Origin: Escherichia coli | GTDB lineage: Bacteria; Pseudomonadota; Gammaproteobacteria; Enterobacterales; Enterobacteriaceae | Length of the DNA stretch: 64,000 nucleotides | NCBI RefSeq assembly: GCF_048403405.1 | Contig: NZ_CP183129.1 | Reading direction: 5' to 3' (one strand) | Shown here: positions 1-64,000 of the stretch, one piece after another | Layout of the letters: every line of letters begins with the position of its first letter | How positions within the stretch are numbered: position 1 is the first letter of the stretch | Notes under the pieces: model-generated | Database searches by the model: none | The model's input: the letters and a program-made list of their open reading frames with translations, nothing else | What the model was told of the DNA's origin: nothing | Position numbers and translations under genes: made by a program

Positions 1-360
1 CTGGAGCTGCAGAAACTGTTTGCCGCCTATGCGCGAGCTGATACCGATATTCTGATGGGGCAGCGGATGCGTTCGTTGCAAAATCAGGTTGTCGATATCG
101 CGCCGGAGCAATATCAGAAACTGCGCCAGGACTTCCTTAACAGCCTGACGGTGGAGATGTTAAATCAGGATCTGCGTCAGCAGTTATCGAACGATATGGC
201 GTTAATACTGCTGCAGCCGAAAGGCGAGCCGGAATTTAACATGAAAGCGTTGCAGGCGGCCTGGGATCAAATCATGACCCCATCTACTGCCGCTGCGACC
301 ACCTCTGTCGCCACGGATGACGTACATCCTGAAGTGACGGATATTTCACCTGCACAGTAA
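1..360 (+). CDS. yhjJ: 3' end of a gene running in from upstream of the window (partial); probably yhjJ, an M16-type peptidase homolog
   Basis: Frame open from base 1 to stop at 358-360; convergent with kdgK as in the E. coli yhjJ-kdgK arrangement. Identity by synteny only. Confidence 0.5.
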   Translation: MELQKLFAAYARADTDILMGQRMRSLQNQVVDIAPEQYQKLRQDFLNSLTVEMLNQDLRQQLSNDMALILLQPKGEPEFNMKALQAAWDQIMTPSTAAATTSVATDDVHPEVTDISPAQ

Positions 361-455
361 TGCCTGATGGTGATGAGTTAGCACAACCATCAGGTATTTA
401 TGGATGAGCTGGATAGAGGGGTAACACTTTATCCAGCCTTTTGCATATGCTGCTT

Positions 456-1385
456 TTACGCCGGCATCGCCTCACGCGGGATAATCGCGCCGCGATACTG
501 AATAACGGTACTTGCGGTCAGGTGCCCGCGTTTCGCCGCGTTTTCCGCACTGCCGCCCGTCAAACGTACCGCCAGATAACCGGCACTGAAAGAGTCGCCA
601 GCTGCGGTGGTATCGATCACTTTTTCTTTCGGCAGTTTCACCGCCGGAACATCCACTAACCCTTCGCCAGCAATGGACACCAGGCAAGAATCCGCCCCGC
701 GTTTCACCACCACTTCTTTCACGCCCGCGTTATGGGTGCGCGCAATGACGTCTTCCACCGGCTGTTGACCCCACAGCGCGTCTTCGTCGTCCAGCGTCAG
801 GAAGGCGATATCCGTGCATTCCAGCATTTGCTGGTACACCTGCTGTGTCTCTTCTTTGCTGGCCCACAGGCGCGGACGATAGTTATTGTCGAAAATTACT
901 TTTCCGCCGTTGGCGCGGCATTCGCGCAACAAAGAAAGCAGTTTCTCGCGGCTGGTCGGGCTTAAGATCGCCAGGCTAATCCCGCTCAGGTAGAGATAAT
1001 CGAAATTCGCCAGCTCTTCGCAAATCGCCGCAGACTGCTCGCTCTCCAGCCAGAATTTGGCGGCGGCTTCGTTACGCCAGTAGTAGAACGTACGTTCGCC
1101 GGTGCTGTCGGTTTCAATGTAGTAAAGGCCCGGCAGACGGTTTTCCATCCGTTGGGTCAGGGAAGTATCAACGTTCTCGCCGTGCCAGGCGTCCAGCATT
1201 TGCTGGCTAAAACTGTCCGTTCCCAGCGCCGTTACGTAATGAACGGTTAATGCCGCAGGATCGACCTGACGGGCGATATAGACGGAAGTGTTCAGGGTAT
1301 CGCCGCCGAAACCGCGCTTAACGTCCGCGCCTTTCTCGGAAAGCTCAATCATGCATTCGCCAATCACGGCAATCTTTTTGGACAT
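456..1385 (-). CDS. kdgK: 2-dehydro-3-deoxygluconokinase
   Basis: Translation from internal Met (MSKKIAVIGECMIELSEKG...) gives ~309 aa with pfkB sugar-kinase signatures (DTTAAGDSF); the ORF-track N-terminal extension is rejected. Confidence 0.9.
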   Translation of the reverse strand: MSKKIAVIGECMIELSEKGADVKRGFGGDTLNTSVYIARQVDPAALTVHYVTALGTDSFSQQMLDAWHGENVDTSLTQRMENRLPGLYYIETDSTGERTFYYWRNEAAAKFWLESEQSAAICEELANFDYLYLSGISLAILSPTSREKLLSLLRECRANGGKVIFDNNYRPRLWASKEETQQVYQQMLECTDIAFLTLDDEDALWGQQPVEDVIARTHNAGVKEVVVKRGADSCLVSIAGEGLVDVPAVKLPKEKVIDTTAAGDSFSAGYLAVRLTGGSAENAAKRGHLTASTVIQYRGAIIPREAMPA

Positions 1386-1616
1386 AGTCGTGAACCTGAT
1401 CTGTAAAAAATTAGCGTTAGTTTGCGCTGTGGTGGTTTGCTGGTCAACCATATTAAAACAGTGTTCCATTATTTTTTTGAGCCAGAACGTATTCCTGAAA
1501 GATTCAGTTGTGGAGTGGGGAAATTTACCCCGGCCAGGCGGTAAAGTTCTGCCCTTGTGCGCCGATAATCTTTGTCGAGTCCGGGCAGCATCACTTTTAA
1601 ACACAGGACATCTTTG

Positions 1617-2384
1617 ATGATAAGGCAGGTTATCCAGCGAATAAGCAACCCTGAAGCAAGCATCGAGAGCTTGCAGGAACGGCGTTTTTGGTTGCAGTGT
1701 GAGCGTGCTTACACCTGGCAGCCGATCTATCAAACATGCGGACGGTTAATGGCCGTGGAGCTATTAACGGTGGTCACGCATCCCTTGAACCCTTCGCAAC
1801 GCCTGCCGCCGGATCGCTATTTTACTGAAATCACCGTCAGCCATCGGATGGAGGTTGTGAAAGAGCAGATTGATTTGCTGGCGAAAAAAGCCGACTTCTT
1901 TGTAGAGCACGACCTGCTGGCATCGGTCAATATTGATGGCCCTACGCTCATCACCCTGCGTCAGCAACCAAAAATCCTGCGCCAGATTGAGCGTCTTCCC
2001 TGGCTGCGTTTCGAACTGGTGGAGCATATCCGTCTGCCGAAAGATTCAACCTTTGCCTCGATGTGTGAATTTGGCCCGCTGTGGCTGGATGATTTTGGCA
2101 CCGGGATGGCAAATTTCTCTGCGCTAAGTGAAGTGCGTTATGACTACATCAAAATCGCGCGAGAACTGTTTGTGATGCTGCGTCAGTCGCCGGAAGGCCG
2201 CACGCTCTTTTCTCAGCTTTTACATCTCATGAATCGCTATTGTCGTGGGGTGATCGTCGAGGGCGTAGAAACGCCGGAAGAGTGGCGCGATGTACAGAAC
2301 TCGCCCGCAATCGCCGCACAAGGCTGGTTTCTTTCACGCCCGGCACCGATAGAAACGCTGAATACGGCGGTTTTGGCGCTATAA
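1617..2384 (+). CDS. pdeH: c-di-GMP phosphodiesterase, EAL domain
   Basis: 255-aa product from MIRQVIQRIS...; EAL-domain sequence (ELLTVVTHP); synteny with kdgK. Confidence 0.9.
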   Translation: MIRQVIQRISNPEASIESLQERRFWLQCERAYTWQPIYQTCGRLMAVELLTVVTHPLNPSQRLPPDRYFTEITVSHRMEVVKEQIDLLAKKADFFVEHDLLASVNIDGPTLITLRQQPKILRQIERLPWLRFELVEHIRLPKDSTFASMCEFGPLWLDDFGTGMANFSALSEVRYDYIKIARELFVMLRQSPEGRTLFSQLLHLMNRYCRGVIVEGVETPEEWRDVQNSPAIAAQGWFLSRPAPIETLNTAVLAL

Positions 2385-2453
2385 GCTGCCTCATTTTCCG
2401 CCTGGCTGGACTATCTTTAGGACTGGCACAGGAAGAATATGAGGAAGCGAACG

Positions 2454-4514
2454 ATGAGCAAGGCAGGCAAAATAACCGCTGCGATTTCAGGGGCTTTCTT
2501 GTTGTTGATTGTCGTGGCGATCATTTTGATTGCAACTTTTGACTGGAATCGACTCAAACCGACCATCAACCAGAAAGTCTCTGCGGAGTTGAATCGTCCG
2601 TTCGCTATCCGTGGCGATCTGGGCGTGGTGTGGGAGCGGCAAAAACAAGAAACTGGCTGGCGCAGCTGGGTGCCGTGGCCCCATGTACACGCGGAAGACA
2701 TCATTCTTGGCAATCCACCGGATATTCCCGAAGTCACAATGGTGCATTTGCCGCGAGTAGAAGCGACGCTGGCCCCGCTGGCGCTGCTGACCAAAACGGT
2801 CTGGTTGCCGTGGATCAAGCTCGAAAAGCCCGACGCGCGCCTGATTCGCCTCTCCGAAAAGAACAATAACTGGACCTTTAATCTCGCCAACGATGACAAC
2901 AAAGACGCGAATGCAAAGCCGTCGGCGTGGTCGTTTCGGCTGGATAATATTCTGTTCGATCAAGGGCGGATCGCCATTGATGACAAAGTAAGCAAAGCGG
3001 ATCTGGAAATTTTTGTCGATCCGTTAGGCAAGCCGCTGCCGTTCAGCGAAGTTACTGGATCGAAAGGTGAAGCGGATAAAGAAAAGGTCGGCGATTACGT
3101 TTTTGGCCTGAAGGCGCAGGGACGTTATAACGGTGAACCGCTCGCGGGTAAGGGGAAAATTGGCGGTATGCTGGCGCTGCGTGGCGAAGGGACGCCATTT
3201 CCTGTACAGGCTGATTTTCGCTCTGGTAACACCCGTGTTGCTTTTGATGGCGTTGTGAATGACCCAATGAAGATGGGTGGTGTCGATTTACGGCTTAAAT
3301 TTTCTGGCGATTCGCTGGGTGATCTCTATGAACTGACGGGCGTTCTGCTGCCCGATACCCCGCCGTTTGAAACGGATGGTCGGCTGGTAGCGAAAATCGA
3401 CACTGAAAAATCGTCGGTCTTTGATTATCGCGGTTTTAATGGGCGAATTGGCGATAGCGATATCCACGGTTCTCTGGTCTACACCGCCGGCAAGCCACGA
3501 CCAAAACTGGAAGGTGATGTTGAGTCGCGGCAATTGCGGCTGGCAGATTTAGGGCCGTTAATTGGCGTTGATTCCGGGAAAGGAGCTGAAAAGTCGAAAC
3601 GGTCTGAACAGAAGAAGGGTGAAAAAAGCGTTCAGCCTGCGGGCAAAGTGCTGCCTTATGACCGCTTCGAAACCGATAAATGGGACGTCATGGATGCCGA
3701 TGTTCGCTTCAAAGGGCGGCGCATTGAGCATGGCAGTAGCCTGCCGATTAGCGATCTTTCTACTCATATCATCCTCAAAAATGCTGACCTGCGCCTGCAA
3801 CCGCTGAAATTTGGCATGGCAGGCGGCAGCATTGCGGCGAATATTCATCTGGAAGGTGATAAAAAACCGATGCAAGGGCGGGCAGATATTCAGGCTCGTC
3901 GGCTGAAACTGAAAGAACTGATGCCCGATGTGGAACTGATGCAGAAGACGCTGGGGGAAATGAACGGTGACGCGGAACTACGCGGTAGCGGTAACTCGGT
4001 GGCGGCGCTTTTAGGCAACAGTAACGGCAACCTGAAACTGTTGATGAATGACGGGCTGGTGAGCCGCAACCTGATGGAGATTGTCGGGCTGAATGTCGGT
4101 AACTACATTGTCGGTGCGATATTTGGTGACGATGAGGTGCGGGTGAACTGTGCGGCGGCGAATCTGGATATTGCCAACGGCGTGGCGCGCCCGCAGATTT
4201 TTGCTTTCGATACTGAGAACGCGTTGATTAACGTTACCGGCACGGCAAGTTTTGCTTCGGAACAGCTGGATTTGACTATTGATCCGGAGAGTAAAGGAAT
4301 TCGGATTATCACACTGCGTTCGCCGCTGTATGTGCGTGGGACGTTTAAAAATCCGCAGGCTGGGGTGAAAGCCGGGCCGTTGATTGCTCGCGGAGCCGTT
4401 GCGGCGGCACTGGCAACGCTGGTAACACCGGCGGCGGCGTTATTGGCACTGATCTCACCTTCCGAAGGGGATGCTAATCAGTGTCGGACGATTTTGTCGC
4501 AGATGAAGAAGTGA
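2454..4514 (+). CDS. yhjG: AsmA-family inner membrane protein
   Basis: 686-aa product with an N-terminal TM anchor (AISGAFLLLIVVAIILIATF); synteny. Start could be 15 nt upstream at 2439. Confidence 0.85.
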   Translation: MSKAGKITAAISGAFLLLIVVAIILIATFDWNRLKPTINQKVSAELNRPFAIRGDLGVVWERQKQETGWRSWVPWPHVHAEDIILGNPPDIPEVTMVHLPRVEATLAPLALLTKTVWLPWIKLEKPDARLIRLSEKNNNWTFNLANDDNKDANAKPSAWSFRLDNILFDQGRIAIDDKVSKADLEIFVDPLGKPLPFSEVTGSKGEADKEKVGDYVFGLKAQGRYNGEPLAGKGKIGGMLALRGEGTPFPVQADFRSGNTRVAFDGVVNDPMKMGGVDLRLKFSGDSLGDLYELTGVLLPDTPPFETDGRLVAKIDTEKSSVFDYRGFNGRIGDSDIHGSLVYTAGKPRPKLEGDVESRQLRLADLGPLIGVDSGKGAEKSKRSEQKKGEKSVQPAGKVLPYDRFETDKWDVMDADVRFKGRRIEHGSSLPISDLSTHIILKNADLRLQPLKFGMAGGSIAANIHLEGDKKPMQGRADIQARRLKLKELMPDVELMQKTLGEMNGDAELRGSGNSVAALLGNSNGNLKLLMNDGLVSRNLMEIVGLNVGNYIVGAIFGDDEVRVNCAAANLDIANGVARPQIFAFDTENALINVTGTASFASEQLDLTIDPESKGIRIITLRSPLYVRGTFKNPQAGVKAGPLIARGAVAAALATLVTPAAALLALISPSEGDANQCRTILSQMKK

Positions 4515-4554
4515 TGAGGTTGGATTGTGTTTGCTGGTGAGTTCGGGAGCAGCG

Positions 4555-4677
4555 TGCTCCCCTCCCCCTAACCCTCTCCCCAAAGGGGCGAGGGGACTGT
4601 TTTGTGCGTGTTGAAACAACGAGTACCGCTTTTCCGTTCACTTTCTGGGGAGAGGGCCGGGGTGAGGGTGGCAGCCC
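4555..4677. repeat. GC-rich intergenic repeat with internal palindrome (ctctcccc-aaag-gggcgagggg, plus inverted partner ggggagagggccggggtgaggg); BoxC-like
   Basis: Near-identical copy at 6326-6366 on the other side of yhjE; family assignment from memory is uncertain. Confidence 0.5.
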
Positions 4678-4686
4678 GCACGATAC

Positions 4687-6009
4687 TTACAACGACTGAT
4701 GTCGTGTCTCATGGGTCAGCAGCAGGGCGATTAACGTCAAGCCAGCCATCGCCGCCAGATATAACCCCACCGCACCTAACCCGTAGTTAGTCTGCAACCA
4801 GGCTGCGATATACGGCGCAACGGAAGCCCCGAGAATCGACGCTACGTTGTAAGAGAATGATGCTCCGGTGTAACGCACTTCTGTCGGGAACAGCTCTGGT
4901 AACAGCGCGCCCATCGGCCCGAAGGTCAGCCCCATCAGACTTAACCCCAGCAGCAGGAAGGCAAAAACCAGAATCGGGTTGCCAGAACCGAGCAGCGGGT
5001 TAAAGGCGAACAGCGCGAACAGGATGATCAGCGTGGTGATGATTACCATGCTTTTACGGCGACCAAAGGCATCAGCCAGTAATCCGGCGACTGGCACCAT
5101 CACGCCAAAACCAATAACTGCCATCATCAGCATCCACAACACTTCGTTACGCGGCAGGCCAAGCCCAACGGGCGCGGCGGCGGTACTAAAGGTCATAGAG
5201 TAGACCGTCATGATGTAAAACAGCGTATAGGTTGCCAGCATAATGAACGTACCCAGTACGGTTACGCGAACATGTTTGGTCAGCAGCGTACCCAGCGGGA
5301 TCTTCACCTGTTTTTTCGCTTTAGCGACTTTCTCAAACACCGGCGACTCATGCAGCGACACGCGAACATACAGGCCGATAATGACCAGCACCGCCGAGAA
5401 GATAAACGGCACGCGCCAGCCCCAGCTCATAAACTGCTCGTCGGTCAGTAGCCAGGAAAGCAGTAAGAAAGTGCCGTTGGCAAAGAAGAAGCCAATCGGT
5501 GCGCCCAGCTGCGGGAAGGAGCCGTACAGTGCACGTTTGCGCGGTGGGGCGTTTTCAGTCGCCAGCAGCGCCGCTCCGCCCCATTCGCCGCCTAAGCCCA
5601 GACCCTGACCAAATCGAGCCAGTGCCAGCAGCAGCGGGGCGAAAATACCAATCGTGGCATAGCCCGGCAGCAGACCAATCACCACGGTCGAAATCCCCAT
5701 CGTTAGCAACGAGGCGACCAGCGTCGCTTTACGCCCAACGCGATCGCCAAAATGACCAAAAACGGCAGAGCCAATGGGGCGCGCGACGAAGGCGATGGCG
5801 AAGGTGGCGAGCGACTGTAGCGTTGCTGCCGTTGGATCGCCCTGCGGGAAGAAGATATGCGGAAACACAATAACGGCCGCAGTGGCGTAAATATAAAAGT
5901 CGAAGAACTCAATGGCCGTGCCAATGAGAGAGGCGACAAGGACTTTATTACGCGAGTTGATCGGCGTGTATTCTTGCTCGTGGTCGAGTGTTGTGGCTGT
6001 TGCTTGCAT
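4687..6009 (-). CDS. yhjE: MFS transporter (metabolite:H+ symporter-like)
   Basis: 440 aa, multi-TM, MFS motifs (GHFGDRVGRK); synteny. Confidence 0.9.
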   Translation of the reverse strand: MQATATTLDHEQEYTPINSRNKVLVASLIGTAIEFFDFYIYATAAVIVFPHIFFPQGDPTAATLQSLATFAIAFVARPIGSAVFGHFGDRVGRKATLVASLLTMGISTVVIGLLPGYATIGIFAPLLLALARFGQGLGLGGEWGGAALLATENAPPRKRALYGSFPQLGAPIGFFFANGTFLLLSWLLTDEQFMSWGWRVPFIFSAVLVIIGLYVRVSLHESPVFEKVAKAKKQVKIPLGTLLTKHVRVTVLGTFIMLATYTLFYIMTVYSMTFSTAAAPVGLGLPRNEVLWMLMMAVIGFGVMVPVAGLLADAFGRRKSMVIITTLIILFALFAFNPLLGSGNPILVFAFLLLGLSLMGLTFGPMGALLPELFPTEVRYTGASFSYNVASILGASVAPYIAAWLQTNYGLGAVGLYLAAMAGLTLIALLLTHETRHQSL

Positions 6010-6325
6010 AATCTTTTCTTATTTTTTGGCTAACGAATAGCCATATTACGCACAGCAAAAGTGATATTTCAATGTGTAACAAATCGCGAAAATGGTCAAA
6101 AACCAGGCAAAAAGGGGATAATGTTTAGGCCAGTGATTTTTCTTCTATGAAATGCTTCACATAATTATTATAAATAGTGGATAAAACTGGTTTCAGGTTA
6201 AATAAAAGTTACCAACTGGATTTATATGCTGGGGTTATGAGTTGGTATGAAATTGTTTGCTCCTGAAGAGATGTAGTTTCAGGTGGTTATGTGCATGTCG
6301 TTGCCTGGTCTCTGGCTGGCTTGTA

Positions 6326-6366
6326 CCCCCTCACCCTAATCCTCTCCCCGAAGGGGCGAGGGGATC
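6326..6366. repeat. Second copy of the GC-rich intergenic repeat (ccctaatcctctccccgaaggggcgagggg)
   Basis: Direct sequence similarity to 4561-4598. Confidence 0.5.
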
Positions 6367-6401
6367 GACCGTGCGTTTATCAGGCATTATAAACCAATGA
6401 A

Positions 6402-7415
6402 TTACCGCTGCGTTTTCCCCGGCATTCGCGGGTCGTCTTTATATTCGGCGGTGGCAATCCACGCCGCGCAAAACAGCGTCAAACGGGCGAAGAAGTAGAA
6501 AAATGCCATCAGTCCCAGCACGGAACCAAATGCTGCGCCAGAGGGGGATTTCATCAGCGATGGCAGGGTGTAGGTCATCACGATTTTAATCACTTCAAAA
6601 CCAATCGCAGCCAGAAATGTTCCGCGAATCAGGGCTTTTTTGCGCGGACGGTGGCGCGGCAAGCGCCAGAAGATCCAAAAGAAAAGCAGATAGTTGGCGA
6701 AGATGGAAATCGCCAGGCCAATCAACCGCCACGTCGGTTTCAGCCACTCAATGCTGTTCAGGTGCAGGGCGCTAATAATCATTTGCTGCGCCGAACCGGC
6801 AACCGAGGTGATCGAAAGCGTCACAATCAGTGCAATCAACAAACCAATCAGCGAAATAAAATCACGCAGATATTTTACCCAGAACTTCTCCTGATCTTGC
6901 GGCGAGCGTTCCCAGACATCGCGTGACTGGGCGCGAATCGCTTCACGCAGGTTACCCATCCAGTTGATGCCGGAATAAAGCGCCACCGCCAGGCCGACAA
7001 GCCCTACGGTAGTACGCTGCTGAACGGCGGTGTTGATGGTGTTTTTCAACGTGGCGGCTAGCGTCGGATCGCTGATGTTTTGCAGAATTTTGTCGAAGAT
7101 ATCCTGTAGCAACATCGGATGGGAGGCCAGCACAAAGCCCCCTGCGGCAAACGACACCATCAAAATCGGGATCATCGATAAAAATGAGAAATAGGTGATA
7201 GCCGCACCAAACTGGTTACCCAGCCGATCGTTAAAGCGTTCTGTTGCGCGAATCAGGTGCGCAATAACCGGTTGGCGTTGGACTTTTTCGGCCGTGGTGG
7301 TGACGGTTTCCAGCGCCTGGCTAACTTTGCCGCCTTTCTCGCTATTATCCAACTGCTTAATCGGCTCGTGCTCCAGATCCTGGGTGGGACGTTTGATCTC
7401 GTTTTCCTGCGTCAT
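6402..7415 (-). CDS. yhjD: YihY/BrkB-family inner membrane protein
   Basis: 337-aa polytopic membrane protein; synteny. Confidence 0.85.
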   Translation of the reverse strand: MTQENEIKRPTQDLEHEPIKQLDNSEKGGKVSQALETVTTTAEKVQRQPVIAHLIRATERFNDRLGNQFGAAITYFSFLSMIPILMVSFAAGGFVLASHPMLLQDIFDKILQNISDPTLAATLKNTINTAVQQRTTVGLVGLAVALYSGINWMGNLREAIRAQSRDVWERSPQDQEKFWVKYLRDFISLIGLLIALIVTLSITSVAGSAQQMIISALHLNSIEWLKPTWRLIGLAISIFANYLLFFWIFWRLPRHRPRKKALIRGTFLAAIGFEVIKIVMTYTLPSLMKSPSGAAFGSVLGLMAFFYFFARLTLFCAAWIATAEYKDDPRMPGKTQR

Positions 7416-7463
7416 CCGCTCTTTTGTCCTTCTGTCGTGGTCATTCTTAAAAAGTATAGTCGG

Positions 7464-8363
7464 TCAGTCCAGGTGCTCTTTCATTACGCCAGCCAGCCAC
7501 TGCATAAACAGGTTTACACGCCGGGAAAGCTCCCGACGCTGCGGATAAATCAGCGAAAGGGAGAGCGGCTCGGCACGGTAGCCAGGCAACACTTCAATAA
7601 GCCGCCCGGCACGCAGGGCTTCGCGCACGGCAATGCGCGGGATCTGAATAATCCCCAGACCGGCAAGACCGGCGGCGAGATAGTTTTCGCGACTGTTTAC
7701 CGTCAACATGCCGCCAGACTTAAACCACTGGACGCCATTAACGCTGGCAACCTCAAAACCTAACGGATGTACACCCAGGTGCGGTGTGTAACGCACTATT
7801 GCGTGCGAAGTCAGATCGTCGGGGCTTTGAGGATAACCAAAGCGCGTCAGATAGTGTGGACTGGCACAATTGACCACGGTCAGTTTGCCGAGGGGACGGG
7901 CGATAACGCCATCTTCCGGTGACGCGCCAGTGCGTATCACGCAATCAAAACCATCGTGAAGAATATCTACCGGACGGTCATGGCTACTCAGCTCCAGCTC
8001 AATTCCCGGATGCAGATAGAGAAATTCCGACAGACGCGGCAGTAACAGGCTTTTCGCGATTCCTGGCGGGATGTCGATGCGTAATTTACCGCTGATACTG
8101 GTGGCATCCTGTTGAAACAGACCGTCCAGTTCGTTGAGATTACTCAACACATCTTTTGCCCGTTGATAATAGGTCATGCCTTCTGGCGTGAGTTTGACCC
8201 GCCGCGTGGTGCGCTGGAGAAGCTGGGTGCCAAGTTGATGTTCCAGTGCCTGTATCTGGCGCGAAACACTTCCCTTTGGCAAAGCAAAGAAATCCGCTGC
8301 GCGGGAAAAACTTTCCAGCTCAGCGACTTTGATGAACAACTGCATTGCGTGAATTTTATCCAT
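7464..8363 (-). CDS. yhjC: LysR-family transcriptional regulator
   Basis: N-terminal HTH (MDKIHAMQLFIKVAELESFSRAA) followed by a LysR substrate-binding domain; start trimmed to the internal Met (299 aa). Confidence 0.85.
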   Translation of the reverse strand: MDKIHAMQLFIKVAELESFSRAADFFALPKGSVSRQIQALEHQLGTQLLQRTTRRVKLTPEGMTYYQRAKDVLSNLNELDGLFQQDATSISGKLRIDIPPGIAKSLLLPRLSEFLYLHPGIELELSSHDRPVDILHDGFDCVIRTGASPEDGVIARPLGKLTVVNCASPHYLTRFGYPQSPDDLTSHAIVRYTPHLGVHPLGFEVASVNGVQWFKSGGMLTVNSRENYLAAGLAGLGIIQIPRIAVREALRAGRLIEVLPGYRAEPLSLSLIYPQRRELSRRVNLFMQWLAGVMKEHLD

Positions 8364-8882
8364 TTCTTTGACCGATTGTTGTTCACAGCGAAACAGTAAC
8401 GCGCATATCGCATTGTTTATTGTTTTTTCTAACATCTAATGCCGGGTTTCACAATGTTGTCATGACGAATGTGGCGATTTCTCAGCAGGAAAAGGGCGGA
8501 ATAGCTTTATGAGAAAGGTGAATTTCCCTAAACAGAGCGTTTTTTTCAGCGATTCCCTTTAAAGTGAACAGAGGACGTGTTGGCTATTTGTGCTTATTTT
8601 TGTCTCATTGCCATTTGTTATTTTTGCTTGTGGTCGCGGAGTTTCATTTTTAATTGCATGCGTACTAACCATCAATATAAGGAAATCCTCAAAATTGTTT
8701 TAAATAGTGCCCTCGACATGTAATTTCAGGCGTTTAGCTGTAACGATTTATATCGGCAACTATTTTCTACGCGTCATCTCTGTAGAATGGCCACCGCCAA
8801 ATGGCGAATTCTTATTTTTTCTCGCGGGTAATACCCTTCCACTACTTAAGTCTTTTTAACGTATTCAGGTGGAGATTCAGTT

Positions 8883-9485
8883 ATGCAAATAGTCATGTTT
8901 GACAGGCAGTCAATATTTATTCATGGAATGAAAATCAGTTTACAGCAGCGTATTCCAGGAGTGAGTATTCAGGGGGCCGGTCAAGCAGACGAGTTATGGC
9001 AGAAGCTGGAAAGTTACCCTGAAGCCTTAGTGATGCTCGATGGCGATCAAGATGGTGAGTTTTGCTACTGGTTGCTGCAAAAAACCGTGGTGCAATTTCC
9101 TGAGGTTAAGGTGTTAATTACGGCGACGGATTGCAATAAACGGTGGTTACAGGAAGTTATCCATTTTAATGTGCTGGCCATTGTGCCTCGTGATTCAACC
9201 GTCGAGACATTTGCGTTGGCGGTAAATAGTGCGGCGATGGGGATGATGTTTCTGCCGGGAGACTGGCGAACGACGCCGGAAAAGGACATTAAAGATCTCA
9301 AATCGTTAAGCGCCCGCCAGCGGGAGATTTTAACCATGTTAGCGGCGGGCGAATCAAATAAGGAGATCGGCAGGGCGCTGAATATCAGTACCGGAACGGT
9401 AAAAGCGCATCTGGAATCCCTGTATCGCCGTCTGGAAGTGAAAAATCGCACCCAGGCGGCAATGATGTTAAATATCTCCTCCTGA
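8883..9485 (+). CDS. yhjB: LuxR/FixJ-family response-regulator-like transcription factor
   Basis: 200 aa; C-terminal LuxR HTH (LSARQREILTMLAAGESNKEIGRALNISTGTVKAH). Confidence 0.85.
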   Translation: MQIVMFDRQSIFIHGMKISLQQRIPGVSIQGAGQADELWQKLESYPEALVMLDGDQDGEFCYWLLQKTVVQFPEVKVLITATDCNKRWLQEVIHFNVLAIVPRDSTVETFALAVNSAAMGMMFLPGDWRTTPEKDIKDLKSLSARQREILTMLAAGESNKEIGRALNISTGTVKAHLESLYRRLEVKNRTQAAMMLNISS

Positions 9486-9498
9486 AGAGGATAATTTT

Positions 9499-9532
9499 AC
9501 AGCCAGCAGGAAGTTAGCGGCTGGCTGTAAAA
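9499..9532. terminator. Bidirectional hairpin between convergent yhjB and treF (cagccagc...gctggctg)
   Basis: Inverted repeat flanked by A/T runs. Confidence 0.5.
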
Positions 9533-9535
9533 ATA

Positions 9536-11215
<1,680 letters not shown>

Positions 11216-11468
11216 TTATCGGGCTTTTCTTTAAGGGTAGTCATTCGCTCCGCCTGGTGGGCGACAAAGCGTGCGGTGGATCACGTTTATTTACCTGTCA
11301 AAAAATATAACGCACTAATATCCATGGAATTTATAAAAATACAGATTTCGTGTTGTTTTTCATTTTCAGAACATTCAATCCTGCTCTCGCCGCAATCATG
11401 TTATGCCATTCCTGATCTGGATAATAGGCACAGGCTATCTTATTGATAGTTTATATTCATGTAATTGA

Positions 11469-11482
11469 TTGATTCCTATCAA
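11469..11482 (+). promoter_or_regulatory. FNR-type site TTGAT-TCCT-ATCAA upstream of ccp/yhjA
   Basis: Perfect match to the TTGAT-N4-ATCAA consensus about 110 bp upstream of the ccp start; ccp is known to be FNR/OxyR controlled. Confidence 0.5.
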
Positions 11483-11589
11483 AAAGCGTATCTCCCTGTT
11501 TTTTATGATGGCTTTGTCTCGCAGAGACGTTTGCAGCATTCTGGAAAATTTTCTGGGTCACAATAACTCACCACCGTGAGGGAAGAATA

Positions 11590-22650: not shown

Positions 22651-23178
22651 CTAAAAATAAGATGTGATACCCAGGGTGACGATGTCGCTCATACGTCTTA
22701 GTTTCAGCTTGTACATAATGTTGAATTTCTGAATCTTTAATGTTTGTTGCGAAATATTGAGCGTCGACGTGATATTGCTTTCATTTTTATTTTTCAGAAT
22801 CAGTTGCATAATTTTGAACTGATTATGTGAAAAACATAATTGTGAATTCTTATGGGGCAAGTGTTTACCATAAGTAATCTCAAGAAGATTTTTGATACTT
22901 TCTTTGCGGCTAACAAAATAAATAGGCGCTTTAGCTTTTAGTTTACTGATGTGATAAGGTGCCAAAACAATAATTCTCTCGGCATCTAATTTCTCCAGAA
23001 ATTTAATCGCTTCTTCATCAAGGATATGATTGTGATAGGTATCAATGATAACCTTGAAGGGTTTATTGCCTACTTTTTTGATCTCTGACAGGGAATTGAT
23101 TTTTATCATTTCGTGATTATCTTTCAACTGCCAAAAGCCCTGTAAAAGAAAAGAATCTTTCGTCATGAGAAAAATCAT
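22651..23178 (-). CDS. gadE: LuxR-family acid-resistance master activator GadE
   Basis: 175 aa from internal Met (MIFLMTKDSFLLQGF...); C-terminal LuxR HTH; the ORF-track N-terminal extension is rejected. Confidence 0.9.
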   Translation of the reverse strand: MIFLMTKDSFLLQGFWQLKDNHEMIKINSLSEIKKVGNKPFKVIIDTYHNHILDEEAIKFLEKLDAERIIVLAPYHISKLKAKAPIYFVSRKESIKNLLEITYGKHLPHKNSQLCFSHNQFKIMQLILKNKNESNITSTLNISQQTLKIQKFNIMYKLKLRRMSDIVTLGITSYF

Positions 23179-23976
23179 AACTTGCTCCTTAGCCGTTATC
23201 GTTTCGAACATGTCATCCTTTTCATTATTTACATCCTTGTCCGAATCGTTGTTCAATATAGTAAACGCCTATAAGAACTTTGCCCTTCGTGAACTAATAC
23301 GTCTATTAACACTAATCAATACTTCAGATTTATCCATCACGCACTCCATATATTGATCCTAAGTAAGATTCCTGGTTGTTATCAATTTGTAAATGGTAAA
23401 CAAAAAGTTAACGTTTGCGGATTACTGCCCAAGAATAAGTTATCAATAACCAGTTTGTGATCTCTGAAGAATATTACTAAAGTTAAAATGTAATCCGATT
23501 TAAATATCGAGTCTCCTTGTTTCGACTTAAGCTGGCAATTGGATTGCCAGCTTTCTTTTAACGCATTGAAATTACCTGAGTAAATAACGCATTCATGTCT
23601 TCAGGTTTTTATATAGCGTCTGGAGACACGGATATTTATGCAATGTAATCAACGCCTGTTGCAAAAAAATGAACCCGGATTACTTATTTAACCGCCCATA
23701 GCATCAACGCTTACAGAACTCTTTGTTCACTTTCCCACAGCACTTTTAAAACATTAAACCTGACTACGGAAAATATCAGCCATGATAATGTTTGAAATGG
23801 CTAATTTGCCATGGAATGAAAAAAATTAGATGAAATTCAGTAGGTTGAAATAATCATCAGCAGGTAATTATTTCAATGATAGTGCGCAATTGATCTACAA
23901 CGCTGTGTAGCGGAGAGAGTATTAATCGGATCATAGTCACATCAAGTGACTATGATCCGGGTGACAACAGGAATAA
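23179..23976 (-). promoter_or_regulatory. Large AT-rich gadE control region between hdeD and gadE
   Basis: About 800 bp of non-coding, strongly AT-rich DNA upstream of gadE, consistent with the known multi-promoter, H-NS-silenced gadE leader. Confidence 0.5.
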
Positions 23977-24549
23977 TTATTGCTGCTTAACGAACAAACT
24001 GGCGAAGCTGAACAGGCTGGCGGCGCTAAATATCAGTTCAATACCCACCAGTGTGGAAACCAAAGTTACAGACACCATCGGCGTTGCACCAAGGAATATC
24101 CAGGCAATGACGATATCCAGCACACCAATAACGAGCTGTAGCCAGCTGCCTTTCATTGAACGCTGACGATACCAACTCATCAGGCGAATAACCCCTGCAA
24201 CACAGAACAAACCGGCAATAAATGCCGCAATGGCAAAAATGCCCAGCTCCGGTGCGCGGATGAAGAAATAGCCGATCAATAAATAGGCGACTGCGACGAG
24301 GAAACCGGATAATACAGGCCAGAAATTATGACTGCGGTTGCTGAATAATCCAACAATAAGCGCAACGCCCGAGCAGATTAATAATGCACCCACTACCGTG
24401 CTTAAAATATCGCCAGAGACGAACGGGAAACTGATACACAGCAACCCGACGATAAACAGCAACACGGCAATAAACTGGATTGCTCTGCGATGCTTTTTCA
24501 GCATCTCCAGATCAAACTTCAAAATTGTTGCCTTATCTATATATAACAT
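23977..24549 (-). CDS. hdeD: Acid-resistance inner membrane protein HdeD
   Basis: 190 aa, multi-TM; synteny. Confidence 0.9.
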   Translation of the reverse strand: MLYIDKATILKFDLEMLKKHRRAIQFIAVLLFIVGLLCISFPFVSGDILSTVVGALLICSGVALIVGLFSNRSHNFWPVLSGFLVAVAYLLIGYFFIRAPELGIFAIAAFIAGLFCVAGVIRLMSWYRQRSMKGSWLQLVIGVLDIVIAWIFLGATPMVSVTLVSTLVGIELIFSAASLFSFASLFVKQQ

Positions 24550-24803
24550 AGAACCACCCTATAAAATTAAGAAAAAAATCTCCTGCTATCAATCTATGCC
24601 AAAAACGCGTCTAAGAATGCAGTCGATTTAATAAAAATTTCCTAATTACAGTATCTGATGCATCTGTAACTCATTGTATTGAAATAAAAATATCTGATTT
24701 TGATATTTTCCATCAACATGACATATACAGAAAACCAGGTTATAACCTCAGTGTCGAAATTGATTCGTGACGGCTCTTTCACTTTATAGTTGAGGATATT
24801 ACG

Positions 24804-25136
24804 ATGAAAAAAGTATTAGGCGTTATTCTTGGTGGTCTGCTTCTTCTGCCAGTTGTGAGCAATGCAGCGGATGCGCAAAAAGCAGCTGATAACAAAAAAC
24901 CGGTCAACTCCTGGACCTGTGAAGATTTCCTGGCTGTGGACGAATCCTTCCAGCCAACTGCAGTTGGTTTTGCTGAAGCGCTGAACAACAAAGATAAACC
25001 AGAAGATGCGGTTTTAGATGTTCAGGGTATTGCAACCGTAACCCCAGCTATCGTTCAGGCTTGTACTCAGGATAAACAAGCCAACTTTAAAGATAAAGTT
25101 AAAGGCGAATGGGACAAAATTAAGAAAGATATGTAA
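24804..25136 (+). CDS. hdeA: Periplasmic acid-stress chaperone HdeA
   Basis: 110 aa with signal peptide; sequence matches HdeA. Confidence 0.95.
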   Translation: MKKVLGVILGGLLLLPVVSNAADAQKAADNKKPVNSWTCEDFLAVDESFQPTAVGFAEALNNKDKPEDAVLDVQGIATVTPAIVQACTQDKQANFKDKVKGEWDKIKKDM

Positions 25137-25251
25137 TTCCGGGAATGCGTTACATCGTACTTCCTTGCATATTGAACAGGCCGGAATATCTTCTTTAAAA
25201 GCAGCTATTCCTCCTGTTCATATATAATCTCTATATTGAATGGGTTACAAA

Positions 25252-25578
25252 ATGAATATTTCATCTCTCCGTAAAGCGTTTATTTTTATGGGCGCTGTAG
25301 CGGCTTTGTCACTGGTGAACGCACAATCTGCGCTGGCAGCCAATGAATCCGCTAAAGATATGACCTGCCAGGAATTTATTGATCTGAATCCAAAAGCAAT
25401 GACCCCGGTTGCATGGTGGATGCTGCATGAAGAGACAGTATATAAAGGTGGCGATACCGTTACTTTAAATGAAACCGATCTCACTCAAATTCCTAAAGTG
25501 ATCGAATACTGCAAGAAAAACCCGCAGAAAAATTTGTATACCTTCAAAAATCAAGCATCTAATGACTTGCCGAATTAA
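25252..25578 (+). CDS. hdeB: Periplasmic acid-stress chaperone HdeB
   Basis: 108 aa from MNISSLRKAF...; signal peptide; synteny. Confidence 0.92.
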   Translation: MNISSLRKAFIFMGAVAALSLVNAQSALAANESAKDMTCQEFIDLNPKAMTPVAWWMLHEETVYKGGDTVTLNETDLTQIPKVIEYCKKNPQKNLYTFKNQASNDLPN

Positions 25579-25595
25579 TGAGGTACAAGTAAAAA

Positions 25596-25635
25596 GGAGT
25601 AGCAAGTTGAGCCATCTTGCTGCTCCTTTTTGCAT
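25596..25635 (+). terminator. Hairpin plus T-run after hdeB (ggagtagcaag ... cttgctgctcc ttttt)
   Basis: Inverted repeat followed by TTTTT. Confidence 0.6.
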
Positions 25636-25641
25636 TTTTAT

Positions 25642-26289
25642 ATGACAGCAGAATTTATTATACGTCTTATACTCGCAGCAATTGCCTGTGGCGCTATTGG
25701 CATGGAAAGGCAAATGCGCGGCAAAGGAGCAGGGTTACGCACACATGTATTAATTGGCATGGGAAGCGCCCTGTTTATGATTGTTTCGAAATATGGTTTT
25801 GCTGACGTACTGTCTTTAGATCACGTCGGACTGGACCCCAGCCGTATTGCTGCTCAGGTGGTGACGGGCGTCGGGTTTATCGGTGCAGGTAACATTCTCG
25901 TTCGTAACCAAAATATTGTAGGTCTGACGACGGCAGCGGATATCTGGGTGACCGCCGCCATAGGTATGGTTATTGGCAGTGGTATGTACGAACTGGGTAT
26001 TTATGGTTCAGTGATGACCTTGCTGGTGCTGGAAGTGTTCCATCAATTAACCTTCCGCCTGATGAACAAAAATTACCATTTACAGCTGACATTAGTGAAC
26101 GGTAATACGGTATCAATGCTCGACTGGTTTAAGCAGCAAAAAATAAAAACTGATTTAGTTTCGTTGCAGGAAAATGAAGATCATGAAGTGGTCGCCATTG
26201 ATATCCAGCTTCATGCCACAACGTCGATAGAAGATCTGTTGCGATTATTAAAAGGTATGGCAGGGGTAAAAGGCGTTTCAATTAGCTAA
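25642..26289 (+). CDS. yhiD: MgtC-family inner membrane protein
   Basis: 215 aa from MTAEFIIRLILAAIACGAIGMERQ... Confidence 0.9.
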   Translation: MTAEFIIRLILAAIACGAIGMERQMRGKGAGLRTHVLIGMGSALFMIVSKYGFADVLSLDHVGLDPSRIAAQVVTGVGFIGAGNILVRNQNIVGLTTAADIWVTAAIGMVIGSGMYELGIYGSVMTLLVLEVFHQLTFRLMNKNYHLQLTLVNGNTVSMLDWFKQQKIKTDLVSLQENEDHEVVAIDIQLHATTSIEDLLRLLKGMAGVKGVSIS

Positions 26290-26308
26290 TCTGTATAGTT
26301 ATTTATTC

Positions 26309-26342
26309 GCAGGAGTACCAGTGCGGTACTCCTGTTGGTTTT
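26309..26342. terminator. Bidirectional hairpin between convergent yhiD and chuV (gcaggagtacc-agtgc-ggtactcctg)
   Basis: Perfect 10-11 bp inverted repeat. Confidence 0.6.
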
Positions 26343-27111
26343 AATGATCGAGGACGATCAGGGGTGAATGGTTGGCAGGATCTTTAAGTACGGTAATATC
26401 CGCGCCGTAAAGCATGGTCAGCGCCTGCTGTGTCAATACGTCCTGTGGTTTACCATTTGCGATAACCCTTCCTTTTTGCATTAATACAACACGGTCTGCA
26501 TAACGCGCGGCAAGATTTAGATCGTGCAATACGCAGCAAACATTGAACTGCCGTTCGTGAACTAACTGGCGTAATAAACGGAACAAGTGCTGCTGATGGT
26601 GAATATCCAGCGCCGAAGTTGGTTCATCAAGAAATAACCATTTCGGTGAGGGAGTAGGTTCCCAGAGTTGCACCAGCAGGCGCGCTAATTGCACGCGCTG
26701 TTGTTCACCACCGGATAATTGCCGATAGTCGCGGTTTGCTAACGCCTGACAGTCACATAACGCCATTATTTGTGCTGTTTCATTATCCTGATTACCAGTA
26801 CGATGCGGATGCCGACCCATCTGGATAACTTCTTGTACGCTGAATGGAAACGCCATGTGGCTATTTTGACGCATCACGGCCCGGTGTTTCGCCAGTTCAG
26901 TAATCGACCATTCATTTAATGGCTTATTAAACAACCGACATTCGCCGCTATCAGGTTGAAGATAGCCGGTTAACTGGCGAAGCAGCGTAGATTTTCCCGC
27001 ACCATTAGGGCCGAGAATGGCAACAATTTCCCCACCGGGAAAAGTCAGCGAGACATTGTCAGTCAGACGCCGCCCCTGAAGGCTATAAACCAGATTCTGG
27101 GCGCTGATCAT
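26341..27111 (-). CDS. chuV: Hemin ABC transporter ATP-binding protein
   Basis: About 256 aa from [10 protein letters not shown]...; Walker A (GPNGAGKST), ABC signature (LSGGEQQRV), Walker B (LFLDEP); start overlaps the chuU stop. Confidence 0.9.
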
Positions 27112-28100
27112 GTGATCCTCCGGTTGCGCAGAATCAACCACATAAAATAAGGACCGCCAAGCAGGCTGGTTAATAATCCCACGGGCATTTCTGCTGGCTG
27201 TACCAGCGTGCGGGCAAGCGTGTCTGCCATCAGCAATAAACAGGCTCCGGCGAGGGCGGAGCAAGGGATTAGCCAGCGGTGATTTGCCCCGGTAGTCATA
27301 CGAATCAGATGCGGGATCACCAGGCCAATAAAGCCGATAATGCCGCTTACCGATACGGCGGCACCAACGAGCAGTGAGCTCACTAACAGTAATTGCTGGC
27401 GTTTACGCTTAACGTTCACGCCGAGGTAGTGGGCTTCTTCATCACCGAGCTGCAGTAAATTCAGCGTTCCGGCGAGACAAGTTGTTGCGATAATGGCCGG
27501 TAGGATGAATGAACTGGCAACCAATAACGTCGGCCATTGCGCCTGTCCAAGATTGCCCATCATCCACAATGTGAGTTGTCGTAGCTGCTGCTCATCGCCG
27601 ATATAGCTCAGGATGCCGATCGCTGCGCCGCACAGGGCATTGATGGCGATACCGGCGAGTAATAATTGCATCATGCTGCCATCGCGATGGCGCTGCGTGA
27701 TGAGAAAAATGATGGTGCAGACCACTAAACTTCCGGCAATGGCAAACACCATTTGCTCATAGAGCACCAGCACCACTGGGAAGGAGAAGGGCAGCACAAT
27801 AGCAACGCCAACCATTAATGCAGAACCGCTACTGACGCCGAGTAATCCAGGGTCAGCCATTGGGTTGCGAAAAAGCCCCTGCATAATTACCCCGGCGGTT
27901 GCCAACGCTGCACCTACCAGCACCGCCAGCAAAACCCGTGGTAGACGAATATTGAGCCAGATATCGCGGTATTCCTCATCAAAAAGGGCATCAAAACTGA
28001 TCTTTAACGCTCCCTGACTGGCACCGAACAGCACCAGGGCAAGCAATAATAGTGATAGCCCCATAAAGACCCTGGCGGATGAAAATGAATCCTTGAGCAC
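27108..28100 (-). CDS. chuU: Hemin ABC transporter permease (FecCD family)
   Basis: 330-aa polytopic membrane protein; operon context. Confidence 0.9.
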
Positions 28101-28150
28101 GCAAAACTCCGTTATGACGTTGCGGCGCGGAGAGTCTGCGCCGCATGGGA

Positions 28151-28774
28151 TTACGCCGGTTTCAGGTCAGGTTCAATCAGACTGTAGATCTGCTTGTTGA
28201 GTGCTGGCGCGTTTGCCAGTTCATGAATGTGTGCAGCGACATCGGCACGGTGAACAAAACCATGACACTCCTGATTTTGTATCCGTTGTGCTTTGCCCGT
28301 TGCCGCCCCATCAAGCAGACCGCCAGGGCGGAGAATGGCGTAATCAAGCTGGCTGGTTTGCAACCAGCTTTCCGCCAGCGTTTTTTCCCGTACCGCCTGA
28401 CCAAACGCAGCCTTTGCCCGCTCCGATAAAAACGGCCAGCTATCGCCGCATCCCAAAGAGGTCACCAGAATCATGCGACTAATGCCGGCCTTTTCGGCCT
28501 CATCAATCACTGTTCTGTGCGCCAGATAATCCTGAGCTCCTCCCATTGTTGAGATGATAAGCGCATCCGGGCCAGCTGCGTGGCAAGCAGCCGCAACTAC
28601 GCTGGCATCACAGGCGTCGCCTGTAAAAACCTGTACGCCTTGTTGCGCCAGTTTCGTGGCGGCATCGGCATGACGAACGACAGCAACGACCGGACGTTGT
28701 TCCGCCAGCGCCAGTTCAAGCGTTCTGGCACCCACACCTTTTCCGCCTGCGCCAAAGAGTAGCCACGGCGTCAT
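28151..28774 (-). CDS. chuY: NAD(P)-binding Rossmann-fold protein ChuY (anaerobilin reductase-like)
   Basis: 207 aa; N-terminal nucleotide-binding motif (LLFGAGGKGVG); position in the chu operon. Confidence 0.8.
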   Translation of the reverse strand: MTPWLLFGAGGKGVGARTLELALAEQRPVVAVVRHADAATKLAQQGVQVFTGDACDASVVAAACHAAGPDALIISTMGGAQDYLAHRTVIDEAEKAGISRMILVTSLGCGDSWPFLSERAKAAFGQAVREKTLAESWLQTSQLDYAILRPGGLLDGAATGKAQRIQNQECHGFVHRADVAAHIHELANAPALNKQIYSLIEPDLKPA

Positions 28775-29268
28775 CAGGCGTGTTCCTTTAACGATGCCGC
28801 CAGAGCATGGAAAGCGTTGACCTGTTCGCTCAGGAGCTGACGATGGTCATCCCTGCCGAGGAAGATTTTCAGCATGGCGCTGCCTTCCTTATTGAAAAAG
28901 AGAATAGAGGCGGTGTCCATGCCCATAAATTTACGTTCGATCAAGGCAATATGTGTGCAGTTTTCTGCTTTGATATGCCCGGACATGCCGTGCTTTCCGC
29001 GTAGGTTGAAATAGCCGTGGCGGTGGAAACCCGAAGGCAGTTCGCCGCTAAATTCGAGGATTACATCGGCAGTATGTACTAACGTGGTGACGTTGCCCCA
29101 TTCGCAGACGGTATCCCAGACAGTATCGAATTTATCGCCTGACACTATGGTAGAGGAGGGCAGATTTTTCACTACTTCCAGCAGTGTGGTGTTGTATTGT
29201 TCGGCTACCACCTCCAGCGTACCGTCCGGCTCCGTTTTCAAAAATTCTTGTAACGAGACATGGCTCAT
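28774..29268 (-). CDS. chuX: Heme-binding/trafficking protein ChuX
   Basis: 164 aa; operon position between chuW and chuY; stop overlaps the chuY start. Confidence 0.8.
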   Translation of the reverse strand: MSHVSLQEFLKTEPDGTLEVVAEQYNTTLLEVVKNLPSSTIVSGDKFDTVWDTVCEWGNVTTLVHTADVILEFSGELPSGFHRHGYFNLRGKHGMSGHIKAENCTHIALIERKFMGMDTASILFFNKEGSAMLKIFLGRDDHRQLLSEQVNAFHALAASLKEHA

Positions 29269-29280
29269 AAATCACTCCTG

Positions 29281-30618
29281 TTATGGTTTTTCACGCACAA
29301 TCGCTGGCGCATTAAGTACCTGAATTAGTTCATTAAGAGACTGCAAAATATTGCTTGCCCAGAAACGACCTTCATTAGTCAGCCGCAGGCAAGTTGACGC
29401 ATCGCGACTTAAGCCTTTTTGGTGCCATTGAGCCAGTAACGGCGCGAGTTTTTCGGCATGTGGCGTAAGTTCATCCAGCGGTACACGCGCTGTTTCAACA
29501 CCTGACTGCAAGGTATGACGCCATTGCGCATCACGTTCGGCGTTACGCATGATCATCATCAGCGGTTTTTTGCCTGCCGCGACGGATTCATGCCAGGTCT
29601 GAAGATTGCGTTCGTTCATCCAGGAGTAACCATTAATCGAACCGCCGGCTCCGGAACCAAAGGCCAGACAATCGGCACCTTGTTTAATCAGCAGGTTATA
29701 GAGATTGCGTTCGCGTGTGGTACGGCCCCAGTGGCTGTTACTGATGCAGCGCCAACCGGCTTCGTCCATGAAGTCACACCCTTGCAGATAAAGATCGCGA
29801 CGTTCTGCCGGAGAGGGCACGGTAGTGCGCCCATTTTCCACGGCTTTGCCCAGCGGTGTATTGGGCAGGACATTGAGCGCATAGAGATCGACGCCGTCGA
29901 GACCGATATCGCGAGCAATAGCCAGATCTTCTCCCCAGGTTTGCGCATCCTGACCCGGCAGGCCAAACAGCAGGTCACAGACCACCGCAGCACGGTCGCG
30001 TTTGACCAGGCTTTCCATAAACGCAATGGCGGTTGGGCCATCCGAGGTGCGGGCCATTTTCTTACGGATTTTGCTGTTAAACGACTGAATACCAATTGAG
30101 AAGCGGTTTGCTCCTGCATCAAGGCAAGCATCGATTCGCTCAGCGTCAAAATTCAGTACCCGGCCTTCGATAGTGATTTCACAATCAGGGGCCAGTGGCA
30201 GCTTTTCTCGTAATATATTGATAATTCTGGCTAAATCGTGTGCAGAAAGCGCGGAAGGCGTGCCGCCACCGAAATAGACCGCGTGGATGGGGGCAGACTG
30301 ATGCAATACGCTGTCCGCTTCCATTTCTATTTCACGAATCAGGGCGTCGGTATAATGAGCACACGCATCCTCATTAAAACGGTTCTGATAAAAACCACAA
30401 AACGTGCAGTGTGTCGCACAAAAAGGAATGTGTAGATAAACCAGTCGCTTACGTGGTGATACCGTTTGATTGATCATCTCTTGCCAGGTCTGTGCCAGTT
30501 GCTCTTTGGCAACCGGAATGGCTCCACGAAACGGCATCATGGCGCGCCTGTCTTTAAATGGCTGATCACCGTCTAAAGCAAAATGTGGCGTGAGATCCAG
30601 GGTGTTATTTGCGTTCAT
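29281..30618 (-). CDS. chuW: Radical-SAM anaerobic heme-degrading methyltransferase ChuW (HemN-like)
   Basis: 445 aa; radical-SAM Cys cluster (CATHCTFC). Confidence 0.88.
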   Translation of the reverse strand: MNANNTLDLTPHFALDGDQPFKDRRAMMPFRGAIPVAKEQLAQTWQEMINQTVSPRKRLVYLHIPFCATHCTFCGFYQNRFNEDACAHYTDALIREIEMEADSVLHQSAPIHAVYFGGGTPSALSAHDLARIINILREKLPLAPDCEITIEGRVLNFDAERIDACLDAGANRFSIGIQSFNSKIRKKMARTSDGPTAIAFMESLVKRDRAAVVCDLLFGLPGQDAQTWGEDLAIARDIGLDGVDLYALNVLPNTPLGKAVENGRTTVPSPAERRDLYLQGCDFMDEAGWRCISNSHWGRTTRERNLYNLLIKQGADCLAFGSGAGGSINGYSWMNERNLQTWHESVAAGKKPLMMIMRNAERDAQWRHTLQSGVETARVPLDELTPHAEKLAPLLAQWHQKGLSRDASTCLRLTNEGRFWASNILQSLNELIQVLNAPAIVREKP

Positions 30619-30637
30619 TCGTCTGATTTAAATCCAT

Positions 30638-31552
30638 TTATTGCGGCCAAAGCTGCTGGTGTAAAGACTCAACGACATCAGCAATACGCGGACCCATTCC
30701 CAGAATCAGGTTTTGATCAACGGTGATAATGCGCTGGTTTTTCCATGCGGCAGTGTGGGTAATTCCGGCAATAGAACGTAGCCGATTAATATCGCCATCG
30801 ACCATTTGTGAGGTTACGACAATCACTTCTGGATTGGCCGCAATCAGTGATTCTGCACTGTAGCTTTTGTACTGCTGGTGGGTTGCGACGTTTTCTGCTC
30901 CGGCAAGCGAAAGAATGGCGTCCGCGACGCTGCCTTTACCGGCAACCTGTGGCGCACTTCCGCCTGCGGAGAGAATAAACATGGCTTTAACCGGGGCTTT
31001 TTTGGCCGCCACGTTTTGCTGTACTCGCTCCAGGCGTTGGTTGATCTGTGTCACCAGCGCCTCGCCTTGTTCAGGAACCTGTAGCGTTTTTGCCAGTTGG
31101 CGAATGTTGGCGTACATCTGCTCAAGGGTGGCAGGCACACGCGGCAGGGTAACGACGTTGACTTTCTGCGCCCGCAGCTGGTCGAGCACAATTTGTGGCC
31201 CGGCATCCTGCCAGGTAATTACGCTATCCGGGCGAAGTGACAAAATGCCTTCGCTGCTGAGTTGTTTCCAGTAGCCAATATGCGGCAGTTTGGCGGTTTC
31301 TGGTGGGTAAGATGTCGTTTCATCGACACCAACCACGCGTTCGCCAGCGCCCATCGCGTAGATTAGCTCCGTCAGCGATCCTCCTGCGACCACGATACGT
31401 TCGGCAGCCGTTACGCTAAAAGCCCAGCTAAGAGCCAGTACTGCCGTAAACAATTTTTTTCGTTTTACCGCGGTCTTCGCGGCAGAGGCCACGGCTGAAA
31501 TACATAACGTCAGTGGGGAAAAAAGAAACGGCCTGGTGATGATCCTTGGCAT
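30638..31552 (-). CDS. chuT: Periplasmic hemin-binding protein ChuT
   Basis: Start chosen at the internal Met (MPRIITRPF..., ~304 aa) because a Fur box lies inside the longer ORF-track call. Start still uncertain; a GTG start nearer the signal peptide is possible. Confidence 0.8.
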   Translation of the reverse strand: MPRIITRPFLFSPLTLCISAVASAAKTAVKRKKLFTAVLALSWAFSVTAAERIVVAGGSLTELIYAMGAGERVVGVDETTSYPPETAKLPHIGYWKQLSSEGILSLRPDSVITWQDAGPQIVLDQLRAQKVNVVTLPRVPATLEQMYANIRQLAKTLQVPEQGEALVTQINQRLERVQQNVAAKKAPVKAMFILSAGGSAPQVAGKGSVADAILSLAGAENVATHQQYKSYSAESLIAANPEVIVVTSQMVDGDINRLRSIAGITHTAAWKNQRIITVDQNLILGMGPRIADVVESLHQQLWPQ

Positions 31553-31581
31553 AATATGAGAACTCTTATCAAGTTGAGAAT

Positions 31582-31607
31582 GATCATGATTATCATTTGA
31601 GTTATAT
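31582..31607. promoter_or_regulatory. Fur box at the chuT operon promoter (gagAATGATcATgATTATCATT)
   Basis: Close match to the GATAATGATAATCATTATC consensus about 30 bp upstream of the chuT ATG. Confidence 0.6.
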
Positions 31608-31927
31608 ATGAAATACAACCGTCGATTCAATACGCACGGCGTTACAAGCGTATTTATTTTTGATTTTTATCAAGATGCTTCGTCAGCTAACGTTCTTGTT
31701 ACCGACTAAATTTCAGCGCGGGAAAAAGCTGAGAACCCAGAGATATCAAGGCTTGCAGAGCAAAGCGAAGAGAAAATTATCACTGTTAACGACAAAGTTT
31801 AGTGATGAGGTCATGGGGGAATAACCATAAAAACAAAGTGGTTTCCAGGGCGCAGGATAAGTTTCATAACCCCCTGTTTATTGTGTTAATGGCGGTTAAA
31901 AAAAAGCTTGATCATAAAAAATTGATC

Positions 31928-31946
31928 GATAATAATTCTCATTATC
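31928..31946. promoter_or_regulatory. Fur box at the chuA promoter (GATAATAATTCTCATTATC)
   Basis: 15 of 19 positions match the Fur consensus; about 290 bp upstream of the chuA ATG, implying a long 5' leader. Confidence 0.65.
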
Positions 31947-32235
31947 ACGTTTGTATTTAACAAAATACGGCCATATGGATAACAAAGCCATATCATTTAC
32001 AAGGGGTAACGCACAGCGCTCTTCACTCCTGATGGGGCATATCGTTTTGCCTGACAAAGAGGGCGTGCTTTTGCGTATTTGCCGAGATACCAGGCAATTT
32101 CATGGGATATAAACGCCTGTAAACTCACCCGGCGAATATTATCGCTCTGAATTTTAAATAAATTTATTTTTCGCCAGCCACCCCGGTATTAACCCAGGCA
32201 GCCAGCATTTTTTATTTTCCTCATGGAGAATCGCT

Positions 32236-34218
32236 ATGTCACGTCCGCAATTTACCTCGTTGCGTTTGAGTTTGTTGGCTTTGGCTGTTTCTGCCACCTT
32301 GCCAACGTTTGCTTTTGCTACTGAAACCATGACCGTTACGGCAACGGGGAATGCCCGTAGTTCCTTCGAAGCGCCTATGATGGTCAGCGTCATCGACACT
32401 TCCGCTCCTGAAAATCAAACGGCTACTTCAGCCTCCGATCTGCTGCGTCATGTTCCTGGAATTACTCTTGATGGTACCGGACGAACCAACGGCCAGGATG
32501 TAAATATGCGTGGCTATGATCATCGCGGCGTGCTGGTTCTTGTCGATGGTGTTCGCCAGGGAACGGATACCGGACACCTGAATGGCACTTTTCTCGATCC
32601 AGCGCTGATCAAGCGTGTTGAGATTGTTCGCGGACCTTCAGCATTACTGTATGGCAGTGGTGCGCTGGGTGGAGTGATCTCCTACGATACGGTCGATGCA
32701 AAAGATTTATTGCAGGAAGGACAAAGCAGTGGTTTTCGTGTCTTTGGTACTGGCGGCACGGGGGACCATAGCCTGGGATTAGGCGCGAGCGCGTTTGGGC
32801 GAACTGAAAATCTGGATGGTATTGTGGCCTGGTCCAGTCGCGATCGGGGTGATTTACGCCAGAGCAATGGTGAAACCGCGCCGAATGACGAGTCCATTAA
32901 TAACATGCTGGCGAAAGGGACCTGGCAAATTGATTCAGCCCAGTCTCTGAGCGGTTTAGTGCGTTACTACAACAACGACGCGCGTGAACCAAAAAATCCG
33001 CAGACCGTTGAAGCTTCTGATAGCAGCAACCCGATGGTTGATCGTTCAACAATTCAACGCGATGCGCAGCTTTCTTATAAACTCGCCCCGCAGGGCAACG
33101 ACTGGTTAAATGCAGATGCAAAAATTTACTGGTCGGAAGTCCGTATTAATGCGCAAAACACGGGGAGTTCCGGCGAGTATCGTGAACAGATAACAAAAGG
33201 AGCCAGGCTGGAGAACCGTTCCACTCTATTTGCCGACAGTTTCGCTTCTCACTTACTGACATATGGCGGTGAGTATTATCGTCAGGAACAACATCCGGGC
33301 GGCGCGACGACGGGCTTCCCGCAAGCAAAAATCGATTTTAGCTCCGGCTGGCTACAGGATGAGATCACCTTACGAGATCTGCCGATTACTCTGCTTGGCG
33401 GAACCCGCTATGACAGTTATCGCGGTAGCAGCGACGGCTACAAAGATGTTGATGCCGACAAATGGTCATCTCGCGCGGGGATGACTATCAACCCGACTAA
33501 CTGGCTGATGTTATTTGGCTCATATGCCCAGGCATTCCGCGCCCCGACGATGGGCGAAATGTATAACGATTCTAAGCACTTCTCGATTGGTCGCTTCTAT
33601 ACCAACTATTGGGTGCCAAACCCGAACTTACGTCCGGAAACTAACGAAACTCAGGAGTACGGTTTTGGGCTGCGTTTTGATGACCTGATGTTGTCCAATG
33701 ATGCCCTGGAATTTAAAGCCAGCTACTTTGATACCAAAGCGAAGGATTACATCTCCACGACCGTCGATTTCGCGGCGGCGACAACTATGTCGTATAACGT
33801 CCCGAACGCCAAAATCTGGGGCTGGGATGTGATGACGAAATATACCACTGATCTGTTTAGCCTTGATGTGGCCTATAACCGTACCCGCGGCAAAGACACC
33901 GATACCGGCGAATATATCTCCAGTATTAACCCGGATACCGTTACCAGCACCCTGAATATTCCGATCGCTCACAGTGGCTTCTCTGTTGGGTGGGTTGGTA
34001 CGTTTGCCGATCGCTCAACACATATCAGCAGCAGTTACAGCAAACAACCAGGCTATGGCGTGAATGATTTCTACGTCAGTTATCAAGGACAACAGGCGCT
34101 CAAAGGTATGACCACTACTTTGGTGTTGGGTAACGCTTTCGACAAAGAGTACTGGTCGCCACAAGGCATCCCACAGGATGGTCGTAATGGAAAAATTTTC
34201 GTGAGTTATCAATGGTAA
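32236..34218 (+). CDS. chuA: TonB-dependent outer membrane heme/hemoglobin receptor
   Basis: 660 aa; signal peptide, TonB-box-like N-terminus (ETMTVTA), C-terminal beta-barrel ending in aromatic residues (FVSYQW). Confidence 0.93.
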   Translation: MSRPQFTSLRLSLLALAVSATLPTFAFATETMTVTATGNARSSFEAPMMVSVIDTSAPENQTATSASDLLRHVPGITLDGTGRTNGQDVNMRGYDHRGVLVLVDGVRQGTDTGHLNGTFLDPALIKRVEIVRGPSALLYGSGALGGVISYDTVDAKDLLQEGQSSGFRVFGTGGTGDHSLGLGASAFGRTENLDGIVAWSSRDRGDLRQSNGETAPNDESINNMLAKGTWQIDSAQSLSGLVRYYNNDAREPKNPQTVEASDSSNPMVDRSTIQRDAQLSYKLAPQGNDWLNADAKIYWSEVRINAQNTGSSGEYREQITKGARLENRSTLFADSFASHLLTYGGEYYRQEQHPGGATTGFPQAKIDFSSGWLQDEITLRDLPITLLGGTRYDSYRGSSDGYKDVDADKWSSRAGMTINPTNWLMLFGSYAQAFRAPTMGEMYNDSKHFSIGRFYTNYWVPNPNLRPETNETQEYGFGLRFDDLMLSNDALEFKASYFDTKAKDYISTTVDFAAATTMSYNVPNAKIWGWDVMTKYTTDLFSLDVAYNRTRGKDTDTGEYISSINPDTVTSTLNIPIAHSGFSVGWVGTFADRSTHISSSYSKQPGYGVNDFYVSYQGQQALKGMTTTLVLGNAFDKEYWSPQGIPQDGRNGKIFVSYQW

Positions 34219-34266
34219 TCATCTGCCCCGATATTTCGGGGCATTTATCTGGAAGGAAGAGAGACA

Positions 34267-35295
34267 ATGAACCACTACACACGCTGGCTTGAGTTAAAAG
34301 AACAAAATCCCGGAAAGTACGCGCGTGACATCGCAGGTTTAATGAATATTAGCGAAGCAGAACTGGCATTTGCACGCGTCACGCACGATGCGTGGCGGAT
34401 GCGCGGCGATATCCGTGACATTCTGGCGGCGCTCGAAAGTGTTGGCGAGACCAAATGTATTTGTCGTAATGAATATGCAGTCCATGAGCAAGTTGGTGCG
34501 TTCACAAACCAGCATTTGAACGGACATGCCGGATTGATCCTCAATCCACGCGCGCTGGATTTGCGTCTGTTTCTCAATCAATGGGCCAGTGTTTTTCACA
34601 TTAAAGAAAATACGACTCGTGGCGAACGCCAGAGTATTCAGTTCTTTGATCATCAGGGCGATGCATTACTAAAAGTTTATGCCACCGACAATACCGATAT
34701 GGCGGCATGGAGTGAGCTTCTGGCACGGTTTATCACCGATGAGAATACGCCGCTTGAGTTAAAAGCCGTTGATGCGCCAGTCGTTCAAATGCGAGCCGAT
34801 GCCAGTGTGGTCGAGCAAGAGTGGCGGGCGATGACCGACGTTCATCAGTTTTTTACGTTGCTCAAGCGCCACAACCTGACGCGCCAACAGGCGTTCAATC
34901 TGGTGGCAGACGATTTGGCCTGCAAAGTATCCAACAGTGCGTTGGCGCAAATTCTTGAATCTGCACAGCAGGATGGCAATGAAATCATGGTGTTTGTTGG
35001 CAACCGTGGCTGCGTACAGATTTTCACTGGCGTGGTAGAAAAAGTGGTGCCAATGAAAGGTTGGCTGAATATTTTTAACCCGACGTTTACTCTTCATCTA
35101 TTAGAAGAGAGCATTGCTGAAACCTGGGTAACCCGTAAACCTGCTAGTGACGGTTATGTGACCAGTCTGGAATTGTTTGCCCATGATGGTACGCAGATAG
35201 CGCAACTTTATGGTCAACGTACAGAAGGCGAACAGGAGCAAGCGCAATGGCGTAAGCAAATTGCTTCGCTGATACCGGAAGGCGTTGCTGCATAA
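34267..35295 (+). CDS. chuS: Heme oxygenase / heme-degrading protein ChuS
   Basis: 342 aa; immediately downstream of chuA. Confidence 0.88.
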   Translation: MNHYTRWLELKEQNPGKYARDIAGLMNISEAELAFARVTHDAWRMRGDIRDILAALESVGETKCICRNEYAVHEQVGAFTNQHLNGHAGLILNPRALDLRLFLNQWASVFHIKENTTRGERQSIQFFDHQGDALLKVYATDNTDMAAWSELLARFITDENTPLELKAVDAPVVQMRADASVVEQEWRAMTDVHQFFTLLKRHNLTRQQAFNLVADDLACKVSNSALAQILESAQQDGNEIMVFVGNRGCVQIFTGVVEKVVPMKGWLNIFNPTFTLHLLEESIAETWVTRKPASDGYVTSLELFAHDGTQIAQLYGQRTEGEQEQAQWRKQIASLIPEGVAA

Positions 35296-35355
35296 CGTAT
35301 AATTAACGGGAGGTCTGGCTATTTATTGCTGGGCCTCTTTATATTGATCAATCGT

Positions 35356-35886
35356 TCACACCAGATAATCAATATGCTGATGGCGTACCAGCTCATTGAT
35401 CCGCTTAAGATTGAGGATCATCATGATATTGTGTTTATGGCAGTAGAACGTTTTTAGCGATATTTTCAGTTTCTCCAGAATATCTTCCGTTGTCATTTGA
35501 TTCGCAATGCAGCTCAGAACCTGATGCTGCTTGCGCGAAAGGGACACATCCGCTTCAGGCACAGAGCAGTAACTGCCATTGATGAGTGCGACAAAGTCGA
35601 TGATGGTGATAGTTCGCGGAACAAAGGTCACCGGTACTTTCCCCAGGCAGCGTTTAATATTAAAGGGAGAGAAAATAATCACATGGACAGGTTTTAATCG
35701 TTCAATTTGAGTGAGCAAATTAGAATGAAATACATTATTCATTAATGTATCAATAATGACGAAGGCATGCTGATGCAACATTACGTCGATCTCTTCTTCG
35801 TTCTGTATATGAACGACATTACCTTTACTCAGAATGTTTTTCATCGCAGTGAAGAACATCGTATCCCTGGTAATTATAAGAAACAT
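35356..35886 (-). CDS. dctR: LuxR-family regulator DctR (YhiF)
   Basis: 176 aa; sequence matches YhiF/DctR; C-terminal LuxR HTH. Confidence 0.9.
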   Translation of the reverse strand: MFLIITRDTMFFTAMKNILSKGNVVHIQNEEEIDVMLHQHAFVIIDTLMNNVFHSNLLTQIERLKPVHVIIFSPFNIKRCLGKVPVTFVPRTITIIDFVALINGSYCSVPEADVSLSRKQHQVLSCIANQMTTEDILEKLKISLKTFYCHKHNIMMILNLKRINELVRHQHIDYLV

Positions 35887-36038
35887 AACCGACTCCTGGT
35901 GCGGACATTAACTTTATAATCAGTTTGCCAAAGGTAATTAACAGGACAGGGCTTATAATAATAGTTAGCTGGCTGTGTATTAATTTGATGTAATGCATGA
36001 TGCAGATGCTGAGAAAGCATCTGCATCTCTCGGTGGTG

Positions 36039-36605
36039 TTATTTGACCAGCTCAGGTGTTACCTGACTCACCGCATTGGTGTAGTAAGGCGCGCCCCAGC
36101 CCGGTTCCGGCCAGAATGCACCATAGCCGTAATCCCACAGGTTATAGGTGGTATTAACCACTTCTCTCAAATGCCACACCTGGATGCCCTGCATATTCAC
36201 TTCGAGGAAGTTATACGGGACTTTATTGATAAAGCCAGGTTGTTCACCCTGAATGGTACCGAGGATGGTAACAAAGTGATTACGATAGTTCACTGGATCA
36301 AGGAAGCCGCTTTGTCTGGCGAGCAGTCGGCCCTGATAGTTGGCTTCAATATCAGGCTTCGCATAGCTATCCAACGGTAATACAGCGATTTCTAACAACG
36401 TATCCGTTTTGCCATTGATAACGTTGATAACCTTCCCACCAAAGCGCGCTTGTTGACCAACATATAACCCCGGCTGGTTATGAACAGCAACAAAACTTTT
36501 TTGAATATCAGGTTGGTTATTGCCTTTGATATTTTGCGGAATTGAACTACATGCGGCAAGCAAAAATGAAAGGCTGAGGATGAGTGCACCTTTTGTCATG
36601 TTCAT
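36039..36605 (-). CDS. slp: Outer membrane lipoprotein Slp (starvation/acid inducible)
   Basis: 188 aa from MNMTKGALILSLSFLLAACSS (lipobox LAAC); the ORF-track N-terminal extension is rejected. Confidence 0.9.
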   Translation of the reverse strand: MNMTKGALILSLSFLLAACSSIPQNIKGNNQPDIQKSFVAVHNQPGLYVGQQARFGGKVINVINGKTDTLLEIAVLPLDSYAKPDIEANYQGRLLARQSGFLDPVNYRNHFVTILGTIQGEQPGFINKVPYNFLEVNMQGIQVWHLREVVNTTYNLWDYGYGAFWPEPGWGAPYYTNAVSQVTPELVK

Positions 36606-36849
36606 GTTACTATCCTTATCAACAAATATTAAAACCATAATAGATATTTCTTTATAGTTTTCATCTGATTCTGAGGCGATATGCCTGATAGTAACGTAAA
36701 CCTGTCTGATGTTTATATCCCTTCTGTTTAGTTTAATTCTGTTAATTTTGGGGCGTGACATGAGTATCCATCGCCCCATAAAATAGCCTTTTTTTAAAGG
36801 TACATAAAATCTATTTTTATTCAATGATTATAAAGTGCTAATGTTCATA

Positions 36850-38073
36850 TTATGGGATTATATTCTGGTAATGATTTGATAAGCGAATTCTTTTGCCAGT
36901 TGGTGTTTCTATTTCCACCCCATAATTTATAGTTTTTTCATCAGGTAGCGATCTCTTTAAATAAGGTGCGCATGACATTTTTTTTGGGTTAAGCGTCTCG
37001 CGTTGAAATACTTCGAATTGATATTCAGACATTTCTGCCCATGTTTGAATTTTATTGTATCGGGAGAGTGTCGTAAAGGCTTTAACTTGCTTATAACATT
37101 GTTTTTTGAATTCTTGCTGATATTTTAATATGTCATTGTATGAAATATTGGTTATCCTGGCCTCTAAGAATTTAATTATTGTCGAAGCAATTTCCGCTTT
37201 TGCTCGTAAAAAGTTGTCATTAATGGTTAATAATGTTGAAAATAAACCTTCGATTTGTTTGTCAAGATATTGTTCGTCTTTATATAATTTTGGGGCAGGG
37301 TGTTCTTTATGTGAAAAAATAGTGTCACCTAAATTTGCGTCAGTGAAATTTATATTAAGTAGATCTTCGAAATAAAACCTTGACAAGGTTAGAACGAACC
37401 CGGACAGGTTCTGTCCTGTCATATTGAAATCAATAAAGTTGGTTCCGGCAAAGACTTTCATCCTGTTTTTATTTTCACTGTGCTCAATATATAACTTCGT
37501 CATTTTTTGATACAGGTTTTGAATATCTTTTATATTAGTCGGTAAGTCAGCTCGTTGTTCAGCAATAAAATTAGTATCTGAAAACATGGTTTGGACACTG
37601 AATCTTACTGGTATTCCCTCTTCTACGCTAATTTTAGTTATGATTGCCTTGTCGGGTTTAGGATTAGCGACAACAATGATTCGACATTCAGCACTTTTGT
37701 TTTTTTCGTATCTAATGTTATTAATCTGATTAAGTATTGATTGTGTCTGTTGCGTAAGTGGTGTCGAACTTATCGTTTCAATGTTAGTAATAAGACTTAC
37801 AAGTTGAGTCACAACTTTTGAGTATTCTGCATTTGTATATGTAGTGTTCGTGTGGCACGCATTAATTTGTTGGAGTTGTTGTTGCGCTAAATCAAATTGT
37901 TCAGCGTTATATCCTTCTTCAGACAATGAAAAATTAATGGGTTGCTGTTCTTCCTGATTATCACAAGGCCACATCGGTGTGTCTGGTGTTTTAACATTGT
38001 CGGTATCTGTTGTGCGGTTATAAATATCGCCGTGATATGTATTTATCATACCTGGGGTAAAGTCAATTGACAT
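36850..38073 (-). CDS. Hypothetical 407-aa protein with a C-terminal pentapeptide-repeat region; possibly the intact form of yhiS
   Basis: Long ORF in AT-rich DNA; residues ~205-250 show a 5-residue periodicity ([43 protein letters not shown]); sits where K-12 carries the IS5-disrupted yhiS remnant. Confidence 0.6.
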
Positions 38074-38652
38074 AACATTCCTTATTGTTCATCTATTTCG
38101 CTAAATTTTTTAAATCGGAAAATTAGAGCAGGAATGGATTTTCTTCTACGCGGAAATAAACACAATGCGTCATATCTTCCTGATATAATTACCTTTAACT
38201 TCCCTTTCATTTCCACCCGGTAATATTTGTGTATAAAAAAAGGGCAGTGATAGTATCGTAAAGGAAAACGTTAACAACTATCAAAAAGCGCTCATTTTAA
38301 AAAGTTATGATGTTCACCGATAGTGTGTGAAGTGATATTTTTGTGATGTTTTAGATGTGTAATAATGAACCAGGTTAAAGTGTATTTAAAAATGTGTTGT
38401 ATTGGCGACTGAAATCTGCCCTTTAAAAGGGGGGATAGCACTGAAACAAAGAGACATTGCTTCTCCGATAAAATGTCAGAGAAGCATGATTGCGTGGTGA
38501 TTGTCGATTGATGACTTACTGACGGATCCGTCATCATTCTCAATGCAATAGTTAAATTATTTGTGATTTTTAAGGATTATCCTGTCTATGATTTTCTACT
38601 TAGAAGGATATGGCACTAACTATGCATCTTATAGTTTACTGCTGGCATCTAT

Positions 38653-39666
38653 TTAAAATAGCATTTGAGTCAAATAGCCCATCAAGATAGCCATACCTAA
38701 GATAACCGTCAGGAATGCAACTATCATCGGCATTCTGAACATTGATTTAAGTAATATCACTTCCGTCAGGCTTGCGCCGGCACTGCCGATGATTAATGCC
38801 ATTAATGCTCCCAGACCCATTCCTTTTGTCATCAGAACAGCTGCCAGAGGGATAACCGCCTCTGCCCGGATATACAGCGGAATTCCGACAACGGCGCTCA
38901 ATGGGATGGCGAAGGGATTATCTGCCCCTGCATGAGCGGCAATCCACTCTGAGGGAATAAAGCCATAAATAAAAGAGCCTATTAATACCCCCAACAAAAG
39001 ATATGGCAGTACATCTTTAAACTGTTGCAACGCATCTTTGGTGGCTAGTTTTATGGGATTAATACTTACCACAGCTTTGGTACTGCAACAGGGAACTACG
39101 GGTTTCTCAATGGCTTTAGCCGCTGGACTACAGCAACTCACTTTTATTGGCATATATGTCGTCCCCGGCGAAGTTTTGGCTTGAGCACAACAATTTGCTG
39201 ATGAGCTTTTACTGGCAATGATATGACGTTCAAATCCCAGAGAATCCAGGATAATACTGGCAAGTACGGAGACGCCGGCGGCGATAATCGCGTACAACAA
39301 GGTAACTTTCCAGCCAAAGGTCACCCACATTAACCCGACGATAATGGGATTAAGTAATGGGGAAACAAATAAAAAAGTGAGGGTCGGACCAAACCCGGCT
39401 TTCGCTGATAACAATCCACGTAACATGGGGATTGTCGAGCAACTACAGAACGGGGTAACGGCTCCCAACAGAGCAGCCAGGAGATAACCTCTCCCTTTTC
39501 TGGCCCCCATCATCTGCTGGATTTTATGGTCTGGCACCTTTTGTCTTATCAGGCTCACACCGGCACTAATCACTATAAACAGCAAAGAAAGCTCAACGGC
39601 GAGAAACACAAACATCTCTGCGGCATCTTGCAGCATCGCAAGCCAACTACTCATACGTAACCTCAT
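38653..39666 (-). CDS. DUF318 / ArsP-like permease with Cys-rich loop
   Basis: 337 aa, about 8 TM segments; TPFCSCSTIP motif; central hydrophilic loop with three vicinal Cys pairs (NCCAQ...VSCCSP...VPCCST). Confidence 0.75.
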   Translation of the reverse strand: MRLRMSSWLAMLQDAAEMFVFLAVELSLLFIVISAGVSLIRQKVPDHKIQQMMGARKGRGYLLAALLGAVTPFCSCSTIPMLRGLLSAKAGFGPTLTFLFVSPLLNPIIVGLMWVTFGWKVTLLYAIIAAGVSVLASIILDSLGFERHIIASKSSSANCCAQAKTSPGTTYMPIKVSCCSPAAKAIEKPVVPCCSTKAVVSINPIKLATKDALQQFKDVLPYLLLGVLIGSFIYGFIPSEWIAAHAGADNPFAIPLSAVVGIPLYIRAEAVIPLAAVLMTKGMGLGALMALIIGSAGASLTEVILLKSMFRMPMIVAFLTVILGMAILMGYLTQMLF

Positions 39667-39761
39667 TGAATAAATCTATATTTCCAGAATAATCGAAATG
39701 AAATTCAGATCAAGATATTTCTGGTATTATCGAAATATCAACCAGACAAAGGGGGTGTCAT

Positions 39762-40058
39762 ATGCAGTTGGAAGAAGTTGCTAAAGCGCTGAAAGAGCTA
39801 GGTCACCCGACCCGTTTGTTCATATTCAAACACCTGGTCAAAGCGGGGGAACAAGGTTTGCCGGTCGGTGAGTTGCAAAAGCAGCTTGGGATACCCGGCT
39901 CTACACTCAGTCACCATATTTCAGCACTGGTATCGGTAGGGCTGGTCAAACAAAACCGTGAGAGTCGAACGCTGATGTGTGTTTCGCAATACGCAATGCT
40001 GGAAGCGATAATTGAATTCTTACGCGAGGAGTGCTGCGTAAATAGCAAAATTGCCTGA
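39762..40058 (+). CDS. ArsR/SmtB-family winged-helix regulator (non-canonical, C-terminal ECCV)
   Basis: 98 aa; HTH region (LPVGELQKQLGIPGSTLSHHISALVSVGLV) typical of ArsR/SmtB; divergent from the permease gene; lacks the ELCVCDL metalloid site of canonical ArsR. Confidence 0.7.
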   Translation: MQLEEVAKALKELGHPTRLFIFKHLVKAGEQGLPVGELQKQLGIPGSTLSHHISALVSVGLVKQNRESRTLMCVSQYAMLEAIIEFLREECCVNSKIA

Positions 40059-40106
40059 TGCGCTACGCGCTACAGATTTCATGCCATGCACGGTTTTGTA
40101 GGTCGG

Positions 40107-40145
40107 ATAAGACGCGTTAGCGTCGCATCCGACATAAACAAAGCG
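40107..40145. repeat. REP (repetitive extragenic palindromic) element
   Basis: gtaggtcggataagacgcgttagcgtcgcatccgacat resembles the REP/PU consensus (GTAGGCCGGATAAGGCG...GCATCCGGC). Confidence 0.6.
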
Positions 40146-40180
40146 CACTTTACCAACTATGGGCAGTGGATATCGCCGCT

Positions 40181-40606
40181 TTATTTCAAGCGTTTACCCG
40201 CTTCATCAACCACTTTCTCGCCATCTTCCTTGGTGAACGCGCCTTGTTGCGCATCTGGCAGAATTTCCAGCACCACTTCTGAAGGGCGACACAGGCGAGT
40301 TCCCAGCGGCGTCACCACAATCGGGCGATTAATCAGAATCGGGTGCTGAAGCATAAAGTCGATTAACCGATCGTCAGTAAATTTATCTTCTGCAAGGCCC
40401 AGTTCCTCATACGGCTCGACGTTTTTACGCAGCAGCGCGCGTACGGAAATCCCCATATCGGCAATGAGTTTGACCAGTTCATCACGCGTCGGTGGGGTTT
40501 CCAGATAATAGACGATGGTCGGTTCTGTACCGCTGTTGCGGATCATCTCCAGCGTATTACGCGACGTACCGCAGGCCGGGTTGTGATAAATGGTAATGTT
40601 GCTCAT
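40181..40606 (-). CDS. arsC: Arsenate reductase (glutaredoxin-coupled)
   Basis: 141 aa; MSNITIYHNPACGTSRNTL with the catalytic Cys. Confidence 0.95.
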   Translation of the reverse strand: MSNITIYHNPACGTSRNTLEMIRNSGTEPTIVYYLETPPTRDELVKLIADMGISVRALLRKNVEPYEELGLAEDKFTDDRLIDFMLQHPILINRPIVVTPLGTRLCRPSEVVLEILPDAQQGAFTKEDGEKVVDEAGKRLK

Positions 40607-40618
40607 ATCAATATCTCA

Positions 40619-41908
40619 TTACAAAGTGAAAGAGAGACGTAGCGCCAGCGCAGCCAGCGTCACAAAAAGCACCGGCAGGGTCATGATAATCCCTGTACGG
40701 AAGTAATATCCCCAGCTGATAGTCATATTCTTCTGCGAAAGAACGTGCAGCCAGAGTAGCGTAGCCAGGCTACCAATTGGGGTAATTTTCGGCCCCAAAT
40801 CGCAGCCAATCACGTTGGCATAAACCATCGCTTCTTTGATAACGCCAGATGCCGTGCTGCCATCAATGGACAACGCGCCAACCAGTACCGTCGGCATATT
40901 GTTCATAATAGAAGAGAGGAAGGCGGTGAGGAATCCGGTGCCGAGCGTCGCGGCCCACAGGCCGTTTTCCGCCAGCACGTTGAGTACGCCAGAAAGATAT
41001 TCCGTTAGTCCGGCATTGCGCAGGCCATAAACCACCAGATACATGCCGAGCGAGAAGATGACAATCTGCCAGGGCGCACCGCGTAGCACCTTACCCGTAT
41101 TAATTGCATGACCGCGTTTAGCGACGGCAAATAATATCAGCGCGCCCACTGCCGCAATGGCGCTGACCGGAATGCCGAGCGGTTCCAGAACGAAAAATCC
41201 CACCAGCAGAAGCAGTAAAACAACCCAGCCAGTTTTGAACGTAGCAGGATCTTTAATCGCTTCTGCGGGAGATTTCAGCAGCGCCATGTCGTAGTTCTGC
41301 GGAATATCTTTGCGGAAATAGAGATGCAACATCACCAGCGTGGCAACAATCGCGGCGATATCCACCGGCACCATCACCGAGGCATATTCGCGAAAGCCGA
41401 GGCCAAAGAAATCTGCGGAAACGATATTCACCAGGTTGGAGACAATAAGCGGCAGGCTGGCGGTATCGGCAATGAACCCGGCCGCCATCACGAACGCAAG
41501 CGTCGTGCCTTTACTGAACCCTAAAGCCAGCAGCATGGCGATGACAATCGGTGTCAAAATAAGCGCCGCGCCATCATTGGCAAACAGAGCTGCAACGGCA
41601 GCACCGAGCAGGACAATCCAGGTAAACAGCAAGCGACCGCGTCCATTGCCCCAGCGTGAGACGTGCAGCGCTGCCCATTCAAAAAAGCCGGACTCATCCA
41701 GCAGCAGGCTGATGATAATAACGGCAATAAACGCAGCCGTCGCGTTCCAGACGATATTCCACACCACCGGAATATCACCCGGATGTACCACGCCCGTAAC
41801 TAACGCCAGTACTGCGCCGAGTGTTGCACTCCAGCCGATGCCTAAACCTTTCGGCTGCCAGATAACCAATACGATGGTCAGGACAAAGATAGCGCCTGCC
41901 AGTAACAT
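40619..41908 (-). CDS. arsB: Arsenite/antimonite efflux permease
   Basis: 429 aa from [13 protein letters not shown]...; polytopic membrane protein. Confidence 0.93.
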
Positions 41909-41962
41909 AATGCCTCCCGGAAAAAACACATGTGCAAATCCATATGTGTTTAGATAAATTTT

Positions 41963-42316
41963 TTAACTACAAATGTTCTTACTGTCTTCGGAACAATTTT
42001 GTCGAGCCAGGTTGCGGACAATCACCTGAACCTTTTCCTGTTCGCATCGCCAGGCCTGCTCAATAATTTTCGCGGCCCATGATGGAATATGCGGTGATAA
42101 GCGGTAATGAACCCACTTACCCTGCTTGCGATCCAGCAATAGCCCACTTTCACGCAGCAATGCCAGGTGGCGGGATATCTTGGGCTGCGACTGATCGAGG
42201 GCAGTACAGAGATCGCAGACGCATAATTCTCCCAGCTCGCTGAGCAGTAAAACGATGCCCAGACGGGTTTCATCAGCAAGAATTTTGAACAGTTGGATGG
42301 GTAACAGAAATGACAT
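41963..42316 (-). CDS. arsR: Arsenical resistance operon repressor
   Basis: 117 aa; ELCVCDL metalloid-binding motif within the HTH. Confidence 0.95.
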   Translation of the reverse strand: MSFLLPIQLFKILADETRLGIVLLLSELGELCVCDLCTALDQSQPKISRHLALLRESGLLLDRKQGKWVHYRLSPHIPSWAAKIIEQAWRCEQEKVQVIVRNLARQNCSEDSKNICS

Positions 42317-42468
42317 ATTGCGCTCCTGATTGTTGCAGGTAGTGTCTCTCTTCGAAGCGGATAAGTCAAAAACATATATGGTTTAACGAATGTGTATGTG
42401 CAGAGGAAGGTAATAGGTGTGAATTTTGAGTTGGCTATTCATTTGAAAGGAGGTCTGAATCAGGACGT

Positions 42469-42555
42469 AAAAAAACCGACTTTGCGTCGGTTTTTTACTT
42501 TCCAGCCCTGAGTTGGTGGCTCTGGCTGGAGTGAGAGAGCTCTTATCTAACAGTT
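42469..42555 (-). ncRNA. agrA: agrA-like small RNA (repeat unit homologous and antisense to dinQ); ends approximate
   Basis: Minus-strand terminator (ccgac-gcaaa-gucgg plus U-run) at 42469-42498; adjacent 26-nt block ctggagtgagagagctcttatctaac also occurs in the dinQ leader. Confidence 0.5.
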
Positions 42556-42703
42556 CAATACTATTAGCCAGTGGCTAACATTGCAAGAATTAGCGATTTC
42601 TTCAGCTGGAGAAGGGACAGTTTGCTATACATGTTGGTGAAAGAGGATTTATATACTTTCATCGGGTCGCTGCCGTACCAAGCCTTGTCCGAATCCGGAC
42701 GTA

Positions 42704-42790
42704 AAAAAAACCGACTTCGCGTCGGTTTTTTACTTTCCAGCCCTGAGTTGGTGGCTCTGGTTGGAGTGAGAATGCCATCATCTAACGCAT
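42704..42790 (-). ncRNA. agrB: agrB-like small RNA (second repeat unit); ends approximate
   Basis: Second copy of the terminator plus the ttggagtgagaatgccatcatctaac block; the proximal copy is the one expected to be antisense to dinQ. Confidence 0.5.
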
Positions 42791-42848
42791 CAATGCTAAT
42801 ACCATACTGAAACTATTGCAAGGACGTGCTGGTTTTATAACCTGCATG

Positions 42849-42868
42849 TACTGTATGATTATCCAGTT
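42849..42868 (+). promoter_or_regulatory. LexA (SOS) box of the dinQ promoter: TACTGTATGATTATCCAGTT
   Basis: CTGT-N8-CCAG, one mismatch from CTGT-N8-ACAG. Confidence 0.7.
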
Positions 42869-43059
42869 AGCTCTGAGGCATTTTCACTCTGGTAATGCGC
42901 ATAAACGCTTTCAAAGTCCTGGTCAGAAGTACGGGTGGTGCCGTTAACTGATGCTCTGGCCGGAGTGAGAGAGTTCTTATCTAACAATGAGACATGCGCC
43001 GTGACAGGCAGTGGATGAGTAAGCGGATGCATTCTCACTCCATAGCATGGAGAAAACGG

Positions 43060-43143
43060 GTGATTGATAAAGCAATCATCGTTCTTGGGGCGTTAATTGC
43101 GCTGCTGGAACTGATCCGCTTCCTGCTTCAGCTTCTGAACTGA
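43060..43143 (+). CDS. dinQ: DinQ, 27-aa single-TM toxic peptide (type I toxin-like), GTG start
   Basis: GTG-initiated ORF encoding MIDKAIIVLGALIALLELIRFLLQLLN, preceded by GGAG; downstream of the LexA box. Confidence 0.75.
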   Translation: MIDKAIIVLGALIALLELIRFLLQLLN

Positions 43144-43162
43144 TAGCGGAAACGTAGCTAAG

Positions 43163-43190
43163 GGCAAAGAGCACACCACTCTTTGCCCTT
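43163..43190. terminator. Bidirectional hairpin between convergent dinQ and gor (ggcaaagag-cacaccact-ctttgcc)
   Basis: 9-bp inverted repeat between the two stop codons. Confidence 0.55.
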
Positions 43191-43196
43191 TAACAT

Positions 43197-44549
43197 TTAA
43201 CGCATGGTCACGAACTCTTCTGCCGCCGTCGGGTGAATGGCGACGGTATTGTCGAAGTCTTTTTTGGTCGCCCCCATCTTCAGCGCCACCGCGAAGCCCT
43301 GCAACATTTCATCCATACCAAAACCAATGCCGTGAATTCCGACAATCTTCTCTTCCGGTCCAACGCATACCAGTTTCATGCGGCACGGCTGGCGGTGAGT
43401 GGTGACGGCGGTATACATCGCGGTGAAAGAGGATTTATACACTTTCACCTGATCGTCGCCGTACTGCTCGCGCGCCTGCGGTTCCGTTAAACCAACAGTC
43501 CCAATCGGCGGATGGCTGAAGACCACGGTCGGAATGTTGCTGTAATCGAGATGCTCATCCGGCTTGTTATTAAACAGGCGTTCAGAGAGACGGCGACCCG
43601 CTGCAACTGCTACCGGTGTCAGTTCCACTGCACCCGTGTTATCGCCCACCGCGTAAATACCTTCAACGTTGGTATTTTGATATTTATCGACGACGATATA
43701 GCCTTTTTCGTTAGTTTTAACGCCAGCGGCTTCCAGGTTGATGTTGTCATTGGCAGGCTCGCGACCAATCGCCCAAATCAGGCAATCCACCGTTTCACTA
43801 CGCCCATCTTCCAGCTCCAGCGTCAGGCTGCCATCGGCATTTTTCACCACCGCTTTCGGGATGGCATTGGTATGCAACTGTGGGCCTTCGGCGTTCATCA
43901 CTTCGACCAGCGTTTCAGAGATCATCGGGTCGAAGCTGCGCAGCGGCGCGTGTTTACGTACAAACAGATGCGTTTTCGCGCCGAGGCCGTTAATCACGCC
44001 CGCCAGTTCAACGGCGATGTAACCCGCGCCAACAACCGCTACGCGCTCTGGCAGCGCCGGAAGGGCGAAGAAGCCATCAGAATCAATACCGTATTCCACG
44101 CCCGGAATATCCGGGTGGCTCGGACGACCGCCGGTGGCGATCAGAATATGATCGGCCGTGATGGTTTCACCGTTAACTTCCAGCGTTTTGGCATCAACGA
44201 AGCGGGCAAAGCCTTTGATTACATCAACGTTATTTTTACCGAGCACGTTTTCATAGGAAGTATGAATACGGTCGATATAGGCGGTACGGCTGGCGATCAA
44301 CGTTTCCCAGTTGAATTTATTGATAGTGGTATCAAAACCATAATCCGGGCCGTACATGTGGATCGCTTCACGGATTTGCGCCGCGTGCCACATCACTTTC
44401 TTCGGTACGCAGCCAACATTTACGCAGGTGCCGCCCAGTTCTTTGGCTTCAATCAGCGCGCATTTCTGACCGTACATAGCCGCGCGGTTGATGGAGGCGA
44501 TACCGCCGCTGCCGCCGCCGATGGCGATGTAATCATAGTGTTTAGTCAT
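43197..44549 (-). CDS. gor: Glutathione reductase
   Basis: 450 aa; FAD-binding GGGSGG, redox-active disulfide ([13 protein letters not shown]). Confidence 0.95.
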
Positions 44550-44620
44550 GACAGAGTGTCCTTATCGTTGATTACCGCGATTGTAGCGCGAGACGTAATA
44601 GGTGCCAGCAATGGCTGCAA

Positions 44621-45463
44621 TTACTCCGGCACGATCCAGCTTACGGTGGCGTGCCCGGTACCAGCCGGAACCAGTTTGCTGTGCAGCCACGGCAGCACGT
44701 TATTCATCTGCTGTTCCAGCTTCCACGGCGGATTAATCACAATCATGCCGGAAGCGGTCATGCCACGGCGATCGCTGTCTGGCAGTACCGCCAGTTCAAT
44801 TTGCAGAATTTTGCGAATGCCGGTCGCTTCCAGGTCGTGGATCATGCGCTTAATTTGCTGGCGCAGCACCACCGGATACCACAGTGCGTAAGTGCCAGTG
44901 GCGAAACGTTTGTAGCCTTCTGCTATCCCGCTGACCACCGCCTGATAGTCGGTTTTCATTTCATACGGCGGGTCGATAAGGATTAAACCACGGCGGGAAA
45001 CCGGCGGCAGTTTGGCCTTAAGCTGCTGGAAACCGTCGGCTTTTTCCACGCGCGCACGATTGTCTTTCTGAAATTCAGAACGCAGCAACGGGTAATCGCT
45101 CGGGTGCAGTTCGGTCAGTTGCAGGCTGTCCTGTTCACGCAGTAACTGACGAGCAATCAACGGCGAACCGGGGTAGTAACGCAACTGACCGCTACGGTTG
45201 AAGTGTTTTACCACATTGATGTACGCCTCCAGCTCTGCAGGCAAATCGTCCTGCTGCCAGATACGGGCGATACCTTCGAGATATTCGCCGGTACGCTCGG
45301 CATGTTCGCTGCCTAACTGATAACGCCCGGCCCCTGCGTGGGTGTCGAGATAGAGAAACGGTTTATCTTTCTCTTTCAGCGACTCGATGATCAGGCTCTG
45401 AACGGTATGTTTAAGGACGTCGGCGTGGTTGCCAGCGTGAAAGCTGTGGCGATAACTGAGCAT
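44621..45463 (-). CDS. rlmJ: 23S rRNA m6A2030 methyltransferase
   Basis: 280 aa from MLSYRHSFHAGNHADVLKH...; DPPY motif. Confidence 0.9.
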   Translation of the reverse strand: MLSYRHSFHAGNHADVLKHTVQSLIIESLKEKDKPFLYLDTHAGAGRYQLGSEHAERTGEYLEGIARIWQQDDLPAELEAYINVVKHFNRSGQLRYYPGSPLIARQLLREQDSLQLTELHPSDYPLLRSEFQKDNRARVEKADGFQQLKAKLPPVSRRGLILIDPPYEMKTDYQAVVSGIAEGYKRFATGTYALWYPVVLRQQIKRMIHDLEATGIRKILQIELAVLPDSDRRGMTASGMIVINPPWKLEQQMNNVLPWLHSKLVPAGTGHATVSWIVPE

Positions 45464-45665
45464 GGGTAAAGGTGTTCCGGTAAGTAAAAATCGGCCCGTA
45501 TTCGGGGCGCACAAAAGCCTATCAGGACAGTATACCGAAAAGAGGCCGCCGCCGCGAAAGCGTAACGTTTCTCATTGAAATTCACTACACTTAACCCCAT
45601 GCTACACACATTATGTAAAGCGCCTGTTGAGCGCTTCCTTAACCTCTTTAACCAGGACTGCGCTA

Positions 45666-47708
45666 ATGACGAATCCGTTACTGACTCCCTTTGAATTGCC
45701 TCCGTTTTCTAAAATTCTCCCGGAACATGTCGTTCCAGCCGTGACTAAGGCGCTGAACGACTGCCGCGAAAATGTGGAGCGCGTAGTAGCGCAAGGGGCA
45801 CCGTACACCTGGGAAAATCTCTGCCAGCCGTTGGCGGAAGTGGACGATGTGCTGGGGCGTATCTTCTCCCCGGTCAGCCACCTGAACTCGGTGAAAAATA
45901 GCCCGGAACTGCGTGAAGCGTACGAACAAACCCTGCCGCTGCTGTCAGAATACAGCACCTGGGTAGGACAACATGAAGGGCTGTATAAAGCATATCGCGA
46001 CCTGCGCGATGGCGATCATTACGCCACGCTGAACACGGCGCAGAAGAAAGCGGTTGATAACGCACTGCGCGACTTTGAACTCTCTGGCATCGGTCTGCCG
46101 AAAGAGAAACAGCAGCGTTATGGTGAGATTGCCACTCGTCTTTCCGAGCTGGGCAACCAGTACAGCAACAACGTCCTCGATGCGACAATGGGCTGGACCA
46201 AACTCGTTACCGACGAAGCGGAGCTGGCGGGGATGCCAGAAAGCGCGCTGGCTGCGGCAAAAGCCCAGGCTGAAGCGAAAGAACTTGAAGGCTACCTGCT
46301 GACGCTGGATATCCCAAGCTACCTGCCGGTAATGACCTACTGCGACAACCAGGCTCTGCGCGAAGAGATGTATCGCGCTTACAGCACCCGCGCCTCCGAT
46401 CAAGGTCCGAACGCCGGTAAGTGGGACAACAGCAAGGTGATGGAAGAGATCCTCGCGCTGCGTCACGAACTGGCGCAACTGCTGGGCTTTGAAAACTACG
46501 CCTTTAAATCCCTTGCTACTAAAATGGCAGAAAACCCGCAGCAGGTGCTGGATTTCTTAACCGATCTGGCAAAACGCGCGCGTCCACAAGGCGAAAAAGA
46601 GCTGGCGCAACTGCGTGCCTTCGCTAAAGCCGAATTTGGCGTGGATGAGTTGCAGCCGTGGGATATCGCGTACTACAGCGAAAAACAAAAACAGCACCTC
46701 TACAGCATCAGTGACGAACAGCTGCGTCCGTACTTCCCGGAAAACAAAGCGGTTAACGGCTTGTTTGAAGTGGTGAAACGTATTTACGGCATCACCGCTA
46801 AAGAGCGTAAAGATGTTGATGTCTGGCATCCGGATGTACGTTTCTTCGAACTGTATGACGAGAACAACGAACTGCGCGGCAGCTTCTACCTCGACCTGTA
46901 TGCCCGTGAAAACAAGCGCGGCGGGGCGTGGATGGATGACTGTGTAGGCCAGATGCGTAAAGCCGACGGTTCGCTGCAAAAACCGGTCGCGTATCTGACC
47001 TGTAACTTCAACCGCCCGGTAAATGGTAAACCGGCGCTGTTTACCCATGACGAAGTGATCACCCTGTTCCACGAGTTCGGTCACGGCCTGCACCATATGC
47101 TGACCCGCATTGAAACTGCTGGTGTATCTGGTATCAGCGGGGTGCCGTGGGATGCGGTCGAACTGCCGAGCCAGTTTATGGAAAACTGGTGCTGGGAGCC
47201 TGAGGCGCTGGCGTTTATCTCCGGTCACTATGAAACCGGCGAACCGCTGCCGAAGGAGCTGCTGGATAAAATGCTGGCGGCTAAGAACTACCAGGCGGCG
47301 CTGTTTATTCTGCGCCAGCTGGAGTTCGGCCTGTTTGATTTCCGCCTCCATGCCGAGTTCCGCCCGGATCAGGGAGCGAAAATCCTCGAAACTCTGGCAG
47401 AAATCAAGAAACTGGTTGCCGTAGTACCGTCTCCATCCTGGGGCCGTTTCCCGCACGCTTTCAGCCATATTTTCGCCGGTGGTTATGCCGCAGGTTACTA
47501 CAGCTACCTGTGGGCCGACGTGCTGGCGGCAGATGCCTTCTCGCGCTTTGAGGAAGAGGGCATTTTCAACCGTGAAACCGGACAGTCGTTCCTCGACAAC
47601 ATTCTGAGCCGTGGCGGTTCAGAAGAGCCGATGGATCTGTTCAAACGCTTCCGTGGTCGTGAACCGCAGCTGGATGCGATGCTGGAGCATTACGGCATTA
47701 AGGGCTGA
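45666..47708 (+). CDS. prlC: Oligopeptidase A (M3 metallopeptidase)
   Basis: 680 aa from [14 protein letters not shown]...; HEFGH zinc motif. Confidence 0.93.
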
Positions 47709-47715
47709 TCATTCA

Positions 47716-48468
47716 GTGAAAATCTGCTTAATTGATGAAACAGGCACCGGAGACGGTGCCTTATCTGTTCTGGCGGCCCGCTGGGGGCTGGAACATGATG
47801 AAGACAACCTGATGGCGCTGGTATTAACGCCGGAGCATCTGGAACTGCGCAAGCGTGATGAGCCAAAACTTGGCGGCATCTTTGTTGATTTTGTTGGCGG
47901 GGCGATGGCGCACCGTCGCAAATTCGGCGGCGGACGTGGGGAGGCAGTGGCGAAAGCGGTGGGTATTAAAGGCGATTATTTGCCAGACGTGGTGGACGCT
48001 ACCGCAGGGCTGGGGCGCGATGCCTTTGTGCTGGCTTCGGTCGGCTGCCGCGTGCGGATGCTGGAGCGTAATCCGGTGGTTGCTGCATTGCTCGACGACG
48101 GCCTGGCGCGTGGTTATGCGGATGCGGAAATCGGCGGCTGGTTGCAGGAGCGGTTGCAGTTAATTCACGCTTCCAGCCTGACGGCGCTGACCGATATTAC
48201 TCCGCGCCCGCAGGTGGTCTATCTCGACCCGATGTTCCCGCATAAGCAGAAAAGCGCGTTGGTGAAAAAAGAGATGCGAGTCTTTCAGTCGCTGGTGGGG
48301 CCGGATCTTGATGCCGATGGATTGCTGGAGCCTGCACGCTTGCTGGCGACCAAACGCGTGGTGGTAAAGCGCCCGGACTACGCGCCGCCGCTGGCGAATG
48401 TCGCCACGCCAAACGCGGTAGTGACCAAAGGGCATCGCTTTGATATTTATGCCGGAACGCCGGTGTAA
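47716..48468 (+). CDS. rsmJ: 16S rRNA m2G1516 methyltransferase
   Basis: 250 aa, GTG start ([14 protein letters not shown]...), 8 nt after the prlC stop. Confidence 0.88.
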
Positions 48469-48470
48469 AA

Positions 48471-48508
48471 GTAAAGCAGGGTAGCGTTATCGCTACCCTG
48501 CTTTCTGC
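48471..48508. terminator. Bidirectional hairpin between convergent rsmJ and dtpB (aaagcagggtagcg-ttat-cgctaccctgcttt)
   Basis: 14-bp perfect inverted repeat flanked by A/T. Confidence 0.65.
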
Positions 48509-48516
48509 AAGAATAA

Positions 48517-49986
48517 TTAATGGCTTTCGGGCGTCGCAATCATTCGTTTCAGCCACGGCACCATCAGCAGCATCACCACCGCAACGCCCAGCGTAACCAG
48601 GCCAATCTTACCAAACACGTTGGTATAGACGGGCAACGTCTCAAGCGGATCGGTAATGTTGTCTGGTACTGCGGTAAATGTTGCCACATAGCCGCCCAGC
48701 AAGAACGCGGCAGCCTGCGTCAGGAACCACATCCCGAGAATAAAGCCCATCAAATGCTGCGGCACCAGGGCAGCAATCATCGCCAGGCCAAGGGCGCTAA
48801 TAAACAGTTCACCCAGGCTCTGGAATAAGTAAACCAGCACAATAAACCACGGCGATGTCAGCCCCTGGGCATCCGCAAACCACATTCCCGCAGCTGCAGC
48901 CGTCAAAAAGCCCAGTGAGCACATAAACATGCCGAGAGTAAATTTCATCGGCATAGAGAGATCTTTGCCTTTGTTACCCAGATGCGTGTAAATGCCTGCC
49001 AGTATTGGGCTGGCGAGTACCACCCAGAACGGGTTAAGCGCCTGGAAGCTGACCGGGTTGATGGAAAAGCCGAGAATTTCATGATGCACGTTGTTGATGG
49101 CAAAGAAGTTCAGCGACGTTGGCATCTGGGCGTAGAGAATGTAAAACACCACCGCTTCGAGCATCAGGACAAAGGCGACAAACATTTTATTGCGCCCGGT
49201 TTTATCCAGCTTGAATGCCTGACGAAAGAAAATGATGGTGACGACGATGGAGAGAACAATCAGCACCAGATTGGCGACTTCTACGTTGTGCATCAGCCAT
49301 GCACAGACGAAGATCATCACCACGCTGCCAAGTAACACGTACAACAGTTTGCTGAAGCTCATCGGCCGGAAGTCGGGTTCAGAACCAATGTCTTTCACCA
49401 TTCCGCGACAGGCGATGTAAACCAATAGCGCGATAATTAACCCCGCACCGCACAGGTTGTAGGTGACTGAATAACCGAATCTATCAGCGATCACGGGGGC
49501 CAGCGATAACGCTATCAACGAGCCGATGTTGATCGACATATAGAACAGGGTAAATGCGCCATCAAGCCGCGGATCTTTCGGCGGATAGCACTTCGAAAGC
49601 AAGCTGGCTGGGTTAGCTTTAAACAGGCCGTTACCGACAGCGATAGTCCCCAGGGCGATGAAAATCAGGTCAGGCTTAAGTAGCGACAGGCCGGTCATGA
49701 AGTAGCCAATCGCCAGCACAAGTGCTCCGAGAACAATGGTGCGTTTGGTCCCCAGCAGGTGGTCGCCGACATAGCCGCCAATGGAAATGAGGCCATAGAC
49801 CAGCGCAGCAAAAGCACCAAAAGTGACAAAAGCCTGTTCTTGCGAGAATCCAAGCTGCTTAACGAAGAAAACCGCCAGTACGCCCTGCACGCCGTAGTAG
49901 CCGAATCGCTCCCATAACTCGACAAAAAAGATCATGAAAAATGGGCGAGGTTGCTGCAGCATCCCCATGGGTGTTGTTGTATTCAT
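48517..49986 (-). CDS. dtpB: Proton-dependent di/tripeptide transporter (POT family)
   Basis: 489 aa; POT/PTR2 signature region ([13 protein letters not shown]). Confidence 0.93.
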
Positions 49987-50301
49987 ATTTATTAACCTTC
50001 CAATACCATCCTGAAAAGTATGAACGCGTAAGGGATAACGCGCGAAAAAGTTTACATCTGTCAGAGATTCTTAATATTGATGCGGTGAATAGATTAATAC
50101 ACTATTACAACAGAAAATAACCAGCTGATCACACTAATGATGGAAAATATGATGGTGTTAAATGTTGTATTGGCAGGGGATTTTGATTGCGTACGCAGAC
50201 CGTAGGCCAGATAAGGTGTTTACGCTGCAAGGTAACAAGGCGCGCCAAAAAGCAAAACGCCCGCATATGCGGGCGTTCAGGAACACGTCGTAGAGGGAAG
50301 A

Positions 50302-50736
50302 TTATTCTTCTTCGTCGCGCAGCGGAACAATCAGCATATCAACGTGAACGGTGTTGATCAGCTGACGTGCGGAAGACATCAGTTTGCTCCAGAAGTCCTG
50401 GTGGTGACCACAAACCACCAGATCCATATCGTATTTCTTGATTGCATCGACCAGAACCTGGCCCAGGTCGCCGCTGCCGCTCAGGGTTTCAGTGATTGGG
50501 TAGCCTGCATTAGTGGAAAGCTCGGTCAGCGCATGATGTGTCTCTTCAGAGATGCGTTTCTGCATATCACCCAGATTCACATCAATAAGCCCGGTGTATA
50601 GGTCAGAGTAGTTTACATCTACGTGGATCAGAGAAACTTTCGCATTATAGGGGCGAGCCATAGAGACTGCTTTCTCTACCAGAACTTTGCTTTCCGGGGA
50701 GAGATCGACCGCGATGAGAATGTGTTTATAAGCCAT
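50302..50736 (-). CDS. uspA: Universal stress protein A
   Basis: 144 aa; sequence matches UspA. Confidence 0.95.
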
Positions 50737-51126
50737 AGTGTTACTCCTTCCATAAAGTTGTCGATGACTGGCCAGCTAGCGTTTCTTGTGCCGTTACGTC
50801 ACCCGCGTCCTGCGAACTACGTGCGCGGGGCTAACCCAGCCGTAAAGATTCAGTGTTAAGACCATCCTTACCTTATAGCGACCCGGATGATCCGTCAATC
50901 CGCCTTGCTTACCCGTTAGATAAACAAATTTTCGACATGAATATATTGATAGTGGTTAACCTTCTGGAAAAAAAACAACCTGATCTCCTACACTATCTAT
51001 AGAGCCGCTCGGATGTTGGTCACCACAAAAGCGGTTTCTCCAGGACCTGGTGTTAACTGATTGGCAGCGTATCGGGAGCGGTAGCCCCGGGGTGGAACTC
51101 CGCGGGCAGGTCGCCGGGGAGGAGGT

Positions 51127-51462
51127 ATGATAAGCACCGTCGCATTATTTTGGGCTTTATGTGTCGTTTGCATTGTTAACATGGCGCGCTATTTCTCATC
51201 ACTACGCGCGTTGTTAGTGGTACTGCGTAACTGCGATCCATTGCTCTATCAATATGTTGATGGAGGGGGCTTTTTTACCTCACATGGCCAACCCAACAAA
51301 CAGGTGCGTCTCGTTTGGTATATCTATGCCCAACGTTATCGCGATCATCACGATGATGAGTTTATTCGCCGCTGTGAGCGGGTGCGTCGGCAGTTTATTC
51401 TGACCAGCGCATTGTGTGGTCTGGTGGTGGTCAGTCTGATTGCATTGATGATTTGGCATTAA
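51127..51462 (+). CDS. uspB: Universal stress protein B (small membrane protein)
   Basis: 111 aa, two TM segments; divergent from uspA. Confidence 0.93.
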
Positions 51463-51532
51463 GCAATTCAGCAAAAATAACGCATAAAAAAAGCGGGCCA
51501 GTAAACTGACCCGCTCGTTTTGGTGCGTGCGA

Positions 51533-53032
51533 TTACAGGAACTGCAAGGAGAGCCAGTAAAGCCCGCCGGAAAGCAGTACCGCAGCCGGAAGGGTAAACA
51601 CCCAGGCCATCAGAATACTGGTCACGGTTTTACGCTGTAAGCCGCCGCCATCTACCACCATCGTCCCCGCGACAGAAGAGGAGAGTACGTGGGTAGTGGA
51701 AACCGGCATCCCGGTATAACTCGCCAGGCCGATAGACACTGCCGCAGTCATCTGGGCAGACATCCCCTGAGCGTAGGTCATGCCTTTCTTACCGATTTTC
51801 TCACCGATAGTCGTTGCCACACGACGCCAGCCAATCATCGTACCGATACCTAACGCCAGCGCGACCGCCATGATGATCCACACCGGTGCATACTCGATGG
51901 TGCTAAGCATGTCAGACTTCAGTTTCTTCAACAGGCGCTGATCGTCAGCACTCACGCCAGGCATCTTCACCACTTTGTCGATAGTGTCAGAAACGCACAG
52001 CATAATGCGGCGCATCTGGCTACGTTGATCAAGCGACAGCTTATCGTAGCTTTCCACATCGGTAGTCAACATGCCTTTCAGGCGGTTGAGCGCGTTAATG
52101 GTATTCGACGGATGGCAATGGAACTCCGCAGGTTGCGTTGCGCCAGCTTCCGGAGCCGGTACTAACTGATCAGCACCGGTAGCCTGTTTCAGCAGCGCAG
52201 GGTGCTGCTCAAAGTAAGCTTCCACGTTGTTGATGGCATCACGGGTACGGGTGATTTCGTAGCCAGTGGCATTCATGTTCACCACGAAGCCTGCTGGTGC
52301 GACGCCAATCAATACCAACATAACCAGACCAATGCCTTTCTGACCATCGTTCGCGCCGTGCGAAAACGCCACGCCGATAGCGGAAAGGATCAGCGCAATA
52401 CGCGTCCAGAACGGCGGCTTTTTCTTGCCGTCTTTCTTTTCACGCTCCGCTGGGGTCAGGTGGATACGGGCGCGTTTCTTGGTGCCGCTCCAGTAGCGAC
52501 GCAGCAAGAAAATCAGACCGCCAGCAAACACCAGGCCGACAATAGGGGAAACGATCAGAGAACCGAAAATACTTAATACTTTCGGGATATTGAGTGCATC
52601 CACCACTGACGTCCCGGTCATCAACGCATTGGTTAAACCAATCCCGATGATCGCGCCAATCAGCGTATGAGAGCTGGATGCAGGTAAACCAAAGTACCAG
52701 GTACCCAGGTTCCAGATAATCGCCGCCAGCAACATAGAGAACACCATGGCAAGGCCATGAGACGATCCCATATTAAGCAGCAGATCCGTCGGCAGCATAT
52801 GCACAATGGCATAGGCAACACTCAGACCACCCAGCAAAACACCCAAAAAGTTGAACACCGCCGCCATAACCACGGCGAGCTGAGAACGCATCGCGCGGGT
52901 ATAGATAACGGTTGCCACGGCGTTGGCTGTGTCATGGAAACCATTGATGGCTTCGTAGAACAGCACAAAAGCCAGTGCAAGCAATAATAACAGCCCGGTA
53001 TGCAAATCCAGGCCAGCAAACAAATGTAGCAT
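51533..53032 (-). CDS. pitA: Low-affinity inorganic phosphate (metal-phosphate) transporter
   Basis: 499 aa; PiT family. Confidence 0.93.
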
Positions 53033-53263
53033 AGGACGTTACGCCATTTTGAGGACATGAACGCGGCGCATTATCAGTGACTTTCGCGGCGCGGGCAAAG
53101 TGAAATATAGACTTTTTTTGATTTGCCTCCTGTATGGATTTCACTCAAAAAATAATTATCTTATATAATTCAGGCAAATACTTCCTTTTAGTAATATTGA
53201 TGCTGGTGCGACCACTGAGGAATCTTTACAATTCACGCCCGTTTTTTCTTAGAGGAGCGCAAC

Positions 53264-54466
53264 GTGGAAAGGTTTGATGCCATTATTATAGGCGCTGGTG
53301 CGGCGGGTATGTTCTGTTCTGCGCTGGCAGGTCAGGCAGGACGCCGGGTTCTGCTGATCGATAATGGTAAAAAACCAGGGCGCAAAATCCTCATGTCTGG
53401 CGGTGGGCGCTGCAACTTTACCAATCTTTATGTCGAACCGGGCGCTTATCTGAGCCAGAATCCGCATTTTTGTAAGTCTGCACTCGCGCGTTTTACCCAG
53501 TGGGATTTCATTGATCTGGTCAATAAACACGGCATCGCCTGGCACGAGAAAACGTTAGGACAACTCTTCTGCGATGACTCCGCGCAGCAGATTGTCGACA
53601 TGCTGGTGGATGAGTGCGAGAAGGGCAATGTGACCGTCAGATTGCGTAGCGAAGTGCTGAGCGTGGCGAAGGATGAAACAGGCTTCACGCTTGAACTGAA
53701 CGGCATGACTGTCGGTTGCGAAAAGCTGGTCATCGCGACCGGTGGACTGTCAATGCCGGGGCTGGGCGCGTCGCCGTTTGGTTATAAGATTGCCGAACAA
53801 TTTGGCCTCAACGTGCTGCCGACCCGCGCGGGCCTGGTGCCATTCACTCTGCATAAACCGTTGCTCGAAGAGTTACAGGTGCTGGCGGGCGTGGCGGTGC
53901 CTTCCGTGATTACCGCTGAAAACGGCACCGTTTTCCGTGAGAACTTACTCTTCACCCACCGCGGCTTATCTGGACCGGCGGTGTTGCAAATTTCCAGCTA
54001 CTGGCAACCGGGTGAATTTGTCAGTATCAATCTGCTACCGGATGTGGACCTCGAAACCTTCCTGAATGAGCAGCGTAATGCACATCCGAATCAGAGCCTG
54101 AAAAACACACTGGCGGTTCATCTACCGAAGCGGTTGGTTGAACGTTTACAACAACTCGGGCAAATCCCGGATGTTTCGCTAAAACAGCTCAACGTGCGTG
54201 ACCAACAGGCACTGATTAGCACATTGACCGACTGGCGCGTACAACCCAACGGCACTGAAGGCTATCGCACTGCCGAAGTGACGCTCGGCGGCGTGGACAC
54301 CAACGAACTCTCTTCACGGACGATGGAAGCGCGCAAAGTGCCTGGGCTGTACTTCATCGGCGAAGTGATGGACGTCACCGGTTGGCTGGGGGGCTATAAC
54401 TTCCAGTGGGCGTGGTCGAGTGCGTGGGCTTGTGCGCAGGATTTGATTGCAGCGAAGTCGTTCTGA
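53264..54466 (+). CDS. yhiN: HI0933-family FAD-dependent oxidoreductase
   Basis: 400 aa; N-terminal FAD-binding GxGxxG (IIGAGAAGMF). Confidence 0.88.
   Translation: MERFDAIIIGAGAAGMFCSALAGQAGRRVLLIDNGKKPGRKILMSGGGRCNFTNLYVEPGAYLSQNPHFCKSALARFTQWDFIDLVNKHGIAWHEKTLGQLFCDDSAQQIVDMLVDECEKGNVTVRLRSEVLSVAKDETGFTLELNGMTVGCEKLVIATGGLSMPGLGASPFGYKIAEQFGLNVLPTRAGLVPFTLHKPLLEELQVLAGVAVPSVITAENGTVFRENLLFTHRGLSGPAVLQISSYWQPGEFVSINLLPDVDLETFLNEQRNAHPNQSLKNTLAVHLPKRLVERLQQLGQIPDVSLKQLNVRDQQALISTLTDWRVQPNGTEGYRTAEVTLGGVDTNELSSRTMEARKVPGLYFIGEVMDVTGWLGGYNFQWAWSSAWACAQDLIAAKSF

Positions 54467-64000: not shown

Follow-up and report, generated by a model that had tools for sequence, protein, structure and literature searches.

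BoxC repeats on both sides of yhjE lie in two independently varying spacers of Escherichia coli

Introduction

Copies of a short GC-rich palindromic repeat lie on both sides of yhjE, a transporter gene, in a 64-kb stretch of Escherichia coli DNA (the whole stretch that we analyzed, hereafter the window). A preliminary description of this DNA suggested that the same extragenic element flanking a single gene could mark terminators, mRNA stability elements or the footprint of a past rearrangement, and named BoxC, REP and RIP as families to which the element might belong. The locus raises the question of what these repeats are, and whether those on the two sides of yhjE have anything to do with each other.

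BoxC elements are dispersed, intergenic, enterobacterial repeats, each combining a single C-rich block with two G-rich ones. They are also named PIT (potential intrastrand triplex) elements or TMECO, with the consensus CCCTCNCCC-N3-6-GGGNGAGGG-N3-GGGNGAGGG (Holder et al., Nucleic Acids Res 2015; PMC4666352); earlier BoxC/PIT work by Bergler/Bachellier and by Hoyne & Maher is cited in the same paper. MG1655 has 23 strict TMECO copies, most copies occupy fixed loci across 56 strains, and the spacers at TMECO loci are more variable than others from strain to strain (PMC4666352). The stability of an intrastrand triplex of the G-rich strand is an in vitro result, not an in vivo one, obtained with near-identical oligonucleotides (PMC4666352).

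Results

A repeat search of the 64-kb window aligned positions 4559-4596 with 6327-6364 as a direct repeat of 38 nt (35/38 identical, 92%). The degenerate consensus given in the preliminary description had two exact matches in the window, at 4566-4596 and 6334-6364, against an expectation of 0.00 from 100 dinucleotide-preserving shuffles. The matching repeats that it had placed at 4568-4598 and 6336-6366 are real and lie 2 nt further to the left; the inverted partner of the first, given as 4646-4677, is also real but partial, ending at 4673. The arms of this inverted repeat, 4555-4582 and 4646-4673, are 28 nt long and 79% complementary, with 63 nt between them. We refer to the three elements as copies A (4559-4596, minus strand), B (4648-4669, plus strand) and C (6327-6364, minus strand). 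Apart from these, a block-by-block regex scan of the window found no BoxC copies; block-wise regexes were used for copy C, which a whole-pattern fuzzy regex misses (variable gap and best-match mode).

All three copies are intergenic. They lie within the spacers 4515-4686 and 6010-6401, which separate yhjG (2439-4514, plus strand), yhjE (4687-6009, minus strand) and yhjD (6402-7415, minus strand), three gene calls that agree with the RefSeq annotation of identical genomes. Every copy is found 18-45 nt past a stop codon, and copies A and C are direct repeats 1,768 bp apart with exactly one gene, yhjE, between them.

Judged by sequence, the three elements belong to the BoxC family, A and C as complete minus-strand copies and B as a truncated inverted one. 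Positions 4560-4594 of copy A, read on the minus strand, agree throughout with the published TMECO pattern; the blocks of copy C match with one substitution at 6328-6362, also on the minus strand, and copy B matches in its G blocks only (4648-4668, plus strand), with no C-block match upstream. Copy A, which reads TCCCCTCGCCCCTTTGGGGAGAGGGTTAGGGGGAGGGG on the minus strand and lies 45 nt after the yhjG stop codon, is of type A, with TTA as its second loop, and has one stem mismatch (A mm). Copy C, TCCCCTCGCCCCTTCGGGGAGAGGATTAGGGTGAGGGG on the minus strand, is of the same A mm type with the substitution in G block 1 (GGGAGAGGA); it is located 38 nt downstream of the yhjD stop codon and upstream of the yhjE promoter region. 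Copy B, GGGAGAGGG-CCG-GGGTGAGGG-T, carries CCG as its second loop (type B), runs opposite to copy A and lies 18 nt away from the yhjE stop codon; both of its G blocks are intact, its C block is lost, and it falls within the inverted repeat shared with 4555-4582.

Individual K-12 copies gave close matches. Copy A is 35/36 identical to K-12 TMECO nos. 7, 11, and 15 (Holder Table 1, PMC4666352), and its exact variant appears in the Holder supplement for strains SMS-3-5 and O26:H11 11368 (PMC4666352). Copy C is 34/36 identical to K-12 TMECO no. 23. The K-12 copy upstream of fabI (envM), TMECO no. 9, has the same sequence, and it was at this site that BoxC was first described. Copies A (TTA) and B (CCG) show the inverted A+B pairing of the family, which is seen as a full pair in strain EC21Z-048, and the minus-then-plus order of the A/B pair is that of the K-12 pair 17+18. 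Among the three families named at the outset, BoxC is therefore the correct one, on the strength of both the TMECO pattern and the match to K-12 copies.

The preliminary description had held that a ubiquitous high-copy repeat with no positional bias would refute its reading, and a dispersed multi-copy repeat is essentially what we found: blastn with a 141-nt query located BoxC at a median of 14 places per E. coli genome, the maximum being 30, while genomes identical to that of the window's strain had 17. The copies in the window share with BoxC/PIT/TMECO elements the three-block sequence, the TTA and CCG loops, the A+B pairing, the intergenic placement, the roughly 14-30 places per genome, the spacer variability and the partial deletions that leave hairpins. 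Nothing essential differs; copy B lacks the C block, copy C departs from the strict consensus by one substitution, and K-12 has REP/BIME rather than BoxC at these two loci. The repeats flanking yhjE are BoxC elements of an already known kind, real but ordinary.

REP/BIME (PU) elements are likewise short, GC-rich, palindromic extragenic repeats found just past stop codons, and in K-12 and most E. coli genomes it is these same two spacers that contain them. That the elements of the window are themselves REP/BIME (or RIP) repeats is nevertheless practically impossible, and we rejected this identity by direct alignment with K-12: the elements have no sequence in common with the K-12 REPs at the same sites (GCCGGATGCG...CTTATCCGGCCTAC), and they do not follow the REP palindrome consensus (GCCGGATG...CATCCGGC type, with a conserved GTAG/CTAC end). 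Copy number is also much lower, as the K-12 REP-containing spacer matches about 40 or more places per genome compared to about 14 for the BoxC query, which indicates that REP and BoxC are different families.

To see how the two spacers vary we surveyed 5,426 complete E. coli genomes. The BoxC allele of the yhjG-yhjE spacer is carried by 1,601-2,022 of them (about 30-37%) and the K-12-type allele by 3,578, and a 40-bp minimal allele also exists; the BoxC allele of the yhjE-yhjD spacer is found in 600 genomes (11%). BoxC is accordingly missing from 63-70% of genomes at the first site and from 89% at the second. Altogether the yhjG-yhjE spacer has four or more alleles and the yhjE-yhjD spacer three or more. 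Alignment showed that K-12 has REP/BIME in both spacers, with a hairpin and two REPs between yhjG and yhjE. Relative to K-12, the yhjG-yhjE spacer of the window (4518-4686) is replaced from stop codon to stop codon. On the other side of the gene, comparison with K-12 and three further strains shows an allele-specific segment containing copy C (6295-6406), which stands in place of the K-12 REP/BIME segment and extends into the final sense codon and the stop codon of yhjD. Each copy thus sits in a separate hypervariable spacer, whose alternative alleles span the whole spacer and consist of a BoxC cassette, a REP/BIME cassette or a minimal sequence.

The two sites vary independently. EC21Z-048 combines BoxC at yhjG-yhjE with REP at yhjE-yhjD, ST2747 and PRO_A have REP at the first site and BoxC at the second, K-12 has REP at both, and the window's strain and 2022N21-074 have BoxC at both. 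As all four allele combinations exist, the two BoxC copies form no unit around yhjE, and the bracketing of this gene as a unit, implied by the preliminary description, is refuted. Two spacers that vary independently happen to carry BoxC together here, a strain-specific coincidence.

The flanks of copy C were followed with a sensitive blastn search using a synthetic empty-site query. In all 600 genomes these flanks occurred together with the BoxC core and at this one locus only. Their absence without the core or elsewhere fits a single old event followed by vertical spread or by transfer through homologous recombination. With 7/8 complementarity, the flanks TGCCTGGT...ATCAGGCA loosely resemble REP halves, and we considered whether copy C is inserted in a split REP; this idea found no support, as the empty-site query returned zero REP loci and only the same 600 genomes, always with a 39-bp BoxC insert.

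Copy B is a 61-bp deletion derivative of a full inverted pair. By alignment, the window spacer is 61 bp shorter than the common 233-bp allele of EC21Z-048, and the gap falls between diverged tandem units, which a repeat search detected in L003 as direct repeats at a spacing of 59 and 62. L003 has a full type-B copy at the position of copy B, and the full-pair spacer contains an inverted repeat of 35 nt (83%). The sequence between copies A and B in the window (4597-4647, plus strand) is a single hybrid unit of the approximately 60-bp diverged tandem duplication of other strains; it holds a CCGCTTTTC motif at 4626-4634, elsewhere seen just ahead of type-B copies, and next to it a degenerate C-block remnant at about 4635-4641.

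The BoxC loci of K-12 are likewise variable between strains. In another strain the hrpB-mrcB pair is reduced to a plain hairpin by a 64-bp deletion between two GGGAGAGGG blocks, and the lldD-trmL locus has several collapsed or empty alleles across strains. The proposed footprint of a past rearrangement holds only loosely, in the sense of hypervariable spacers, whole-spacer alleles and the deletion in copy B; it does not hold for a unit bracketing yhjE.

We also looked for signals of transcription at the repeats. A terminator/promoter consensus scan, which called terminators as a hairpin plus T-run, found no terminator-like sites at or near any copy and no promoter consensus at the repeats, and inspection of the sequence showed no T-run after the BoxC stems. 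According to the summary in PMC4666352, earlier work saw no promoter or terminator activity of PIT elements. BoxC thus has in common with Rho-independent terminators a GC-rich stem-loop soon after a stop codon, but differs from them in lacking the T/U-run, in not being called by the consensus scan and in this reported inactivity, so that the suggestion of terminators is left unsupported. A search of 3500-7500 against Rfam families (E≤1) returned only eukaryotic microRNA models at 21-25 bits, with gathering thresholds of 68-95; these sub-threshold matches (E-values 0.12-0.56) are not applicable to a bacterium and are explained by the long hairpin.

This hairpin, formed by the A/B composite, is predicted to be strong on both strands (RNA, -69.4 and -73.0 kcal/mol; z -4.5 and -3.6). 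Single copies are predicted to fold at -22.6 and -25.8 kcal/mol as RNA (z -1.4 and -2.65) and at -10.8 and -9.2 kcal/mol as DNA (Watson-Crick pairs only), the RNA z-scores being modest because any sequence of such composition folds well. The terminator-like hairpin TTGCCGGATGTCTGACATCCGGCAA of the K-12 and minimal alleles is missing from the BoxC allele of the yhjG-yhjE spacer, so that something else must end or stabilize the two convergent transcripts there. A further hairpin with a perfect 7-bp stem, GGGAGCA-GCG-TGCTCCC, can be read from the sequence at 4545-4561, where it overlaps the G-rich (3') extension of copy A; it has no T-run on either strand and was not called in the terminator scan. 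The same G-rich extension lies beside copy A in EC21Z-048.

Discussion

We consider it probable (about 0.8) that the repeats at yhjE are BoxC members present as coincidental, structure-prone passengers of two independent hypervariable spacers, with no unit around the gene. BoxC elements are probably selfish or neutral passengers, with consequences that would be mainly structural. In single-stranded DNA their repeated G and C blocks would form strong hairpins and, according to the literature, intrastrand triplexes, and short direct repeats would promote slippage or microhomology deletions and hence spacer turnover; an effect on yhjG, yhjE, or yhjD, if any, would be limited to a 3'-UTR hairpin. 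Finding two BoxC loci within 1.8 kb by chance is somewhat unlikely (about 5-10%, a rough estimate from 12-17 loci in 5 Mb), and this counts against the coincidence reading. The result has little consequence for yhjE itself and removes a possible false lead, as the gene has no gene-specific regulatory pair, composite transposon or new element around it. The locus does illustrate the turnover of E. coli spacers as whole cassettes bounded by stop codons, and its allele series of BoxC, REP, and minimal spacers provides natural, isogenic-like contrasts.

Two direct repeats with 35/38 identity, 1,768 bp apart and bracketing one gene, could be taken as the ends or footprint of a rearrangement that moved or can excise yhjE, as a composite element or by direct-repeat recombination. 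This is very improbable: no fewer than 5,419 of the 5,426 genomes contain yhjE together with both of its neighbors, whatever the spacer alleles, the genes follow one another as in K-12, either BoxC allele is found without the other, and the copy-C cassette is confined to one locus. We rejected a composite unit around yhjE on the ground that the two sites assort independently. A role at RNA 3' ends is easier to envisage, though still rather unlikely. BoxC would then be a functional 3'-UTR element that terminates transcription or blocks 3'-to-5' exonucleases after yhjG, yhjE, and yhjD, doing what REP/BIME or a simple hairpin does in other alleles. The position of all copies just beyond stop codons is consistent with this, as are the sense orientation of copies A and C with respect to yhjE and yhjD, the gene immediately upstream in each case, the predicted folding of the single copies and of the composite, the REPs at the same positions in other strains, and the loss of the terminator-like hairpin from the BoxC allele. 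REPs can stabilize upstream mRNA, and only by this analogy might BoxC do so too. However, the hairpins are not followed by a T-run and the terminator scan was empty there, the single-copy z-scores are modest, PIT elements are summarized in PMC4666352 as having no terminator activity, and most genomes do without the element at either site. K-12 BoxC pairs also occur in the divergent promoter region of fepB-entC, and the family is thus not restricted to 3' ends.

BoxC, and especially the A/B pair, might also be a REPIN- or MITE-like non-autonomous element moved by a putative enzyme, which would preferentially land in the same stop-codon-proximal slots as REP/BIME. We think this quite unlikely, despite several features that point toward it. 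Flanks are conserved past the core (GCTTTTC before type B in K-12, CAG/CGG-T before type A), three K-12 pairs share a conserved spacer of about 27 nt, the architecture resembles terminal inverted repeats (28 nt, 79%; 35 nt, 83%), several loci are polymorphic for presence and absence, and both sites flanking yhjE hold BIMEs in other strains. The inverted pair with conserved spacer and flanks and the presence/absence polymorphism are shared with REPINs and MITEs; neither target-site duplications nor clean empty sites were seen for BoxC. Empty alleles hold unrelated filler rather than clean excision sites, BoxC alleles differ over the whole spacer and not by simple insertion, the copy-C flanks are found at no other locus and never without the core, no associated gene was found, and most copies are at fixed loci in 56 strains (PMC4666352).

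A related view, which we regard as a long shot, is that BoxC and REP/BIME are alternative occupants of the same slots and that the A/B pair is REPIN-like, mobilized or recognized by a putative protein. To our knowledge there is no mobilizing enzyme for BoxC, and we know of no RAYT-type transposase or binding protein for it. Bachellier and colleagues are said to have described boxC insertions in BIME-containing spacers (Genetics, in 1997). If true, the alternative-occupant view would explain why the triple-block motif occurs in high copy and with a fixed pair orientation from Enterobacteriaceae to Mitsuaria, Ca. Contendobacter, and a Methylomirabilota MAG. Mobility is also favored by unrelated bacteria in which the same motif is present in high copy and its pairs strongly prefer one orientation: a scan of GTDB genomes with the TMECO pattern gave, among the matches listed, Mitsuaria (Burkholderiales), Ca. 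Contendobacter and a Methylomirabilota MAG, and among the listed matches in Mitsuaria 29 of the 41 neighboring pairs were in the minus-then-plus order.

The repeats flanking yhjE are BoxC elements

In this segment of an E. coli chromosome, the gene yhjE (4687-6009, minus strand) lies between yhjG (2439-4514, plus strand) and yhjD (6402-7415, minus strand), and the preliminary description reported matching GC-rich palindromic repeats on both of its sides. The degenerate consensus proposed there has two exact matches in the 64-kb window, at 4566-4596 and 6334-6364, and none was expected by chance (100 dinucleotide-preserving shuffles). The repeats are therefore real, but lie 2 nt further left than had been given. 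The direct repeat reaches 38 nt, with 92% identity between 4559-4596 (copy A) and 6327-6364 (copy C), both on the minus strand. Copy A also has the inverted partner ascribed to it, with 28-nt arms (4555-4582 and 4646-4673) that are 79% complementary; this partner holds a truncated copy on the plus strand, copy B (4648-4669). No copy beyond these three was found across the 64-kb window.

Read on the minus strand, copy A is TCCCCTCGCCCCTTTGGGGAGAGGGTTAGGGGGAGGGG. It fits the consensus of TMECO, the 'triplex motif' of E. coli, CCCTCNCCC-N3-6-GGGNGAGGG-N3-GGGNGAGGG, whose older names are BoxC and PIT element (Holder et al., 2015, PMC4666352). With K-12 copies nos. 7, 11, and 15 (Table 1, PMC4666352) it agrees at 35 of 36 positions, and its exact variant appears in the supplement of Holder et al. 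for strains SMS-3-5 and O26:H11 11368 (PMC4666352). The earlier suspicion of a BoxC-type repeat was thus correct. The core of copy C (6328-6362, minus strand) departs from the consensus by a single base change, which falls within the first G block; that of copy B (4648-4668, plus strand) consists of both G blocks and the type-B loop CCG, the C block being absent.

Every testable feature of BoxC/PIT/TMECO membership was found in these elements. Those that define REP/BIME elements and intrinsic terminators were not, and both identities were rejected. The comparison with MITEs gave a mixed outcome: inverted arms are present, but neither a target-site duplication nor a clean empty site was seen. 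Rfam has no family for BoxC and returned only sub-threshold microRNA matches, which are meaningless. In K-12, the copy that lies upstream of fabI (envM), the locus where BoxC was first described, carries the same sequence and corresponds to TMECO no. 9. In a separate survey, BoxC figures as one of the stem-loop repeat families known from E. coli, with 22 copies by its own search and an earlier literature figure of 32 copies of 56 bp (PMC2267715). The feature is real, ordinary, and already on record, including the exact sequence variant.

A genome-wide search with a 141-nt query covering copies A and B identified a dispersed, multi-copy family, with a median of 14 places per E. coli genome (maximum 30) and 17 in six genomes identical to the window. 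In an alignment of BoxC copies (six K-12 loci, EC21Z-048, and the window), the conserved unit exceeds the triple-block core: GCTTTTC precedes type-B copies, and CAG or CGG, then T, precedes type-A copies (loop TTA). A spacer of ~27 nt, GAACAGGCC.GCA..GG.GCGAA.ATT.A, is conserved in three K-12 plus/minus pairs, and the minus-then-plus order of A and B matches K-12 pair 17+18 (between lldD and trmL). That conserved flanks extend past the published core is mildly new, if local.

Spacer alleles vary independently on the two sides of yhjE

Alleles of the yhjG-yhjE spacer (site 1) and the yhjE-yhjD spacer (site 2) were counted in 5,426 complete E. coli genomes. K-12 has REP/BIME elements and no BoxC in both spacers; its sequence differs from the window across the whole of site 1, from yhjG stop to yhjE stop, and at site 2 the difference extends into the last codon of yhjD. 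At site 1, the K-12 type (hairpin and two REPs) occurs in 3,578 genomes and the BoxC type in 1,601-2,022, varying with the query; in most of the latter the spacer measures 233 bp and holds a complete A/B pair. A minimal 40-bp spacer (hairpin only) was seen in strain 729_xx_1_3_yolk. The site 2 BoxC allele is present in 600 of the 5,426 genomes (11%), the remainder being REP/BIME variants. Because the flanks of copy C were never found without it, nor at any other locus, they point to one cassette of single origin. The alternation of both yhjE-flanking loci between BoxC and BIME cassettes is likewise a mildly new, local observation; boxC insertions in BIME-containing spacers were reportedly described already by Bachellier et al. 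in 1997.

All four allele combinations exist: BoxC at site 1 with REP at site 2 (EC21Z-048), the reverse (ST2747, PRO_A), REP at both (K-12), and BoxC at both (the window, 2022N21-074). Copies A and C are therefore not a unit bracketing yhjE. By a rough estimate (~12-17 loci per 5-Mb genome), the chance of any BoxC pair within 1.8 kb is ~5-10%. Over 4400-6500 (2.1 kb), six genomes are identical to the window and the next best reaches at most 98.4%. The window haplotype joins a rare deletion form of the site 1 BoxC allele to the 11%-frequency site 2 allele, which suggests a recombinant or an uncommon lineage.

Several side observations concern these spacers. A bidirectional terminator-like hairpin, TTGCCGGATGTCTGACATCCGGCAA, directly follows the yhjG stop in both the K-12 and the minimal site 1 alleles; in 729_xx_1_3_yolk, where the yhjE 3' end is divergent, the 40-bp spacer holds just this hairpin. 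The BoxC allele (4515-4686) wholly lacks it (compared with the 729_xx_1_3_yolk locus, L004:2416-2455, and the K-12 locus, L001). Upstream of yhjE, at 6277 (between ...AAGAGATG and TAGTTTCAGG), the window is without a 20-bp stretch, GCTGAAGAGGCTCTGGGGAC or a variant, that K-12 and three further strains possess; its absence may co-segregate with the copy C cassette. In strain SK1402 (NZ_AP046545.1), the query 6100-6620 matches contiguously in the yhjD part only (query 308-521), with a second matching place elsewhere in the record, suggesting an insertion or rearrangement in the yhjE-yhjD spacer.

Deletions at BoxC loci

In the common 233-bp site 1 allele, a unit of ~60 bp is present twice in tandem, the two versions having diverged, and copy B has its C block intact in the second. 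The copy B of the window arose by deletion: a single hybrid unit is left there, and the spacer is 61 bp shorter. This shortened form recurs in strain 2022N21-074, with a one-base difference at the start of the first G block of copy B. At hrpB-mrcB, a K-12 BoxC locus, a 64-bp stretch between two GGGAGAGGG blocks is missing from one strain, where a plain hairpin remains, and a second strain has no BoxC pair at all; lldD-trmL has at least four length classes. In the lldD-trmL spacer of Res13-Lact-PER12-33-A (L136:250-290), the palindrome GCTGTCTCTTGATCAGATCTCCTGATCAAGAGACAG stands in place of the central part of the BoxC pair; its arms equal the IS50/Tn5 inside end, and it may be a transposon-end footprint. 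The deletions reproduce the 'palindrome effect' and raised variability reported at TMECO loci by Holder et al. (PMC4666352).

Structure and possible role of the copies

All three copies belong to BoxC and occupy hypervariable spacers. The preliminary description offered terminators as one meaning, but a terminator scan found no canonical terminator at any copy. Strong hairpins can form when the elements are single-stranded. Single copies have predicted RNA hairpins of -22.6 and -25.8 kcal/mol and DNA hairpins of -10.8 and -9.2 kcal/mol, and the A/B composite has predicted RNA folds of -69.4 and -73.0 kcal/mol on the two strands. The z-scores of the single copies are modest, since any sequence of this composition folds well. 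In vitro, oligonucleotides nearly identical to these copies adopt a very stable intrastrand triplex; no triplex was seen in duplex DNA or in living cells (Holder et al., 2015, PMC4666352). Earlier work summarised in that paper found neither promoter nor terminator activity for these elements (PMC4666352).

The copies are probably selfish or neutral passengers, whose repeated G/C blocks would favour slippage, microhomology deletions, and whole-spacer replacement; any effect on neighbouring genes would probably not go beyond a 3'-UTR hairpin. Since the terminator-like hairpin found in the other site 1 alleles is missing from the BoxC allele, stop codons lie 18-45 nt before all copies, and copies A and C are in sense orientation relative to the upstream gene, we keep a functional 3'-end role as a minority possibility. 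It seems improbable that BoxC is a REPIN-like mobile unit, spread across phyla, that has a putative partner protein and uses the same landing sites as REP/BIME.

BoxC cores on plasmids and outside enterobacteria

BoxC cores are present on some E. coli plasmids (NZ_CP074792.1, 1628-1664; 45 plasmid places with the 141-nt query), in contrast to Holder et al. (2015, PMC4666352), who reported having seen no link between the motif and plasmids, phages, or transposons. Among the matches listed, the strict TMECO pattern reaches high copy number far from enterobacteria, in comparison loci of Mitsuaria chitosanitabida (L014-L125), a Methylomirabilota MAG (L006-L013), and Ca. Contendobacter (L021-L023). 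Mitsuaria has 150 pattern matches in the ~1 Mb of DNA examined, with lineage-specific consensus flanks such as a ...TCTTCGGG tail; 29 of its 41 neighbouring pairs among the matches listed are minus-then-plus, with gaps of 30-272 nt. One Ca. Contendobacter copy is nearly identical to E. coli type A.

Follow-up and report, generated by a model that had tools for sequence, protein, structure and literature searches.

A complete chu locus between yhiD and dctR

The window (the whole 64-kb stretch of Escherichia coli DNA that was analysed) carries eight intact heme genes between yhiD and dctR, with chuV-U-Y-X-W-T on the minus strand and chuA-chuS, divergent from them, on the plus strand (Table 1). 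An ORF scan combined with NCBIfam models returned exactly the eight genes claimed by the first-pass annotation, and their arrangement in two divergent units is borne out by ORFs, protein families, structure matches and RefSeq annotation. The RefSeq genome concerned, E. coli GN02461, is 100% identical to the locus DNA, uses identical gene names and flags none of the eight as a pseudogene. Protein searches, named beforehand as the way to overturn the Chu/Shu homology, instead matched every product to a characterised Chu/Shu protein: ChuV, ChuW, ChuX and ChuA have equivalog-level NCBIfam matches, and ChuS, ShuA/ChuA, ShuT, ChuY and ChuX match solved structures over their full length. The ChuU assignment combines annotation with permease-family matches that score under the equivalog cut-offs of other substrates. 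On this sequence evidence, 26295-35354 is almost certainly the canonical eight-gene chu (shu) heme uptake and utilisation locus.

Base-by-base comparison with K-12 places the break points at 26294/26295 and 35354/35355; the interval proposed earlier (26290-35355) is the full intergenic interval and was right to within 5 nt. It had also been claimed that yhiD and dctR are neighbours without chu in K-12, where indeed only 41 nt separate them. The yhiD-dctR (yhiF) position is thus occupied here and empty in K-12. This is the usual site of chu/shu, within the acid fitness island, and its placement there has been published (Wyckoff 1998; Bush 2018). The identification is correct but ordinary, and already known.

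Table 1 Features of the chu locus and its flanks in the window.
Feature	Position	Strand	Evidence and remarks
yhiD, left flank (acid fitness island)	25642..26289	+	NF007431 401.7 bits; annotation
chu locus versus K-12 empty site	26295..35354		9,060 bp replacing 35 nt; base-by-base K-12 comparison; occupied/empty allele alignments
Left-end hairpin between convergent yhiD and chuV stops	26309..26335		11-bp stem, then UUGGUUUU (T-tract)
chuV, heme ABC transporter ATPase	26341..27111	-	NF010068 397.5 bits vs cut-off 261; RefSeq annotation
chuU, heme ABC transporter permease	27108..28100	-	FecCD/BtuC-type permease matches; annotated ShuU/ChuU
chuY, anaerobilin reductase	28151..28774	-	Full-length PDB 5FFQ/5GUY (ShuY-like/ChuY), E 8.5e-133; annotation
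chuX, cytosolic heme carrier	28774..29268	-	TIGR04108 HutX 210 bits; PDB 2OVI ChuX, E 3.4e-107
chuW, radical SAM methyltransferase, anaerobic heme degradation	29281..30618	-	TIGR04107 rSAM_HutW 569.7 bits vs cut-off 400
chuT, periplasmic heme-binding protein	30638..31552	-	PDB 2R7A (ShuT), E 1.7e-162; annotation
chuT operon Fur box (predicted)	31576..31594		3 mismatches to consensus, 0 expected; transcript +1..+19
chuT promoter (inferred), TTGAAT-18-TATAAC	31601..31630	-	By-eye reading, positioned from published shuT start
Candidate FNR site, perfect consensus palindrome TTGATTTTTATCAA	31660..31673		Centred 72.5 nt upstream of chuT start
chuA promoter, TTGATC-17-AATAAT	31908..31936	+	Promoter scan; invariant across lineages
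chuA Fur box (predicted), overlaps -10 and start	31928..31946		2 mismatches, minus strand, 0 expected
FourU RNA thermometer masking chuA Shine-Dalgarno	32207..32238	+	Rfam RF02597 shuA_thermo 60.1 bits vs gathering score 58
chuA, TonB-dependent outer-membrane heme/hemoglobin receptor	32236..34218	+	TIGR01785 588 bits; PDB 9DHE, 3FHH (ShuA), E 0
GC-rich hairpin and T-tract, chuA-chuS gap (function inferred)	34224..34243	+	8-bp stem; -16.1 kcal/mol, z -4.1
chuS, heme oxygenase / heme-degrading protein	34267..35295	+	PDB 1U9T/4CDP (ChuS), E 1e-227; annotation
chuS terminator hairpin	35308..35339	+	Followed by UUUAUAUU; -18.4 kcal/mol, z -4.8
dctR (yhiF), right flank (acid fitness island)	35356..35886	-	Annotation; LuxR-type HTH matches

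The function of the Chu pathway has been established in orthologues, and we infer it for this locus from near-identity. ChuA would take heme, or heme derived from hemoglobin, across the outer membrane with TonB energy, ChuT would act as the periplasmic heme carrier and ChuUV as the importer. With oxygen present, ChuS would break down cytoplasmic heme; with oxygen absent, the radical-SAM enzyme ChuW would open the ring to give anaerobilin, ChuY would reduce the anaerobilin, and ChuX would handle heme.

Fur boxes, leader elements and terminators

The Fur consensus GATAATGATAATCATTATC has only two matches with three or fewer mismatches in the 64 kb, where shuffles expect 0.00, and these predicted boxes fall at the two chu promoters. 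Both Fur boxes proposed in the first-pass annotation are real as sequence matches; the coordinates given for the chuA box were exact, but the chuT box, placed at 31582-31607, lies 6 nt further left. The shuT Fur site at +1 to +19 and the transcription start 42 nt upstream of the ATG have been defined experimentally (PMC5458455), and both map exactly onto 31576-31594. The position of the chuA promoter puts its start near 31943 and hence gives a leader of about 293 nt, the published length being 291-293 nt (PMC3660397).

Near the end of this leader, the predicted FourU hairpin pairs UUUUCCU with AGGAGAA, so that the U-run lies against the Shine-Dalgarno sequence, and the element scores above the gathering threshold of its Rfam family. 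Thermometer function of FourU has been shown (PMC3660397). A thermometer has also been reported on the shuT leader (PMC5458455); folding of the chuT leader here gave no significant predicted structure (z -0.14). The other Rfam matches in the region (mir-761, ceN63 and hammerhead HH9) lie far under their gathering scores and are attributed to chance. The FourU sequence is invariant across the compared lineages, the chuA Fur box is 100% conserved, E. albertii included, and the chuT Fur box has one change in E. albertii and is invariant elsewhere. With that single exception, Fur boxes, chuA promoter and thermometer all stay invariant in a chuT-chuA spacer that is otherwise 78-88% identical.

The left-end hairpin folds strongly in both directions (-19.4 kcal/mol on the plus strand, z -4.8, and -17.9 kcal/mol on the minus strand; no shuffle equals it) and is placed to end transcription of both yhiD and chuV; it is likely a bidirectional terminator. 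A hairpin here (26309-26342) had been described as shared with the yhiD terminator. The hairpin is present, but it is not a K-12 terminator that the island shares: it begins 15 nt inside island-specific DNA that K-12 lacks, and the K-12 yhiD-dctR spacer has no significant structure (z -0.5). It is kept in ST131, 2013C-4465 and the E69 lineage. At the right end, the stem of the chuS terminator persists through base changes in E. albertii and other species (stem arms GGTCTGGC/GCTGGGCC versus GGTCCGGC/GCCGGGCC, by-eye reading), and its loop varies in length. The FourU thermometer, the 293-nt chuA leader, the chuA-chuS hairpin and the chuS terminator had gone unmentioned in the first-pass annotation.

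Together, these elements suggest a scheme in which chuAS and chuTWXYUV form two divergent units, and Fe-Fur would repress each of them at a box that overlaps its transcription start. The FourU thermometer at the end of the ~293-nt leader would additionally gate chuA translation, and the strong hairpins at both ends of the locus would insulate chu from yhiD and dctR.

Distribution and age of the occupied and empty alleles

The chu locus occupies the site in 2,234 of 5,426 complete E. coli genomes (41%), and nearly all of the remainder are empty. Its earlier description as typical of pathogenic lineages is too narrow, since chu-positive E. coli include bovine faecal isolates and the range of the locus extends to E. 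albertii and further Escherichia species. E. albertii and three further species representatives carry the occupied allele. E. whittamii and Escherichia sp. E1V33 carry the empty one, whose spacer is clearly homologous to the K-12 spacer (a score reached by 0 of 5,000 shuffles). E. albertii is without yhiD, so the left junction differs among species.

The hallmarks of a classical mobile or pathogenicity island (tRNA site, integrase or IS, direct repeats and deviant composition) do not characterise this locus. There is no tRNA at 20000-42000, the annotation holds no integrase, transposase or other mobility gene at the locus, and the longest repeat common to both ends is an 8-mer (P = 0.14) that is missing from ST131. 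At 50.4%, the GC content of the locus is close to that of the window (48.8%); the flanks are at about 41%. Given this lack of mobility features and the occurrence of both alleles in several Escherichia species, the chu locus reads best as a long-standing part of the slp-gadA region, inherited vertically along with it, rather than as a recent insertion in this strain. The earlier wording of an embedded island suggests a recent insertion, but the locus has diverged in step with its flanks: E. coli and E. albertii share 88-92% identity in the chu genes and 84-92% in the flanking genes. This evolutionary reading draws on a handful of genomes, among which ancient polymorphism and exchange by recombination in the flanks look alike.

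Exchange of the alleles among lineages by homologous recombination through the conserved flanks, with the patchiness reflecting allele replacement, is quite possible, though we would put it short of an even chance. Each allele is found in several species and carries a private junction sequence (a spacer of 35-42 nt versus 9 kb), and the flanks of chu-positive and chu-negative E. coli are 98-100% identical. Gene conversion or transfer has been raised as an option (PMC5799925). Against this, the comparison covered just five to eleven sequences. Such exchange is compatible with an old co-inherited locus and would refine that explanation.

We consider it improbable that chu is a recent pathogenicity island, inserted horizontally into an ancestral K-12-like yhiD-dctR spacer of chuA-positive lineages. 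Presence and absence do vary among E. coli lineages at a precise site, the GC content of the locus is unlike that of the AT-rich flanks, and the chu/shu distribution has for many years been described as a puzzle (Wyckoff 1998, as cited in PMC5799925). However, departure from genome-average GC is a property of the flanks rather than of the locus, and neither tRNA, integrase, IS nor significant flanking repeats accompany it. In addition, when E. coli is compared with E. albertii or the E69 lineage, the chu genes have diverged about as far as slp, dctR and hdeAB, and four other species representatives retain the occupied right junction with its terminator. A decayed or silent locus in this strain is hardly credible: in some lineages virulence genes commonly carry loss-of-function alleles (PMC9144400), with nothing specific here, but each of the eight ORFs matches a solved structure or family model over its full length, the identical RefSeq genome carries no pseudogene flag, and promoter, Fur-box and thermometer sequences are intact.

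The 35-nt K-12 spacer has no convincing derivation from either end of the locus. We rejected the spacer as a remnant of the island ends. Its best island match, in reverse orientation at 35306-35321, at the chuS terminator (15/17), is not significant against the whole island (173/300 shuffles), is only nominally so against the ends (P 0.004-0.04, K-12 versus E. coli-type ends), and fails to recur with the empty spacers of E. whittamii or E1V33. In forward orientation, TAATTGTGCGGAGG downstream of chuS in the E69 lineage resembles TAATGTGTGCGGCAGG in E. whittamii by eye (P only 0.07-0.2); a real relationship would point to a clean indel with a short direct repeat. Two further likenesses were set aside: AAGGCGTT, common to the 3' ends of yhiD and chuS, is a chance match away from the junction (one alignment), and TATTTATT, at both ends (26300, 35320), failed as a flanking repeat (P = 0.14, absent from ST131).

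Relation to described heme systems

The shu locus of Shigella dysenteriae (shuA, shuS and shuTWXYUV; Wyckoff et al. 1998, as cited in PMC5799925) has the identical eight genes, divergent layout and yhiD-dctR (yhiF) site, and differs from the locus here in allelic sequence only, with no structural difference seen. The chu loci of E. coli O157:H7 and UPEC, in their enlarged acid fitness island, share the same organisation (PMC9144400, PMC9002310, PMC3660397), together with the ~293-nt chuA leader, Fur box and FourU element. Over 13 kb, DNA identity to ST131 and an EHEC-like strain is 96.9-97.8%. The chuT-chuA spacer of ST131 is only 88.5% identical, which fits the reported divergence of EHEC and UPEC leaders, and the chuS terminator loop is 4 nt longer here than in ST131.

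More distantly, the heme systems Yersinia hemRSTUV/hmu, Pseudomonas phu and Vibrio hutWXZ are related to chu. Homology extends to the receptor, the periplasmic binding protein, the ABC importer and the HemS/PhuS-type cytoplasmic protein (structure matches: HemS E 5.9e-151, PhuS-like E 5e-76, HmuT E 6e-43), and the HutW and HutX family models match ChuW and ChuX. All three differ in gene order and genomic context, and are homologues rather than the same locus.

Published work already covers the chu locus and where it sits, its control by Fur and by temperature, and its placement together with the acid fitness island, so that the finding carries little weight as a discovery. chuA is, moreover, a standard phylotyping marker. 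The value of the present annotation lies in exact boundaries, corrected Fur-box coordinates and the regulatory RNA elements.

A candidate FNR site and the allelic polymorphism as leads

Beyond the published picture, we tentatively propose that chuTWXYUV may receive a direct, undescribed oxygen input through FNR and, separately, that the yhiD-dctR alleles may represent an ancient Escherichia presence/absence polymorphism; as a whole we regard this proposal, drawn from sequence comparison, as possible but rather unlikely. The occurrence of both alleles in several Escherichia species offers a modest lead on the distribution puzzle noted since 1998.

The candidate FNR site is one of two perfect FNR-consensus matches in 64 kb, and inside a variable spacer it stays unchanged across five Escherichia lineages that range from E. 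coli to E. albertii. Class I FNR promoters carry TTGAT-N4-ATCAA centred near -61.5, -71.5 or -82.5, and the palindrome is centred at -72.5 when counted from the chuT start inferred through the shuT mapping. A literature search found no published description of a chuT-upstream FNR palindrome. If the proposal is true, FNR would activate chuTWXYUV anaerobically and match the oxygen-sensitive ChuW/ChuX/ChuY branch to anoxia, adding to the known Fur control and the reported shuT-leader thermometer. The conserved FNR-type site would thus be a modest lead linking anaerobic heme degradation to oxygen sensing.

Identity and boundaries of the chu locus

Between the yhiD-like and dctR-like ORFs, an ORF scan of 24000-38000 placed six leftward and two rightward ORFs. 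Compared base by base, the left flank matches K-12 through 26294 and the right flank resumes the match at 35355; the 9,060 bp between them (26295-35354) replace 35 nt in K-12, where yhiD and dctR are convergent and lie 41 nt apart. The proposed insertion site relative to K-12 is borne out. Junctions are the same in ST131 and strain 2013C-4465, and a second chu-negative strain has the same empty site as K-12. Four of the eight chu ORFs have NCBIfam equivalog-level matches, and five products match solved structures over their full length; ChuW has only distant relatives (HemN) among solved structures. Since family models and Chu/Shu structures both match, the possibility that these ORFs are not Chu/Shu homologues can be set aside.

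When 24500-37500 was searched by megablast in a set of 5,426 complete E. coli genomes, strain GN02461 matched with 100% identity; RefSeq annotates the match as yhiD, chuV (unnamed), shuU, chuY, hutX, hutW, shuT, chuA, chuS, dctR and slp, with no pseudogene flags within the locus. The occupied allele, with chu at yhiD-dctR, is found in 2,234 of these genomes, and nearly all the rest match the flanks only. The wider setting is the acid fitness island (slp-dctR-[chu]-yhiD-hdeBA-hdeD-gadE-mdtEF-gadW-gadX-gadA). In S. dysenteriae this locus is called shu, and O157:H7 and UPEC carry it as chu. PMC5799925 credits Wyckoff et al. 1998 with describing its placement between yhiD and yhiF/dctR, Bush et al. 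2018 (PMC5799925) reported that it is co-located with the acid fitness island, and STEC genomics uses this co-location descriptively, with a fitness island of about 22 kb versus about 13 kb (PMC9144400). The first-pass annotation is confirmed overall and its interpretation supported with small corrections, but the locus is already known and finding it here adds nothing new.

Features of the chu locus and compared loci (L-numbers are handles of compared loci)
Feature	Position	Details
chuT Fur box (predicted)	31576-31594	extends to 42 nt upstream of chuT ATG
FNR consensus palindrome, perfect	31660-31673	TTGATTTTTATCAA (TTGAT-TTTT-ATCAA); centre 72.5 nt upstream of chuT start
Conserved block adjoining FNR-type site	about 31674-31695	GATGCTTCGTCAGCTAAC
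Second perfect FNR-consensus match	11469-11482	TTGATTCCTATCAA; outside chu region
chuA Fur box (predicted)	31928-31946	overlaps -10 of promoter-like site 31908-31936
shuA/chuA FourU thermometer	32207-32238	Rfam, exceeds gathering score
Left hairpin	26309-26335	between yhiD and chuV stops
chuA-chuS hairpin	34224-34243	GC-rich, T-tract, within 48-nt gap; -16.1 kcal/mol, z -4.1
chuS terminator hairpin	35308-35339	after chuS
Empty yhiD-dctR spacers compared	L008 343-390; L010 8504-8551; L002 2791-2831	
E. albertii left end	L013 19566-19622	chuV stop a few bases from hdeB terminator hairpin
Heme ABC ATPase (chuV)		NCBIfam 397.5 bits, cut-off 261
ChuW/HutW radical SAM methyltransferase		NCBIfam 569.7 bits, cut-off 400
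HutX/ChuX		NCBIfam 210 bits, cut-off 110; structure 2OVI, E 3.4e-107, full-length
TonB-dependent heme/hemoglobin receptor (chuA)		NCBIfam 588 bits, cut-off 317; ChuA/ShuA structures 9DHE and 3FHH, E 0, full-length
ChuS		structure 1U9T, E 1e-227, full-length
ShuT (chuT product)		structure 2R7A, E 1.7e-162, full-length
ChuY		structures 5FFQ/5GUY, E 8.5e-133, full-length
yhiD, MgtC/SapB family		NCBIfam 401.7 bits

Occupied and empty alleles across Escherichia

The marks of a mobile island are wanting at the chu locus: no tRNA was found in the region, no integrase or IS is annotated in the locus, and the only repeat common to both ends is an 8-mer (P = 0.14) that is absent from ST131. The GC content of the locus (50.4%) is near the window average (48.8%), and the deviation belongs to the flanking acid-fitness genes (about 41%). 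A DctR-motif pattern scan of species-representative genomes yielded six Escherichia loci; chuS adjoins dctR in four (E. albertii, two records labelled E. coli, and MOD1-EC7003), and yhiD does so in two (E. whittamii and Escherichia sp. E1V33). Presence and absence of chu are thus common to several species, the occupied allele being that of E. albertii and of three further species representatives. Homology among the empty spacers (41-42 nt) is clear for K-12, E. whittamii and E1V33, since none of 5,000 shuffles reached the score; comparison with the chu ends did not yield a derivation of the empty spacer from them.

Because both alleles occur in several species, the sequences indicate that they either predate the species boundaries or were exchanged across them; the data are compatible with ancient polymorphism as well as with recombinational exchange. 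In the comparison of E. coli with E. albertii, identity is 88-92% for chu genes and 84-92% for flanking genes, which fits co-divergence of the locus with its flanks. E. albertii carries the complete chu locus without yhiD, of which no remnant is detectable, an arrangement also described by Bush et al. (PMC5799925).

Regulatory elements in the chuT-chuA spacer

A Fur-box scan of the 64 kb, allowing up to three mismatches, gave exactly two matches (0.00 expected), both within the 683-bp chuT-chuA spacer. One coincides exactly with the chuA box of the first-pass annotation; the chuT box it had placed at 31582-31607 is present, one hexamer away from those coordinates. The predicted chuT box is the same element as the functional shuT Fur site of Wei et al., which has three mismatches and occupies +1 to +19 of a transcript whose start was mapped 42 nt upstream of the ATG (PMC5458455). 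The position of the chuA promoter-like site predicts a start near 31943 and a leader of ~293 nt; published chuA leaders are 293 nt in UPEC (PMC3660397) and 291 nt (PMC9002310). In the predicted FourU fold, the U-run pairs with the Shine-Dalgarno sequence.

We aligned the spacer from five lineages (the window, ST131, 2013C-4465, the E69 lineage and E. albertii), among which overall identity falls to 78-88%. The spacer (31553-32235; 88.5% versus ST131, 77.6% versus E. albertii) is much more diverged than the neighbouring genes, and chu genes are 95-99% identical to those of ST131. Across the five, neither the promoter nor the Fur box of chuA varies, nor do the thermometer and the final ~65 nt ahead of the chuA ATG; within the chuT Fur box only E. 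albertii differs, at one position. The FNR-type site, one of two perfect consensus matches in the window, also lies in a block unchanged in all five lineages, E. albertii included, with variable surroundings. Judging from the sequence, it is plausible that FNR provides input to the operon for the anaerobic heme-degradation enzymes. The literature searched held nothing relevant on FNR sites paired with chu or shu genes, and neither the shuT regulation paper nor a Shigella iron review mentions this site.

Drawing on established knowledge of orthologues and the cited papers, we propose that heme would cross the outer membrane by way of ChuA and be passed on by ChuT and ChuUV to the cytoplasm, where ChuS would degrade it aerobically and ChuW, ChuX and ChuY would handle it anaerobically. 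Fe-Fur would repress both promoters and temperature would gate chuA translation; additional control of chuAS by sRNAs and Rho is reported (PMC9002310).

Hairpins and a neighbouring ORF

The locus contains three strong hairpins. The left one had been described as shared with the yhiD terminator; it was instead brought in by the chu locus and is not part of a yhiD terminator common to K-12, because folding of the K-12 yhiD-dctR spacer gave no significant structure (z about -0.5). The chuA-chuS hairpin could be an attenuator of read-through, or a processing or stability element in a bicistronic chuAS transcript. The chuS terminator was compared with homologous positions in five other loci (L003, L006, L007, L009 and L011); the terminator and right junction are kept in occupied alleles, and, read by eye, the E. 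albertii stem retains pairing with base changes on both arms. The terminator loop has a 4-nt indel among E. coli lineages (CTATTTATTG versus CTGTTG).

Downstream of slp lies an uninterrupted 407-aa yhiS-like ORF (36850-38073). This gene is split by IS5 in K-12 and frameshifted in the RefSeq annotation of GN02461, whose identity to the window was compared up to 37500; the annotation of strain LR9-2 has an intact hypothetical protein of the same length, 407 aa.

Follow-up and report, generated by a model that had tools for sequence, protein, structure and literature searches.

The chuA leader of Escherichia coli: a known FourU RNA thermometer next to an HPRE-like twin motif

The chuA locus and its promoter

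The window, a 64,000-nt stretch of Escherichia coli DNA, carries on its plus strand an open reading frame for a 660-aa TonB-dependent heme receptor, which the RefSeq annotation of 100%-identical E. coli genomes names chuA, with chuS downstream (Table 1). The 3' end of the Fur box upstream of chuA lies 290 nt from the ATG, at the distance of about 290 nt given for the best Fur box in a first-pass annotation made from the letters alone, and the box aligns with the GATAATGATTATC box that precedes hemP in other genera. It overlaps both the −10 element of a promoter-like site (9/12 in a consensus scan; 0/39 differences between E. coli leader alleles) and the inferred transcription start. The position of this site agrees with the start mapped 291 nt upstream of the ATG by dRNA-seq in EHEC Sakai (Sy & Tree 2022, PMC9002310), which bears out the long 5' UTR that the first-pass annotation had deduced, rather than a start within ~50 nt of the ATG. 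Taking the EHEC Sakai 5' UTR together with the mapping of its U273A mutation to position −19 (32217), we place the chuAS +1 at about 31945 on the plus strand, probably just after the −10/Fur box; U273A of Sy & Tree and the −19 U of Kouse et al. both fall on 32217, confirming the register. We are highly confident that the region comprises a Fur-repressed promoter and the 291-nt leader of chuAS, ending in the known shuA/chuA FourU RNA thermometer.

Table 1. Features in and around the chuA leader (positions in the window)
Feature	Positions	Strand	Remarks
Promoter-like site, σ70-like	31908–31936	+	−35 TTGATC 31908–31913, 17-nt spacer, −10 AATAAT 31931–31936
Fur box GATAATAATTCTCATTATC	31928–31946	+	16/19 to the 19-nt consensus; reverse strand 17/19
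Leader interior, position of hemP in other Enterobacterales	31947–32167	+	includes 45-codon ORF 31975–32112
HPRE-like motif 1 GCCAGCCACCCCGG	32173–32186	+	hardly varies among 68 distinct orthologous spacers
HPRE-like motif 2 CCCAGGCAGCCAGC	32193–32206	+	ends 30 nt before the ATG
Predicted CyaR pairing site	32193–32212	+	motif 2 and first U-tract; −18.1 kcal/mol with CyaR nt 19–40
Distal U6 tract	32208–32213	+	homologous (alignment) to the CUUUUC anti-SD of other genera; predicted backup SD partner
FourU hairpin	32214–32231	+	5' arm AUUUUCC 32214–32220, loop UCAU 32221–32224, 3' arm GGAGAAU 32225–32231; Rfam RF02597 structure line
Shine-Dalgarno (SD) GGAG of chuA	32225–32228	+	invariant in 68 orthologs
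chuA	32236–34218	+	ATG 32236–32238
chuS	34267–35295		downstream of chuA

The FourU hairpin at the ribosome-binding site

The first-pass annotation had proposed a FourU-type thermometer like those of the shuA/chuA leaders, and family membership together with published reporters and point mutants (Kouse et al. 2013, PMC3660397) confirms it. Rfam family RF02597 (shuA/chuA thermoregulator) matches 32207–32238 with 60.1 bits, above its gathering score of 58 (E 1.2e-8), over its full length (1–32) and with 32/32 positions identical to the consensus; the match ends on, and includes, the chuA ATG, and RF02597 is the sole Rfam family with E ≤ 0.01 in 31400–32500. The agsA-type FourU family RF01795 gave no match at E ≤ 10 in the same interval, the chuA element being filed under its own family. 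We regard a Hammerhead_HH9 match at 31424–31499, with 20.3 bits for a gathering score of 52, as a chance result.

The U-rich run UUUUUUAUUUU (= TTTTTTATTTT) occupies 32208–32218, position 32207 being an A, so that the run reported earlier at 32207–32217 is present but displaced by one base, whereas the GGAG was placed exactly. The proposed pairing of the U-tract with the SD holds for its 3' part only: in the validated hairpin the UUUU at 32215–32218, with A32214 and the CC at 32219–32220, pairs with GGAGAAU, and the U6 at its 5' end lies outside. U32215–U32218 pair with A32230, A32229, G32228, and A32227, including a U·G wobble (32217–32228), and C32219–G32226 and C32220–G32225 close the loop; four consecutive U's paired with the SD in a short hairpin are the feature of the FourU mechanistic class. 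This hairpin is the minimum free energy structure whether folded alone or within the full leader; its pair probabilities are 0.74 to 1.0 at 25 to 42°C, and in isolation it has −8.4 kcal/mol at 25°C and −6.1 kcal/mol at 37°C. In silico at 37°C, the stabilizing U32217C gives −8.7 kcal/mol and the destabilizing U32217A and C32219A give −2.5 and −1.7 kcal/mol, the same direction as the published experiments. Folding the leader at 25 and 37°C, the check suggested in the first-pass annotation, thus recovered the SD hairpin but no opening: the SD stays >95% paired up to 45°C in a nearest-neighbor model that ignores ribosome competition, and computation alone therefore cannot demonstrate thermosensing. 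Nor is the hairpin exceptionally stable, since 32200–32245 has a z-score of −1.56 and 14/200 shuffles fold equally well.

The significance of the hairpin comes instead from its identity to a validated element, its conservation, and the comparison of alleles. The segment 32168–32250, which includes the final ~70 nt of the leader, is identical in 2184 of the 2235 chuA-positive complete E. coli genomes. Two leader alleles exist in E. coli, with 0/71 differences in the conserved 3' part and interiors ~25% apart; their flanks are identical or ~5% diverged (chuA third codon positions). Between Escherichia lineages the interior drifts almost neutrally, diverging by ~23%, close to the 25 to 31% of third codon positions. 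The interior in this strain is the EHEC/Shigella-like allele, ~95% identical to that of O145 and ~75% to the UPEC-type one that Kouse et al. studied.

Our own analysis establishes the sequence, fold, family membership, and conservation of the element, and temperature dependence, sufficiency of 32 nt, and the effects of point mutations have been demonstrated for the identical sequence (PMC3660397, PMC9002310). With the 32-nt element alone, translation rises from 25 to 37°C while the mRNA level stays unchanged, so that reporter translation does depend on temperature, and stabilizing U>C and destabilizing mutations shifted expression as predicted in both shuA and UPEC chuA (Kouse et al. 2013, PMC3660397), while U273A caused a 2.6-fold increase at 25°C (Sy & Tree 2022, PMC9002310). 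From the identity of the sequence we infer that this strain behaves like the published ones. The U-tract at the SD thus belongs to the shuA/chuA FourU thermometer already described in pathogenic E. coli and Shigella—a textbook example since 2013 and a curated Rfam family—and finding it here is not new in itself. In the full-length leader the fold change is modest, and the contributions of Rho, of CyaR, and of the inhibitory region +177..+217 are comparable or larger (Sy & Tree 2022, PMC9002310).

Compared with the shuA/chuA thermoregulator of Kouse et al. (RF02597), the element has the same 32-nt sequence, hairpin, position (−29 to +3), and Fur-regulated long leader, and does not differ in itself; only the allele of the leader interior differs from their UPEC-type one. 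The FourU elements of Salmonella agsA (RF01795) and Yersinia lcrF likewise place four U's on the SD, with a U·G wobble, in a short zipper-like hairpin opening at ~25 to 37°C. Yet they share neither sequence nor model homology with chuA, where a single 7-bp hairpin ends a 291-nt leader instead of a two-hairpin short UTR, and the FourU class is defined by mechanism, not descent. The hemP-hemR1 spacer of Yersinia enterocolitica (Jaworska et al. 2018) also has a Fur-regulated promoter upstream and a U-tract facing the SD of the orthologous receptor gene. Unlike chuA, it keeps hemP and has an unpaired G-G in its hairpin, and although this FourU-like hairpin is comparable, HemR1 is not thermoregulated (PMC6158557), so the motif alone is insufficient as proof.

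The hemP position and the twin GCCAGC element

In all 74 chuA loci from genera other than Escherichia, an intact hemP lies between the same Fur box and chuA, and it is absent from all Escherichia loci; a Citrobacter hemP found no blastn match in 5,426 E. coli genomes. This slot would account for the 291-nt leader, which probably sits in the former position of hemP: the interior measures 224 to 226 nt, compared with a median of 235 nt in the other genera, its flanks (Fur box and HPRE) are held in common, and the 45-codon ORF starts where the hemP ATG sits in relatives. The 45-aa product had no match to Pfam (PF10636) at E ≤ 1, compared with ~1e-17 for intact neighbors, the HemP protein HMM gave only E > 1 against three-frame leader translations, and a hemP DNA profile run with nhmmer at default settings gave no match anywhere in the window. 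Weak residual similarity appears with more sensitive comparisons: nhmmer --max gave 2.6 to 4.4 bits, collinear at the 5' end and above all 300 shuffles, semiglobal z-scores reached 2.4 to 4.9 in 10 of the 14 comparisons of the interior with hemP, and tblastn of three HemP proteins against Escherichia leaders returned weak matches only (best E 0.067 in a tiny database). Because of the empty default nhmmer search and the HMM values above 1, we do not regard the interior as proven to be a hemP pseudogene. The region needed for Rho-dependent repression, +177..+217 (Sy & Tree 2022, PMC9002310), corresponds to 32121–32161 here.

Inside the invariant 3' segment lies a twin GCCAGC element (32173–32206) that resembles HmuP-responsive elements (HPREs), with paired GCCAGC(C)-type motifs in the 5' UTR of a heme receptor gene close to its ATG. 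HPREs were reportedly defined by Amarelle et al. in 2019 for Ensifer shmR, with a taxonomic scope of Alpha- and Betaproteobacteria. The twin motif is present in 80/80 loci and in 6/6 distant hemP-receptor spacers, and a covariance model built from five of the distant spacers matches 32170–32209 with 36.1 bits (E ~1e-8), the next match having 15.2 bits. At one distant HemP locus (L088, high GC), both a downstream receptor gene and the motif are missing. A protein homology search brought up closely related HemP proteins only. An HPRE of the same kind, CCCGCAAGCCAGCCGACAGCCAGCCAGCG, lies at −26 of chuR in C. violaceum, and ChuP/HmuP exert post-transcriptional control (de Lima et al. 2022, PMC9131926); HmuP/HemP-dependent receptor expression through the motifs is known only for Ensifer and C. 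violaceum (PMC9131926). Like the HPREs of Ensifer shmR and C. violaceum chuR/vbuA, the element consists of two GCCAGC(C)-type motifs in the 5' UTR of a TonB-dependent heme receptor gene, ending ~25 to 30 nt before the ATG. In relatives these elements lie downstream of hemP/hmuP, whereas this partner was not found in any Escherichia locus; the enterobacterial form (GCCAGCCACCCAGG ... CCCAGGCAGCCAGC) also exceeds theirs in length and is able to form a hairpin containing CA/CA loops. Judged by sequence, an RNA element of the HemP/HmuP type appears to persist in E. coli, an organism without the protein, which we regard as a moderately interesting side result.

In the RNAalifold consensus, motifs 1 and 2 are predicted to form a hairpin of 8 G-C pairs with CA/CA 2x2 internal loops between them. 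Changes within it comprise one compensatory GC>AU and one A·C>G·U in E. albertii, and distant loci have C-G or U-A at its C·A positions. Across the 68 spacers RNAalifold returned this hairpin only and no SD helices; tested as named structures in the orthologs, the SD helices showed little true covariation. We rejected the idea that every hemP-positive relative has a stronger local SD helix than Escherichia, because the helices of Kluyvera and the Citrobacter NCU1 group are equally weak.

Motif 2 is also where CyaR is predicted to pair. In 24-nt windows, used because RNAduplex on the entire leader aligned CyaR over a meaningless 150 nt, the duplex listed in Table 1 is the best local one near the SD; it agrees with the site published as "about 15 nt upstream of the SD" (PMC9002310) and is probably the same. 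As for the U6 left outside the validated hairpin, this distal tract is the main predicted partner of the SD in 52/68 orthologs, and in silico U32217A moves SD pairing onto it (P 0.83 at 25°C). The second U-tract may act as a backup anti-SD, which would explain why U273A is only partly de-repressed and still CyaR responsive.

Mechanism and origin of the leader

In this strain, very probably as in the published ones, iron limitation causes Fur to leave the box overlapping the −10 element, allowing transcription from ~31945. In the resulting mRNA, AUUUUCC pairs with GGAGAAU, four U's facing the AGAA/G of the ribosome-binding site, and this weak 7-bp hairpin hides the SD at ~25°C and opens enough at 37°C for ribosome loading. 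ChuA production therefore requires both low iron and host temperature. Further published layers act on the same leader, namely, activation by CyaR, Rho termination at +271 (~32215), and Hfq/RyhB/Esr41 at the ribosome-binding site.

The hairpin and U-tracts could serve mainly as a platform for sRNAs, Hfq, and Rho (RyhB, Esr41, CyaR, Rho at +271), with temperature a minor modifier: Hfq crosslinks peak at the ribosome-binding site, termination at +271 falls inside the 5' arm of the hairpin, activation by CyaR is independent of U273A, deletion of +177..+217 causes a 9.2-fold de-repression (all PMC9002310), and the predicted CyaR duplex covers part of the same U-rich run. We nevertheless find this improbable, as the isolated 32-nt element, without the upstream leader, thermoregulates when driven by a foreign promoter (Kouse et al. 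2013, PMC3660397), the published layers are independent and additive with none abolishing the temperature effect, and unchanged thermoregulation in hfq and rho-inhibited backgrounds has already been partly shown. That the U-run arose by chance near an SD in AT-rich intergenic DNA and has no regulatory role would be compatible with the unremarkable local fold and with the promiscuous pairing of U with A and G, slid controls reaching up to 80% pairing. This reading has practically no chance of being right: the run is identical to a curated, validated element, is invariant in 2184 genomes and across alleles that differ by 25% elsewhere, and a lack of function is refuted by published mutagenesis.

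A different kind of alternative concerns where the thermometer came from and does not contradict it. SD sequestration may chiefly be left over from an RNA switch that HemP/HmuP controlled in an ancestral hemP-chuA operon, with thermosensing derived or secondary. In relatives with hemP, motif 2 and the following GCGCUUUUC are predicted to pair with the region from the SD to the AUG, a pairing that HemP would relieve; in Escherichia, which lost hemP, the twin motifs would now fold together, leaving only the short FourU hairpin to gate the SD. Besides the distribution of hemP, the presence of the twin motif in every locus, the match of the distant-spacer model, and the C. violaceum precedent, several predictions are in line with such a switch: 65/65 hemP-positive orthologs favor the conformer joining motif 2 to the start region (mean, +5.1 kcal/mol), all three distinct Escherichia sequences favor the motif 1:motif 2 hairpin, and the extended structure is 88.5% paired versus 38 to 47% in slid controls. 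On the other hand, the connection of HemP with the motif in enterobacteria is drawn from sequence and predicted structure, covariation is weak (most columns are invariant and changes mostly one-sided), the Escherichia contrast amounts to one evolutionary event, the homology of the interior to hemP is marginal, and Kluyvera and the Citrobacter NCU1 group, the closest relatives, have SD helices of −6.5 to −6.7 against −6.1 in E. coli. Weighing these points, we consider a relic switch possible but rather unlikely.

Slightly less doubtful, though still tentative, is the broader reading that the leader is what remains of an ancestral hemP-chuA operon in which hemP was erased in place, a protein-dependent (perhaps heme-sensing) switch having become a thermometer with sRNA input. 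The comparative picture defines a constrained 70 nt and offers a testable route from a protein-controlled leader to an RNA thermometer. Under this operon-remnant reading, the twin GCCAGC element would have been kept invariant without a protein partner, and the changes GCGCUUUUC>GCAUUUUUU and GGAGAGUUGCU>GGAGAAUCGCU in Escherichia are predicted to release the long helix from the SD to the AUG. The same substitutions would leave gating to the short, heat-labile FourU hairpin and give the old element 8 bp of complementarity to CyaR.

A FourU thermometer in the chuA leader

The divergent intergenic region between chuT/shuT and chuA lies within a haem-uptake island flanked by yhiD and dctR, and 2236 of the 5426 complete E. 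coli genomes searched carry the 901-nt query around it, strain GN02461 with 100% identity. The first-pass annotation had proposed that a long chuA leader begins near a Fur box and ends in a U-tract occluding the Shine-Dalgarno (SD) sequence, as in the shuA/chuA thermometer. The Fur box, the GGAG and the ATG all lie where it placed them (see the table), and the chuA start site published from dRNA-seq gives a 291-nt UTR (Sy & Tree 2022, PMC9002310), which puts +1 at about 31945; the leader is thus long, and transcription does not start within ~50 nt of the ATG. The U-run is present as UUUUUUAUUUU, at 32208-32218, one base away from the position first assigned to it.

Features of the chuA leader and of the surrounding window
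Feature	Position	Strand	Basis or remark
GadY sRNA	16571-16684	-	Rfam gathering-score match
ES205 sRNA	22462-22533	-	Rfam gathering-score match
chuT/shuT-chuA divergent intergenic region	31553-32235		chuT/shuT on minus strand, start 31552; chuA 32236-34218
chuT/shuT Fur box	31576-31594	-	16/19; coincides with shuT transcript +1..+19
Fur box GATAATAATTCTCATTATC	31928-31946	+	16/19 versus consensus
Promoter-like TTGATC-17-AATAAT	overlaps Fur box 31928-31946	+	consensus scan
45-codon ORF (MDNKAISFTRGN...)	31975-32112	+	start at hemP start-codon position
HPRE-like motif 1 GCCAGCCACCCCGG	32173-32186	+	within constrained segment
HPRE-like motif 2 CCCAGGCAGCCAGC	32193-32206	+	within constrained segment
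Thermometer hairpin	5' arm AUUUUCC 32214-32220, loop UCAU, 3' arm GGAGAAU 32225-32231	+	RF02597, folding
chuA SD GGAG	32225-32228	+	sequence
chuA ATG	32236	+	sequence
AgrB antisense RNA, two copies	42467-42550, 42702-42785	-	Rfam gathering-score match

The Rfam family RF02597 ("shuA/chuA 5' UTR thermoregulator") matches 32207-32238 with 60.1 bits (gathering score 58), and the segment equals the family consensus at 32/32 positions. In ViennaRNA the isolated element folds as a hairpin containing a U.G wobble (32217-32228), with a free energy of -8.4 kcal/mol at 25 C that weakens to -6.1 at 37 C, and this hairpin is retained in the full 336-nt leader fold (pair probabilities 0.74-1.0). Folding returned the SD-pairing hairpin at both temperatures, but the model predicted no melting up to 45 C, so that folding alone is no evidence of thermosensing; the stability is also unremarkable against shuffles (z -1.56).

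In published experiments, cells contain more ShuA and reporter protein at 37 C than at 25 C, with no such rise in mRNA, so translation is not temperature independent, and a 32-nt element alone confers the effect behind a foreign promoter; U>C at -19 (32217 in the window, where it makes a C-G pair) reduces expression at 37 C, the destabilising changes C-17A in shuA and U-19A in chuA increase it at 25 C, and the 293-nt chuA leader of UPEC behaves in the same way (Kouse et al. 2013, PMC3660397). The U273A change, again at 32217, raised expression 2.6-fold at 25 C and confirmed the thermometer (PMC9002310). Our in silico mutants shift in the same directions as the published ones (U32217C -8.7, U32217A -2.5 and C32219A -1.7 kcal/mol, against -6.1 for the wild type). 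The observation is confirmed, and the Rfam match and the published reporters and mutants (PMC3660397, PMC9002310) support its interpretation as a FourU thermometer, a finding that is already known from the literature and from Rfam.

The same leader is subject to further control: CyaR activates chuA from a site some 15 nt ahead of the SD, Rho terminates transcription at +271 (about 32215), and the segment +177..+217 (32121-32161) is strongly inhibitory (PMC9002310). The same study reported Term-seq 3' ends at +297 (about 32241). Just within the chuA coding region, a small terminator-like hairpin, CGCAAUUUACCUCGUUGCG followed by UUUGAGUUUG (32246-32264, plus strand), reappears in full-leader folds.

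The leader interior and the hemP slot

We sampled 80 chuA loci, one genome per species, spanning Kluyvera, Citrobacter, Enterobacter, Cedecea, Buttiauxella, Leclercia, Limnobaculum, Pragia, Leminorella and others. In all 74 non-Escherichia loci with upstream DNA, an intact hemP (product of 54-64 aa with C-terminus GKLILTK; Pfam PF10636, E about 1e-17) separates the conserved Fur box from chuA, its median distance to chuA being 77 nt. hemP is absent from all Escherichia loci, comprising both E. coli leader alleles, E. albertii and the cryptic lineages, and blastn of Citrobacter hemP DNA found no match in the 5,426 E. coli genomes; that the Shigella locus lacks hemP had been noted previously (PMC6158557).

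The Escherichia interior, 224-226 nt long versus a median of 235 for the hemP-containing interval, begins with ATGGATAAC where the hemP start would be. The evidence for its homology to hemP is only marginal: nhmmer found nothing at default settings and 2.6-4.4 bits with --max, a score exceeding all 300 shuffles, and semiglobal alignment gave z-scores of 2.4-4.9 in 10 of 14 comparisons. We therefore call the interior a positional relic. It likely represents hemP decayed in place; less probably, another sequence replaced hemP. An ORF of 34-53 codons with a variable C-terminus occurs in every Escherichia lineage examined. The one in the window, which starts at the hemP start position, has neither a Pfam match nor an obvious SD; its translation, if any, could matter for Rho access.

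Among Escherichia lineages the interior diverges by about 19-28% (mostly 21-25%), near the 25-31% of chuA third-codon positions, versus merely 0-7.8% in the final 64-71 nt before the ATG. E. coli itself holds two interior alleles (31947-32167 in the window versus the UPEC-type and O145 loci), 24.9% apart, a gap as large as between different Escherichia species, whereas their chuA genes diverge at just 5.2% of third positions. Both are identical at the promoter (0/39) and from the HPRE-like motifs to the ATG (0/71). This pattern indicates an old or imported allele between conserved flanks, and suggests recombination or ancient polymorphism bounded by them. Of the 2235 chuA-positive genomes, 2184 share one sequence across 32168-32250.

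Twin HPRE-like motifs and a proposed origin of the thermometer leader

Motifs 1 and 2 resemble the HmuP-responsive elements (HPREs) upstream of haem receptor genes, such as CCCGCAAGCCAGCCGACAGCCAGCCAGCG at -26 of C. violaceum chuR; ChuP/HmuP act post-transcriptionally (PMC9131926). Motifs 1 and 2 are nearly invariant across 68 distinct orthologs, as far as Budviciaceae, where ChuA identity falls to 57-59%. A HemP profile search returned 5,703 cluster representatives, and the twin motif was present in the spacer of each of the six distant hemP loci with a downstream receptor gene (GC content 0.39 to 0.71). A covariance model made from five of these spacers hit 32170-32209, which has no Rfam family, with 36.1 bits (E about 1e-8; runner-up in the 64 kb, 15.2 bits), and gave exactly one match, at the same place, in 80/80 chuA loci. 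RNAalifold pairs the motifs through four 2-bp G-C steps with CA/CA loops between them. Support for this modeled pairing is limited, most columns being invariant: it comprises one compensatory change (GC>AU) and, in E. albertii, one change of A.C>G.U, and in the distant loci the C.A positions are replaced by C-G or U-A, and the outer pair by A-U.

In 52 of 68 orthologs the main predicted partner of the SD is the CUUUUC following motif 2, which is homologous to the distal U6 of E. coli (32208-32213); in only 13, Escherichia among them, is it the proximal tract (32215-32218). Motif 2 GGCA can pair with AUG-YY (99% paired). Codon 2 of chuA starts with YY in 67/68 orthologs (alignment columns 89-90; 32239-32240) while its residue varies (P, S, L), which fits a constraint on the RNA, through pairing with the motif 2 GG, rather than on the protein. 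The extended structure of 19 pairs reaches 88.5% pairing, compared to 38-47% in slid controls, and its true covariation is weak. All 65 hemP-positive sequences favour the conformer joining motif 2 to the start region (mean 5.1 kcal/mol), whereas the three distinct Escherichia sequences favour the motif 1:motif 2 hairpin (2.4-3.3 kcal/mol), a contrast that counts as a single evolutionary event. The duplex predicted for CyaR spans motif 2 plus the U6 tract (32193-32212, -18.1 kcal/mol), in agreement with the published location. In silico, U273A moves SD pairing onto the distal tract with a probability of 0.83 at 25 C, which would account for both the only partial de-repression of this mutant and its retained CyaR response. 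These models suggest that a HemP-dependent leader may have been turned into a thermometer-plus-sRNA leader; against such a conversion, the local helices of the nearest hemP-positive relatives are equally weak. The putative hemP relic and its HPRE context are the sole part that may be new, a reading that we rate as somewhat less likely than not.

Other elements and rearranged loci

chuT/shuT has a short leader of its own (31553-31594, minus strand), transcription beginning 42 nt before the start codon, and a second RNA thermometer has been published for the shuT 5'UTR (Wei et al. 2017, PMC5458455). The GadY, ES205 and AgrB matches fit the acid-fitness island and the dinQ/ars neighbourhood. In Escherichia sp. 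MOD1-EC7003 the leader carries an insertion of ~125 nt (around 2370-2495 of that locus, window position ~32108), and a similar sequence lies between hemP and chuA in Buttiauxella massiliensis; we take this insertion (...GAGCTTACATAAGTAAGTGATTCGGGTGA...) to resemble an ERIC/IRU repeat. In E. coli WP4-S17-ESBL-03 the match ends within the chuA leader (window ~31971) and an IS26 transposase gene adjoining a truncated rlmJ follows the junction; IS26 appears to have removed chuA-chuS together with neighbouring genes.

Follow-up and report, generated by a model that had tools for sequence, protein, structure and literature searches.

The window analysed here, a 64,000-nucleotide stretch of Escherichia coli DNA, contains two divergently oriented genes adjoining a canonical arsR-arsB-arsC operon (40181–42316, minus strand; ArsR recognised by PRK10141 with 231 bits), which itself lies outside the module. 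One is an arsP-type permease gene on the minus strand (38653–39654), and the other is a gene on the plus strand (39762–40058) for a 98-residue ArsR/SmtB repressor of the SpArsR type. An earlier note on this DNA had described such a divergent regulator and permease, and both reading frames lie where it had placed them. The permease length that it gave, 337 residues, is that obtained when the upstream ATG is taken and the frame reaches 39666; the frame stands, while the start is most likely the second ATG, at 39654, which would yield a protein of 333 residues. This start is backed by the N-terminus MSSWLAML, conserved in homologues, and the 333-residue form is also the one annotated in RefSeq; a GAGG can be read in the sequence seven bases upstream of the ATG. 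With the permease starting there, the intergenic region measures 107 bp instead of the 95 bp reported before. The RefSeq product names are only “permease” and “ArsR/SmtB family transcription factor”, and NCBIfam holds no model that names either protein. An Rfam scan of positions 36000–43500 returned just two AgrB-family matches near dinQ and no RNA element in the regulator-permease module. A reading of the locus as a defence system was dropped, since PADLOC gave generic winged-helix matches for the regulator and none for the permease.

Profile searches, which had been proposed as a check, assign the permease to Pfam ArsP_1 (PF03773; E 8.6e-53, model positions 3–293 of 294), and all the cysteine motifs ascribed to it earlier were found in its sequence. 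The TPFCSCS motif (codons 39436–39456, minus strand; residues 67–73, with Cys70 and Cys72 in the 333-residue numbering) is predicted to form a membrane-embedded C-S-C site, and in the AF2 model it lies at a helix break between H55-66 and H71-83. It fits the signature of ArsP “cluster 2”, a C(S/T)C preceded by tPF (PMC4435449), and 118 of 120 close homologues share its PFCSCS. All other cysteines of the protein are confined to a central hydrophilic loop (residues 139–199; 39058–39240, minus strand) rich in Ser, Thr, Ala and Lys, where they form the three pairs NCCAQ, VSCCSP and VPCCST (Cys 159/160, 178/179 and 193/194 in the 337-residue numbering). Among 118 homologues this loop varies from 68 to 116 residues, with 4–10 cysteines and 1–4 CC pairs, and it is only 26–37% identical, where the membrane part reaches 83–85%. 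The AF2 model shows the loop as disordered (pLDDT about 50–56), and on a positive-inside argument it is probably cytoplasmic. A PDB sequence search with the permease gave no match at E <= 1, and a Foldseek comparison of its AF2 model with PDB structures had no significant match either (best E 0.37), so no solved structure informs its mechanism. In AFDB50 every match is labelled “Permease”, and the search therefore supplied no functional names.

PF03773 also holds metal exporters, and a member of the family from Shewanella loihica matters under zinc stress. It might accordingly be supposed that the permease is of the SO_0444 type and exports soft metals (Zn, Cd, Cu or Hg), with the Cys-rich loop as a metal-binding domain and the regulator as a thiolate-based metal sensor. 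Soft metals are typically bound by multiple CC and CxxxC motifs, and the best NCBIfam match of the permease is indeed the SO_0444 Cu/Zn efflux family (E 5.6e-32). The score of this match, however, is 111.3 bits against a curated cutoff of 300, and the SaoE model likewise reaches 90 bits against 325. The CmtR model scores 19.9 bits on the regulator, with a cutoff of 150, and the nearest characterised relatives of the regulator are arsenic sensors and not CadC, CmtR or SmtB. The operator described below is shared with ars regulators as well, and together with the gene neighbourhoods these points make a soft-metal exporter very unlikely.

The regulator matches NCBIfam HTH_metalloreg (61.9 bits, cutoff 55), which indicates an ArsR/SmtB winged-helix fold, and Pfam HTH_20 (E 2.4e-14). 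Its translation confirms that the ELCVCDL motif of the neighbouring ArsR (41963–42316) is absent and that the protein ends in ...EECCVNSKIA, as had been noted. It thus has neither the type 1 site (CVC in the DNA-binding helix) nor the type 3 site (an N-terminal CC), and its only cysteines are Cys73 (codon 39978–39980) and the vicinal pair Cys91-Cys92 (codons 40032–40037), all on the plus strand. C73, E90, C91 and C92 are invariant across 23 diverse homologues. The best PDB match is AfArsR of Acidithiobacillus ferrooxidans (6J05, E 4.7e-10), in which YLTENCC at the end of the C-terminal helix aligns with FLREECC of the E. coli protein, so that C91 and C92 correspond to the As(III) ligands C95 and C96. 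AfArsR, which responds to inorganic As(III), uses Cys102 as a third ligand and lacks Cys73, whereas the E. coli regulator has six residues beyond the CC pair, no further cysteine and thus no equivalent of Cys102. The earlier suggestion of a different inducer-sensing site holds with respect to the neighbouring ArsR, but the site has precedent: as judged from the alignments, it is the C-terminal site already known as “type 2”, in the two-cysteine form of SpArsR.

SpArsR of Shewanella putrefaciens 200 (Sput200_1227) is described as a repressor selective for methylarsenite, MAs(III), and derepression by MAs(III) without a response to As(III) is known for SpArsR only (PMC13236881, PMC12124457). The SpArsR sequence was rebuilt from the biosensor construct in the supplement of PMC12124457, two lost bases being restored by frame analysis, and the resulting 105-residue protein matched exactly a protein of Shewanella W3-18-1 in a database look-up. 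It was through this exact-protein look-up, and not through the operator scan described below, that the Shewanella putrefaciens locus was reached. Aligned without gaps over 92 residues, the E. coli regulator and SpArsR share 58% identity (E 3e-41), and the three cysteines C73, C91 and C92 of the former are in register with C83, C101 and C102 of the latter. By sequence it is an orthologue-level relative of the methylarsenite-selective repressor.

The invariance of Cys73 nevertheless allows another proposal, namely that the pair is a second system for inorganic arsenite and antimonite. Cys91 and Cys92 would then form a three-thiolate As(III) site with Cys73, possibly of the other subunit, and the permease would export As(III) and Sb(III) as a backup to ArsB. 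In a dimer whose C-terminal helices run antiparallel, Cys73 would be expected close to the beginning of the helix that has the CC pair at its far end. ArsRs that respond to As(III) employ three cysteines, at positions that vary (PMC11868830), and in enterobacteria the module stands beside arsRBC or arsRDABC. However, SpArsR has the same third cysteine, C83; As(III) is not a substrate of Campylobacter jejuni ArsP, which exports MAs(III) and Rox(III) (PMC6205960); and a second As(III) pump adjoining ArsB would be redundant. We regard an inorganic arsenite system as unlikely.

A third proposal is suggested by the next PDB matches of the regulator, E. coli YgaV (3CUO) and BigR (3PQJ), both with E values of about 2e-7. 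Like these proteins and SqrR, the regulator could sense reactive sulfur species or other thiol-reactive electrophiles, its cysteines serving as redox or persulfide switches and the permease as the exporter. There is a weak match to the NCBIfam BigR model (38.5 bits, cutoff 155), and in Shewanella sp. D64 a Redoxin/AhpC-TSA gene adjoins the regulator gene. Against this, every cysteine of the regulator is in register with SpArsR, the CC pair falls, in the alignment, on the arsenic site of AfArsR, its closest solved relative, and no rhodanese, SQR or persulfide dioxygenase gene was linked to the pair in the contexts examined. Such a sulfur-sensing role is, in our estimate, highly improbable.

The intergenic region contains the two operator-like repeats that had been noticed earlier, as 37-nt units at 39678–39714 and 39715–39751 that are 70% identical. 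Their cores are two imperfect 20-bp palindromes of the form ATTTC-N10-GAAAT, spaced 37 bp apart, which we consider candidate operators: site A on the permease side (39680–39699, ATTTCCAGAATAATCGAAAT) and site B on the regulator side (39717–39736, ATTTCTGGTATTATCGAAAT). The pattern occurs just twice in the 64 kb, both times in this intergenic region, with 0.12 matches expected by chance, and none of 100 shuffles gave two matches. Every locus with the pair has sites homologous to site A at the corresponding place between the two genes. The operator-like sequence and its palindrome pattern are conserved from Vibrio to E. coli, and site B is identical in Aeromonas. A scan of 100,044 species genomes, in which only exact copies of site B were counted, gave 22 matches, 19 of which lie immediately upstream of a gene for a regulator homologue; one of the matches, in an acidobacterial MAG, is divergent from an ArsM-ArsD fusion gene. 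Compared with the site in the Shewanella arsP promoter, site B is identical at 19 of 20 bases, or 21 of 22 with flanks. A promoter consensus scan found 4 sites against 3.2 expected by chance, and the overlap of −10/−35-like hexamers with the predicted operators is only suggestive.

The genomic surroundings of the pair point repeatedly to arsenic. In E. fergusonii it directly follows arsC of arsRBC; on a Salmonella chromosomal contig it follows arsRDABC-arsH, together with IS66/Tn3-family transposase and resolvase genes; on Citrobacter contigs it follows arsRDABC with phage genes adjoining; and on a Salmonella IncFIB plasmid an arsH-sigma-arsD-arsA cluster begins with the regulator gene, from which the permease gene diverges (ArsH of this cluster scores 401 bits, cutoff 292). 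The neighbours are therefore ars genes in four independent contexts and never czc, znt, cop or mer genes, which argues further against a soft-metal exporter. In Aeromonas, Vibrio and Shewanella sp. D64 the pair stands alone, without ars neighbours, which indicates a self-contained module that does not require adjacency to arsRBC. Of 5426 complete E. coli genomes, 2221 (about 40%) carry the pair, and its homologues occur on 993 plasmids, 639 of which are conjugative; many of the sampled plasmids come from poultry and pigs. The absence from K-12 that the earlier note had mentioned is borne out by blastn and alignments of the K-12 arsC-yhiS spacer with the window: strain MG1655 lacks the segment 38389–39988. 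This deletion of 1.6 kb has taken out the permease gene together with the regulator gene up to about codon 76; the scar that it left is a diverged version of the final ~70 bp of the latter gene. K-12 is thus without the pair through loss. A literature search for E. coli arsP returned no experimental study and a single annotation-level mention, in a metagenome paper that already writes the E. coli arrangement as “ArsRBCRP” (PMC5718612).

Taken together, these observations favour the view, to which we assign a probability of about 0.7, that the two genes form a self-contained module for inducible resistance to trivalent organoarsenicals, among them methylarsenite and probably also reduced aromatics of the roxarsone type. 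The earlier proposal of an accessory metal(loid) efflux module, with organoarsenicals as an example, is supported in this respect by the comparison with SpArsR, its arsP and the shared operator. The present comparison shows that both proteins and the operator are orthologous to those of the Shewanella pair, that all the cysteines are in register and that linkage to ars genes recurs. The literature supplies the selectivity of SpArsR, and of the Shewanella arsP promoter, for methylarsenite, both by way of three papers that cite Chen et al. 2017, and the efflux of methylarsenite and roxarsone(III) by Campylobacter ArsP. That the E. coli proteins act like those of Shewanella, that both promoters are repressed, and the role and sidedness of the loop are what we infer from these likenesses.

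In the mechanism that we propose, the dimer of the 98-residue regulator would bind the two 20-bp palindromes in the divergent promoter region and thereby repress both its own gene and the permease gene. A trivalent organoarsenical, for which two thiol ligands suffice, would bind to the vicinal Cys91-Cys92 at the end of the C-terminal dimerisation helix, a site that would equal the type 2 site of AfArsR minus its third cysteine, as in SpArsR. Binding would free the repressor from the DNA, and the permease thus produced would export the arsenical through its intramembrane Cys70-x-Cys72 pair. The CC-rich loop, probably on the cytoplasmic side, may capture the substrate and hand it over to the membrane site. 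A more speculative extension, which we put forward tentatively and consider possible though rather doubtful, is that this variable, CC-studded loop is a built-in cytoplasmic capture domain, a tethered analogue of the ArsD metallochaperone that marks a distinct ArsP subfamily. The number of its CC pairs might tune capacity or specificity for two-coordinate arsenicals (methylarsenite, phenylarsenite and reduced roxarsone), and the module might represent an unannotated organoarsenical resistance determinant that could be selected together with antibiotic resistance in settings where arsenicals were used as feed additives.

Microbes of gut and soil, or feed additives, are the sources of methylarsenite and reduced aromatic arsenicals. 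If the E. coli pair works like its Shewanella orthologues, many E. coli strains would possess an inducible defence against these compounds, and the laboratory strain K-12 would have been deprived of this putative defence by deletion. This may be of relevance to the arsenic toxicology of the gut microbiome and to the co-selection of metal and antibiotic resistance on plasmids, as well as to the choice of hosts and parts for organoarsenical biosensors.

Among known systems, the Shewanella pair is the closest counterpart, and the divergent layout of regulator and permease is common to both (SpArsR with arsP, Sput200_1226). The E. coli permease is 53% identical over its full length (E 5e-115) to the SpArsR-controlled ArsP of Shewanella W3-18-1, which likewise has the CSC motif and CC pairs in a central loop, but it is just 30% identical to a second ArsP_1 paralogue of the same Shewanella island that lacks the Cys loop. 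The two also differ: SpArsR has a 10-residue N-terminal extension and DQCC in place of EECC, the Shewanella spacer is 222 bp long and holds three sites where that of E. coli has 107 bp and two, and the Shewanella pair lies inside a large ars/arr island, in which it precedes arsC, a second arsR, the second ArsP_1 gene, a thioredoxin-like gene, a GAPDH gene and an MFS gene. Campylobacter jejuni ArsP belongs, like the E. coli permease, to ArsP_1/PF03773, the Pfam family that takes its name from ArsP; it has the conserved membrane C(S/T)C motif in common with the E. coli protein (PMC4435449) and is a distant relative, judged via Campylobacter and Helicobacter members of AFDB50 (33–34% identity, TM-score about 0.8). 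The SO_0444 Cu/Zn efflux (NF033936) and SaoE (NF040736) families belong to the same Pfam superfamily and are similar to the permease in overall length, but the regulator type and gene neighbourhood of the E. coli pair differ from theirs. Regulator type and gene pair are already known from Shewanella, and since the regulator type and the pump family have both been described, no new mechanism is opened here; by sequence, the E. coli pair is a copy of a known kind of sensor and pump, the sensor of which is characterised in Shewanella.

On this piece of the E. coli chromosome, the divergent pair sits in the order chuS, dctR, slp, a YhiS-like ORF, the pair, a REP-type repeat, arsC, arsB and arsR. 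The regulator ORF (39762–40058, + strand) encodes 98 aa with cysteines at positions 73, 91 and 92 and, as the earlier note had read, lacks the ELCVCDL of the neighbouring ArsR. The ORF pair and its divergence also stood; the 337-aa permease and 95-bp intergenic region given with them probably did not. That longer form (38653–39666, − strand) runs from an upstream ATG, whereas the N-terminus conserved in homologues, the RefSeq annotation and a GAGG lying 7 bases before the second ATG favour position 39654 (− strand) as the start, which would give a protein of 333 aa and a spacer of 107 bp. The 407-aa YhiS-like ORF (36850–38073, − strand) is intact here, with no NCBIfam match found; in K-12 it is interrupted by IS5, and the annotation of strain TUM14771 marks it as frameshifted. 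The Rfam AgrB family has two matches upstream of arsR (42467–42550 and 42702–42785, − strand; 108 and 98 bits); they represent the agrA/agrB small RNAs, antisense to dinQ, which have the same location in K-12.

Profile searches, which the earlier note had proposed, placed the regulator above threshold for the generic ArsR/SmtB metalloregulator model and the permease, at full length, in Pfam ArsP_1 (PF03773; E 8.6e-53). The closest solved structure to the regulator is AfArsR, the Acidithiobacillus ferrooxidans ArsR with a type 2 As(III) site (PDB 6J05; E 4.7e-10). Because FLREECC of the regulator aligns with YLTENCC of AfArsR, C91 and C92 fall on the As(III) ligands C95 and C96, and the protein ends short of any equivalent of C102. 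Exactly the same situation is described, in the cited passages, for SpArsR, the repressor of Shewanella putrefaciens 200, which binds methylarsenite via C101/C102 and gives no response to inorganic arsenite (PMC13236881, PMC11868830). Its genes are named arsR Sput200_1227 and arsP Sput200_1226 in PMC12124457, where the printed construct combines a recoded arsR with the arsP promoter in its native 222-bp form. We translated the arsR of this construct after restoring two bases missing from the printed text; the resulting protein (105 aa; C83, C101, C102) was found, by exact look-up, to be identical in Shewanella sp. W3-18-1, and this match validates the restored bases. An ungapped alignment of 92 residues gives the E. 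coli regulator 58% identity to SpArsR (E 3e-41) and places all three of its cysteines in register at an offset of +10. C73, E90, C91 and C92 are invariant in all 23 regulator homologues compared, from Aeromonas, Vibrio, Photobacterium, Shewanella, Endozoicomonas, Desulfovibrio and enterobacteria. Judged from its sequence, the regulator is an orthologue of SpArsR. An inorganic As(III) system, in which C73 would act as third ligand, is less likely, as SpArsR with the same cysteines is As(III)-blind in the passages cited. The regulator is also less likely to sense sulfur compounds or electrophiles, since its only cysteines are those in register with SpArsR, the nearest protein of known structure senses arsenic, and the gene contexts examined hold no linked sulfur-metabolism genes.

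The permease carries TPFCSCS and three vicinal cysteine pairs in a hydrophilic central loop, as had been noted, and the CSC and these pairs are its only cysteines. Its NCBIfam matches are all sub-threshold (SO_0444 Cu/Zn efflux, 111 bits against a cutoff of 300; SaoE, 90 against 325), and therefore its RefSeq label is just 'permease'. These scores, together with a regulator and gene neighbours that are both of arsenic type, make a soft-metal exporter system a less likely reading of the pair. The permease is 53% identical, at full length, to the arsP under SpArsR control (E 5e-115), and CC pairs in the central loop are common to both, whereas the second ArsP_1 paralogue of the same Shewanella island is 30% identical and lacks the Cys-rich loop. 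The E. coli protein is best regarded as the orthologue of the SpArsR-controlled ArsP, and the presence of two ArsP paralogues in one island suggests that they have different substrates. In Shewanella sp. W3-18-1 (L038 6416–10903), the second ars unit, downstream of SpArsR, comprises arsC (LMWPc), a canonical ArsR, the ArsP_1 permease without the Cys loop, a 78-aa thioredoxin-like protein and a GAPDH and MFS pair, ArsJ-like in appearance.

Among 118 permease homologues, the central loop is 68–116 aa long and 26–37% identical, against 83–85% for the membrane part; despite this poor conservation, every loop contains 4–10 cysteines and 1–4 CC pairs, and in 115 of the 118 the two CSC cysteines are the sole ones in the membrane part. 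A confident AF2 model of the permease (98-sequence alignment; pLDDT 88.6, pTM 0.85) consists of two halves of similar build; in each, a long and a short helix are followed by two broken helices and a last, unbroken-off one. TPFCSCS lies at the first of the helix breaks, and the model is disordered over residues 145–199. A PDB sequence search and a structure search of the model against the PDB found no solved structure resembling the permease. The first loop (residues 40–54) and the central loop are Lys/Arg-rich and residues 233–248 are acidic, a distribution which, under the positive-inside rule, would favour an inverted repeat in which each half crosses the membrane three times, with the central loop in the cytoplasm. 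Truncated versions of 223–257 aa, 92–96% identical (AFDB50 A0AB36PK37, A0A0I0R8U0, A0A376M2I0), occur in Shigella flexneri 2a, S. sonnei and one E. coli entry, which suggests that the gene decayed independently in some lineages.

The two operator-like repeats reported earlier were recovered as 37-nt direct repeats in the spacer, each with a 20-bp imperfect palindromic core, ATTTC-N10-GAAAT, located by pattern match: site A on the permease side (39680–39699) and site B on the regulator side (39717–39736; ATTTCTGGTATTATCGAAAT). They are the sole matches in the 64 kb, against 0.12 expected. Site B has the same sequence in Aeromonas and differs by one base from the arsR-adjacent site of the Shewanella arsP promoter; in Shewanella sp. 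D64 and in Vibrio, variants of the form ATTTC(G)-N8-(C)GAAAT occur between regulator and permease. Every fetched pair-carrying locus has the pattern, and K-12 lacks it. An exact-match scan of one genome per species (100,044 species) returned 22 matches, of which 19 immediately precede a regulator homologue and three are in AT-rich Pelagibacteraceae genomes. In an acidobacterial MAG the divergent gene appears, from a translation read by eye, to encode a fusion of an ArsM-like methyltransferase with an ArsD-like domain, and the regulator of a Bradyrhizobiaceae MAG shows the three-Cys pattern of AfArsR; because of these two cases, we assign the operator to the arsenic-sensing type 2 clade, as a sequence-based placement. 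The acidobacterial ORF (L017 786–1988; 400 aa) resembles, by eye, an ArsM-type methyltransferase with an ArsD-like C-terminal domain (motif DPAMCCSSGVCGP); the ArsR homologue divergent from it, with the same 20-bp operator, has no Cys at the C73 position.

The pair stands alone, without ars neighbours, in Aeromonas, Shewanella sp. D64 and Vibrio, and so forms a module complete in itself. Among enterobacteria, linkage to ars operons recurs: the pair lies after arsC of arsRBC in E. fergusonii, after arsRDABC-arsH on a chromosomal contig of Salmonella that also has IS66/Tn3-family transposase and resolvase genes, and after arsRDABC, beside phage genes, on Citrobacter contigs. On a Salmonella IncFIB plasmid the regulator, divergent from the permease, heads arsH, a SigZ-like sigma factor gene, arsD and arsA; the plasmid ArsH scores 401 bits against a cutoff of 292, and ArsH is a methylarsenite oxidase (PMC6205960). 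This small ECF sigma factor gene accompanies the regulator both there (L015 4208–4753), between arsH and arsD (TIGR02959, 139.7 bits against 168.65), and in Vibrio (L006 5485–6099), where it overlaps the regulator stop codon (PRK09637, 241.7 against 212). Plasmid copies with this arrangement (L015 1992–5896; L002 and L014) have no arsB or acr3 within the 13-kb stretch examined, and the ArsA ATPase is therefore without its classical partner pump nearby.

Of 5426 complete E. coli genomes, 2221 contain the region at a coverage of at least 80%. Homologues with 75–81% amino-acid identity, plus more distant ones, are carried by 993 PLSDB plasmids (639 conjugative; hosts include Escherichia, 466, and Salmonella, 198), often as an isolated pair between IS26 and Tn3 amid resistance genes. 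Many plasmids have only an IS26-truncated arsR-arsP pair among sul2, sul3, blaTEM or blaCTX-M genes, and several of those sampled are of chicken, duck, pig or turkey origin. The absence from K-12 given in the earlier note was confirmed by locus comparison, in which 38389–39988 is missing there. K-12 MG1655 retains a diverged remnant of about 70 bp of the regulator 3′ end (39989–40058, against L008 4745–4990), adjoining the REP downstream of arsC. Because this remnant is kept, the module is old at this site and was lost from the K-12 lineage by a 1.6-kb deletion, rather than never having been inserted.

The best-supported account is that a trivalent, two-coordinate organoarsenical would bind C91/C92 of the regulator and cause derepression, followed by efflux through the ArsP-type permease using its CSC pair; the CC-rich loop may serve as a cytoplasmic capture site. 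The earlier suggestion of an accessory metal(loid) efflux module, with its organoarsenical guess, thus gains support from the SpArsR/arsP orthology, the operator and the ars contexts. The literature searched yielded no experiments on the E. coli pair; one paper had already used the names 'ArsRBCRP' and 'ArsRDABCRP' for contigs of E. coli, taken from database annotation (PMC5718612). By its sequence relationships, the E. coli pair belongs to an already known kind, the SpArsR-type arsR with its arsP.

Follow-up and report, generated by a model that had tools for sequence, protein, structure and literature searches.

Two related boxes between a divergently oriented permease gene and its neighbouring regulator gene are probably operators of that regulator, a putative repressor of the SpArsR type. 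From sequence features and by analogy with related systems, we propose that both divergent genes are repressed through these boxes and that a trivalent arsenical relieves the repression. The boxes lie in a 64,000-nucleotide stretch of Escherichia coli DNA, referred to here as the window, a term that denotes the whole stretch analysed. Each is a 24-bp pseudo-palindrome, and the two are 37 bp apart. R1, the permease-proximal candidate operator (39678–39701, ATATTTCCAGAATAATCGAAATGA), has a 5-10-5 architecture with arms ATTTC and GAAAT around a 10-bp centre. R2, the regulator-proximal candidate operator (39715–39738, ATATTTCTGGTATTATCGAAATAT), is contained within a perfect 8-10-8 inverted repeat, GATATTTC-N10-GAAATATC, that extends one base further on each side (39714–39739). 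Neither box is assigned to a strand. The arrangement itself is ordinary: repressor-operator control of divergent ars genes is textbook, and no concept is changed by it.

The permease gene (38653–39654, minus strand) encodes an ArsP_1-family (PF03773) protein of 333 amino acids when read from the PGAP start, with a TPFCSCS motif and a cysteine-rich central loop. The regulator gene (39762–40058, plus strand) encodes a 98-amino-acid ArsR/SmtB protein of the SpArsR/AfArsR type, with a Cys91-Cys92 sensing pair, a conserved Cys73 and no third C-terminal cysteine. An earlier note on this DNA had placed the repeats between divergent start codons. This placement holds, but the permease start is more likely at 39654 (MSSWLAML...) than at 39666, the ATG of the longer open reading frame; 39654 is preferred because it is the RefSeq/PGAP start, because orthologues align there and because a GAGG lies 6 nt upstream. 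With the permease ATG at 39654, the intergenic region therefore spans 39655–39761, a gap of 107 bp with 32% GC. The permease Shine-Dalgarno sequence is this GAGG (39661–39664, minus strand, 6 nt before the ATG at 39654), seen as a CCTC that is kept in the alignment of orthologous loci. For the regulator, AGGGGG (39750–39755, plus strand) was read from the sequence, and a GAGG-like block is partly conserved at this place. RefSeq annotates no feature in the intergenic region among the twelve E. coli records listed. The gene pair adjoins the canonical chromosomal arsRBC operon (40181–42316, minus strand), and the 1.5 kb from 38600 to 40100 are 100% identical to E. coli strain TUM14771. Downstream of the permease lies a 407-amino-acid open reading frame (36850–38073, minus strand) with no Pfam or NCBIfam match; in TUM14771, PGAP annotates the corresponding region as a frameshifted hypothetical pseudogene.

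The permease matched the Pfam model ArsP_1 (PF03773) with 180.1 bits (cutoff 32.3) over positions 3–293 of the 294 in the profile. Its best partial matches in NCBIfam were to the SO_0444 Cu/Zn-efflux and SaoE families, both below the equivalog cutoffs (111.3 vs 300 and 89.9 vs 325, respectively). An ArsP from C. jejuni has been shown to carry out efflux of MAs(III) or trivalent roxarsone (PMC6205960). The central loop of the window's permease (residues ∼150–200) contains three vicinal cysteine pairs (ANCCAQ, VSCCSP and VPCCST), separate from the TPFCSCS motif in the N-terminal half. Loop length differs among orthologues, as evidenced by the gaps needed in tblastn alignments. The loop might be a thiophilic substrate-binding or sensing element.

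Placement of the regulator in the ArsR/SmtB family follows from its matches to NCBIfam NF033788 (61.9 bits, cutoff 55) and to the Pfam models HTH_20 (54.2, cutoff 27) and HTH_5 (29.9, cutoff 22). Its best match among solved structures was AfArsR (PDB 6J05, E = 4.7e-10), with the EECC of the regulator (Cys91-Cys92) aligned to the ENCC that contains Cys95/Cys96 of AfArsR. This vicinal C-terminal pair is invariant in 35 homologues, and Cys73 is conserved in nearly all orthologues. The protein ends in ...EECCVNSKIA, six residues after the pair, and so has no third C-terminal cysteine. In PMC11868830 and PMC13236881, the lack of a cysteine equivalent to AfArsR Cys102 is given as the criterion for the MAs(III)-selective type. 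A persulfide sensor of the BigR/SqrR type was also considered and set aside, as the match was only sub-threshold and there is no cysteine at the N-terminal position used by those sensors. Among orthologues, those at loci L012, L014, L027, L029, L030, L032 and L034 carry a third cysteine 5–7 residues after the pair. One example is CCVNSHCT in Aeromonas australiensis, which recreates a three-cysteine site like that of AfArsR. In the E. coli protein, whose C-terminus is encoded in 40030–40058, only the pair is present. Gain or loss of this one residue may be how the regulator clade changes between As(III) and MAs(III) selectivity.

That the repeat pair is real and not a product of chance was confirmed by shuffling. 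The best direct match of 22 nt within the 107-bp region has 18 identities, a value that none of 5000 dinucleotide-preserving shuffles reached (mean 13.1, maximum 17), and a perfect 8-10-8 inverted repeat occurred in 0.34% of 5000 shuffles. The 64-kb window, for which 0.12 matches to ATTTC-N10-GAAAT were expected, contains two, and both fall in this gap; two or more were seen in 0 of 100 shuffles. A weight matrix built from orthologous sites scored R1 at 35 bits and found no further match of at least 12 bits in the window. The sequence elements named in the earlier note were recovered. Its shared aTCGAAAT corresponds to ATCGAAAT at 39692–39699 and 39729–39736, and its internally complementary core consists of TTCCAGAA (39683–39690) and TTCTGG (39719–39724), which are mutual reverse complements. 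Its size of 19–20 nt per element did not stand; the site is larger and is best described as a 24-bp dyad.

The repeat search also returned a 37-nt head-to-tail tandem pair (39678–39714 and 39715–39751, 70% identity) and showed that the R1 and R2 copies are inverted repeats of each other as well. We did not adopt the 37-nt unit as the functional unit, and favour the 24-bp dyads, because the tail of each unit (CAGATCAAG/CAGACAAAG) is conserved only in Escherichia. There, the similarity between R1 and R2 runs on into the tails CAGATCAAG (39702–39714) and CAGACAAAG (39739–39751), the second of which is not conserved outside the genus. The tails may record the origin of the second box, or they may be due to chance. 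A third, overlapping box at 39670–39693, suggested by an inverted repeat, was likewise not adopted because its left arm is not conserved in the alignment.

Orthologous loci were collected by scanning one genome per species with a regulator peptide pattern, which yielded 30 loci. By tblastn, a divergent permease was found directly upstream of the regulator in 21 of 36 loci. Intergenic regions from 18 loci in five genera (Escherichia, Citrobacter, ten Aeromonas species, Buttiauxella and Limnobaculum) were aligned, and conservation was expressed as the mean majority fraction. Values were 0.98 for R2, 0.87 for R1 and 0.91 for the TCAAG just left of R2, compared with 0.53 for the spacer, 0.57 for the permease leader and 0.52 for the regulator leader. 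Phylogenetic footprints are thus seen at both boxes, amid spacer and leader sequence that differs between genera. The three close chromosomal alleles in E. coli differ by substitutions and one indel, all outside both 24-bp boxes. In the divergent E. coli E69 allele and in plasmid alleles there are a few differences inside R1, and E69 differs at one R2 position as well.

The position of R2 is also kept. In each of the 18 close orthologous loci the box starts 44–47 nt before the ATG of the regulator gene, as it does in SAR92, Neptuniibacter and Amphritea, three of four more distant loci with the divergent arrangement. The fourth, on an Enterobacter plasmid (L004), has its box start at −35. Among the 18 close loci, 14 have the boxes 37 bp apart and four have them 39 bp apart; in distant loci the distance is 53–108 bp. 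Because of this last range, cooperative or phased binding is not claimed.

To follow the box into other gene arrangements, a weight matrix derived from the close orthologues only was used to scan 17 independent loci (∼90 kb) at a threshold of 12 bits. Matches of at least 12 bits were obtained in 12 of the 17 loci, and all but one, a weak match elsewhere, preceded the regulator gene, the permease gene or a gene next to them. The consensus obtained is ATATTTCYR-N6-YRGAAATAT. On Klebsiella plasmids, ATATTTCTATTATTCTGGAAATAT lies 48 nt upstream of the gene for a 63%-identical ArsR that heads arsR-arsH; regulators in the 60–80% identity band are encoded by ∼2,200 plasmids. Two boxes are found upstream of arsP in K. 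oxytoca, and one upstream of the gene for a 45%-identical ArsR heading arsR-arsC-arsC-acr3-arsH in Sphingopyxis. Ahead of the permease gene, a Desulfobacterales metagenome-assembled genome (MAG) and Parendozoicomonas carry 9-6-9 palindromes that are perfect or nearly so. In Endozoicomonas (L025 and L027, ∼2457–2480), a variant box, ATGTTT(T)C...GAAACAT, occupies the canonical position ∼44 nt before the regulator start. The two arms have changed together, as is predicted for a site bound by a symmetric dimer. No convincing box was found at the Photobacterium loci L023 and L024 or at the Oceanospirillales MAG locus L031. Across these arrangements the box follows the regulator clade and not the permease. 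On a K. pneumoniae plasmid (L003, 4046–4591), annotation places a sigma-70-family sigma factor gene between the arsH and arsD of an ars cluster, and the box is also present at the arsR-arsH promoter of this cluster.

In the window itself, no ATATTTC-N10-GAAATAT box is present at the arsRBC promoter or anywhere else in the 64 kb. Cross-regulation with arsRBC through the box is unlikely for this reason, and cross-talk with the neighbouring arsRBC promoter was dropped from consideration.

Promoter elements were placed by consensus scoring, and in the favoured placement the boxes would overlap the candidate elements of both genes. For the regulator, an extended −10, TGgTATTAT (39722–39730, hexamer 39725–39730, plus strand), is predicted at the centre of R2, ending 31 nt before the ATG; it ends 28–31 nt before the regulator ATG in 17 of 22 divergent loci. 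For the permease, a putative −35, TTGATC (39708–39713, minus strand), abuts R2, and a putative −10, TATTCT (39686–39691, minus strand), falls at the centre of R1, with 16 nt separating it from the −35 and 31 nt from the permease ATG. These two hexamers match only 8 of 12 consensus positions in the window. The TCAAG that flanks the −35 is the one conserved at 0.91; as −35, most Aeromonas loci have TTGACC, and L004, L029, L032 and L033, all distant loci, have a perfect TTGACA. The combination TTGAC(C/T)-16-TATT(C/T)T occurs at the same place in eight loci (L001, L008–L012, L014 and L016), and six more have a weaker −35. Read toward its own gene, each box has the putative −10 at box positions 11–16, and this consensus-level placement recurs across loci. 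Note that −10-like hexamers inside the boxes are partly expected from composition, since both boxes are AT-rich.

Other placements can be made. An alternative or additional plus-strand promoter, TTGAAT-16-AATAAT (39666–39693), runs through R1 and is conserved only among enteric alleles; the plasmid allele L001 has a perfect TTGACA in place of the TTGAAT. On the minus strand, TTGATA-18-TATCTT can be placed over R2. Both of these rival placements score equal to the favoured promoters.

In the mechanism we propose, one repressor dimer would bind each 24-bp dyad. Occupancy of R2 would block the regulator's own extended −10, giving autorepression, together with the permease −35, and occupancy of R1 would block the permease −10 and start region; with both boxes occupied, both divergent genes would be off. 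Binding of a trivalent arsenical at Cys91-Cys92 would release the repressor and turn the permease on. By analogy with SpArsR, the inducer would be a trivalent organoarsenical; with the third cysteine missing, methylarsenite or aromatic arsenicals seem likelier candidates than inorganic arsenite. This choice of inducer is drawn from cysteine content alone, and Cys73, being conserved, might in principle serve as a third ligand. The autoregulated ArsR/SmtB-type repressor controlling both genes that the earlier note had expected is thus supported by the family match, the footprints, the link between box and clade and the experimentally validated SpArsR-repressed fragment described below, which carries the same box.

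The boxes could be the repressor's operators even if the signal were something other than an organic arsenical, such as As(III)/Sb(III), Cu/Zn/Cd, or a redox or persulfide signal, with the permease exporting the corresponding substrate. Partial matches of the permease to the SO_0444 Cu/Zn-efflux and SaoE families point in this direction, as do weak partial matches of the regulator to BigR, CmtR and Rv2640c-type models, but the NCBIfam matches are far below their cutoffs (111 vs 300, 38 vs 155). Cys73, given its conservation in nearly all orthologues, could provide a third ligand; against this, the S. putrefaciens orthologue, which has the same cysteine set, is induced by MMAs(III) but hardly by As(III). 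In genera other than Escherichia and Citrobacter the module often lies away from ars genes, yet the closest paralogues reside inside ars clusters, beside arsH, arsC, acr3 and arsD. The closest solved structure is, moreover, that of an arsenic sensor, AfArsR, with the cysteine pair aligned. We consider a signal of this kind unlikely, and an organoarsenical signal is retained.

Could the boxes instead be core-promoter sequence (−10, extended −10, −35 or UP-like AT tracts) or the site of a host global regulator? Hexamers resembling −10 and −35 elements can be placed in and beside both boxes on both strands, and the region has a GC content of only 32%. Promoter function leaves unexplained the dyad symmetry, which extends to the outer ATAT/ATAT arms, as well as the symmetric co-variation of the Endozoicomonas arms (ATGTTT..AAACAT). 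In addition, the box recurs before different genes in alpha-, gamma- and deltaproteobacterial hosts, always beside a member of the regulator clade, and a host-specific global regulator would not track a mobile module across hosts and plasmids. This explanation is very improbable. We give hardly any credence to an account in which the boxes have no DNA-binding role and are either the neutral remnant of a 37-bp tandem duplication or a hairpin in a 5′-leader RNA. The head-to-tail 37-nt pair at 70% identity would suit a duplication and R2 can form an 8-bp hairpin, but conservation is limited to the 24-bp dyads, and the rest of the 37-nt unit is not conserved outside Escherichia. Folding of the leader RNAs was no better than that of shuffled sequence (z-scores −0.49 and +0.64), and with the inferred transcription starts most of each box would not be transcribed. 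A search of 39400–40100 against Rfam gave nothing at E ≤ 1, and an RNA element was rejected on these grounds. Operators of the adjacent repressor thus remain the preferred reading of both boxes.

Of 5426 complete E. coli genomes, 2385 (∼44%) contain the intergenic region, at 2249 chromosomal and 364 plasmid places, and O157:H7 is included. A regulator 95–99% identical is encoded by 623 plasmids in PLSDB. On one plasmid, pXH992_2 (L001, 911–6125), an 84%-identical allele of the pair directly adjoins IS26 and mph(A)-mrx(A)-mphR(A), a macrolide-resistance cluster. R1 of this allele is a perfect 16-bp palindrome, ATTATTCTAGAATAAT.

For an intergenic region that carries no annotation, the analysis provides a regulatory model with base-level predictions, and the consensus box can be used for predicting regulons of SpArsR-type repressors. 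Close to half of sequenced E. coli, together with many plasmids, may harbour an efflux switch that probably responds to organoarsenicals, which is relevant to arsenical feed additives, to gut arsenic metabolism and to biosensor design. A broader proposal is more tentative, and we hold it with slightly less than even confidence: that ATATTTCYR-N6-YRGAAATAT is a so-far undescribed common operator of the whole SpArsR/AfArsR-like clade, and that arsR-arsP is a working methylarsenite sensing and efflux module. So read, the clade would extend from the chromosomes of E. coli and Aeromonas to arsR-arsH plasmids of Klebsiella, to Sphingopyxis and to Desulfobacterales. A full-text search, with the primary SpArsR, AfArsR and ArsP papers outside its range, found no paper containing any of six 16-mers from the boxes, and no paper joining “AfArsR” with “inverted repeat” was found in the searchable literature. 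If the module does work in this way, exposure to organoarsenicals could co-select plasmids that carry arsR-arsP, of which there are hundreds, the one examined having it beside IS26 and mph(A).

The boxes can be compared with the 12-2-12 operators of SmtB, CzrA and CadC and with the NolR operator, which are AT-rich imperfect dyads of ∼24–28 bp, located over promoters and recognised by winged-helix dimers. The half-site and spacing of ATATTTCYR-N6-YRGAAATAT are, we presume, unlike the TGAA-N6-TTCA type core of 12-2-12 sites. Several members of this group were found as weak structural-sequence matches of the window's regulator. Canonical ArsR, as in R773 and in the window's own arsR (41963–42316), belongs to the same superfamily and is a homodimeric repressor that binds an imperfect dyad over its own promoter and is released by a trivalent arsenical. 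The chromosomal ArsR has diverged so far that it was not among the tblastn matches of the regulator in this region at an E-value limit of 1e-5. According to PMC11868830, the sensing site of canonical ArsR is in the DNA-binding domain, at Cys32/34/37. The R773-type system next door thus differs in its sensing site, and there is no box at its promoter.

AfArsR of Acidithiobacillus ferrooxidans is a type-2 protein whose As(III) site comprises Cys95, Cys96 and Cys102, according to published descriptions. It has no equivalent of Cys73, which the window's regulator possesses. Some orthologues from Aeromonas, Neptuniibacter and Desulfobacterales have an AfArsR-like third cysteine 5–7 residues after the pair; the window's protein lacks that cysteine, so its C-terminal residues cannot build a three-coordinate As(III) site like that of AfArsR. 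NdArsR, a second MAs(III)-responsive ArsR (PMC12124457), is ∼34% identical to the window's regulator. The arsRM promoter of Noviherbaspirillum denitrificans (PMC12124457, Text S3), which NdArsR controls, contains ACATTTC-N9-GAAATAT, a box with the same arms that differs in having a centre one base shorter and a low weight-matrix score. It directly follows a TTGACA.

The closest known system is SpArsR-arsP of Shewanella putrefaciens 200 (Sput200_1227/1226), whose ArsR is described as MAs(III)-selective (Chen, Nadar & Rosen 2017, as cited in PMC11868830 and PMC12124457). For comparison, the protein was obtained by translating the arsR printed in the supplement of PMC12124457, and against this translation, whose extracted text has a few dropped bases, the window's regulator is ∼54% identical. 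The recognition helices, PGSTLSHHISAL, are identical, and Cys91-Cys92 align with Cys101/102. As in the window, arsP is adjacent to arsR, cysteines 83/101/102 correspond to 73/91/92, and there is no third C-terminal cysteine; SpArsR differs in an extra N-terminal stretch of ∼10–12 residues. In PMC12124457, a 222-bp fragment from upstream of S. putrefaciens 200 arsP drives gfp and is repressed by SpArsR. Derepression of this biosensor is given there as 73% of the no-repressor level with 1 µM MMAs(III) and 9% with 50 µM As(III).

The S. putrefaciens 200 arsP-arsR fragment contains ATATTTCTGGTATTATCGAATTAC, identical to R2 of the window over the first 20 nt, and a second box, TAATTTCTGGAATTATGGAAATAT, 108 bp from the first. 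ATATTTCTGGTATTATCGAATTAC lies ∼40 nt before an ATG that follows GAGG and was taken as the arsR start. A fragment ending in this ATG behind GAGG agrees with a divergently oriented arsR. In Shewanella the intergenic region, at 222 bp with boxes 108 bp apart, is longer than that of the window, at 107 bp with boxes 37 bp apart. An orthologous repressor thus acts on a fragment that carries the same boxes. The window shares with the SpArsR-type module the family HMM matches, the vicinal cysteine pair, the missing third cysteine, an ArsP_1 permease and the box itself.

Follow-up and report, generated by a model that had tools for sequence, protein, structure and literature searches.

The arsR-gor spacer of an Escherichia coli chromosome carries a complete dinQ/agrAB type I toxin-antitoxin locus

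We analysed a 64-kb stretch of an Escherichia coli chromosome (hereafter the window) and found that the 880-bp spacer between arsR and gor (42317-43196) is very probably the dinQ/agrAB type I toxin-antitoxin locus of the chromosome, set up to work as it does in K-12. The locus is complete and ordinary here, and it is already known and well characterised in K-12 MG1655 (b4613, b4712 and b4713; Weel-Sneve 2013, Kristiansen 2016), where flanks, order and strands are the same. An earlier note, made from the letters of the sequence, had placed an SOS-type DinQ/Agr module between arsR and gor and named it the known type-I DinQ/AgrB module. Synteny, Rfam, NCBIfam and alignment to K-12 all agree with that reading, all defining features of the K-12 locus that could be tested lie where they had been placed, and we found no sequence evidence against the identity.

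The spacer is 100% identical to that of annotated E. coli chromosomes on which RefSeq calls dinQ. Against MG1655, where it measures 876 bp, it aligned over its full length at ~95-97% identity, with agrA, agrB and dinQ mapping one to one and the gene order arsR / agrB / agrA / dinQ / gor kept. The DinQ protein, the LexA operators, the dinQ promoter and the antisense target are identical to those of K-12, the leader contains the four switch elements, as it does there, and AgrB is again the well-matched RNA. The stretch between the two repeat units (42610-42680) is strongly diverged from K-12 and O157-like. The features of the locus are collected in Table 1.

Table 1. Features of the dinQ/agrAB locus and its flanks, in window coordinates.
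Feature	Position	Strand	Description and source
arsR	41963..42316	-	Left flank; ORF; RefSeq label arsR on identical locus
agrB	42469..42550	-	Cognate antisense (antitoxin) sRNA; 5' antisense segment, stem-loop 1, terminator 42469-42498; mapped from MG1655 b4713, Rfam RF02891
agrB promoter	42558..42586	-	-10 TAGTAT 42558-42563, 17-nt spacer, -35 TTGCAA 42581-42586; read from sequence
agrA	42704..42785	-	Paralogous sRNA; terminator 42704-42733; mapped from MG1655 b4712, Rfam RF02891
agrA promoter	42793..42821	-	-10 TAGCAT 42793-42798, 17-nt spacer, -35 TTGCAA 42816-42821; read from sequence
Weak second LexA-like site	42827..42846		6th in window by weight matrix; not significant alone
LexA operator 1	42849..42868		Overlaps dinQ -10 (TATGAT, 42854-42859) and transcription start
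dinQ primary transcript	42866..43195	+	~330 nt; +44 processing site at 42909
Leader sequence 1 (U16-U28)	42881..42893	+	Pairs with sequence 2, locking the +1 transcript (PMC5066626 definition)
AgrB antisense target (G88-A119)	42953..42984	+	Contains sequence 2 (42959-42971); identical to K-12
Sequences 3 and 4	43032..43052	+	SD-sequestering hairpin; sequence 3 43032-43043, sequence 4 with SD GGAG 43047-43052
dinQ CDS	43060..43143	+	27 aa, GTG start, single-pass membrane toxin; NCBIfam, RefSeq WP_001295215.1 on identical DNA
dinQ terminator hairpin	43160..43190	+	Inverted repeat; common to dinQ and 3' end of convergent gor
gor (gorA)	43197..44549	-	Right flank; ORF; RefSeq annotation of identical locus

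The GTG-initiated 27-codon ORF singled out in the earlier note proved to be dinQ exactly as drawn. It encodes (M)IDKAIIVLGALIALLELIRFLLQLLN, which scores 54 bits against the NCBIfam equivalog model toxin_DinQ (NF041472; cut-off 30) and is identical to the K-12 protein, with two synonymous differences at the DNA level; Pfam has no model for DinQ. Across Escherichia species, the DinQ substitutions in intact loci are all synonymous. K-12 experiments showed that dinQ produces the GTG-initiated "peptide V" (PMC3567139). We regard it as highly improbable that the product is instead the longer 49-aa ORF starting at the ATG at 42994, as in the original dinQ annotation: that frame (42994-43143) is open in the window; however, the K-12 +44 RNA yields a peptide sized like the 27-aa form and the K4stop mutation abolishes the phenotype (PMC3567139), the SD GGAG (43049-43052) stands 7 nt before the GTG, the NCBIfam models and the RefSeq annotation carry the 27-aa form, and a plasmid homologue has an ATG start where this GTG stands.

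Upstream of this ORF, the LexA box that the earlier note had read, TACTGTATGATTATCCAGTT at 42849-42868, was confirmed as written. Because the bare CTGT-N8-ACAG pattern was not significant in the window (21 matches vs 16.8 expected), we used a weight-matrix scan instead, with a matrix of 17 operators from which dinQ was excluded. The box gave the best score in the 64 kb (21 bits vs 14.4 for the next site), a value reached by 0/200 shuffles, and the result was unchanged when the molR operator, which looks suspiciously like the dinQ box, and other less certain sites were dropped from the matrix. Its sequence is identical to that of the K-12 operator, for which a heterology index (HI) of 4.83 was published, and the K-12 promoter carries a second LexA operator (HI 13.82) near the first (PMC3567139); the weak second site of the window likewise has the K-12 sequence. 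The alignment revealed identity to K-12 throughout 42774-42892, and the LexA operator, the dinQ -10 and leader +1 to +27 are all unchanged. The operator covers both the -10 and the +1; LexA binding and SOS control of dinQ are predicted, and DNA damage would be expected to derepress the ~330-nt transcript.

We fitted the coordinates of this transcript from the published elements (U16-C28, G88-A119, G184-G187 and the A108/C112/A115 mutations), which places +1 at 42866 by the numbering of 2016 and at 42865 by that of 2013; a length of ~330 nt was reported for the K-12 transcript (PMC3567139). None of the four published leader elements is missing from the window, and the sole change that touches a pairing keeps a wobble: at leader +28 the C of K-12 is replaced by U (C28U), with a U.G pair still possible. 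When the +1 RNA was folded to its MFE, duplex 1:2 formed with all 13 of its pairs. Leader +29 to +178 is identical to K-12, and the hairpin of sequences 3 and 4 differs only in its 3-nt loop (43044, A for C; C179A). The dinQ terminator hairpin (dG -18.6, z = -4.9) has T-A at one base pair where K-12 has A-T, a compensatory change that preserves the stem. With these elements in place, the primary dinQ RNA would be translationally silent, sequence 1 pairing with 2 and the SD lying within the 3:4 hairpin, and in the +44 form, shortened by 43 nt at its 5' end, sequence 2 would be free to pair with 3 and the SD would open, so that the 27-aa DinQ could be made from the GTG at 43060. The peptide would then insert into the inner membrane and depolarise it. 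The 2:3 versus 3:4 step is taken from published SHAPE data, because in our MFE folding the +44 RNA showed neither the published open-SD structure nor the 2:3 versus 3:4 alternation; this fold was not used as evidence.

On the arsR side of the promoter lie the two tandem repeat units that the earlier note had described. A repeat search recovered them 235 bp apart (98 nt, 88% identity), together with a 34-nt block that occurs three times (42519-42552, 42754-42787 and 42953-42986). Both units match the Rfam model AgrB (RF02891) on the minus strand, one at 42467-42550 with 108.1 bits (E = 3e-18 over the whole window) and the other at 42702-42785 with 98.3 bits (E = 4e-16 over the whole window). 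We considered and rejected a chance match as the source of the repeats, given that both Rfam scores are more than twice the gathering score of 40 bits. When the 64-kb window was searched for further dinQ or agr copies, the two AgrB matches alone came up. The Rfam result also upholds the suggestion that the units correspond to the agrA and agrB antisense RNAs; the copies had been left unassigned, and synteny with the MG1655 annotation identifies the arsR-proximal copy as agrB and the dinQ-proximal copy as agrA.

Some details of the earlier description changed on comparison. The 26-nt block said to be shared with the leader is present, but its copies are similar without being identical: against the leader, the agrB unit agrees at 24/26 positions and the agrA unit at 18/26, and the units agree with each other at 20/26. 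The leader copy had been set at 42959-42984, one base out of register; the copy in register with 42526-42551 is 42960-42985. Likewise, the two minus-strand terminators, described as identical, are both there but match at 29/30 positions, their sole difference being in the loop.

AgrB differs from its K-12 counterpart by one base (A11G) and folds with an MFE of -30.1 kcal/mol (z = -5.6), AgrA folds at -22.9 (z = -2.4) with an A.C mismatch in stem 1, and the terminator hairpins of the agr RNAs fold. The position of the agrB promoter fits the mapped agrB 5' end (42550), and consensus-like -10 and -35 elements were reported in K-12 (PMC3567139). The agrA promoter stands back to back with the dinQ promoter in a stretch identical to K-12. 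A generic terminator scan of 42300-43250 found none, though Rfam and folding reveal the agr terminators clearly, because flanking A/U runs extend the stem and the T-tail rule fails. A generic promoter scan missed the dinQ promoter and both agr promoters, the latter because only 8/12 positions match.

The first 32 nt of AgrB can pair with leader +88 to +119 through 30 Watson-Crick pairs and one G.U, with one mismatch (dG -57 kcal/mol). The duplex energy is the same as in K-12: A11G turns one A-U pair of the K-12 duplex into G.U and leaves the predicted energy unchanged. In 16 related loci the leader and Agr covary naturally, which supports the pairing. Our own results cover the conservation of each element, the family matches and the capacity to pair. 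The dinQ/AgrB mechanism is defined by K-12 experiments (PMC3567139, PMC5066626), and it is from these that we infer SOS induction, processing to the +44 form, the toxicity of DinQ, cleavage by RNase III and the dominance of AgrB at the present locus. Constitutive 82-nt AgrB (42550 to 42469, minus strand) would pair through its 5' 32 nt with the leader target, re-close the SD hairpin and expose the duplex to RNase III, thereby keeping DinQ low.

AgrA, by comparison, is a paralogue whose 5' end is poorly matched to this leader, forming 24 Watson-Crick pairs and 4 G.U with 4 mismatches over 32 nt (dG -39.6), and it probably contributes little here. It differs from K-12 AgrA at 5/82 positions; at its 5' end it carries a block of the "A type" (GAATGCCATCATC), in place of the GATAGCCATCATC of K-12. 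We think it unlikely that both Agr RNAs are antitoxins on dinQ here, with AgrA a working second repressor. Deletion of agrA in K-12 did raise full-length dinQ RNA 3-fold, compared with 4.6-fold for agrB (PMC3567139), and AgrA retains an intact promoter and terminator, the pairing capacity given above and a match to other dinQ leader alleles circulating in the species. However, K-12 AgrA failed in vitro both to close the SD hairpin and to inhibit +44 translation (PMC5066626), the agrA deletion did not cause UV sensitivity (PMC3567139, PMC5066626), the window AgrA is no better matched than that of K-12 (24 vs 25 Watson-Crick pairs), and the mismatch in its own stem 1 goes with a z of only -2.4.

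The earlier note also called the module intact, and the window indeed holds the full three-block form. This is a meaningful statement because in ~15% of complete E. coli genomes the locus is truncated and lacks the LexA box and both divergent promoters. Major lineages, ST131 among them, have such a promoter-less dinQ, and the SOS promoter was lost in these ~15% of genomes via recombination between the repeats. Although promoter-less versions are this common in the species, it is very unlikely that this strain carries the locus as a silent relic: everything that the truncated form has lost (LexA box, dinQ -10/+1, leader 1-119 and both agr promoters) is retained in the window, and alignment to K-12 revealed no disabling changes.

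The dinQ-like (dql) genes of Enterobacteriaceae chromosomes and plasmids encode a related peptide under a related 5' UTR architecture (PMC5066626), and we found a plasmid example accompanied by an AgrB-like RNA at 70.6 bits. The window gene is a true dinQ and not a dql, with 54 bits for toxin_DinQ vs 14.9 bits for DinQ_rel/DqlB and its arsR-gor position. The E. coli system tisB/istR-1 is likewise an SOS-induced, LexA-controlled small membrane toxin, its inert primary mRNA is activated by 5' processing (+42 in tisB, +44 in dinQ), and its divergent, trans-acting antisense RNA likewise pairs far upstream of the SD and leads to RNase III cleavage (PMC5066626). The two systems nevertheless have no sequence relationship, tisB/istR-1 has a single antisense gene where dinQ has a tandem pair, and tisB uses a ribosome standby site where dinQ uses an SD hairpin switch (PMC5066626). 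In the type I systems shoB/ohsC and zor/orz, too, the antisense RNA gene lies 5' of the toxin mRNA, with no overlap, and its product pairs with the long 5' UTR of that mRNA, but toxins and RNAs differ from those of dinQ/agrAB. Neither of these systems is known to be SOS-regulated.

The result for the window is itself of little consequence, being a textbook locus recognised correctly from raw sequence, for which the Rfam and NCBIfam models are curated and the K-12 experiments complete. The block alleles, which whole-spacer identity bands cannot separate, were typed with allele-specific 62-mers and with concatenated 118-mers, probes with flanks so short that they cannot seed megablast on the wrong allele. 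Across Escherichia, the 32-nt dinQ leader target has at least four sequence types, and in each complete locus sampled one resident Agr matches the leader with no more than two unpaired positions. For the leader type of K-12 and the window, the matching copy is the arsR-proximal gene (agrB). For the leader type found in O104:H4, O157:H7 and others, which together make up ~43% of complete E. coli genomes, and also for that of E. albertii and E. whittamii, it is the dinQ-proximal gene (agrA), and where the agrA position matches the leader, "AgrB" is the mismatched copy. The joint count for the B-type leader, at least 94%, is a lower bound, because the B-type probe also picks up D-type leaders.

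This pattern of matches suggests that agrA and agrB may swap functional roles between leader types, and a literature search found no description of such a swap in searchable papers. Whether the agr genes are two antitoxin specificity variants, and not "one antitoxin plus one dead copy", we judge to be evenly balanced. If they are, the AgrA of the window would serve as cognate antitoxin for another dinQ allele that is common, and the three-block repeat would be a device for switching antitoxin identity via gene conversion or unequal recombination, one that also allows deletion of the SOS promoter altogether. For the type I toxin-antitoxin field, the comparative result is useful as natural covariation support for Agr-dinQ pairing, and the K-12 assignment of AgrB as active and AgrA as inactive is probably not transferable to many pathogenic lineages.

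The spacer between arsR and gor had been read in the earlier note as a known and intact DinQ/AgrB module, and our analysis supports this interpretation while making minor corrections to an otherwise confirmed observation. The spacer aligns over its entire length with MG1655, where gor, dinQ (b4613), agrA (b4712), agrB (b4713) and arsR are annotated, and the arrangement in the window is complete and like that of K-12. Coordinates transferred through this alignment identify the arsR-proximal unit as agrB. A spacer match was present in 5,422 of 5,426 complete E. coli genomes, several annotated chromosomes being 100% identical to it and naming the ORF 'damage-inducible type I toxin DinQ'. The feature in the window is already known and ordinary. 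The proposed GTG-initiated ORF was confirmed; its score is 54 bits with the NCBIfam equivalog toxin_DinQ (cut-off 30), compared with just 14.9 bits for DqlB, and it has no Pfam match.

Both predicted antisense RNAs were recovered as minus-strand matches to Rfam AgrB (RF02891; gathering score 40) at 42467-42550 (108.1 bits) and 42702-42785 (98.3 bits), one-to-one with the MG1655 annotation and with no others above the gathering score in the 64 kb. The tandem units were likewise found, together with a 34-nt block in three copies, but the 26-nt blocks said to recur in the dinQ leader are not identical, agreeing with it at 24/26 positions in the agrB unit and 18/26 in the agrA unit. The leader copy in register with 42526-42551 lies at 42960-42985 rather than 42959-42984, and the supposedly identical agr terminators agree at 29/30 positions, with the mismatch in the loop. 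A sub-threshold AgrB match was also seen in the dinQ leader (42899-42984, minus; 22.7 bits, E = 0.66). This leader resembles a third, degenerate agr repeat, which suggests that the antisense target originated by duplication of the sRNA gene.

Elements of the dinQ/agrAB locus in window coordinates
Feature	Position	Strand	Remarks
arsR	41963-42316	minus	
arsR-gor spacer	42317-43196		880 bp
Repeat units	42469-42566, 42704-42801		98 nt each, 235 bp apart, 88% identical (repeat search)
34-nt block, three copies	42519-42552, 42754-42787, 42953-42986		repeat search
agrB	42469-42550	minus	via MG1655 alignment
agrB promoter			TTGCAA-17 nt-TAGTAT, 7 nt before mapped 5' end (sequence reading)
agrA	42704-42785	minus	via MG1655 alignment
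agrA promoter			TTGCAA-17 nt-TAGCAT, 7 nt before mapped 5' end (sequence reading)
LexA box 1	42849-42868		
dinQ -10	42854-42859		TATGAT, within LexA box 1
Leader sequence 1	42881-42893		
+44 site	42909		
AgrB target G88-A119	42953-42984		
Leader sequence 2	42959-42971		
Leader sequence 3	43032-43043		
Leader sequence 4	43047-43052		with GGAG
dinQ GTG start	43060		+195
dinQ ORF	43060-43143	plus	encodes (M)IDKAIIVLGALIALLELIRFLLQLLN
dinQ terminator	43160-43190		
gor	43197-44549	minus	

The LexA box is present as quoted. The half-site pattern CTGT-N8-ACAG by itself shows no enrichment in the window. Box 1 is the window's best match to a LexA weight matrix (17 operators, dinQ left out), leading by more than 6 bits and reached by 0 of 200 shuffles. 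The matrix also reveals a weak second site at 42827-42846, 2 bp upstream of box 1; in K-12, a second operator was reported near the first (PMC3567139). Folding energies are -30.1 kcal/mol (z = -5.6) for AgrB, -18.6 (z = -4.9) for the dinQ terminator and -22.9 (z = -2.4) for AgrA, whose value is due to an A.C mismatch in its first stem.

The locus is flanked upstream by arsBC, a second ArsR/SmtB regulator with a permease (38653-40058, between slp and arsC), slp-dctR, the chu haem-uptake cluster and the acid-fitness island, and downstream by rlmJ, prlC, rsmJ, dtpB, uspAB, pitA and others. The chu/shu cluster (26342-35295) sits between yhiD and dctR within the acid-fitness island and carries the chuA 5' UTR thermoregulator (32207-32238, plus; Rfam, 60 bits); it is absent from K-12, which places the window outside the K-12 lineage. 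Known Rfam sRNAs are GadY (16571-16684, minus; 150 bits) and ES205 (22462-22533, minus; 105 bits), the latter just 3' of gadE, and a hypothetical gene with a frameshift occupies about 36957-38073. A 79-aa ORF (42571-42810, plus) overlaps agrA, and in the annotation of some RefSeq genomes the spacer match covers a 'hypothetical protein'. Our guess is that the two are the same, in which case the gene call is probably spurious.

Fitting the element positions of Kristiansen 2016 (PMC5066626) and the point mutations of Weel-Sneve 2013 (PMC3567139) to the sequence places dinQ +1 at 42866 (42865 by 2013 numbering). The window is identical to K-12 over 42774-42892 and 42894-43043. Among its differences, C28U in the leader still allows U.G pairing within duplex 1:2, C179A falls in the SD-hairpin loop, both changes in the dinQ CDS are synonymous, the terminator stem has a compensatory A-T to T-A exchange, and A11G is the sole change in AgrB. 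Separately, 42610-42680, between the agrB promoter and the agrA terminator, diverges from K-12 by roughly 30% plus a 4-nt indel, far above the rest of the locus, and agrees with the O157:H7 and ETEC4069 haplotype; the spacer is therefore a mosaic.

The leader element sequences are present in the window, and their function is inferred from K-12 (PMC3567139, PMC5066626). By this analogy, dinQ would be repressed by LexA and DNA damage would induce an inert transcript of about 330 nt, from which 5' processing to +44 would open the SD for translation of a 27-aa membrane toxin; constitutive AgrB would then pair with leader +88..+119, closing the SD hairpin again and triggering RNase III cleavage. 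The minimum free energy fold of the +1 RNA contains all 13 pairs of duplex 1:2, whereas that of the +44 RNA did not recover the reported switch between 2:3 and 3:4; this step rests on published SHAPE, mutational and translation data (PMC5066626). The 5' 32 nt of AgrB form 30 Watson-Crick pairs with the leader, one G.U pair resulting from A11G and one A.C mismatch common to K-12, with the same dG as in K-12 (-57.0 kcal/mol). AgrA forms 24 Watson-Crick and 4 G.U pairs with 4 mismatches (dG -39.6), and in K-12 it had no inhibitory effect on translation (PMC5066626). AgrB is the cognate RNA in the window's full, K-12-like configuration.

Because identity to the window's spacer is just 90-95% in most E. 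coli genomes (only 174 reach at least 99%), we compared related loci. At least four types of the 13-nt leader-target core were seen among the compared Escherichia loci: B (GAGAGTTCTTATC; window, K-12), A (GAATGCCATTATC; O104:H4, O157:H7-like and others), C (GAATGCCCACATC; ETEC4069) and D (GATAGTCGTCATC; FHI_NMBU_03, E. albertii, E. whittamii, E69). Across Escherichia, the target shows covariation with the 5' ends of the Agr RNAs (window 42754-42787 versus 42953-42986; L005-L012, L014-L018). Each of the 16 complete loci has one resident Agr that leaves no more than 2 positions unpaired against the leader (dG -50 to -67), and the non-matching unit, where present, pairs more weakly (dG -40 to -57); when leaders were set against the Agr sets of other configurations, only 37% attained the level of the matching unit. 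The matching unit is arsR-proximal for B and C leaders, and dinQ-proximal (the 'agrA' position) or the sole unit for A and D leaders.

The agr and leader blocks also recombine, as judged from sequence comparison. One-unit loci (L005, L006, L012, L022) carry a 235-bp deletion between the agr repeats; their remaining Agr matches the leader, and some also lack arsRB. In collapsed loci, an agr unit is joined to the dinQ leader at the common 34-nt block, with loss of the LexA boxes, dinQ promoter, leader 1-~93 and agr promoter, as in ST131 O25b:H4 (L004, 1601-1760), 09-02E (L020) and, independently in an A-type background, CFIAFB20190157 (L021). The ST131 locus also lacks arsR and arsB, and its L15Q is the only non-synonymous DinQ change observed among the compared loci. 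Spacer coverage is below 80% in about 829 of 5,422 genomes (about 15% of complete E. coli). Plasmid pS34_2 (L024, 865-1112) encodes an ATG-initiated DinQ homologue, MIDKAIIVLGALISLLELIRYLLQLMG, with an AgrB-like RNA (Rfam, 70.6 bits) joined directly to its leader, the same architecture as the collapsed chromosomal alleles; 46 plasmid matches were of this kind.

A probe for the A-type leader had matches in 2,343 of 5,426 genomes (about 43%), and concatenated allele-specific probes detected the A-type dinQ-proximal unit along with an A-type leader in 1,670 + 686 genomes, essentially all A-type. The B-type leader occurs in about 1,681 genomes, at least 94% of which also have the B-type arsR-proximal unit. 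A 14-nt perfect inverted repeat joins 42762-42775 and 43029-43042, so the AgrA 5' region has GCAUUCUCACUCCA, identical to the dinQ stretch containing sequence 3; in A-type leader strains, the 2:3 duplex would be lengthened to about 14 perfect pairs. The K-12 papers regard AgrA as inactive (PMC5066626), T1TAdb says only that the more stable of two candidate asRNAs is chosen, and our literature search, in an incomplete library, found no description of an AgrA/AgrB role swap. By predicted pairing, the window's AgrA matches a different, common dinQ allele, the A-type leader; on the same basis, K-12 and the window have their cognate Agr at the agrB position, and E. albertii, E. whittamii and about 43% of E. 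coli genomes have it at the agrA position.

Follow-up and report, generated by a model that had tools for sequence, protein, structure and literature searches.

Results

The arsR-gor interval encodes dinQ and two agr sRNAs

The window analysed here, a stretch of 64,000 nucleotides of E. coli DNA, includes the arsC-arsB-arsR / dinQ / gor / rlmJ / prlC region, as recognised from its open reading frames (ORFs) and from the RefSeq annotation of matching genomes. The interval between arsR and gor contained two copies of an AgrB-family sRNA together with dinQ (Table 1). Both sRNAs were encoded on the minus strand and matched the Rfam family RF02891 with scores above its gathering threshold of 40 bits. 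They were divergent from the dinQ ORF and had a pairing repeat in common with it, as in a dinQ/agrB type I toxin-antitoxin system. This 34-nt repeat was present in three copies, at 42519-42552, at 42754-42787 and within the dinQ 5′UTR. The promoter of agrB was homologous to that of agrA (42793-42821), and a LexA operator accompanied dinQ, whose control by LexA has been reported (PMC3567139).

The published complementarity to dinQ is 30/31 for agrB and 25/31 for agrA (Weel-Sneve et al. 2013; PMC3567139), and in K-12 agrB is the antitoxin that controls dinQ (PMC3567139). In our own counts, the arsR-side copy of K-12 had a single mismatch with the dinQ target, in line with the published value for agrB. 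Published and own counts thus identify the arsR-side copy as agrB and the dinQ-side copy as agrA, which places the sequence described below within the agrA-agrB spacer.

The interval could be divided into two units with the same orientation and the same order of parts (repeat families D1, D2, D3 and D5), and the start-to-start spacing of families D1 and D5 was 234-235 nt. Unit 1 began with the hairpin and agrA, continued with the promoters of agrA and dinQ, dinQ itself and the shared terminator, and closed with gor nt 1353-1084, from where it ran on directly into the remainder of gor. The window strain and K-12 differed at about 10% of the 4-fold sites across arsC-arsB, gor and rlmJ (window 39900-42316 versus locus L086) and by five amino-acid changes in the 117 residues of ArsR, which is a deep haplotype for a within-species comparison.

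Table 1. Features of the arsR-gor interval, in coordinates of the window
Feature	Position	Strand	Basis
Repeat unit 2, truncated (234 bp): hairpin; terminator, gene and promoter of agrB; relic	42453..42686	-	
agrB, arsR-proximal antitoxin sRNA	42467..42550	-	Rfam RF02891, 108.1 bits
agrB promoter: -35 TTGCAA 42581-42586, 17-nt spacer, -10 TAGTAT 42558-42563	42558..42586	-	Sequence reading
Filler between the relic and the agrB -35 box	42588..42603	-	8/16 gor matches after a 6-nt gap, not significant
gor′ relic, decayed copy of gor nt ~1084-1162, gor sense	~42604..42680	-	Gapless core 42626-42678
Filler at the unit junction (about 7 nt; AAGGCTT when read along gor), linking gor′ nt 1084 to the hairpin of the next unit	42681..42686		
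Full repeat unit 1, 780 bp	42687..43466	-	Inferred from alignments
agrA, dinQ-proximal sRNA	42702..42785	-	Rfam RF02891, 98.3 bits
LexA operator of dinQ (TACTGTATGATTATCCAGT)	42849..42867	+	Sequence reading
Antitoxin target site in the dinQ 5′UTR, third copy of the 34-nt repeat	42953..42986	+	Repeat family D2
dinQ ORF, GTG start, 27 aa	43060..43143	+	ORF list; annotated dinQ in matching RefSeq records
gor (gorA), glutathione-disulfide reductase, 450 aa	43197..44549	-	ORF and RefSeq annotation
gor segment copied by the relic (gor nt 1084-1162)	43388..43466	-	

A decayed piece of gor lies in the agrA-agrB spacer

An earlier note on this DNA had proposed that the spacer holds a relic of the gor coding sequence, and the alignments bore this out. 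Positions 42626-42678 matched gor 43412-43464 without gaps at 44 of 53 nucleotides (83%), and the local alignment score of 35 lay about 19 standard deviations above the shuffle mean (10.9±1.3, maximum 18, in 1,000 shuffles, each aligned on both strands). The gapped alignment extended over 81 columns with 56 matches, 22 mismatches and 3 gap columns. The 44-mer quoted in the note was present, although a few bases away from where it had been placed (42636-42679, with its gor counterpart at 43422-43465), and its identity, given as about 85 percent, was 38/44 (86%). The match itself, which had been put 230-270 bp inside gor, was measured at 215-270 nt from the gor stop codon. The donor segment was 0.8 kb away on the same strand, and the collinear alignment established that the relic has the orientation of gor, so that a minus-strand transcript would be sense to gor, as suggested. 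The Gor-like translation on that strand also held: the window allele contains a minus-strand ORF at 42564-42662 in which 13 of 18 residues were identical to Gor. A plus-strand ORF (42571-42810) that had been pointed out as well was present in the ORF list. As read from these alignments, the relic is confirmed as a pseudogene fragment of gor, collinear with it and on the same strand; with about 80 of the 1,353 nt of gor, it has no capacity to encode the enzyme.

The similarity was specific to gor. The 18-mer GGTGAAAGAGGATTTATA, common to relic and gor, occurred at only two sites in the 64-kb window with up to three mismatches allowed (chance expectation, 0.03 matches). A 95-nt query run against 5,426 complete E. 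coli genomes matched 5,422 of them, in one to three places each, all of them chromosomal and none on a plasmid, and among the E. coli matches listed each fell either in the agrA-agrB spacer or in gorA. In 80 Enterobacteriaceae gor loci, the relic matched gor only (nt 1086-1138), in dozens of species. The signature of a dispersed repeat, that is, many copies in unrelated contexts, was not found, with at most three places per genome and two in the window. Shuffled controls and a search for a generic repeat had been named in the earlier note as the ways to overturn the relic, and both left it standing. The distance from the shuffle mean, the restriction of the listed E. coli matches to spacer and gorA, and the recurrence of the same gor position in dozens of genera make chance similarity or a generic dispersed repeat a practically negligible explanation.

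The allele found in K-12 aligned to gor 43388-43463 (76 nt; score 30 versus 10.2±1.3 for shuffles), and the K-12 and window alleles taken together give a relic extent of about 42604-42680, which corresponds to gor nt 1084-1162. The filler that separates the relic from the agrB -35 box may be further decayed gor (to about nt 1185) or a deletion joint. Repeat D7 (42600-42620 versus the dinQ 3′ end, 71% over 21 nt) was considered as a remnant of a second dinQ and rejected, since the K-12 allele aligns there to gor.

The spacer has two deep alleles and deletion derivatives in E. coli

Two discrete spacer alleles were present in E. coli: the window type (identity to the query of 95% or more) in about 809 genomes, O157:H7 included, and the K-12 type (73-74% identical to the query) in about 2,997 genomes. 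The K-12 allele had lost 4 nt from the best-conserved core and independently retained different gor bases. Both alleles shared 10 derived changes relative to gor, as well as identical outer boundaries, indicating that they descend from one relic.

The two relic haplotypes (window 42604-42680 versus L001 889-958) differed at 27% of sites (20/74; JC 0.34). For comparison, 4-fold sites differed by 10.6% between strains in the flanking genes and by 24.8% between E. coli and E. albertii. Counted per 100 nt, differences numbered 25 in the bin containing the relic and 0-9 in the remaining bins, which covered genes and intergenic DNA. No intermediate relic alleles were seen, a single genome falling in the 90-95% identity band. 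This split could reflect ancient polymorphism, introgression or clustered mutation. Gene-conversion tracts from gor were examined as a cause and rejected: the allele-specific differences were interleaved, the shared derived sites persisted and no clean tract appeared. At one homologous site (window 43463 / 42677), gor and relic agreed with each other in each strain, both having C in the window strain and both T in K-12 (GTACGG versus GTATGG on the gor strand), which could be a coincidence or a trace of gor-relic gene conversion.

The relic was absent from about 1,614 of 5,422 E. coli genomes (~30%). In about 785 genomes, the relic was deleted and the only agr was a hybrid, of agrB type on its terminator side and of agrA type on its promoter side (L002, L003 and L096); to judge from the sequence, the relic of these alleles is removed by recombination between the agr copies. 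The hybrid agr had no more than three mismatches in 33 nt to the dinQ target, and some of these strains also lacked arsR and arsB. Another ~830 genomes, among them ST131 and Nissle 1917, carried a 408-bp allele in which the agr body was fused to the dinQ repeat (for example, E. coli O25b:H4 ST131, L004 700-800). The fusion allele retained an intact DinQ ORF but lacked the LexA box and the promoters of dinQ and of both agr genes; the dinQ system is probably silenced in these strains.

E. albertii shares the junction and retains the end of the gor copy

In E. albertii (L006), gor was followed by dinQ and a single agr and then, after the agr terminator hairpin, by the same junction as in E. coli (GGAC-AAGGCTT-GGTACGG in E. 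coli and GGAC-AAAATTT-AGTACGG in E. albertii). The gor′ of E. albertii had kept two stretches on either side of a deletion, nt 1084-1103 (17/19) and nt 1323-1353 (26/30), the latter closing with the TAA stop. These two collinear pieces reached a summed score of 31 versus 17.1±1.7 for shuffles, and none of 2,000 shuffles attained 31. A metagenome contig (L089) provided an independent instance of the E. albertii-type structure. Because this gor′ reaches the stop codon, the copied piece must once have been the whole last 270 nt of gor. The earlier note had argued that the duplicated unit held part of the gor 3′ end and was later trimmed, a proposal that the last 30 nt kept in E. albertii, up to the TAA, support. 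The junction common to both species indicates that the event is older than the E. coli/E. albertii split, and the 10 derived changes shared by the E. coli alleles, together with the gor state that E. albertii retains at ATCAGGT, fit a single origin before that split. Since E. albertii shows the relic to be ancestral, the one-agr and promoterless alleles of E. coli are secondary losses, namely deletions between repeats.

Beyond the gor′ stop of E. albertii lay a foreign fragment, 77-94% identical to ~90-kb E. coli plasmids (phage tail protein, RelE/ParE toxin). The original downstream sequence has thus been overwritten and cannot show what followed. This plasmid-like fragment occupied L006 5431-7150, between the gor relic and slp, and included a HigB/HigA-like toxin-antitoxin pair (5945-6657); the ars operon was absent at this locus. 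A hairpin after the gor′ stop was considered as the old gor terminator and rejected, since L006 matches the ~90-kb plasmids from 5431 on. A decayed second dinQ was sought after gor′ in E. albertii and the result was not significant (score 28.5 versus 18.5±3.3, maximum 35), the score being driven by the gor end.

The order gor-dinQ-agr, with one agr and no detectable relic, was present in two more distant outgroups, Citrobacter youngae CCUG 30791 and Citrobacter sp. On2M, and the remaining Citrobacter loci and those of Salmonella, Klebsiella and Enterobacter had no dinQ adjoining gor. The Citrobacter dinQ-agr cassette (L016/L018 4868-5390) was located between gor and a cytochrome c peroxidase-like gene, was absent from most other Citrobacter loci and carried the 9-mer AGGGCAAAG on each side, which may mark an insertion. 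Kosakonia sacchari (L046 5600-6100) contained a dinQ-like gene and an agr-like sRNA with a matching pairing core of its own, about 750 bp downstream of gor and past another gene; at its left edge, this module has a sequence (AAATGTTAAAAGGCA) similar to that found at the gor stop codon of E. coli.

The relic is probably the scar of a tandem duplication followed by an internal deletion

In the window, the homology between the agrA and agrB flanks stopped at the hairpin (...GAC) and homology to gor began 7 nt further on, which is the junction expected of a head-to-tail duplication of 780 bp. What the alignments display directly is homology to gor, a junction common to both species, a gor copy that reached the stop codon and a colinear order of parts. 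We consider it probable, although well short of certain, that the relic is the non-functional scar of a tandem segmental duplication followed by an internal deletion. A segment of 780 bp would have been duplicated head to tail in an ancestor common to E. coli and E. albertii. It would have started at gor nt 1084, crossed the gor stop codon and the shared terminator, taken in dinQ, agr and the promoters of both, and ended at a small hairpin just past the agr terminator. The product would have been an intact gor and two dinQ-agr modules with a 270-nt copy of the gor 3′ end between them. On the way to E. coli, about 545 bp would then have been deleted, comprising gor′ nt ~1163-1353, the terminator and the second dinQ along with the LexA-controlled promoter of that gene. 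The deletion would have stopped directly upstream of the second agr's -35 box. Left behind would be agrB, an extra antitoxin gene that has a promoter of its own, and some 80 nt of gor′, the relic. One such deletion, sparing a complete antitoxin gene, accounts for unit 2 being shorter than unit 1. In E. albertii, the second module would have been overwritten by foreign DNA and gor′ would have acquired a different internal deletion. The relic itself would drift freely and do nothing.

Regarding the timing, the relic-to-gor distance (JC 0.31-0.35) was compared with the 4-fold-site distances of gor, 0.30 between E. coli and E. albertii and 0.68 between E. coli and Citrobacter; taken as a rough clock, these values place the event between the two splits. 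We infer that gor′ and the second agr go back to a single event and that the locus formerly had a second dinQ. A complete second unit, with a second dinQ between gor′ and agrB, was found in none of the 80 species loci, 4 metagenome loci and sampled E. coli alleles, a sampling of Escherichia species that is incomplete and leaves out E. fergusonii and the cryptic Escherichia clades. Metagenomes scanned for variants of the junction gave only four loci, three of the E. coli type and one of the E. albertii type, with no intermediates among them. Additional copies of the gor 3′ end plus dinQ were also sought in E. coli, where dinQ-like (dql) paralogues confounded the result.

Because E. albertii carries the relic beside one agr only, tying the gor copy to the agr duplication is the most economical reading and not a proven one. 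The single-agr outgroups are divided: the two Citrobacter lack the relic, and E. albertii has it next to a second unit that has been overwritten. The earlier note had taken the relic as evidence that the agr repeats arose by segmental duplication; the order of parts and the abutting junction support this. In Citrobacter, the cassette also ends just past the same hairpin, and this coincidence of the duplication end-point with a cassette boundary weakens the argument from abutment. The dinQ-agr cassette might instead have arrived at the locus along with a gor 3′ end that replaced the resident 270 nt; this displaced piece would then be the relic. Such an insertion with target duplication could have proceeded by homology-facilitated illegitimate recombination or by single-crossover integration of a circular gor3′-dinQ-agr molecule, and the second agr of E. 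coli would be a separate, later event. E. albertii has exactly the expected structure, gor-dinQ-agr-gor′ with a single agr, the boundary just past the hairpin is common to Citrobacter, and the module does move, being patchy among genera and found at other loci, for example in Kosakonia. However, this scenario requires at least one more event, and the second agr copy would have to end at the exact base of the first junction without a second gor′ behind it. Moreover, the gor 3′ end of E. coli does not look foreign (identity of 88.1-88.9% to dinQ-carrying and 84.4-89.6% to dinQ-less Citrobacter), and the DNA after the E. albertii gor′ stop is foreign instead of old gor-downstream sequence. Altogether, we regard an insertion as an unlikely origin, though the most serious competitor.

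A still weaker candidate is an ectopic patch, in which a short nearby piece of gor was copied as break-repair filler into an already existing agrA-agrB spacer, with no relation to the agr duplication. The shortness of the relic and a donor only 0.8 kb off on the same strand would suit it. The E. albertii copy, by contrast, once reached the gor stop over about 270 nt and lies beside a single agr, and the exact abutment of the relic on the repeat-unit boundary would be a coincidence, so that we find this origin quite improbable. The tandem duplication with a subsequent deletion thus remains the origin that we prefer.

The relic looks non-functional

We also considered what the relic might do at present, irrespective of its origin, either as a small protein or, transcribed from the plus strand, as an antisense regulator of gor mRNA. 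The window allele keeps the gor frame in an open minus-strand ORF of 32 codons (42564-42662), and PGAP calls a hypothetical protein across the relic in some strains. In contrast, the 4-nt deletion breaks the frame in the majority K-12-type allele, the two alleles differ at 27% of sites, about 30% of the E. coli genomes are without the relic, and no Shine-Dalgarno sequence could be read ahead of the ATG. A consensus scan gave no plus-strand promoter, and it also missed the known agr promoters; this simple scan listed neither these promoters nor the known terminators and is uninformative. Annotation at the relic consisted of nothing or of a PGAP hypothetical protein only. Among the gene calls in the spacer (L005 848-1063 and L094 839-1012, both on the minus strand), the L005 call crossed the agrA terminator as well as the relic, and at least that call is therefore probably spurious. 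In view of these points, a working element is highly improbable, and the relic looks like a non-functional evolutionary footnote.

The agr copy that best matches dinQ varies among strains

In 12 sampled loci with two agr copies, the dinQ target best matched the arsR-side copy in six and the dinQ-side copy in the other six. The arsR-side copy (agrB position) was the best match in the window, K-12, L005, L092, L088 and L090, and the dinQ-side copy (agrA position) in O157:H7 (L091), L093, L094, L095, E69 (L012) and L087. Across all 19 loci examined, single-copy loci included, at least five different variable pairing cores were present. This split suggests that the cognate antitoxin alternates between the paralogous positions among strains. 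Tentatively, and with less confidence than in the duplication itself, we propose that the E. coli-E. albertii ancestor had two complete dinQ-agr modules, that loss of the second toxin was followed by divergence of the two antitoxins and that the one dinQ left was re-targeted back and forth between them.

Discussion

The locus studied here is the one described by Weel-Sneve et al. 2013 (PMC3567139) and Kristiansen et al. 2016, with the same RF02891 sRNAs, dinQ, LexA box and 34-nt repeats, and both studies reported the repeats and the regulation. The earlier note knew of no account of the relic as part of this locus, and in the searchable open-access text of the two dinQ/agr papers the word duplication occurs 0 times and gor-derived spacer sequence is not mentioned; the other open-access texts consulted were likewise silent on both points. 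Within that text, the relic is a previously unremarked but ordinary evolutionary scar.

Local duplication of type I toxin-antitoxin units has precedents. The ldrA-C / rdlA-C genes of E. coli K-12 are tandem complete units that arose in this way (PMC4147584). The dinQ locus resembles them in having tandem units made by local duplication; in contrast to LDR, where each unit has a toxin, it kept only one toxin, and its duplication reached a flanking gene. A closer likeness is offered by the duplicated zorO-orzO / zorP-orzP locus of E. coli (PMC3919570). In both systems a divergent module of toxin and sRNA antitoxin was tandemly duplicated and one toxin was lost later; the antitoxin left over is expressed from a promoter that it kept, next to a short stub of adjoining DNA. 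Remnants with orz only retain 27-29 nt of the zor 5′UTR (PMC11264685). The two cases differ in that the stub of the dinQ locus comes from the adjoining housekeeping gene gor and that of zor/orz from the toxin UTR, and also in that agrB, unlike the orphan orz antitoxin, controls the remaining toxin in K-12 (PMC3567139).

The locus can also be compared with the scars of integrated elements. Displaced gene 3′ ends are found beside such elements, where a direct repeat flanks the cassette and the copy that is not joined to the gene decays. Similarly, a direct repeat of the gor 3′ end flanks the intervening cassette here. In contrast to those scars, the intervening DNA is only about 0.5 kb long and the junction is a 7-nt filler and not a repeat. 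Neither an integrase gene nor attachment-site repeats were seen beside the E. coli cassette in the window sequence and its ORFs.

The relic gives a datable history to an SOS-regulated toxin-antitoxin locus. It puts the duplication before the E. coli/E. albertii split, polarises the E. coli alleles and explains why E. coli has two agr genes, the extra one probably being the survivor of a module whose toxin was deleted. Its practical use is small: the spacer can be treated as neutral DNA, and the two deep haplotypes are a handy marker of recombination at the locus. The more interesting lead is the position of the cognate antitoxin, which differs between strains. If the proposed re-targeting is true, the duplication made a switchable pair of antitoxin specificities, probably via gene conversion among the three direct repeats, and the rule known from K-12, with agrB and not agrA as the antitoxin, would be strain-specific.
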